Positions 1 through 64,000 of a stretch of 64,000 bases of DNA are shown here, in pieces. This DNA comes from Escherichia coli (lineage in GTDB: Bacteria; Pseudomonadota; Gammaproteobacteria; Enterobacterales; Enterobacteriaceae). The stretch lies in the NCBI RefSeq assembly GCF_003018235.1, contig NZ_CP027437.1. The stretch is one strand, 5' to 3'. The translations under genes and the position numbers were made by a program. The notes beneath the pieces were generated by a model. The model did not search any database. It saw only the letters and a program-made list of their open reading frames with translations, and was not told where the DNA came from. Position 1 is the stretch's first letter. Each line of letters starts with the position of its first letter.

Positions 1-34045: not shown

Positions 34046-36550
34046 ATGTCACAAACTATCGACCTGACCCTGGACGGCCTGTCCTGCGGTCACTGCGTTA
34101 AACGCGTGAAAGAAAGTCTCGAACAGCGCCCGGATGTTGAGCAGGCGGATGTGTCTGTCACTGAAGCGCACGTTACCGGGACTGCCAGTGCAGAACAGCT
34201 GATCGAAACCATCAAACAAGCGGGTTATGACGCATCTGTAAGCCACCCAAAGGCTAAACCGCTGGCGGAGTCATCAATCCCGTCGGAAGCACTGACAGCG
34301 GTTTCTGAGGCGCTTCCGGCAGCGACCGCCGATGACGATGACAGCCAGCAGTTGCTGCTGAGCGGCATGAGCTGCGCCAGCTGTGTCACCCGCGTACAAA
34401 ATGCGCTGCAAAGCGTACCGGGCGTCACTCAGGCACGGGTAAACCTGGCGGAGCGTACTGCGCTGGTGATGGGCAGTGCCTCCCCACAAGATTTAGTGCA
34501 GGCGGTGGAAAAAGCGGGCTACGGCGCGGAAGCGATTGAAGATGACGCTAAACGCCGCGAGCGCCAGCAAGAAACCGCCGTCGCTACGATGAAGCGCTTC
34601 CGCTGGCAGGCAATTGTCGCACTGGCGGTGGGTATCCCGGTGATGGTCTGGGGGATGATCGGCGATAACATGATGGTCACCGCTGACAACCGCAGCTTGT
34701 GGTTGGTTATCGGCCTGATAACCCTGGCGGTAATGGTTTTCGCCGGCGGGCATTTTTACCGCAGCGCATGGAAAAGCCTGCTGAACGGCGCGGCGACAAT
34801 GGATACGCTGGTGGCGCTGGGTACGGGCGTGGCGTGGCTCTATTCAATGAGCGTCAACCTGTGGCCACAGTGGTTCCCGATGGAAGCGCGACATCTTTAT
34901 TACGAAGCCAGCGCGATGATTATCGGTCTGATCAATCTCGGCCATATGCTGGAAGCGCGCGCGCGTCAGCGTTCTTCTAAGGCGCTGGAGAAATTACTCG
35001 ATTTAACCCCACCGACGGCGCGCCTGGTCACCGACGAAGGTGAAAAAAACGTGCCGCTGGCAGATGTTCAGCCAGGTATGTTACTGCGCCTGACGACCGG
35101 CGACCGTGTGCCGGTAGATGGTGAGATTACCCAGGGCGAAGCGTGGCTGGATGAAGCGATGCTGACGGGCGAACCTATCCCGCAGCAAAAAGGCGAAGGC
35201 GATAGCGTCCATGCCGGGACAGTGGTACAGGACGGCAGTGTGCTGTTTCGTGCCAGTGCGGTCGGCAGCCATACTACGCTGTCACGGATCATTCGCATGG
35301 TGCGACAGGCCCAGAGCAGCAAGCCAGAAATCGGTCAACTGGCGGATAAAATCTCCGCCGTGTTTGTGCCGGTAGTAGTGGTTATTGCGCTTGTCAGTGC
35401 GGCAATCTGGTATTTCTTTGGTCCGGCACCGCAGATTGTCTATACCCTGGTGATTGCCACCACGGTGCTGATTATTGCCTGTCCGTGTGCGCTGGGGCTG
35501 GCGACGCCGATGTCGATTATTTCCGGCGTCGGTCGTGCGGCAGAATTTGGCGTGCTGGTACGGGACGCCGACGCGCTGCAACGCGCCAGTACGCTCGACA
35601 CTGTAGTGTTCGATAAAACCGGGACGCTGACCGAAGGTAAACCACAGGTTGTCGCGGTAAAAACATTTGCTGATGTTGATGAAGCACAGGTATTGCGTCT
35701 GGCGGCGGCGCTGGAGCAAGGTTCCAGCCATCCTCTGGCACGGGCGATCCTCGATAAAGCAGGCGATATGCAGCTGCCGCAGGTCAATGGCTTCCGCACA
35801 TTGCGCGGGCTGGGCGTGAGCGGCGAAGCTGAAGGTCATGCGTTGTTGTTGGGTAATCAGGCGCTGTTAAATGACCAGCAAGTTGATACTAAAGCGATTG
35901 AGGCAGATATTTCAGCTCAGGCATCGCAAGGGGCAACGCCTGTGCTGCTGGCGGTTGACGGGAAAGCGGTAGCCCTGCTGGCTGTACGCGATCCATTGCG
36001 TAGTGATAGCGTGGCGGCGCTGCAACGCCTGCATAAAGCGGGATATCGTCTGGTGATGCTAACCGGGGATAACCCAACCACCGCCAATGCGATCGCCAAA
36101 GAAGCAGGGATTGATAAGGTGATAGCCGGGGTGCTGCCGGACGGTAAAGCCGAAGCGATCAAACGTCTGCAAAGTGAAGGACGTCAGGTGGCAATGGTGG
36201 GCGATGGCATTAACGACGCGCCAGCGCTGGCTCAGGCGGATGTCGGCATTGCAATGGGTGGCGGCAGTGATGTTGCCATTGAAACCGCGGCGATTACCCT
36301 GATGCGCCATAGCCTGATGGGTGTTGCGGATGCGCTCGCGATTTCCCGCGCAACGCTGCGCAATATGAAGCAGAACCTGCTCGGCGCGTTTATCTACAAC
36401 AGTATCGGTATTCCGGTCGCCGCCGGTATTTTGTGGCCGTTCACCGGTACGCTGCTTAACCCGGTGGTCGCCGGAGCGGCAATGGCGCTCTCGTCGATTA
36501 CCGTAGTGAGTAACGCCAACCGGTTACTGCGGTTTAAACCGAAAGAGTGA
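34046..36550 (+). CDS. copA: Cu(I)-translocating P1B-type ATPase CopA (834 aa)
   Basis: Two N-terminal GxxCxxC metal-binding domains (GLSCGHC, GMSCASC), CPC motif, DKTGT phosphorylation site, GDGINDAP. Confidence 0.97.
34246..34257 (+). other. Programmed -1 ribosomal frameshift site within copA (slippery C CCA AAG, then GGC TAA in the -1 frame), giving the 70-aa CopA(Z) chaperone
   Basis: Heptamer cccaaag at codons 68-69; a -1 slip reads GGC then TAA, ending a 70-aa product that is the first metal-binding domain; copA is reported in the literature to use this mechanism. Confidence 0.7.
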
Positions 36551-36977
36551 TTGGTATTTACTTAATGCGTTTGTGAGATCCAGTTCTTGTTGCGCTCCTT
36601 TTATGAGTCATGCCATATAAAGTGACTGGCGCAGGGAGCGCGCAGGGGGCGGCCAATCGCCGCCGCCCCTGCACCCCCGGGCTCTGGCGAACAAAATCGC
36701 CGCTGCGCGGTACCCTCAGCTTATCCCTTGCGGCTACCGGGTCGGGCGCGAGGTAACATCCCTGTAAAACGCGCCCTCAGCCCACATCCATGTGGGCTGC
36801 CCCGGCCTTCAGGGAACGCCTCGGCGATTTTGACGCCACCAACACCGGTGCAGTCTTTCGTTTCAAAGCAAAAACAATTTTTCGATCATATTTAAGCTAC
36901 CACTGAACAAGCCTCATAACTCCATTTGCGCCATCCCTCCCCGCGCGCTAGCATGATATTTCACAAAGGGAGGTCGT

Positions 36978-37772
36978 ATGGATCTGTTGTACCGGGTAAA
37001 AACGCTTTGGGCCGCGCTGCGCGGTAATCATTACACCTGGCCTGCTATCGATATCTCTCTTCCCGGCAATCGCCATTTTCATCTGATTGGCAGTATTCAT
37101 ATGGGCAGCCACGATATGGCTCCCCTGCCCACCCGTTTGCTCAAAAAGCTCAAAAACGCCGATGCGCTGATCGTCGAGGCGGATGTTTCCACCAGCGATA
37201 CGCCTTTTGCTAATTTGCCTGCCTGCGAGGCGCTGGAAGAGCGCATTAGCGAGGAGCAACTCCAAAATCTGCAGCACATTAGCCAGGAGATGGGCATTTC
37301 TCCGTCGCTCTTTTCTACCCAACCGCTGTGGCAAATCGCGATGGTTCTTCAGGCGACGCAGGCACAAAAACTGGGGCTGCGGGCAGAATACGGTATCGAT
37401 TACCAGCTATTGCAGGCGGCGAAGCAACAACATAAACCCGTGATTGAACTGGAAGGGGCAGAAAACCAGATTGCCATGTTGCTCCAGCTCCCTGACAACG
37501 GACTAGCGCTGCTGGACGATACGCTGACCCACTGGCACACCAATGCACGGTTGCTGCAACAAATGATGAGCTGGTGGCTGAATGCGCCGCCGCAAAATAA
37601 TGAAATAACGCTGCCTAATACGTTCAGTCAATCGCTGTACGATGTGCTGATGCATCAGCGAAATCTCGCCTGGCGGGACAAATTATGCGCCATGCCGCCG
37701 GGGCGCTATGTGGTCGCAGTCGGTGCACTACACCTGTATGGAGAAGGGAATTTGCCGCAGATGTTGCGCTAA
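36978..37772 (+). CDS. ybaP: TraB/GumN-family protein YbaP (264 aa)
   Basis: 264-aa ORF in the conserved position next to chiX and ybaK. Confidence 0.85.
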   Translation: MDLLYRVKTLWAALRGNHYTWPAIDISLPGNRHFHLIGSIHMGSHDMAPLPTRLLKKLKNADALIVEADVSTSDTPFANLPACEALEERISEEQLQNLQHISQEMGISPSLFSTQPLWQIAMVLQATQAQKLGLRAEYGIDYQLLQAAKQQHKPVIELEGAENQIAMLLQLPDNGLALLDDTLTHWHTNARLLQQMMSWWLNAPPQNNEITLPNTFSQSLYDVLMHQRNLAWRDKLCAMPPGRYVVAVGALHLYGEGNLPQMLR

Positions 37773-37854
37773 AAAAATGGCCAATATCGCTATTGGCCCG
37801 TCAAAGAGGAATTTCATATTTTTATTATTATGCCGTCACTTTAAGCGACGGTGT
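37771..37854 (-). ncRNA. chiX: ChiX (MicM/SroB/RybC) Hfq-dependent small RNA
   Basis: Minus-strand sequence ACACCGTCGCTTAAAGTGACGGCATAATAATAAAAATATGAAATTCCTCTTTGACGGGCCAATAGCGATATTGGCCATTTTTTT matches recalled ChiX, including the terminator hairpin and U-tail; located in the ybaP-ybaK spacer as in K-12. Confidence 0.85.
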
Positions 37855-37960
37855 AACTCGATTGTCGCTCAATCTCACCATCCTGCCAATACTCTTAGGC
37901 AAGATGACTCTTTTTTTTGGACCGCCATCAGGCGTATGCTTGCTTCGTTTTTTTGTTTAA

Positions 37961-38455
<495 letters not shown>

Positions 38456-38460
38456 GCATT

Positions 38461-38484
38461 GTGCCGGATGCGAACATCCGGCAC
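38461..38484. terminator. Hairpin between convergent ybaK and ushA (probable bidirectional terminator)
   Basis: Palindrome gtgccggatgcgaacatccggcac in the 36-bp convergent spacer. Confidence 0.55.
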
Positions 38485-38491
38485 TTTCGGA

Positions 38492-40144
38492 TTACTGCCA
38501 GCTCACCTCACCCTTCGGTTCATAAACACTCACATCCAGCGGCGAGCTTTTCTGGATATACGCTTTCAGCACTTCGGCATCAATAAAGCCGGTATTCACA
38601 TAGCCCGGTTTGTTATCAAGGCGCGGATAGCCATCACCGCCGGTGGCATTGAAGTTTAATGTCGCCATGCGGTAAGTTTTCGCCGGATCGACCGGTTCGC
38701 CGTTGATTTTCAGGTCGTTGAGTTTGCCGTCTTTCGCCACAAAGCTAACGTTGGCAAATTGCGGGTAGGCACCTGAATCTGGCTTCATTTGTGCGACGAC
38801 GGTCAGGTAATCAATCACCTCTTTACCGGTCATGTCGGCATACACCACCACATTGCCGAATGGCTGCACTTTCAGCACGTTTTTATAGCTGATATCGCCT
38901 GCTTCGATAGAATCACGAATTCCGCCTCCACTCATCACCGCAAAGTCAGCACCAGTGCGATCCATTTGTGCTGCCAGAATTAACCGCCCCATATTGGTCT
39001 GTACAAAACGCACTTTGTCACGATCGCCTTCCAGACGACCATTGGTTTCGCCTATTTTCACGTCCAGCTGCGCTTTGCCTTTGTTCTGGAACGGCGATAA
39101 CAGCGAGATCATTTGCTGGTTTTCAGCGATTTCAGGAGTGTAAAGCACGCGCTCGCTTTTCCCGTCTTCCCAGGTCACTTTCTTCTTCAGGTTCACCGGA
39201 ATCAGCTGGTAGTTAACCATTTTCATTTCGCCATTACGAAACTCAAAATCAGCCCGTCCCACGTATTTGCCCCACTCATGCGCCTGCACAATCCAGATGC
39301 CGTTTTGTTGATCCGGTTTGCATGGCGTACCCGGCACGTAATCGACCTGTTTTTTGTTTTCTGCCGCCATGCAGACCGGATCTTGCGAGTGACCACCGAC
39401 GATCATCGCCAGCGATCCGGCAGGCAGCGCGCGCGCCATCTCCACATCGCCCGGTGCGTTAGAGCCGTGCTCACCATTGTCGTAATGCCCCATATGGGTC
39501 GCCGCGATAATAATGTCTGGCTTTTCTGTCTGTTGCAGCTCCTGAATCACCAGCTTCGCTTCATCGGCGGGCTTACGGAACTCAATATCGGTGAAGTTTT
39601 CTGGGTTGCCTAACTTCGCTGTGTCATCCGTCGTCAGGCCAATAACGGCAATTTTCAGATCCTGACGCTTAAACAGCGCCCATGGTTTAAACAGGCGCTC
39701 GCCGGTACTTTTCTGGTAGATATTGGCAGAAAGTAACGGGAACTTTGCCCACTTTTCCTGCTGGCGTAATACGGTGAGCGGGTTATCAAATTCATGATTA
39801 CCGATTGCCATCGCATCGTAACCCACCAGATTCATGCCGCGAAAATCAGGTTCGGCATCCTGTAAGTCAGACTCGGGCACGCCAGTGTTAATGTCGCCAC
39901 CGGAAAGTAGCAGCACGCTACCGCCTTCAGCCGCAACCTCTTTGCGGATACCATCCACCAGCGTTTTTTGCGCCGCCAGACCATATTCGCCATATTCATT
40001 GCGCCAAAAATGCCCATGATGATCATTGGTGTGCAGAACTGTAATTTTGTAGGTTTTATCCTGCTCATACGCCAGAGCAGTTTCACTCGCCAGTGTAAAT
40101 GTGGTTAACAGTGCTAATGCCACGCCCCGCTGCAATAATTTCAT
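38492..40144 (-). CDS. ushA: UDP-sugar hydrolase / 5'-nucleotidase UshA (550 aa, periplasmic)
   Basis: Signal peptide, calcineurin-like metallophosphoesterase motifs (GNHEFD) and a C-terminal 5'-nucleotidase domain. Confidence 0.95.
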   Translation of the reverse strand: MKLLQRGVALALLTTFTLASETALAYEQDKTYKITVLHTNDHHGHFWRNEYGEYGLAAQKTLVDGIRKEVAAEGGSVLLLSGGDINTGVPESDLQDAEPDFRGMNLVGYDAMAIGNHEFDNPLTVLRQQEKWAKFPLLSANIYQKSTGERLFKPWALFKRQDLKIAVIGLTTDDTAKLGNPENFTDIEFRKPADEAKLVIQELQQTEKPDIIIAATHMGHYDNGEHGSNAPGDVEMARALPAGSLAMIVGGHSQDPVCMAAENKKQVDYVPGTPCKPDQQNGIWIVQAHEWGKYVGRADFEFRNGEMKMVNYQLIPVNLKKKVTWEDGKSERVLYTPEIAENQQMISLLSPFQNKGKAQLDVKIGETNGRLEGDRDKVRFVQTNMGRLILAAQMDRTGADFAVMSGGGIRDSIEAGDISYKNVLKVQPFGNVVVYADMTGKEVIDYLTVVAQMKPDSGAYPQFANVSFVAKDGKLNDLKINGEPVDPAKTYRMATLNFNATGGDGYPRLDNKPGYVNTGFIDAEVLKAYIQKSSPLDVSVYEPKGEVSWQ

Positions 40145-40361
40145 ACTTCTCTCCCTGACCTGATTTCAACGTGTTGAAAAATAGTATGACGCGACATCAT
40201 AGACAAGTCTGCGTCCGGTGAAGATAAATCTGCATCCAGATTAGAAATTCTGTATTCAGCGTTGAGACTTCCTTCAGGCGACGCATACAGGTATGTTAGT
40301 CGGGTAATAATCACAAATAAGATCATTCTTTACATCGCAACCCTGAAAAAGTGACTTTCCT

Positions 40362-41582
40362 ATGGCAATGAGTGAACAAACCCAGCCTGTGGCGGGCGCG
40401 GCTGCGTCAACGACCAAGGCCCGAACATCGTTTGGTATTTTAGGTGCTATCAGCCTCTCACATCTGCTGAACGACATGATCCAATCGCTGATTCTGGCGA
40501 TTTATCCGCTGCTTCAGTCAGAGTTTTCTCTGACATTTATGCAGATTGGCATGATAACCCTCACCTTCCAGCTCGCCTCTTCGCTACTGCAACCAGTGGT
40601 CGGCTACTGGACCGATAAATATCCGATGCCGTGGTCGTTGCCGATTGGCATGTGCTTTACCTTAAGTGGTCTGGTGCTGCTTGCGCTGGCGGGCAGTTTT
40701 GGCGCAGTTCTGCTGGCGGCGGCGCTGGTCGGTACCGGTTCATCGGTCTTTCATCCGGAATCTTCTCGCGTGGCCCGTATGGCTTCCGGCGGGCGGCATG
40801 GCCTGGCGCAATCTATCTTTCAGGTCGGCGGCAACTTTGGCAGTTCCCTGGGCCCCTTGCTGGCGGCGGTGATTATCGCGCCTTATGGTAAAGGCAACGT
40901 TGCCTGGTTTGTGCTTGCGGCACTGCTGGCGATCGTGGTGTTGGCGCAAATCAGCCGTTGGTACTCGGCACAGCACCGAATGAATAAAGGAAAACCAAAA
41001 GCGACGATTATCAATCCACTGCCGCGCAACAAAGTGGTACTGGCGGTCAGCATTCTGTTAATCCTCATTTTCTCGAAATATTTCTATATGGCGAGCATCA
41101 GCAGCTATTACACCTTTTATCTGATGCAAAAATTCGGATTATCTATCCAGAATGCCCAGCTTCATCTGTTTGCCTTCCTGTTTGCCGTTGCGGCAGGTAC
41201 GGTGATCGGCGGGCCTGTAGGGGATAAAATTGGGCGAAAATATGTGATTTGGGGCTCTATCCTCGGCGTTGCGCCGTTTACGCTGATTTTACCCTACGCC
41301 AGCCTGCACTGGACGGGGGTTTTAACGGTGATTATTGGATTTATCCTCGCTTCGGCATTCTCTGCCATTCTGGTCTACGCTCAGGAGCTACTTCCGGGAC
41401 GTATCGGTATGGTTTCTGGACTCTTTTTCGGTTTTGCTTTTGGCATGGGAGGTCTGGGAGCGGCAGTTCTGGGGCTTATCGCCGACCACACCAGCATCGA
41501 GTTAGTCTATAAAATCTGTGCTTTCCTGCCACTATTGGGGATGTTGACCATATTCCTGCCTGATAACCGGCATAAAGAGTGA
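40362..41582 (+). CDS. fsr: Fosmidomycin resistance MFS transporter Fsr (406 aa)
   Basis: 12-TM MFS; 406 aa; conserved position. Confidence 0.9.
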   Translation: MAMSEQTQPVAGAAASTTKARTSFGILGAISLSHLLNDMIQSLILAIYPLLQSEFSLTFMQIGMITLTFQLASSLLQPVVGYWTDKYPMPWSLPIGMCFTLSGLVLLALAGSFGAVLLAAALVGTGSSVFHPESSRVARMASGGRHGLAQSIFQVGGNFGSSLGPLLAAVIIAPYGKGNVAWFVLAALLAIVVLAQISRWYSAQHRMNKGKPKATIINPLPRNKVVLAVSILLILIFSKYFYMASISSYYTFYLMQKFGLSIQNAQLHLFAFLFAVAAGTVIGGPVGDKIGRKYVIWGSILGVAPFTLILPYASLHWTGVLTVIIGFILASAFSAILVYAQELLPGRIGMVSGLFFGFAFGMGGLGAAVLGLIADHTSIELVYKICAFLPLLGMLTIFLPDNRHKE

Positions 41583-41589
41583 TTTCATT

Positions 41590-41622
41590 GCAGCCAAAGG
41601 CAAACTTTGGCTGCATCGTTTT
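41590..41622 (+). terminator. Rho-independent terminator of fsr
   Basis: Hairpin gcagccaaaggcaaactttggctgc followed by atcgtttt. Confidence 0.6.
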
Positions 41623-41819
41623 ACAGTCGCCATAAGCCTTTACTCTGTTAAACCGCCTTCTGTTTTCCGATCCGTGCTTTTTTTGCAGCTAATTCCATTT
41701 TTCTGCAAAATTCAACAATTATTCATAAACATCTTCAATGAAATTGTCATAAACTATTACCTGTAATTTTGGTTTTCCCGGCCAAAAATGGACAATAACC
41801 ACCAGGAAAAGGAGACGGA

Positions 41820-43496
41820 ATGCATCACGCCACCCCGCTTATCACCACCATTGTTGGCGGCCTTGTGCTCGCCTTTATCCTCGGCATGCTGGCCAATAAA
41901 CTACGTATTTCTCCTCTGGTGGGATATCTGTTAGCGGGTGTGCTGGCAGGACCATTCACTCCGGGCTTTGTTGCCGATACCAAGCTTGCGCCGGAACTGG
42001 CTGAACTGGGCGTCATTCTGTTGATGTTTGGCGTGGGTCTGCACTTTTCGCTGAAGGATTTGATGGCGGTAAAGGCCATCGCCATTCCCGGTGCGATCGC
42101 CCAGATAGCCGTGGCGACGCTGCTGGGTATGGCGCTCTCCGCCGTGCTAGGCTGGTCGTTAATGACCGGTATCGTGTTCGGCTTATGCCTTTCCACCGCC
42201 AGTACCGTGGTGTTACTGCGCGCACTTGAAGAACGGCAATTAATAGACAGTCAGCGTGGGCAAATCGCCATCGGTTGGTTGATTGTGGAAGACCTGGTCA
42301 TGGTTCTGACGCTGGTGTTGCTGCCCGCAGTGGCAGGAATGATGGAACAAGGCGATGTGGGCTTTGCCACTCTTGCTGTCGATATGGGGATCACCATCGG
42401 CAAGGTGATCGCATTTATCGCCATTATGATGCTGGTAGGCCGCCGTCTGGTGCCGTGGATTATGGCACGCAGCGCAGCAACCGGTTCCCGCGAGCTGTTT
42501 ACCCTGTCGGTGCTGGCGCTGGCGTTAGGGATTGCCTTTGGTGCGGTAGAGCTGTTTGATGTCTCCTTCGCACTCGGTGCGTTCTTTGCCGGGATGGTAC
42601 TGAACGAGTCTGAACTGAGTCACCGTGCCGCCCACGATACGCTGCCATTGCGCGATGCGTTTGCGGTGCTGTTTTTTGTCTCCGTCGGGATGTTGTTTGA
42701 TCCGTTAATTCTGATTCAACAACCGCTGGCAGTGCTGGCGACGCTGGCAATTATTCTGTTTGGTAAGTCGTTAGCCGCGTTTTTCCTGGTGCGACTGTTT
42801 GGTCACTCCCAACGTACGGCATTAACTATCGCCGCCAGCCTGGCGCAAATTGGTGAGTTCGCGTTTATCCTGGCGGGACTGGGCATGGCGCTGGATCTGT
42901 TGCCGCAAGCCGGGCAGAACCTGGTACTGGCAGGGGCGATTTTGTCGATTATGCTCAACCCGGTCCTGTTTGCGCTGCTGGAGAAATATCTGGCGAAGAC
43001 CGAAACGCTGGAAGAGCAGACGCTGGAAGAGGCTATCGAAGAAGAGAAGCAGATCCCAGTGGATATTTGCAACCATGCGCTACTGGTAGGTTACGGTCGT
43101 GTAGGCAGCCTGCTGGGGGAGAAATTGCTCGCCTCTGATATTCCGCTGGTGGTGATTGAGACGTCACGAACCCGTGTTGATGAACTGCGAGAGCGCGGGG
43201 TCCGCGCAGTATTGGGCAATGCGGCGAACGAAGAAATTATGCAACTGGCGCATCTGGAATGTGCAAAATGGCTGATCCTGACGATTCCCAACGGTTATGA
43301 AGCAGGCGAGATTGTGGCGTCTGCCCGCGCGAAAAATCCGGATATTGAGATTATCGCCCGCGCCCATTATGACGATGAAGTGGCGTATATCACCGAACGT
43401 GGTGCGAATCAGGTAGTGATGGGTGAGCGTGAAATTGCTCGTACTATGCTGGAACTGCTAGAAACGCCACCGGCGGGTGAGGTGGTGACGGGGTAA
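41820..43496 (+). CDS. ybaL: CPA2-family cation:proton antiporter YbaL with C-terminal TrkA-N/RCK domain (558 aa)
   Basis: KefB/KefC-like TM core plus NAD-binding GYGRVG motif. Confidence 0.92.
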   Translation: MHHATPLITTIVGGLVLAFILGMLANKLRISPLVGYLLAGVLAGPFTPGFVADTKLAPELAELGVILLMFGVGLHFSLKDLMAVKAIAIPGAIAQIAVATLLGMALSAVLGWSLMTGIVFGLCLSTASTVVLLRALEERQLIDSQRGQIAIGWLIVEDLVMVLTLVLLPAVAGMMEQGDVGFATLAVDMGITIGKVIAFIAIMMLVGRRLVPWIMARSAATGSRELFTLSVLALALGIAFGAVELFDVSFALGAFFAGMVLNESELSHRAAHDTLPLRDAFAVLFFVSVGMLFDPLILIQQPLAVLATLAIILFGKSLAAFFLVRLFGHSQRTALTIAASLAQIGEFAFILAGLGMALDLLPQAGQNLVLAGAILSIMLNPVLFALLEKYLAKTETLEEQTLEEAIEEEKQIPVDICNHALLVGYGRVGSLLGEKLLASDIPLVVIETSRTRVDELRERGVRAVLGNAANEEIMQLAHLECAKWLILTIPNGYEAGEIVASARAKNPDIEIIARAHYDDEVAYITERGANQVVMGEREIARTMLELLETPPAGEVVTG

Positions 43497-43526
43497 ACGG
43501 TGGTTGCCGGATAATAGGCGCGGATA

Positions 43527-44891
<1,365 letters not shown>

Positions 44892-44905
44892 GAACCGACG
44901 ATAAC

Positions 44906-46210
44906 TTAACGATCCCAGTAAGACTCTTCCAGGCTGTCTTCACGCTCCGGCAAGCCGCGCGTTAAACGAGGTGAATGCTGGTTCAGTACCTGATAGCTCA
45001 CACGGTTAGCATATTTACACACCTGCGCTAACGATGAATAAGTTAACCAGGTGAATTTATGTTTGCTGGAGTTTGGTACGTTACTACGGTGGTAGCTGTT
45101 GGCGGTAATATCATGCAGCAACGCTGCCAATGCGCCATCCCCTGCTCCGTTAGTGTTCATGATTTTTTCCGGCCCGCCCATGTACGGCGCAATGTGCGAA
45201 TAGACACGCAGCGGATTCTGGCAATCCTTGTGGCGCATGGCGCGGCTAAACTCATACTGGTTAAATTCCGCTATAGCGCCCGGCAGCAACGGATGCTGGG
45301 TTTTACGTTTCGCTTCGTCTTCGGTAAAGCCCGCCATATACAAGCCGATTGGCCCTGCGGTACACAGCACCAGATCAACCCAGTCCAGCGCCTTGTCAGA
45401 TGCTAACAACGGATCGCTTTCTCCGGTTAACGCTTCGGCTTCATCTTCGTTCATCGCAAGGATAGAGACGTGGTCTTTGAGGAATTGCTGCCACCACTGC
45501 GGATTCTCGGCAATGACAAACTTGGTGCCCAGCGTCAGCACCACCGGTACGTTATATTTCTTCGCGTACTCAATGGCTTTCATGGTTGCTTCCGGCATGG
45601 GTTCACCCGGCTTGCAACGCACCAGATAAGAGGTGAGAACCAGAGCCGAGGCTCCGGCAATCACATCTTCCGGAATACTTTCAGCCCGCAGCTGGTTCAT
45701 GTGGCCAGGGCTGATAGCAAAGGTACGTTCCCCGGACTCGCCAATCAGCGTAAAGCAACGACCAATCGGGCCATCCACGCCTTGTAGATAGTTAAGATCG
45801 GTACGGCTGGAGGTGTTACACAGGTAACGATAGGCATAGCTGCCAATTTCAATATTGCTGCACATGACGCCCAGCAGCACCGAACGGTCGTCCGCGAGCA
45901 CCGAGTAGTTGTGCATGGTGTTACCAATAGTGCCACCCGCAAATTGATGGGTAATCAGGTTTTTCTGTTTTAGTTCCTGATAAAGCGCTTCGGCTACGTC
46001 ATCCTCAATCACCAGTGAATGCCCGGCGCTTAATCCATAACGCTCAATGAATTCGTCATCCACTTTCGCTTCAATATCGACCAGCGTTTGATCGATACCC
46101 ACTACCCAGGCGGCGCTGGTTTCGTTTTCTGGCTGGAATTGCTGAAGCAGCGGATCGCGTGCATTTACAGGGAAGTAATGTTTGGATTTACGTTTACCGG
46201 GAAATTTCAT
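44906..46210 (-). CDS. gsk: Inosine-guanosine kinase (434 aa)
   Basis: PfkB-family sugar/nucleoside kinase; 434 aa; conserved position. Confidence 0.93.
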   Translation of the reverse strand: MKFPGKRKSKHYFPVNARDPLLQQFQPENETSAAWVVGIDQTLVDIEAKVDDEFIERYGLSAGHSLVIEDDVAEALYQELKQKNLITHQFAGGTIGNTMHNYSVLADDRSVLLGVMCSNIEIGSYAYRYLCNTSSRTDLNYLQGVDGPIGRCFTLIGESGERTFAISPGHMNQLRAESIPEDVIAGASALVLTSYLVRCKPGEPMPEATMKAIEYAKKYNVPVVLTLGTKFVIAENPQWWQQFLKDHVSILAMNEDEAEALTGESDPLLASDKALDWVDLVLCTAGPIGLYMAGFTEDEAKRKTQHPLLPGAIAEFNQYEFSRAMRHKDCQNPLRVYSHIAPYMGGPEKIMNTNGAGDGALAALLHDITANSYHRSNVPNSSKHKFTWLTYSSLAQVCKYANRVSYQVLNQHSPRLTRGLPEREDSLEESYWDR

Positions 46211-46361
46211 GGTTGTTTTTACGGGTGGTTAACTGAGCGGCGAATGTTAACACAATCTGACGGGAGCGCGCGAGACGCAGCCAGTTTCAATATCAGCAGG
46301 CGGGATCGCATTTTCATGGCAGTGGTTCCTTACAATGACGTAATTTGAAAGGAGTTTTTGC

Positions 46362-64000: not shown

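Follow-up and report, generated by a model that had tools for sequence, protein, structure and literature searches.

A conserved slippery heptamer and a predicted RNA pseudoknot mark the known CopA(Z) frameshift site in copA of an Escherichia coli chromosome

We identify a site at the start of the copA gene of an Escherichia coli chromosome as, with a probability of about 95%, the known copA/CopA(Z) programmed −1 ribosomal frameshift site, operating by the following mechanism. Ribosomes translating copA would arrive at the slippery heptamer C_CCA_AAG with tRNA-Pro in the P site and tRNA-Lys in the A site, where an H-type mRNA pseudoknot 6 nt downstream (stem 1, 34259–34264 with 34296–34301 plus a short extension; stem 2, 34282–34290 with 34312–34320) would oppose unwinding. 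A fraction of the ribosomes would then slip back by one base (CCA to CCC, AAG to AAA), read GGC as Gly70 and terminate at the TAA at 34255–34257, releasing a soluble, 70-amino-acid copper chaperone made of a single HMA domain, and the ribosomes that do not slip would go on to make the 834-amino-acid Cu(I) efflux ATPase. All positions are those of the window, by which we mean the whole 64,000-nucleotide stretch of DNA that was analysed. The frameshift has been in the literature since 2017 and is unremarkable for E. coli, and there is nothing new about the window's own copA site.

The open reading frame at 34046–36550 on the plus strand (834 codons and 834 amino acids, with an ATG at 34046) is copA, encoding a Cu(I)-exporting P1B-type ATPase with N-terminal HMA domains. 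Its protein carries the Pfam domains E1-E2_ATPase and Hydrolase (HAD) and two copies of HMA, together with the motifs CGHC14 (residues 14–17), CASC110, TGE374, CPC479, DKTGT523 and GDGIND719, and RefSeq names the gene copA in 5,422 genomes, with the product name 'copper-exporting P-type ATPase CopA'. The copA region is matched at 95% or more in 5,422 of 5,426 complete genomes, which places the window on the E. coli chromosome. Upstream of the gene, on the opposite strand, lie glsA and ybaT, with the copA promoter between glsA and copA, and ybaP follows downstream. As a separate observation, the window also holds an accessory island for type I secretion that includes a giant adhesin, siiEA; the siiEA gene and its TolC-like partner both appear to be frame-disrupted.

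A Shine–Dalgarno sequence (AAGGAG, 34034–34039, plus strand) stands 6 nt 5′ of the copA ATG. The promoter, at 33975–34005 on the same strand, is of the CueR-operator type: a −35 element TTGACC (33975–33980) and a −10 element TAACCT (34000–34005) are separated by a 19-bp spacer, and an inverted-repeat search found a perfect 7-bp dyad, ACCTTCC/GGAAGGT, at 33978–33984 and 33992–33998. A sigma-70 scan that allowed spacers of 16–18 bp found no copA promoter, an expected outcome with a MerR-type spacer of 19 bp. We take this layout to be the known MerR/CueR architecture, with CueR as the presumed regulator of a predicted site. The assignment of CueR to copA is traced to Outten et al. (2000) in a passage of PMC6747150.

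The slippery heptamer C_CCA_AAG occupies 34246–34252 (plus strand) in the X_XXY_YYZ register and comprises the last base of codon 67 (C34246), codon 68 (CCA, 34247–34249) and codon 69 (AAG, 34250–34252). Read in the −1 frame from 34246, the sequence is CCC AAA GGC TAA, which gives P, K and G and then a stop whose last base is 34257. The change from CCA to CCC and from AAG to AAA leaves the first two positions of each codon paired, so that re-pairing of both tRNAs in tandem is possible. The −1 stop (34255–34257, plus strand) falls within the 6-nt spacer GCUAAA (34253–34258, plus strand) that separates the heptamer from stem 1. The frameshifted coding sequence is thus join(34046..34252, 34252..34257) on the plus strand, with G34252 read twice after the slip, and encodes 70 amino acids plus a stop. 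The predicted product, MSQ...SHPKG, ends in glycine and corresponds to the first HMA domain of CopA (residues 8–62, with CGHC at 14–17; Pfam HMA, E = 8e-14). A preliminary description of this DNA had named the gene copA, placed the heptamer at codons 68–69 with GGC TAA following in the −1 frame, and proposed a 70-amino-acid product consisting of the first metal-binding domain. The domains and the CPC479, DKTGT523 and GDGIND719 motifs bear out the gene name, its coordinates and codon numbers are exact, and the product has the length and domain that it proposed.

Taken alone, the copA heptamer does not exceed chance: shuffles predict 7.85 copies of CCCAAAG in the window, and 4 are present. Across the 17,977 codons of the long open reading frames there are 18 in-frame X_XXY_YYZ heptamers. 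Only 2 of these 18, those of copA and dnaX, are followed by a −1 stop at three codons' distance, and a passage of PMC10861913 names the same two as the chromosomal E. coli genes that use −1 frameshifting. The heptamer itself is no rarer than chance; the significance of the copA site comes from its conservation.

To describe that conservation across species, we used CopA residues 1–160 as the query with one genome per species, which gave 77 loci, drawn from the best 80 of at least 530 relatives. Among the matches listed, all 72 Enterobacterales species keep an in-frame C_CCA_AAR, with TAA or TGA as a −1-frame stop at a distance of exactly three codons, over a range that covers Escherichia, Erwinia, Pantoea, Serratia, Yersinia, Dickeya, Edwardsiella and Xenorhabdus; neither the heptamer nor the −1 stop was found in any of the five non-Enterobacterales relatives among the same matches. 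CCA is preceded by C in every case, though the residue at codon 67 may be H, S, R, P, F, C, V or A, and Pro68 is encoded by CCA in all 70 species of a codon alignment. Likewise, codon 70 ends in T throughout, though the residue may be A, S, T, P, F, N or C, and this invariant T opens the −1 stop. The heptamer and the stop are conserved at the nucleotide rather than the protein level; the P-K residues at the slip site are conserved at the protein level too. A search for literature on conservation of the copA frameshift in Enterobacteriaceae gave no match.

Synonymous sites give the same region prominence over the rest of the gene. In the codon alignment (70 species, codons 3–530), we measured the share of sequences with the same amino acid that use the same codon; over 525 sliding windows of 7 codons, this synonymous codon identity has a mean of 0.506, a standard deviation of 0.098 and a maximum of 0.88. 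The 15 highest-scoring of the 525 windows all lie in copA codons 66–91. The peaks fall at codons 67–73, which hold the heptamer, the stop and the 5′ arm of stem 1; at codons 79–85, which hold the 5′ arm of stem 2 and the 3′ arm of stem 1; and at codons 90–92, which hold the 3′ arm of stem 2 and where the codons CUU CCG GCA reach 0.92, 0.92 and 0.78 against a gene mean of 0.51. Judged by codon usage, the copA signal is conserved beyond the needs of the protein itself.

The preliminary description had pointed to 34258–34330 as the place to look for a stimulatory structure, and a conserved pseudoknot, spanning 34259–34320, was indeed found there. Two crossing perfect inverted repeats are visible in the window: AAACCGCUG/CAGCGGUUU (34256–34264 with 34296–34304) and CGGAAGC/GCUUCCG (34284–34290 with 34312–34318). 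Stem 1 has its 5′ arm at 34259–34268 (plus strand), made up of the core CCGCUG (34259–34264), a G·A mismatch and an extension of 2–3 bp (34266–34268), and its 3′ arm at 34292–34301 (plus strand), made up of the extension (34292–34294) and the core CAGCGG (34296–34301). The 5′ arm of stem 2, GUCGGAAGC (34282–34290, plus strand), is located within the stem 1 loop and pairs with the 3′ arm, GCUUCCGGC (34312–34320, plus strand). With the helices assigned from our own alignment, stems 1 and 2 would form an H-type pseudoknot that starts 6 nt 3′ of the heptamer, a distance within the roughly 5–9 nt of the canonical bacterial −1 frameshifting cassette.

Pairing was evaluated in an alignment of 73 sequences, 71 of them distinct. 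The stem 1 core CCGCUG/CAGCGG is paired in 100% of the 71 distinct sequences and includes compensatory changes from C-G to U-A in five Pantoea, from C-G to A-U in Erwinia persicina and from U-A to C-G in Pantoea sp. 1.19. In the inner extension, past the one-base mismatch, 34266:34294 is an invariant C-G pair and 34267:34293 is mostly A-U or G-U. The stem 2 core, with pairs in 95.7% of cells across species, is for the most part either invariant or varies between G-C and G-U, so that covariation lends weaker support to stem 2 than to stem 1. For the pseudoknot as a whole, standard pairs fill 82.5% of cells, compared with 17–44% when the partners are slid by 1–3 columns, and none of 500 shuffles matched the observed pairing on any of five measures. 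In E. coli, the 9-bp repeat adds pairs between AAA (34256–34258) and UUU (34302–34304); this longer helix was considered as the conserved stem 1 and rejected, as those three columns pair in only 20–63% of sequences. Because the three outer A-U pairs are not conserved, the conserved helix is the 6-bp core with its inner extension.

Folding programs recover parts of this arrangement. RNAalifold, which is blind to pseudoknots, independently gave stem 1 as the consensus helix, and the minimum-free-energy fold of the single sequence chose stem 2, along with an outer GGCGG/CCGCC pairing; the stem energies are −9 to −14 kcal/mol for stem 1 and −14 kcal/mol for stem 2. The nested minimum free energy of 34253–34330 is no better than that of shuffles (z = −0.8), a measure in which nested folding cannot represent a pseudoknot. 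The case for the pseudoknot for this reason rests on covariation and conservation and not on thermodynamics. An Rfam scan of 33800–34600 at E ≤ 10 returned no relevant match, only chance snoRNA-like ones. The copA element is absent from Rfam 15, an absence that does not mean that the RNA is unstructured.

Comparison with K-12 MG1655 shows how closely the window follows the strain in which the frameshift was described. From nucleotide 113 to nucleotide 651, copA is identical to that of K-12, a stretch that starts 133 nt before the heptamer, continues for 399 nt beyond it and covers the heptamer and the whole pseudoknot; the earlier statement that the site is intact therefore holds, the heptamer and the 150 nt downstream of it being identical to K-12. 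Over the full gene, 11 amino acids and 100 of 2,505 nucleotides differ. Outside the identical stretch copA has diverged by about 5%, with 10 further amino acid changes, all downstream of the slip site, and CopA(Z) itself has a single difference, I38V (V38 in the window, I38 in K-12). In the 5′ untranslated region, the run of A just 5′ of the Shine–Dalgarno sequence is one A longer than in K-12. Within the species, the 80 nt that contain the site and the structure (34243–34322) are at least 99% identical, and so effectively identical, in 5,348 of 5,422 E. coli genomes.

The window and the K-12 copA/CopA(Z) frameshift (Meydan et al. 2017, Mol Cell 65:207; Drees et al. 2017, Mol Microbiol 106:635) share the gene, the heptamer and the −1 stop. 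They also share a product length of 70 amino acids and a context of glsA–ybaT upstream and ybaP downstream, and they differ in V38, the extra A of the 5′ untranslated region and the diverged remainder of copA. Efficient frameshifting in E. coli copA is described in a passage of PMC9548414, which gives Meydan et al. (2017) as the discovery, with support from ribosome profiling, and Drees et al. (2017) as independent confirmation; this source and PMC5009743 present the frameshift product as made in K-12. According to PMC6182138, the copA pseudoknot and its S1 and S2 variants stimulate −1 frameshifting in single-molecule assays, and a review gives a frameshift frequency of 0.5 and a contribution of the product to copper tolerance (PMC9375231). 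The nascent CopA peptide also stimulates the frameshift, as stated in a section of PMC7558416 that cites Meydan 2017, and residue 38, I in K-12 and V here, falls inside the nascent chain reported as contributing to this stimulation. We infer that the allele in the window would behave like that of K-12, its RNA signals being identical and one residue of the nascent chain different.

Three other explanations, namely an incidental heptamer, a structure that serves to form a transcript and slippage during transcription, are each weakly supported. The heptamer and the −1 stop could be by-products of encoding His-Pro-Lys-Ala-Lys in the linker between domains, with no role in recoding, and such a reading would sit well with the lack of over-representation of CCCAAAG in the window, with the frequency of in-frame X_XXY_YYZ heptamers, about one per 1,000 codons, and with the retention of the P-K residues at the protein level. 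What it leaves unaccounted for is the nucleotide pattern: the C ahead of CCA is constant while its residue varies among H, S, R, P, F, C, V and A, Pro68 is CCA in 70 of 70 species, the T of codon 70 is held across 7 residues in a way that keeps the −1 stop, and synonymous-site conservation peaks exactly at the site. The synonymous-site data in effect refute the by-product explanation, which we regard as excluded and to which we give hardly any credence; frameshifting has, moreover, been published for the identical K-12 sequence (PMC9548414, in the passage cited above).

Somewhat less improbable, though still very unlikely, is that the downstream RNA structure serves mainly in mRNA processing or stability or in forming a short copA transcript, the short protein coming chiefly from truncated mRNA. 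The wording of the title of Drees et al. favours this idea, and the conservation data show that the structure matters and not what it is for. A truncated mRNA without a stop would, however, leave the conserved −1 stop and the register of the heptamer unexplained, and a terminator scan of the plus strand from 34258 to 34800 found no terminator-like site. The 6-nt spacing between heptamer and stem 1 is also what stimulators of −1 frameshifting need, and the copA pseudoknot stimulates −1 frameshifting in vitro, as reported in the part of PMC6182138 already cited. A short transcript and frameshifting are, in any case, not mutually exclusive mechanisms. The remaining alternative moves the −1 shift from the ribosome to RNA polymerase, and we consider its chance negligible: it has the short C3 and A3 runs in its favour and nothing more, and a heptamer in the X_XXY_YYZ register, followed by a spacer and a pseudoknot, is the hallmark of tandem tRNA slippage. 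Transcriptional slippage requires homopolymer runs much longer than three bases, and the three-base runs at copA are far shorter than that.

A close parallel is the tau/gamma −1 frameshift of dnaX (Rfam RF00382), like copA a chromosomal gene unrelated to mobile elements. Both have an X_XXY_YYZ heptamer that ends in AAG, a stop in the −1 frame at a distance of three codons with one extra residue in that frame, a short product that is the N-terminal module of the long one, and an RNA structure 6 nt downstream. They differ in that dnaX combines the heptamer A_AAA_AAG with a simple stem-loop, whereas copA combines C_CCA_AAG with a pseudoknot, and in that dnaX has an Rfam family and copA is without one. 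The dnaX site also uses an upstream Shine–Dalgarno-like element, which we take to be established, whereas none is visible upstream in copA. The dnaX slip site A_AAA_AAG lies in the same window, at 52850–52856 on the minus strand, with the Rfam DnaX element scoring 96.8 bits.

At the protein level, CopA(Z) resembles the stand-alone chaperones of the CopZ/Atx1 type, such as the CopZ proteins of Enterococcus hirae and Bacillus subtilis, in having a single HMA domain, a length of about 70 amino acids and a CxxC motif; those chaperones are functional partners of a CopA ATPase, as described in a section of PMC7558416. They have a gene of their own, whereas CopA(Z) is the first domain of the pump, freed by recoding. 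The number of domains ahead of the slip site varies among relatives: according to Pfam it is two HMA domains in Serratia, Pectobacterium, Edwardsiella and Yersinia; Budvicia aquatica has three HMA domains, and two CxxC motifs precede the site in Dickeya, Hafnia, Xenorhabdus and Budvicia diplopodorum, on a count of CxxC motifs alone. Because the cassette sits after extra N-terminal HMA domains in some genera, tandem frameshift chaperones of two or three domains are predicted there. We suggest tentatively, with rather less than even confidence, that heptamer, stop and pseudoknot may form an order-wide Enterobacterales module placed always just before the last metal-binding domain, which would yield tandem chaperones wherever extra HMA domains are present. 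No description of a tandem-domain copA frameshift product was found in the literature searched.

The frameshift product is poorly represented in sequence records. In the curated K-12 record NC_000913.3 it appears as a two-piece CDS, YP_009518752.1, 'soluble Cu(+) chaperone', with the same 212-nt span as CopA(Z) in the window, and UniProt labels the K-12 product 'Isoform Soluble copper chaperone CopA(Z)'. Among 31 different PGAP-annotated RefSeq records inspected, none lists CopA(Z) and only copA is given at the site, which agrees with the earlier remark that annotation pipelines miss it. In a collection of 15 billion proteins, the exact 70-amino-acid K-12 CopA(Z) occurs in 2 contigs only, and the V38 variant of the window is absent. 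Automatic pipelines thus omit a second real protein, the copper chaperone CopA(Z), with the curated K-12 record as the sole exception, and the practical value of this analysis lies in the CopA(Z) coding sequence given above as an addition to the annotation. The alignment of the copA cassette also holds enough covariation to seed an Rfam family. For the organism, copA is one of very few cellular −1 frameshifts outside mobile elements, and through it a single copA mRNA sets the ratio of pump to chaperone.

The divergence of copA (34046–36550) from that of the reference strain K-12 MG1655 is mosaic. The first 651 nt contain three differences, none of them within nt 113–651, and the remaining 1,854 nt contain 97 (5.2%). 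Such a distribution points to recombination, with its breakpoint near position 34697, rather than to selection acting only on the frameshift cassette (heptamer, −1 stop and downstream pseudoknot). Immediately upstream of the copA Shine–Dalgarno sequence, the A-run at 34032–34035 is one A longer than in K-12 (TTAAAAGGAG here, TTAAAGGAG in K-12). Downstream (36551–36977), the window lacks the ybaQ gene that separates copA from ybaP in K-12, leaving a copA–ybaP gap of 427 nt versus 794 nt in K-12; strain 7/2 has the same arrangement as the window.

The tau/gamma −1 frameshift site of dnaX (52208–54139, minus strand) is also intact, with GCA AAA AAG AGT GAA in the zero frame and AAA AAA GAG TGA in the −1 frame. 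Its slippery heptamer (52850–52856, minus strand) lies within the gene, and the Rfam DnaX frameshifting element (RF00382) matches at 52811–52875 (minus strand) with 96.8 bits. Given that this site is present in addition to that of copA, both −1-frameshifting chromosomal genes of E. coli fall within the window.

For the copA frameshift pseudoknot, a search of 33800–34600 against Rfam release 15 returned no relevant family at E ≤ 10. Alignment A2, comprising 73 sequences of the site and its downstream structure, shows conservation and covariation sufficient for it to serve as the seed of an Rfam family. Two other RNAs scored above the Rfam gathering score, both on the minus strand: sroB (the ChiX sRNA; 37771–37854), which adjoins ybaP/ybaK as it does in K-12, and naRNA4 (CssrE; 44811–44888).

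An accessory secretion island occupies 4745–31218 (minus strand), between cueR (4341–4748) and ybaT. It encodes an HlyD adaptor (4745–5920, minus strand), a type I secretion ABC permease/ATPase (5917–8079, minus strand), siiEA (a giant adhesin related to BapA) and an outer membrane protein of the TolC family. The last two genes both look frame-disrupted from their sequences. siiEA is divided, in a break region at 28728–28781, into a 341-aa N-terminal ORF carrying BapA_N (28728–29753, minus strand) and a 6,892-aa ORF (8083–28761, minus strand), and its span is 13 nt short of the intact 21,684-nt gene in NZ_CP151009. Two minus-strand ORFs (30295–31218 and 29862–30452), overlapping at 30295–30452, make up the split TolC-family gene, whose span exceeds the intact 1,356-nt gene by 1 nt; the gene is likewise annotated as frameshifted in strain 7/2. 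Only 827 of 5,426 E. coli genomes have the full-length island. The highest identity of the island to any of these genomes is 95.2%; for the copA region it is 99.9%.

In two other species, copA has a stop in the zero frame. Erwinia persicina CFBP8797 (locus L035, 1710–1760) has a TAA eight codons past the slip site (…TES*SQPEALT), so the full-length pump would not come from that frame as assembled, and in Mixta sp. (L049) codon 333 is a stop. Possible explanations are pseudogenization, assembly error or gene splitting.

Other loci encode additional HMA domains ahead of the slip site (L047, L052–L055, L059, L061–L064, L066, L067, L070, L071 and L073; slip sites at approximately 1690–1915 of each locus). 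In Serratia, Pectobacterium, Edwardsiella and Yersinia, Pfam places two such domains before a retained slip site and pseudoknot; in Dickeya, Hafnia, Xenorhabdus and Budvicia diplopodorum, two are indicated by CxxC count only; and Budvicia aquatica (L062) has three ahead of its slip site and pseudoknot. The last metal-binding domain always follows the slip site, including at these loci. The frameshift products in multi-HMA genera are thus predicted to be tandem-HMA proteins of around 140 or 205 aa.

What the first reader, a model, noticed from the sequence alone, without database searches (positions are those of the whole stretch)
36551..36977. GC-rich, palindrome-dense 427-bp spacer where K-12 carries ybaQ
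From memory, K-12 has the 113-aa HTH gene ybaQ between copA and ybaP. Here the spacer contains no ORF of 60 aa or more; instead it has a GC-rich core (about 36630-36850) with several stem-loops (gcagggggcgg...ccgcccctgc; cccacatccatgtggg; ggcgaacaaaatcgccg pairing with cggcgattttg). Its composition is atypical for an E. coli intergenic region, suggesting a structured RNA, a foreign repeat element or a remnant of a replaced gene. The 113-aa XRE protein at 1137-1478 could be a relocated or paralogous counterpart.
Basis: partly seen in the sequence, partly recalled or inferred. Interest (0 to 1): 0.5.

Follow-up and report, generated by a model that had tools for sequence, protein, structure and literature searches.

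The report
Known TRIP1e / RRS repeat copy
The GC-rich, hairpin-dense spacer between copA and ybaP is a copy of an already published E. coli repeat (TRIP1e, the same element as the "replication risk sequence" RRS), sitting in a variable spot where most strains carry the ybaQ antitoxin gene, so it is real but already known.

Summary
The 427-bp copA-ybaP spacer has no ORF of 60 aa or more, a 65-69% GC core, and the three stem-loops described. K-12 carries ybaQ at this place instead.

The core (36589-36853, 265 bp) is not unique or foreign. It is 92-94% identical to repeats in nearly every E. coli genome, including three copies in K-12. It matches, to the base, the published TRIP1e repeat: 38 bp after the copA stop, 124 bp before the ybaP start, 265 bp long (Li et al. 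2024). TRIP1 is the same element as the 222-bp RRS of Pham et al. (2023, 2024), which triggers lagging-strand post-replication gaps.

There is no ybaQ remnant here. The 113-aa ORF at 1137-1478 is unrelated to YbaQ.

New side results:
- 92 copies from about 12 enterobacterial genera share a multi-hairpin fold with heavy compensatory change.
- The proposed G-quadruplex tract is not conserved outside Escherichia and its near relatives.
- The central domain resembles the Rfam TwoAYGGAY motif, always on the G-rich strand, but scores below threshold.
- The spacer has at least four unrelated alleles.

Verdict: already known, low interest.

The parts
34046..36550 (+). copA (834 aa), the left anchor gene. 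Homology with K-12 runs to about 36546, close to the stop codon.
   Evidence: ORF list; annotation of 99% identical genomes; blastn against K-12
36551..36588 (.). 38-bp AT-rich (34% GC) left flank specific to this allele. Not homologous to the K-12 spacer or to the short allele.
36589..36853 (.). TRIP1e repeat, 265 bp, 64.9% GC. The fifth-locus copy of the TRIP1/RRS family.
   Evidence: 93.7% identical to K-12 TRIP1a and 92.3% to TRIP1c. Position and length equal the published definition: 38 bp after copA, 124 bp before ybaP, 265 bp (PMC10888264).
36627..36848 (.). 222-bp core conserved across genera, equivalent to the RRS element of Pham et al.; 68.9% GC.
   Evidence: Klebsiella copies align to exactly this stretch at 82-87% identity; RRS length; GC
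36643..36673 (.). 5' GC hairpin gcagggggcgg-ccaatcgcc-gccgcccctgc.
   Evidence: sequence; folds; the arms covary between genera
36660..36679 (-). Counterpart of the published RRS G-quadruplex tract GGGGGTGCAGGGGGCGGCGG. Here it reads CGGGGGTGCAGGGGCGGCGG, with one G missing from the second run.
   Evidence: fuzzy match; motif from PMC11194060; G4Hunter 1.76 against 1.84 in the nearest relative L001
36686..36702 (.). 5' arm of the long-range closing stem (ggcgaacaaaatcgccg).
   Evidence: pairs with 36822-36837; 9 of its 13 pairs have changes on both sides (helices 1 and 2)
36822..36837 (.). 3' arm of the long-range closing stem (cggcgattttgacgcc).
   Evidence: helices 1 and 2; folds
36744..36776 (.). 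Hairpin gggcgcg...aca-tccc-tgt...cgcgccc. On the minus strand its loop reads AGGGAU.
   Evidence: helices 7-9; inner pair A-T changes to G-C in 34 of 92 copies
36778..36799 (.). Hairpin cagcccac-atccat-gtgggctg. On the minus strand its loop reads AUGGAU.
   Evidence: helix 10: 7 of 9 pairs with changes on both sides. The loop and some flanking bases were fixed by the search pattern used.
36694..36833 (-). Stretch that matches Rfam TwoAYGGAY (RF01731) below threshold.
   Evidence: 31.5 bits against a gathering score of 43, E = 0.013; same family and same strand in other copies
36854..36905 (.). 52-bp right flank specific to this allele.
   Evidence: no homology to K-12 or to the short allele
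36906..36977 (+). ybaP upstream region shared with K-12 and the other alleles; presumably the ybaP promoter and ribosome-binding site.
   Evidence: 97% identical to K-12; the promoter role is inferred, and no consensus promoter was found
36978..37772 (+). ybaP (TraB/GumN family, 264 aa), the right anchor gene.

Best explanation
The GC-rich core is TRIP1e, the copA-ybaP copy of the TRIP1 repeat family (Rudd 1999; Li et al. 2024). TRIP1 is the same element as the replication risk sequence (RRS) of Pham, Cox, Goodman and colleagues. Shown in the literature for the K-12 copies at lysO and dusC, and for copies moved elsewhere: when the fork unwinds the element, its G-rich strand folds into a very stable structure (a G-quadruplex plus hairpins) on the lagging-strand template. 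Lagging-strand synthesis stops there and restarts downstream, leaving a gap of up to about 2 kb that is loaded with SSB and RecA. The authors propose that this gap acts as a topological relief valve. Inferred for this copy: it has the same fold, it keeps 19 of the 20 bases of the G4 tract, and its G-rich strand (window minus strand) is the lagging-strand template. It should therefore create an extra gap hot spot, predicted to extend from the element towards ybaP and ybaK. Like other TRIP1 copies it can also serve as a substrate for recombination between copies; TRIP1a/1e and TRIP1e/1c rearrangements are published. It sits in a hypervariable intergenic slot that in most strains holds the higB-higA (ybaQ) toxin-antitoxin module or its remains.
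For: Identity: 93.7% to K-12 TRIP1a and 92.3% to TRIP1c over about 270 bp. The repeat is present in 5425 of 5426 complete genomes, median 3 places per genome. Coordinates and length match the published TRIP1e definition exactly. The whole allele occurs in 346 of 5426 genomes, against 232 of 6725 reported by Li et al. TRIP1 and RRS are equated in PMC11194060. The G4 tract is present on the minus strand with one G deleted. Orientation: in strain 1190 (same allele, 99% identical) the record starts at mnmG beside oriC and is reversed relative to K-12, and the locus lies at 3.57 of 4.90 Mb. The fork therefore crosses the window from right to left, and the minus strand is the lagging-strand template. 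K-12 TRIP1a and TRIP1c have the same polarity. Structure: DNA fold z-scores are -5.7 and -5.9. A 49-pair structure on 92 copies from about 12 genera gives 94.2% paired cells against 35-42% when partners are slid, 28 pairs changed on both sides, and 0 of 500 shuffles as good. Function: gap formation wherever an RRS is placed with the G4 strand as lagging template; reconstitution with purified replisomes.
Against: No experiment has been done on a TRIP1e copy. This copy has lost one G from the G4 tract, which lowers its G4Hunter score from 1.84 to 1.76. It lies about 1.08 Mb from dif (K-12 coordinates), not at the roughly 650-kb position proposed to matter for the Ter macrodomain. Only 6% of genomes have it, so it cannot be essential at this site. 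The orientation relative to replication was inferred from another strain with the same allele, because GC skew across the window is uninformative at -0.005. The exact G4 tract is absent from most copies outside Escherichia, so the G4 may not be the conserved determinant.
Confidence: 0.85

Rival explanations
1. The element is, or also encodes, a structured non-coding RNA of the TwoAYGGAY type, transcribed from the G-rich (window minus) strand. The conserved hairpin loops would bind a protein or nucleic-acid partner.
For: TwoAYGGAY (RF01731) is the only Rfam match at the element in the window and the best one in six other copies from Escherichia and Citrobacter. It is always on the element's minus strand, and four of the seven matches span the whole model. 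The architecture matches: a long closing stem around two adjacent hairpins with loops AUGGAU and AGGGAU. Psychromonas sequences in the original TwoAYGGAY alignment show the same AUGGAU, AGGGAU and AGGGAC loop variants. Covariation is strong. With RNA parameters the minus strand folds better in 92 of 92 copies, by 11.8 kcal/mol on average. A-C mismatches, which are G-U pairs on the minus strand, are scattered over 20 pairs, whereas G-T occurs in 7.
Against: All scores (26.8-36.6 bits) are below the gathering score of 43. Klebsiella copies gave no match at E <= 1, and Silvania and Leclercia copies gave none at threshold. No promoter-like site and no terminator-like site lie within the element on either strand. 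The G-rich strand would fold better on composition alone. Watson-Crick covariation cannot tell RNA from single-stranded DNA. Purified replisomes reproduce the RRS effect without transcription. No transcript data were available.
Confidence: 0.15
2. It is a non-autonomous mobile element, or a selfish repeat spread by recombination, that landed downstream of copA and has no function at this site.
For: Copy number varies from 1 to 8 places per E. coli genome. One K. pneumoniae chromosome has 13 places, including a direct tandem pair 437 bp apart. At aqpZ-lysO the element occurs in either orientation with unrelated flanks. Copies lie beside unrelated genes in different genera. Only 6% of genomes carry this copy.
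Against: No terminal inverted repeats or target-site duplication were seen when this allele was compared with the short allele, which is not an empty site. No transposase is associated. In E. coli 99% of copies sit at five fixed loci. The fold is maintained by compensatory changes across genera, which argues for selection on the structure.
Confidence: 0.2
3. It acts on the copA transcript as a 3'-end element, stabilising the mRNA or insulating it from ybaP, as REP elements do.
For: It begins 38 bp after the copA stop, with no terminator-like site in between. Most TRIP1 copies lie just downstream of a gene. The structure is very stable on the plus strand too.
Against: Orientation relative to the upstream gene is not constant. 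At alx-sstT the element is antiparallel to alx, and at aqpZ-lysO both orientations occur. No U-tract follows the hairpins. No expression data were available.
Confidence: 0.1
4. It is a decayed remnant of ybaQ or of the higBA module.
For: It occupies the slot where 89% of genomes have ybaQ.
Against: There is no nucleotide or translated similarity to ybaQ. The sequence is instead 92-94% identical to repeats at other loci.
Confidence: 0.01

Closest known systems
TRIP1 repeats of E. coli, type TRIP1e (Rudd 1999, Res Microbiol 150:653; Li et al. 2024, Genes 15:236, PMC10888264)
   Same: Same sequence family (92-94% identical to TRIP1a and TRIP1c). Same locus, same distances to copA (38 bp) and ybaP (124 bp), same length (265 bp), same GC range (62-65%), and the same rarity (3-6% of genomes).
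   Different: Nothing of substance. This copy lacks one G in the second G-run compared with its closest relatives. Li et al. do not mention that the allele excludes ybaQ.
Replication risk sequences RRS-lysO and RRS-dusC (Pham et al. 2023, NAR 51:5527; 2024, NAR 52:6392; Kusi-Appauh et al. 2026, bioRxiv)
   Same: The 222-bp core (36627-36848) is the same element. The G-rich strand is the lagging-strand template, as at lysO and dusC.
   Different: This is a third, ori-proximal site on the right replichore, about 0.4 Mb from RRS-lysO and about 1.08 Mb from dif, with no symmetric partner. 19 of the 20 G4-tract bases are kept. It has not been tested.
TwoAYGGAY RNA motif (Rfam RF01731; Weinberg et al. 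2010)
   Same: A long closing stem around two adjacent hairpins whose terminal loops read AUGGAU and AGGGAU on the G-rich strand. It occurs in gammaproteobacteria, in many copies per genome, with no fixed gene association.
   Different: Scores 27-37 bits against a gathering score of 43. The second loop is AGGGAU rather than AYGGAY in E. coli. TRIP1 is GC-rich whereas the known members are AT-rich. TRIP1 also carries an extra 5' GC hairpin. No function is known for TwoAYGGAY.
REP/BIME elements
   Same: Intergenic, palindromic, GC-rich, located downstream of genes, variable between strains, and implicated in topology (BIME-2 binds gyrase).
   Different: REP units are about 35 bp with hundreds of copies and share no sequence with TRIP1. 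TRIP1 is about 265 bp with 1-8 copies per genome.

Membership tests
TRIP1 repeat, type TRIP1e | High nucleotide identity to TRIP1a/TRIP1c over the full repeat of about 265 bp | tested here: met
   93.7% to K-12 TRIP1a and 92.3% to TRIP1c; Li et al. give 94% for TRIP1e against TRIP1a
TRIP1 repeat, type TRIP1e | Located 38 bp downstream of the copA stop and 124 bp upstream of the ybaP start; 265 bp long | tested here: met
   copA ends at 36550, the repeat runs 36589-36853, ybaP starts at 36978
TRIP1 repeat, type TRIP1e | 62-65% G+C | tested here: met
   64.9%
RRS (replication risk sequence) | Conserved 222-bp GC-rich core | tested here: met
   36627-36848 aligns to the K-12 lysO and dusC copies and to Klebsiella copies
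RRS (replication risk sequence) | G4-forming tract GGGGGTGCAGGGGGCGGCGG on one strand | tested here: inconclusive
   Present at 36660-36679 on the minus strand with one G deleted. G4Hunter is 1.76. G4 formation cannot be tested here.
RRS (replication risk sequence) | [quoted passage not shown] | tested here: met
   Inferred from strain 1190, which has the same allele and whose record starts beside oriC, and from synteny with K-12. It was not verifiable from GC skew of the window.
RRS (replication risk sequence) | Triggers lagging-strand post-replication gaps with RecA/SSB loading | not testable with these tools
   Needs ssGap-seq or a replisome assay
RRS (replication risk sequence) | Paired, inverted copies about 650 kb either side of dif | tested here: not met
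   This copy lies at the equivalent of K-12 0.51 Mb, about 1.08 Mb from dif, with no symmetric partner. It is an 'additional RRS' in the authors' terms.
TwoAYGGAY RNA (RF01731) | Score at or above Rfam's gathering threshold | tested here: not met
   31.5 bits against 43; other copies 26.8-36.6 bits; no match at threshold in 14 further loci
TwoAYGGAY RNA (RF01731) | Two hairpins with AYGGAY terminal loops enclosed by a closing stem | tested here: inconclusive
   One loop is AUGGAU, the other AGGGAU. Silvania and Leclercia copies have AUGGAU in both loops. Psychromonas members of the original alignment also show AGGGAU and AGGGAC. The closing stem is present and covaries.
ybaQ / HigA antitoxin gene or its remnant | Translated or nucleotide similarity to YbaQ (HTH_3 domain) | tested here: not met
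   Best tblastn E = 7 anywhere in the window; no blastn match between the two spacers

The most novel reading that the evidence does not exclude
The TRIP1/RRS core may be the enterobacterial branch of the TwoAYGGAY motif class. In that case the conserved, covarying multi-hairpin fold with its A(Y/G)GGAY loops, rather than the G-quadruplex tract, would be what the cell uses. The G-runs are lost in Citrobacter, Enterobacter, Silvania and Leclercia. An orphan 'RNA motif' known since 2010 from Psychromonas, Clostridia and gut metagenomes would then be a family of single-strand DNA (or RNA) elements that programme replication gaps, and the invariant loops would point to an unidentified binding partner.
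Probability: 0.3. Interest if true: 0.6.

Novelty: already known. Interest (0 to 1): 0.2.

Why it matters
For this window it matters little: the feature can be annotated as TRIP1e/RRS and closed. It does flag that this strain carries a natural extra RRS on the right replichore. That makes it a ready-made test of whether additional RRS copies create extra gap hot spots and alter topology, as engineered copies do. The cross-genus comparison adds two points relevant to the RRS field: selection has maintained the hairpin fold rather than the G4 tract, and the core resembles the orphan TwoAYGGAY motif.

Tried and rejected
- **ybaQ remnant:** rejected. There is no tblastn or blastn similarity.
- **ORF 1137-1478 as a YbaQ paralogue or XRE protein:** rejected. 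It has no Pfam domain, BLASTP finds nothing at E <= 100, and it is annotated as a hypothetical protein next to ybbJ.
- **Coding potential of the 48-aa and 55-aa ORFs inside the element:** rejected. A 1-nt indel difference between copies falls inside the 48-aa ORF at 36610-36756. Conservation of the 55-aa ORF was not checked.
- **Rfam membership:** only sub-threshold TwoAYGGAY matches. The microRNA-family matches to one Klebsiella copy reflect its perfect 25-bp palindrome.
- **Phage origin:** no match in 50,697 phage records.
- **Plasmid origin:** all 34 plasmid-database matches are classed non-mobilizable. Several are 4.8-5.4-Mb chromosomes filed as plasmids, and many others are fragments of several hundred kb.
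- **GC skew of the window for replication direction:** uninformative.
- **Looking for an empty site:** the short 171-bp allele is a different sequence, not this allele minus the repeat.
- **Wobble-pair asymmetry to decide the folding strand:** ambiguous. G-T cells outnumber A-C cells but come from two pairs, while A-C is spread over 20 pairs. RNAalifold gives -36.6 kcal/mol for the plus strand and -43.8 for the minus strand.
- **The 5' hairpin:** it could not be scored on the MAFFT alignment because the register differs between genera.

Full report
**1. The observation**

The window is E. coli. copA is at 34046-36550 (+) and ybaP at 36978-37772 (+). The 427-bp spacer contains no ORF longer than 55 aa.

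GC rises to 0.64-0.72 between 36600 and 36800, against 0.45-0.52 on either side. Both strands fold far better than dinucleotide shuffles: DNA parameters give z = -5.7 and -5.9, with 0 of 200 shuffles as good.

K-12 carries ybaQ here. Homology between the window and K-12 stops near the copA stop codon (36546) and resumes 71 bp upstream of ybaP (36906). In between, K-12 has 727 bp and the window has 359 unrelated bp.

**2. What it is**

The core is a repeat. A search with 36600-36860 finds it in 5425 of 5426 complete E. coli genomes, at a median of 3 places per genome and almost always unannotated. The whole copA-spacer-ybaP arrangement is found in only 346 genomes.

The other sites are aqpZ-lysO, yohP-dusC, alx-sstT and putP-efeU. 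The putP-efeU copy has an internal deletion.

A literature search identified the family. These are the TRIP1 repeats of Rudd (1999), re-surveyed by Li et al. 2024 (PMC10888264). Li et al. define five types. TRIP1e is 265 bp long, lies 38 bp downstream of the copA stop and 124 bp upstream of the ybaP start, and occurs in 232 of 6725 genomes.

In the window, copA ends at 36550 and repeat homology starts at GTTGCGCTCC at 36589. It ends at 36853, and ybaP starts at 36978. That gives 38 bp, 265 bp and 124 bp, an exact fit. GC is 64.9%, and identity to K-12 TRIP1a is 93.7%.

Pham et al. [quoted passage not shown] The corresponding core here is 36627-36848, which is exactly the part that aligns to Klebsiella copies.

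**3. How it most likely works**

For the K-12 copies the literature shows the following:
- With that strand as lagging-strand template, a gap of up to about 2 kb forms and is loaded with RecA and SSB.
- The effect follows the element to new genomic sites.
- Purified replisomes reproduce the gaps.

In the window the tract is on the minus strand at 36660-36679, with one G missing from the second run. The nearest relative, L001, has the full tract.

Direction of replication could not be read from GC skew, which is -0.005. It was inferred from strain 1190, which has the same allele at 99% identity in the same orientation. That record begins at mnmG beside oriC, reversed relative to K-12, and the locus lies at 3.57 of 4.90 Mb. 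The fork therefore crosses the window from ybaP towards copA, and the minus strand is the lagging-strand template. K-12 TRIP1a and TRIP1c have the same polarity.

The inference is that this copy is an additional RRS in the active orientation, about 0.4 Mb ori-proximal to RRS-lysO. The identity is essentially certain. The activity of this particular copy is inferred and untested.

**4. Related sequences and structure**

A distant search of the plasmid collection found Klebsiella and Citrobacter copies. One K. pneumoniae chromosome filed as a plasmid has 13 places. Phage records have none.

An exact-pattern scan of one genome per species returned 88 stretches. They come from Escherichia (albertii, whittamii and two unnamed species), Citrobacter, Enterobacter, Klebsiella, Raoultella, Leclercia, Silvania, Pseudocitrobacter, Kluyvera and Atlantibacter. 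None came from Salmonella, and a few short contigs are evidently contaminants. Only one, a 2.8-kb metagenome contig with 99% CopA, lies beside copA. TRIP1e was therefore seen only in E. coli.

On a 92-sequence alignment, a 49-pair structure drawn by hand gave these figures:
- 94.2% of cells form standard pairs, against 35-42% when the partners are slid by 1-3 columns.
- 28 pairs have changes on both sides.
- The covariation score is 0.357, against 0.04-0.07 for the slid controls.
- 0 of 500 shuffles reach the observed values.

The structure consists of a closing stem, a small hairpin, a second long-range helix, a junction stem and two hairpins. The loop of one hairpin and some flanking bases were fixed by my search pattern, so their invariance carries no weight. 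The covariation elsewhere does.

The 5' GC hairpin also covaries by eye: CAGGGGGCGG/CCGCCCCCTG, AAAGGGCG/CGCCCTTT and CCAGGGTGG/CCACCCTGG. MAFFT puts it in different registers, so it was not scored.

**5. Two observations beyond the papers read here**

First, the G4 tract is not conserved. The exact 20-mer occurs in 9 of 18 Escherichia copies and in five copies from other groups (two Pseudocitrobacter, one Kluyvera, one Enterobacter, one unclassified Enterobacteriaceae). The mean G4Hunter maximum on the G-rich strand falls from 1.78 in Escherichia and 1.65 in Klebsiella to 1.08 in Citrobacter and 1.18 in Enterobacter. A canonical four-run G3+ motif is almost never present. What is maintained is the hairpin fold.

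Second, the only Rfam match at the element in the window, and the best one in six other copies, is TwoAYGGAY (RF01731). It always falls on the element's G-rich strand, and four of the seven matches span the whole model. Scores are 26.8-36.6 bits, against a gathering score of 43. Klebsiella, Silvania and Leclercia copies were not reported.

The architecture agrees with the motif: a long closing stem around two adjacent hairpins whose loops read AUGGAU and AGGGAU. Psychromonas sequences in the original TwoAYGGAY alignment show the same AUGGAU, AGGGAU and AGGGAC loop variants. None of the 12 papers in the library that mention TwoAYGGAY is about TRIP1 or RRS, judging from the seven listed. This is a resemblance that fails the family's own threshold. 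I do not file the element as a member.

**6. Which strand folds**

With RNA parameters the G-rich strand is more stable in 92 of 92 copies, by 11.8 kcal/mol on average. RNAalifold gives -43.8 kcal/mol for the minus strand against -36.6 for the plus strand. A-C mismatches, which would be G-U pairs on the minus strand, are scattered over 20 pairs. G-T occurs in 7 pairs but with more cells, and two pairs account for most of them.

This leans towards the G-rich strand, the same strand that RRS work identifies. Composition alone could produce much of the effect. Watson-Crick covariation cannot separate RNA from single-stranded DNA.

**7. The locus**

ybaQ is present in 4834 of 5426 genomes. In Nissle 1917 it sits next to a frameshifted RelE/ParE-family toxin gene, so this is a higB-higA module of which K-12 keeps only the antitoxin.

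A search with the joined copA and ybaP flanks shows several spacer classes:
- 359 bp, with TRIP1e.
- About 525, 626 and 727 bp, with ybaQ and varying numbers of REP units.
- A short class in which copA stop and ybaP start are 171 bp apart, with neither ybaQ nor TRIP1e.

The short allele is not an empty site for TRIP1e. Its middle part is unrelated and contains a REP-like palindrome. All alleles share the same boundaries, at the copA stop and about 60-70 bp upstream of ybaP. The same pattern is seen at aqpZ-lysO, where the element occurs in either orientation with unrelated flanks. How the element reaches such slots is unknown. No terminal repeats or target duplications were seen.

**8.

There is no ybaQ remnant. 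The ORF at 1137-1478 is on the minus strand, has no Pfam domain, has no similarity to YbaQ, and is annotated as a hypothetical protein next to ybbJ in 1412 genomes.

**9. Verdict**

This is a real and highly structured feature that is already described in the literature under two names. Novelty: already known. Interest: low, 0.2. The most novel reading not excluded is that TRIP1/RRS belongs to the TwoAYGGAY class and that the fold and its loops, not the G4, are the functional determinant (probability about 0.3).

Noticed in passing
window 8083-28761 (-), with 5917-8079 (-) downstream: A 6892-aa ORF built from dozens of diverged tandem units of about 297-300 nt (60-85% identical). It looks like a giant repeat-domain surface protein and lies between the ybbJ side and the glsA/copA side of the window, where K-12 has only a few kb.
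   Followed up: no
window 1137-1478 (-): A 113-aa ORF with no Pfam match, annotated as a hypothetical protein beside ybbJ. The stretch 900-1700 is covered at 80% or more in 1412 of 5426 genomes. It is unrelated to YbaQ despite the equal length.
   Followed up: partly
window 36547-36905; L002 4153-4879; L103 605-775; L104 3193-4060: The copA-ybaP spacer has at least four unrelated alleles with the same boundaries: TRIP1e; orphan ybaQ plus a variable number of REP units; a higB pseudogene plus ybaQ (higA) in Nissle 1917; and a 171-bp spacer with a REP-like palindrome. By subtraction about 246 genomes have neither ybaQ nor TRIP1e.
   Followed up: partly
L006 2450-2800 versus L007 2430-2770 and L008: At aqpZ-lysO the TRIP1a element occurs in opposite orientations in different strains. 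The 40-65 bp on each side of it are also unrelated between the two forms, so the whole spacer was exchanged rather than simply inverted.
   Followed up: partly
L011 1550-1800 and 1987-2237 (K. pneumoniae CP125156.1): Two direct copies 437 bp apart downstream of pcaC. The same record has 13 places in all, so the family is much more abundant in Klebsiella than in E. coli.
   Followed up: no
L025 1-139 and 421-685: A 2.8-kb metagenome contig has TRIP1e next to copA and, about 280 bp away, the 3' part of a second copy in inverted orientation where ybaP should be. This is either a TRIP1-mediated rearrangement junction or a misassembly.
   Followed up: no
alignment A4, columns 45-100: The G-runs of the proposed G-quadruplex are replaced by AAAGGG, CCAGGG or TTAAGGG in Citrobacter, Enterobacter, Silvania and Leclercia, while the hairpin they sit in stays fully complementary.
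   Followed up: yes
L009 1856-1997 (K-12 putP-efeU, TRIP1b): The internal deletion of about 125 bp in TRIP1b removes exactly the TwoAYGGAY-like domain. Its ends lie at the short direct repeat GGCGAAC / GGGAAC, which suggests slippage or recombination between them.
   Followed up: no
L061 36-286 (Silvania hatchlandensis): This copy carries a 21-nt internal duplication that adds a third hairpin with the ATCCAT loop.
   Followed up: no
window 1017-1060 and 44810-44853: A 44-nt inverted pair, 86% complementary, with the sequence typical of REP units (GCCTGATGCGACGCT...). These are ordinary REP elements.
   Followed up: no
L014 2009-2066 (K. pneumoniae): In this copy the 5' hairpin is extended to a near-perfect stem of about 25 bp (GGAGCCCGGGGGTACAGGGGGCGGCC...). 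It draws spurious microRNA-family matches from Rfam.
   Followed up: no

Follow-up and report, generated by a model that had tools for sequence, protein, structure and literature searches.

A stretch of Escherichia coli DNA of 64,000 nucleotides (contig NZ_CP027437.1 of RefSeq assembly GCF_003018235.1; hereafter, the window) almost certainly carries the chiX gene on its minus strand at positions 37771-37854, encoding a trans-acting, Hfq-dependent class II small RNA (sRNA) of 84 nt with its own sigma-70 promoter and intrinsic terminator. The whole window was scanned with the covariance models of Rfam 15 at their gathering thresholds, and one of the three matches returned was a full-length match to RF00368 (sroB; model positions 1-83 of 83) over exactly this interval. 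Its score was 81.1 bits, in comparison to the curated gathering score of 44 that sets family membership, with E = 2.8e-10 over the whole window, and the match was obtained again in a repeat scan of the sub-region. The initial annotation, made from the letters and their open reading frames, had proposed ChiX at these same coordinates and on this strand, and the covariance-model alignment it named as a check thus came out well above the gathering score. SroB, RybC, MicM, and ChiX are several names for one RNA (PMC4098024; PMC3384567). The window copy is an ordinary, intact representative of this well-studied sRNA; it is already known, with nothing new about it. No observation speaks against this assignment. 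RNA nucleotide n corresponds throughout to window position 37855-n.

The identification is matched by the curated record of E. coli K-12 MG1655, where the ncRNA chiX (b4585) occupies 84 nt at 507204-507287 between ybaK and ybaP. The two copies are identical at 83 of 84 nt, including the 5' hairpin, the seed, and the terminator, and the promoter is identical as well; an alignment of 251 nt of window and K-12 sequence contained only two differences, one inside ybaP and the other inside ChiX. According to both the window's ORFs and the RefSeq annotation, ChiX lies in its defining place between ybaP (TraB/GumN family protein; 36978-37772, plus strand), with which it is convergent, and ybaK (Cys-tRNA(Pro) deacylase; 37976-38455, plus strand), from which it is divergent, with ushA (38492-40144, minus strand) beyond ybaK. 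The same flanking genes are given for ChiX in a published table (PMC3384567). The RNA ends 2 nt inside the ybaP stop codon (37770-37772), as it also does in K-12, and the window layout is the K-12 layout in reverse orientation. The placement in the ybaP-ybaK spacer made by the initial annotation is therefore right in that the RNA lies between both genes, but not for these last 2 nt. The K-12 neighborhood differs one gene away, where it carries ybaQ, a gene absent from the window strain.

The 501-bp region was found in 5422 of 5426 complete E. coli genomes; the exact 84-nt allele of the window was present in 382 of the 5422, and the remainder were mostly one mismatch away. Two of the 5422 matches were on records classed as plasmids, which may be captured chromosome fragments or misassigned replicons. 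In strain 7/2, annotated by PGAP and 100% identical at this locus, there was no feature between ybaK and ybaP, and among the matches listed for the 84-nt allele search only ybaP was annotated under the match, with no chiX. The claim that annotation misses this gene was thus borne out in the records examined, chiX being listed only in the curated K-12 record. ChiX is consequently present in ~99.9% of complete E. coli genomes, yet featureless in the pipeline-annotated RefSeq records examined, so that ORF- or annotation-only analyses would see the spacer as empty and could misassign its reads to the ybaP 3' UTR. One RIL-seq pipeline labels ChiX reads 'ybaP.EST3UTR' (PMC10954441).

A consensus scan identified a sigma-70-type promoter upstream of the RNA (37861-37889, minus strand), consisting of a -35 hexamer TTGGCA (37889-37884), a 17-nt spacer, and a -10 hexamer GACAAT (37866-37861), with 9 of 12 consensus matches. 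Transcription is predicted to start at 37854, 7 nt past the -10 box. TTGGCA and the block TTGAGCGACAAT hardly varied among 48 loci of the Enterobacteriaceae type and kept a constant distance to the RNA 5' end, in contrast to the first 20 nt of ChiX itself, which were variable. Expression of this copy would be expected from what is published on its nearly identical counterparts in K-12 and Salmonella. A further block upstream of the -35 element, TCTTGCGCAAT (37890-37904, minus strand), is conserved in most Enterobacteriaceae, with TCTTGCCTAAG in Escherichia; it may serve as an UP element or as a binding site for a regulator.

The minimum-free-energy fold of the 84-nt RNA had an energy of -23.9 kcal/mol (z = -3.8), a value equaled by none of 200 dinucleotide shuffles. 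A 5' hairpin at nt 4-22 (37833-37851), with an 8-bp stem and a 3-nt loop, is separated by 34 open nt (nt 23-56) from a terminator hairpin (nt 57-76), after which the RNA ends in A and seven U residues. Four consecutive AAN triplets (AAU AAU AAA AAU), a predicted Hfq distal-face motif, were counted at nt 26-37 (37818-37829). ChiX is described as a class II sRNA with four AAN motifs, which contact the distal face of Hfq while the U tail contacts the proximal face (PMC7987339), and its U tail as 7 nt long and single-stranded (10.1101/2021.04.25.441314). Both elements of the class II sequence signature, the (AAN)n tract and the 3' U tail, are found in the window RNA, and its near-identity to the studied K-12 and Salmonella gene suggests that it, too, binds Hfq and depends on it.

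The Rho-independent terminator (37771-37798, minus strand), described as intact in the initial annotation, was recovered by both the fold and a terminator scan. Its GC-rich hairpin (37798-37779) has 8 pairs and a 4-nt loop and is followed by ATTTTTTT, that is, A and U7 at 37778-37771, so that an intrinsic terminator with the long U tail AUUUUUUU is present on the RNA strand. Because the ybaP stop codon abuts this hairpin and overlaps the RNA by 2 nt, one could suppose that the hairpin and its A/T run merely terminate the convergent ybaP transcript, with no separate RNA gene. We consider this extremely improbable. Only on the minus strand is the hairpin followed by the T-run; on the plus strand CGTCAAAG comes after it, and the scan found no plus-strand terminator at the hairpin. 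A bare terminator would also leave unexplained a conserved promoter 84 nt upstream, a covarying 5' hairpin, an invariant seed, and a full-length Rfam match.

Homologues of chiX were collected by scanning one genome per species for AAATTCCTCTTTGACNGGCC, which yielded at least 120 loci. The matches listed were all from Enterobacterales except for one metagenome-assembled genome labeled 'Proteobacteria bacterium' and one match in 'Candidatus Lindowbacteria' (L062); the genera among them include Escherichia, Citrobacter, Enterobacter, Klebsiella, Serratia, Yersinia, Pantoea, Erwinia, Rahnella, Hafnia, and Proteus. The L062 sequence fits the search pattern but has neither a terminator nor a model match and was rejected as a chance occurrence. 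With L062 dropped, a ybaP homologue was found within 1.5 kb in 115 of the 119 listed loci, a ybaK homologue in 109, and both in 107. At the two Proteus loci (L067 and L093), homologues of both genes were missing from the surrounding 1.5 kb, so that the gene occupies another neighborhood in Proteus; these ChiX-like matches scored 45.6 and 39.6 bits, respectively, with the covariance model described next.

In a MAFFT alignment of 109 homologues, loop-length differences shifted the 5' arm of the first hairpin out of its register, and this alignment was not used for counting pairs. We therefore built a covariance model, R1, from 12 unambiguous Escherichia and Citrobacter sequences and used it for realignment. 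R1 matched 94 of 95 sources, the sole non-match being L062, and in the window it gave a single match, at 37771-37854, with 104.9 bits. For 92 distinct Enterobacterales sequences, 94.8% of the cells were standard pairs, in comparison to 21-48% when the partners were slid by 1-3 columns. Double changes were seen in 11 of 16 pairs, and the observed covariation score was reached in none of 500 shuffles. In the same 92 sequences, the 5' hairpin had compensatory double changes at all 8 of its pairs, with 89% of the cells paired, and the terminator stem was 99.3% paired with 3 covarying pairs. An alignment fitted to the structure of its model favors pairing, but the low pairing in the slid controls, together with the diversity of pair types, makes the covariation signal robust. 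The search pattern fixes the seed, so seed invariance within this homologue set is circular; the covariation evidence from the hairpins is unaffected.

The conservation of the spacer could in principle be that of a small protein encoded on the plus strand. The initial annotation had stated that the spacer has no ORF, which needs qualification: two mechanical plus-strand ORFs, 37685-37960 and 37708-37992 (91 and 94 aa), traverse it antisense to ChiX, and stop codons interrupt only one of the three antisense frames across the 84 nt of the window copy. Both ORFs, however, begin inside ybaP in other reading frames, neither has a significant Pfam match (best E = 0.12), and neither shows conservation. 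When the antisense frames were anchored at the seed, each was open in only 63-82 of 117 listed loci, with none maintained; a looser test that asked only for any open frame was passed by 101 of 108 loci and is non-discriminating. Insertions and deletions in the 5' part have lengths not divisible by three, and the substitutions are base-pair compensatory, with no codon periodicity. We regard a coding explanation as having next to no chance of being correct, and the substance of the earlier statement stands.

The initial annotation had named the seed that pairs with chiP and chb targets as a further check, and this seed is present and single-stranded. The conserved sequence AAAUUCCUCUUUGAC occupies nt 41-55, is unpaired in both the minimum-free-energy and the centroid folds, and agrees with the upper-case Rfam consensus; the seed UCCUCUUUGACGGG (nt 45-58; 37797-37810, minus strand) is single-stranded save for its last two bases. 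Both targets lie outside the window, and pairing was tested against the K-12 chiP and chbBC sequences; these are nearly ubiquitous in the species, with 5424 of the 5426 complete E. coli genomes containing the chiP leader and 5404 containing the chbBC spacer. ChiX nt 45-56 (UCCUCUUUGACG) are a perfect 12-nt complement of chiP positions -19 to -8, covering the Shine-Dalgarno sequence AGAGGA, and nt 47-58 are likewise complementary to the chbB-chbC spacer at all 12 positions, so that the same ChiX segment is used in both matches. In a permutation test on the longest perfect complement, one of at least 12 nt arose in 7 of 5000 shuffled chiP targets and 19 of 5000 shuffled chbBC targets. This test replaced RNAduplex energies, for which full-length ChiX and chiP gave a z of only -2.1 by a method that permits long interior loops and ignores intramolecular structure.

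These matches are consistent with the published mechanism, in which ChiX continuously represses chiP when chitosugars are absent and enhances Rho-dependent termination within chiP, until the chitobiose-induced chbB-chbC spacer triggers ChiX decay and relieves chiP, with ChiZ as a second sponge (PMC4098024; PMC7815308). In the window strain, the single-stranded seed would pair across the Shine-Dalgarno region of the mRNA for the chitoporin ChiP, blocking its translation and promoting premature Rho-dependent termination, and chiP would for this reason be silent without chitosugars. Chitobiose would induce the chb operon, whose chbB-chbC spacer would pair with the same seed as a decoy and lead to ChiX degradation, an effect that ChiZ, which originates in the chiP 5' UTR, would share. 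The loss of ChiX would then relieve chiP repression. That the regulatory outcome for this copy is chiP repression we infer from the K-12 and Salmonella literature.

The sole difference from K-12 within ChiX, A37U, is an A in K-12 and a U in the window (37818; RNA nt 37). It falls inside the Hfq distal-face tract, and the exact window allele is carried by just those 382 of 5422 genomes; the gene might thus be ChiX in an allele impaired through altered Hfq binding or stability. We think this very unlikely. The changed base is the N of the fourth AAN triplet, a position that tolerates any base (PMC7987339), and the count of four consecutive triplets is unchanged. The bases of the AAN tract vary in other genera, E. 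albertii and two other loci share the AAAAAUAUG version, and the U37 allele is fixed in several hundred genomes. Because the substitution sits at this free position, A37U should leave Hfq binding unaffected, and we continue to regard the window allele as an intact ChiX.

The arrangement with ybaP raises one further possibility. The ChiX terminator does not have the layout of a terminator on the plus strand, and the first terminator-like site on that strand past the ybaP stop codon is a weak one at 37929-37942, beyond the entire chiX gene; therefore, ybaP transcripts may read through. A ybaP 3' UTR extended in this way would be perfectly antisense to all 84 nt of ChiX and could conceivably titrate ChiX or interfere with chiX transcription, an idea that we derive from the sequence layout and rate as improbable. 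If true, the ybaP 3' UTR would be a possible third ChiX sponge beside chbBC and ChiZ. Nothing on such an antisense role was found in the literature searched.

Several neighboring features of the window are more unusual than the ChiX copy itself. The copA-ybaP spacer (36551-36977; core at about 36590-36890) lacks ybaQ and the three REP elements present in K-12 and instead holds a dispersed repeat, some 300 bp long, that is GC-rich and has many hairpins. Approximately 270 bp of this repeat occur in 5425 of 5426 E. coli genomes, at 2-8 copies per genome (median 4), and are never annotated in them; the complete arrangement of the window spacer was found in only 346 genomes. K-12 carries a copy with ~95% identity in the lysO-aqpZ interval. 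The two copies each matched the Rfam family TwoAYGGAY (RF01731) over its full length but below threshold, with 31.5 and 30.6 bits in comparison to a gathering score of 43; the window match was considered as part of the ChiX finding and set aside as a separate element. An IS110-family insertion sequence, IS621, lies at about 43504-44830 between ybaL and gsk, adjoining a REP element, with its transposase ORF at 43637-44617 on the minus strand; its identity to annotated IS621 copies is 99.7%, and the related strain 7/2 carries IS1397 at this site. The non-coding end of IS621 encodes a 'bridge RNA', which would be expected at about 44618-44810 on the minus strand, and the Rfam scan of the whole window returned no family at that site. 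Directly flanking IS621 is a match to naRNA4 (CssrE, RF02564; 44811-44888, minus strand; 81.1 bits), a REP/BIME-type double hairpin. Inside dnaX (52811-52875, minus strand), the scan recovered the textbook DnaX element for programmed -1 ribosomal frameshifting (RF00382; 96.8 bits), which PGAP also annotates in strain 7/2. Between cueR and ybaT, an insertion (about 3700-27100, minus strand) holds type I secretion genes and a giant adhesin gene of siiEA/BapA-like type. The adhesin gene is ~20.8 kb in strain 7/2, to which the window copy is only ~96% identical in comparison to 98-99% for the flanking housekeeping genes, and its internal repeats are at 72-75% identity.

The scientific weight of the finding is small: ChiX is among the best-characterized enterobacterial sRNAs, and the window holds a near-identical allele at its normal locus. 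With the ChiX/MicM RNAs of other Enterobacterales (Salmonella, Citrobacter, Enterobacter, Klebsiella, Serratia, Yersinia, Pantoea, and Erwinia) it has in common the seed, the terminator, the AU-rich linker, and the overall architecture, and mostly also the ybaK/ybaP synteny, whereas the sequence and loop length of the 5' hairpin vary by genus with compensatory changes. With MgrR and other class II sRNAs it shares a 3' U tail that engages the Hfq proximal face and an AAN/ARN tract that engages the distal face (PMC7987339), but their sequences, seeds, and targets are unrelated, and they have no homology to ChiX.
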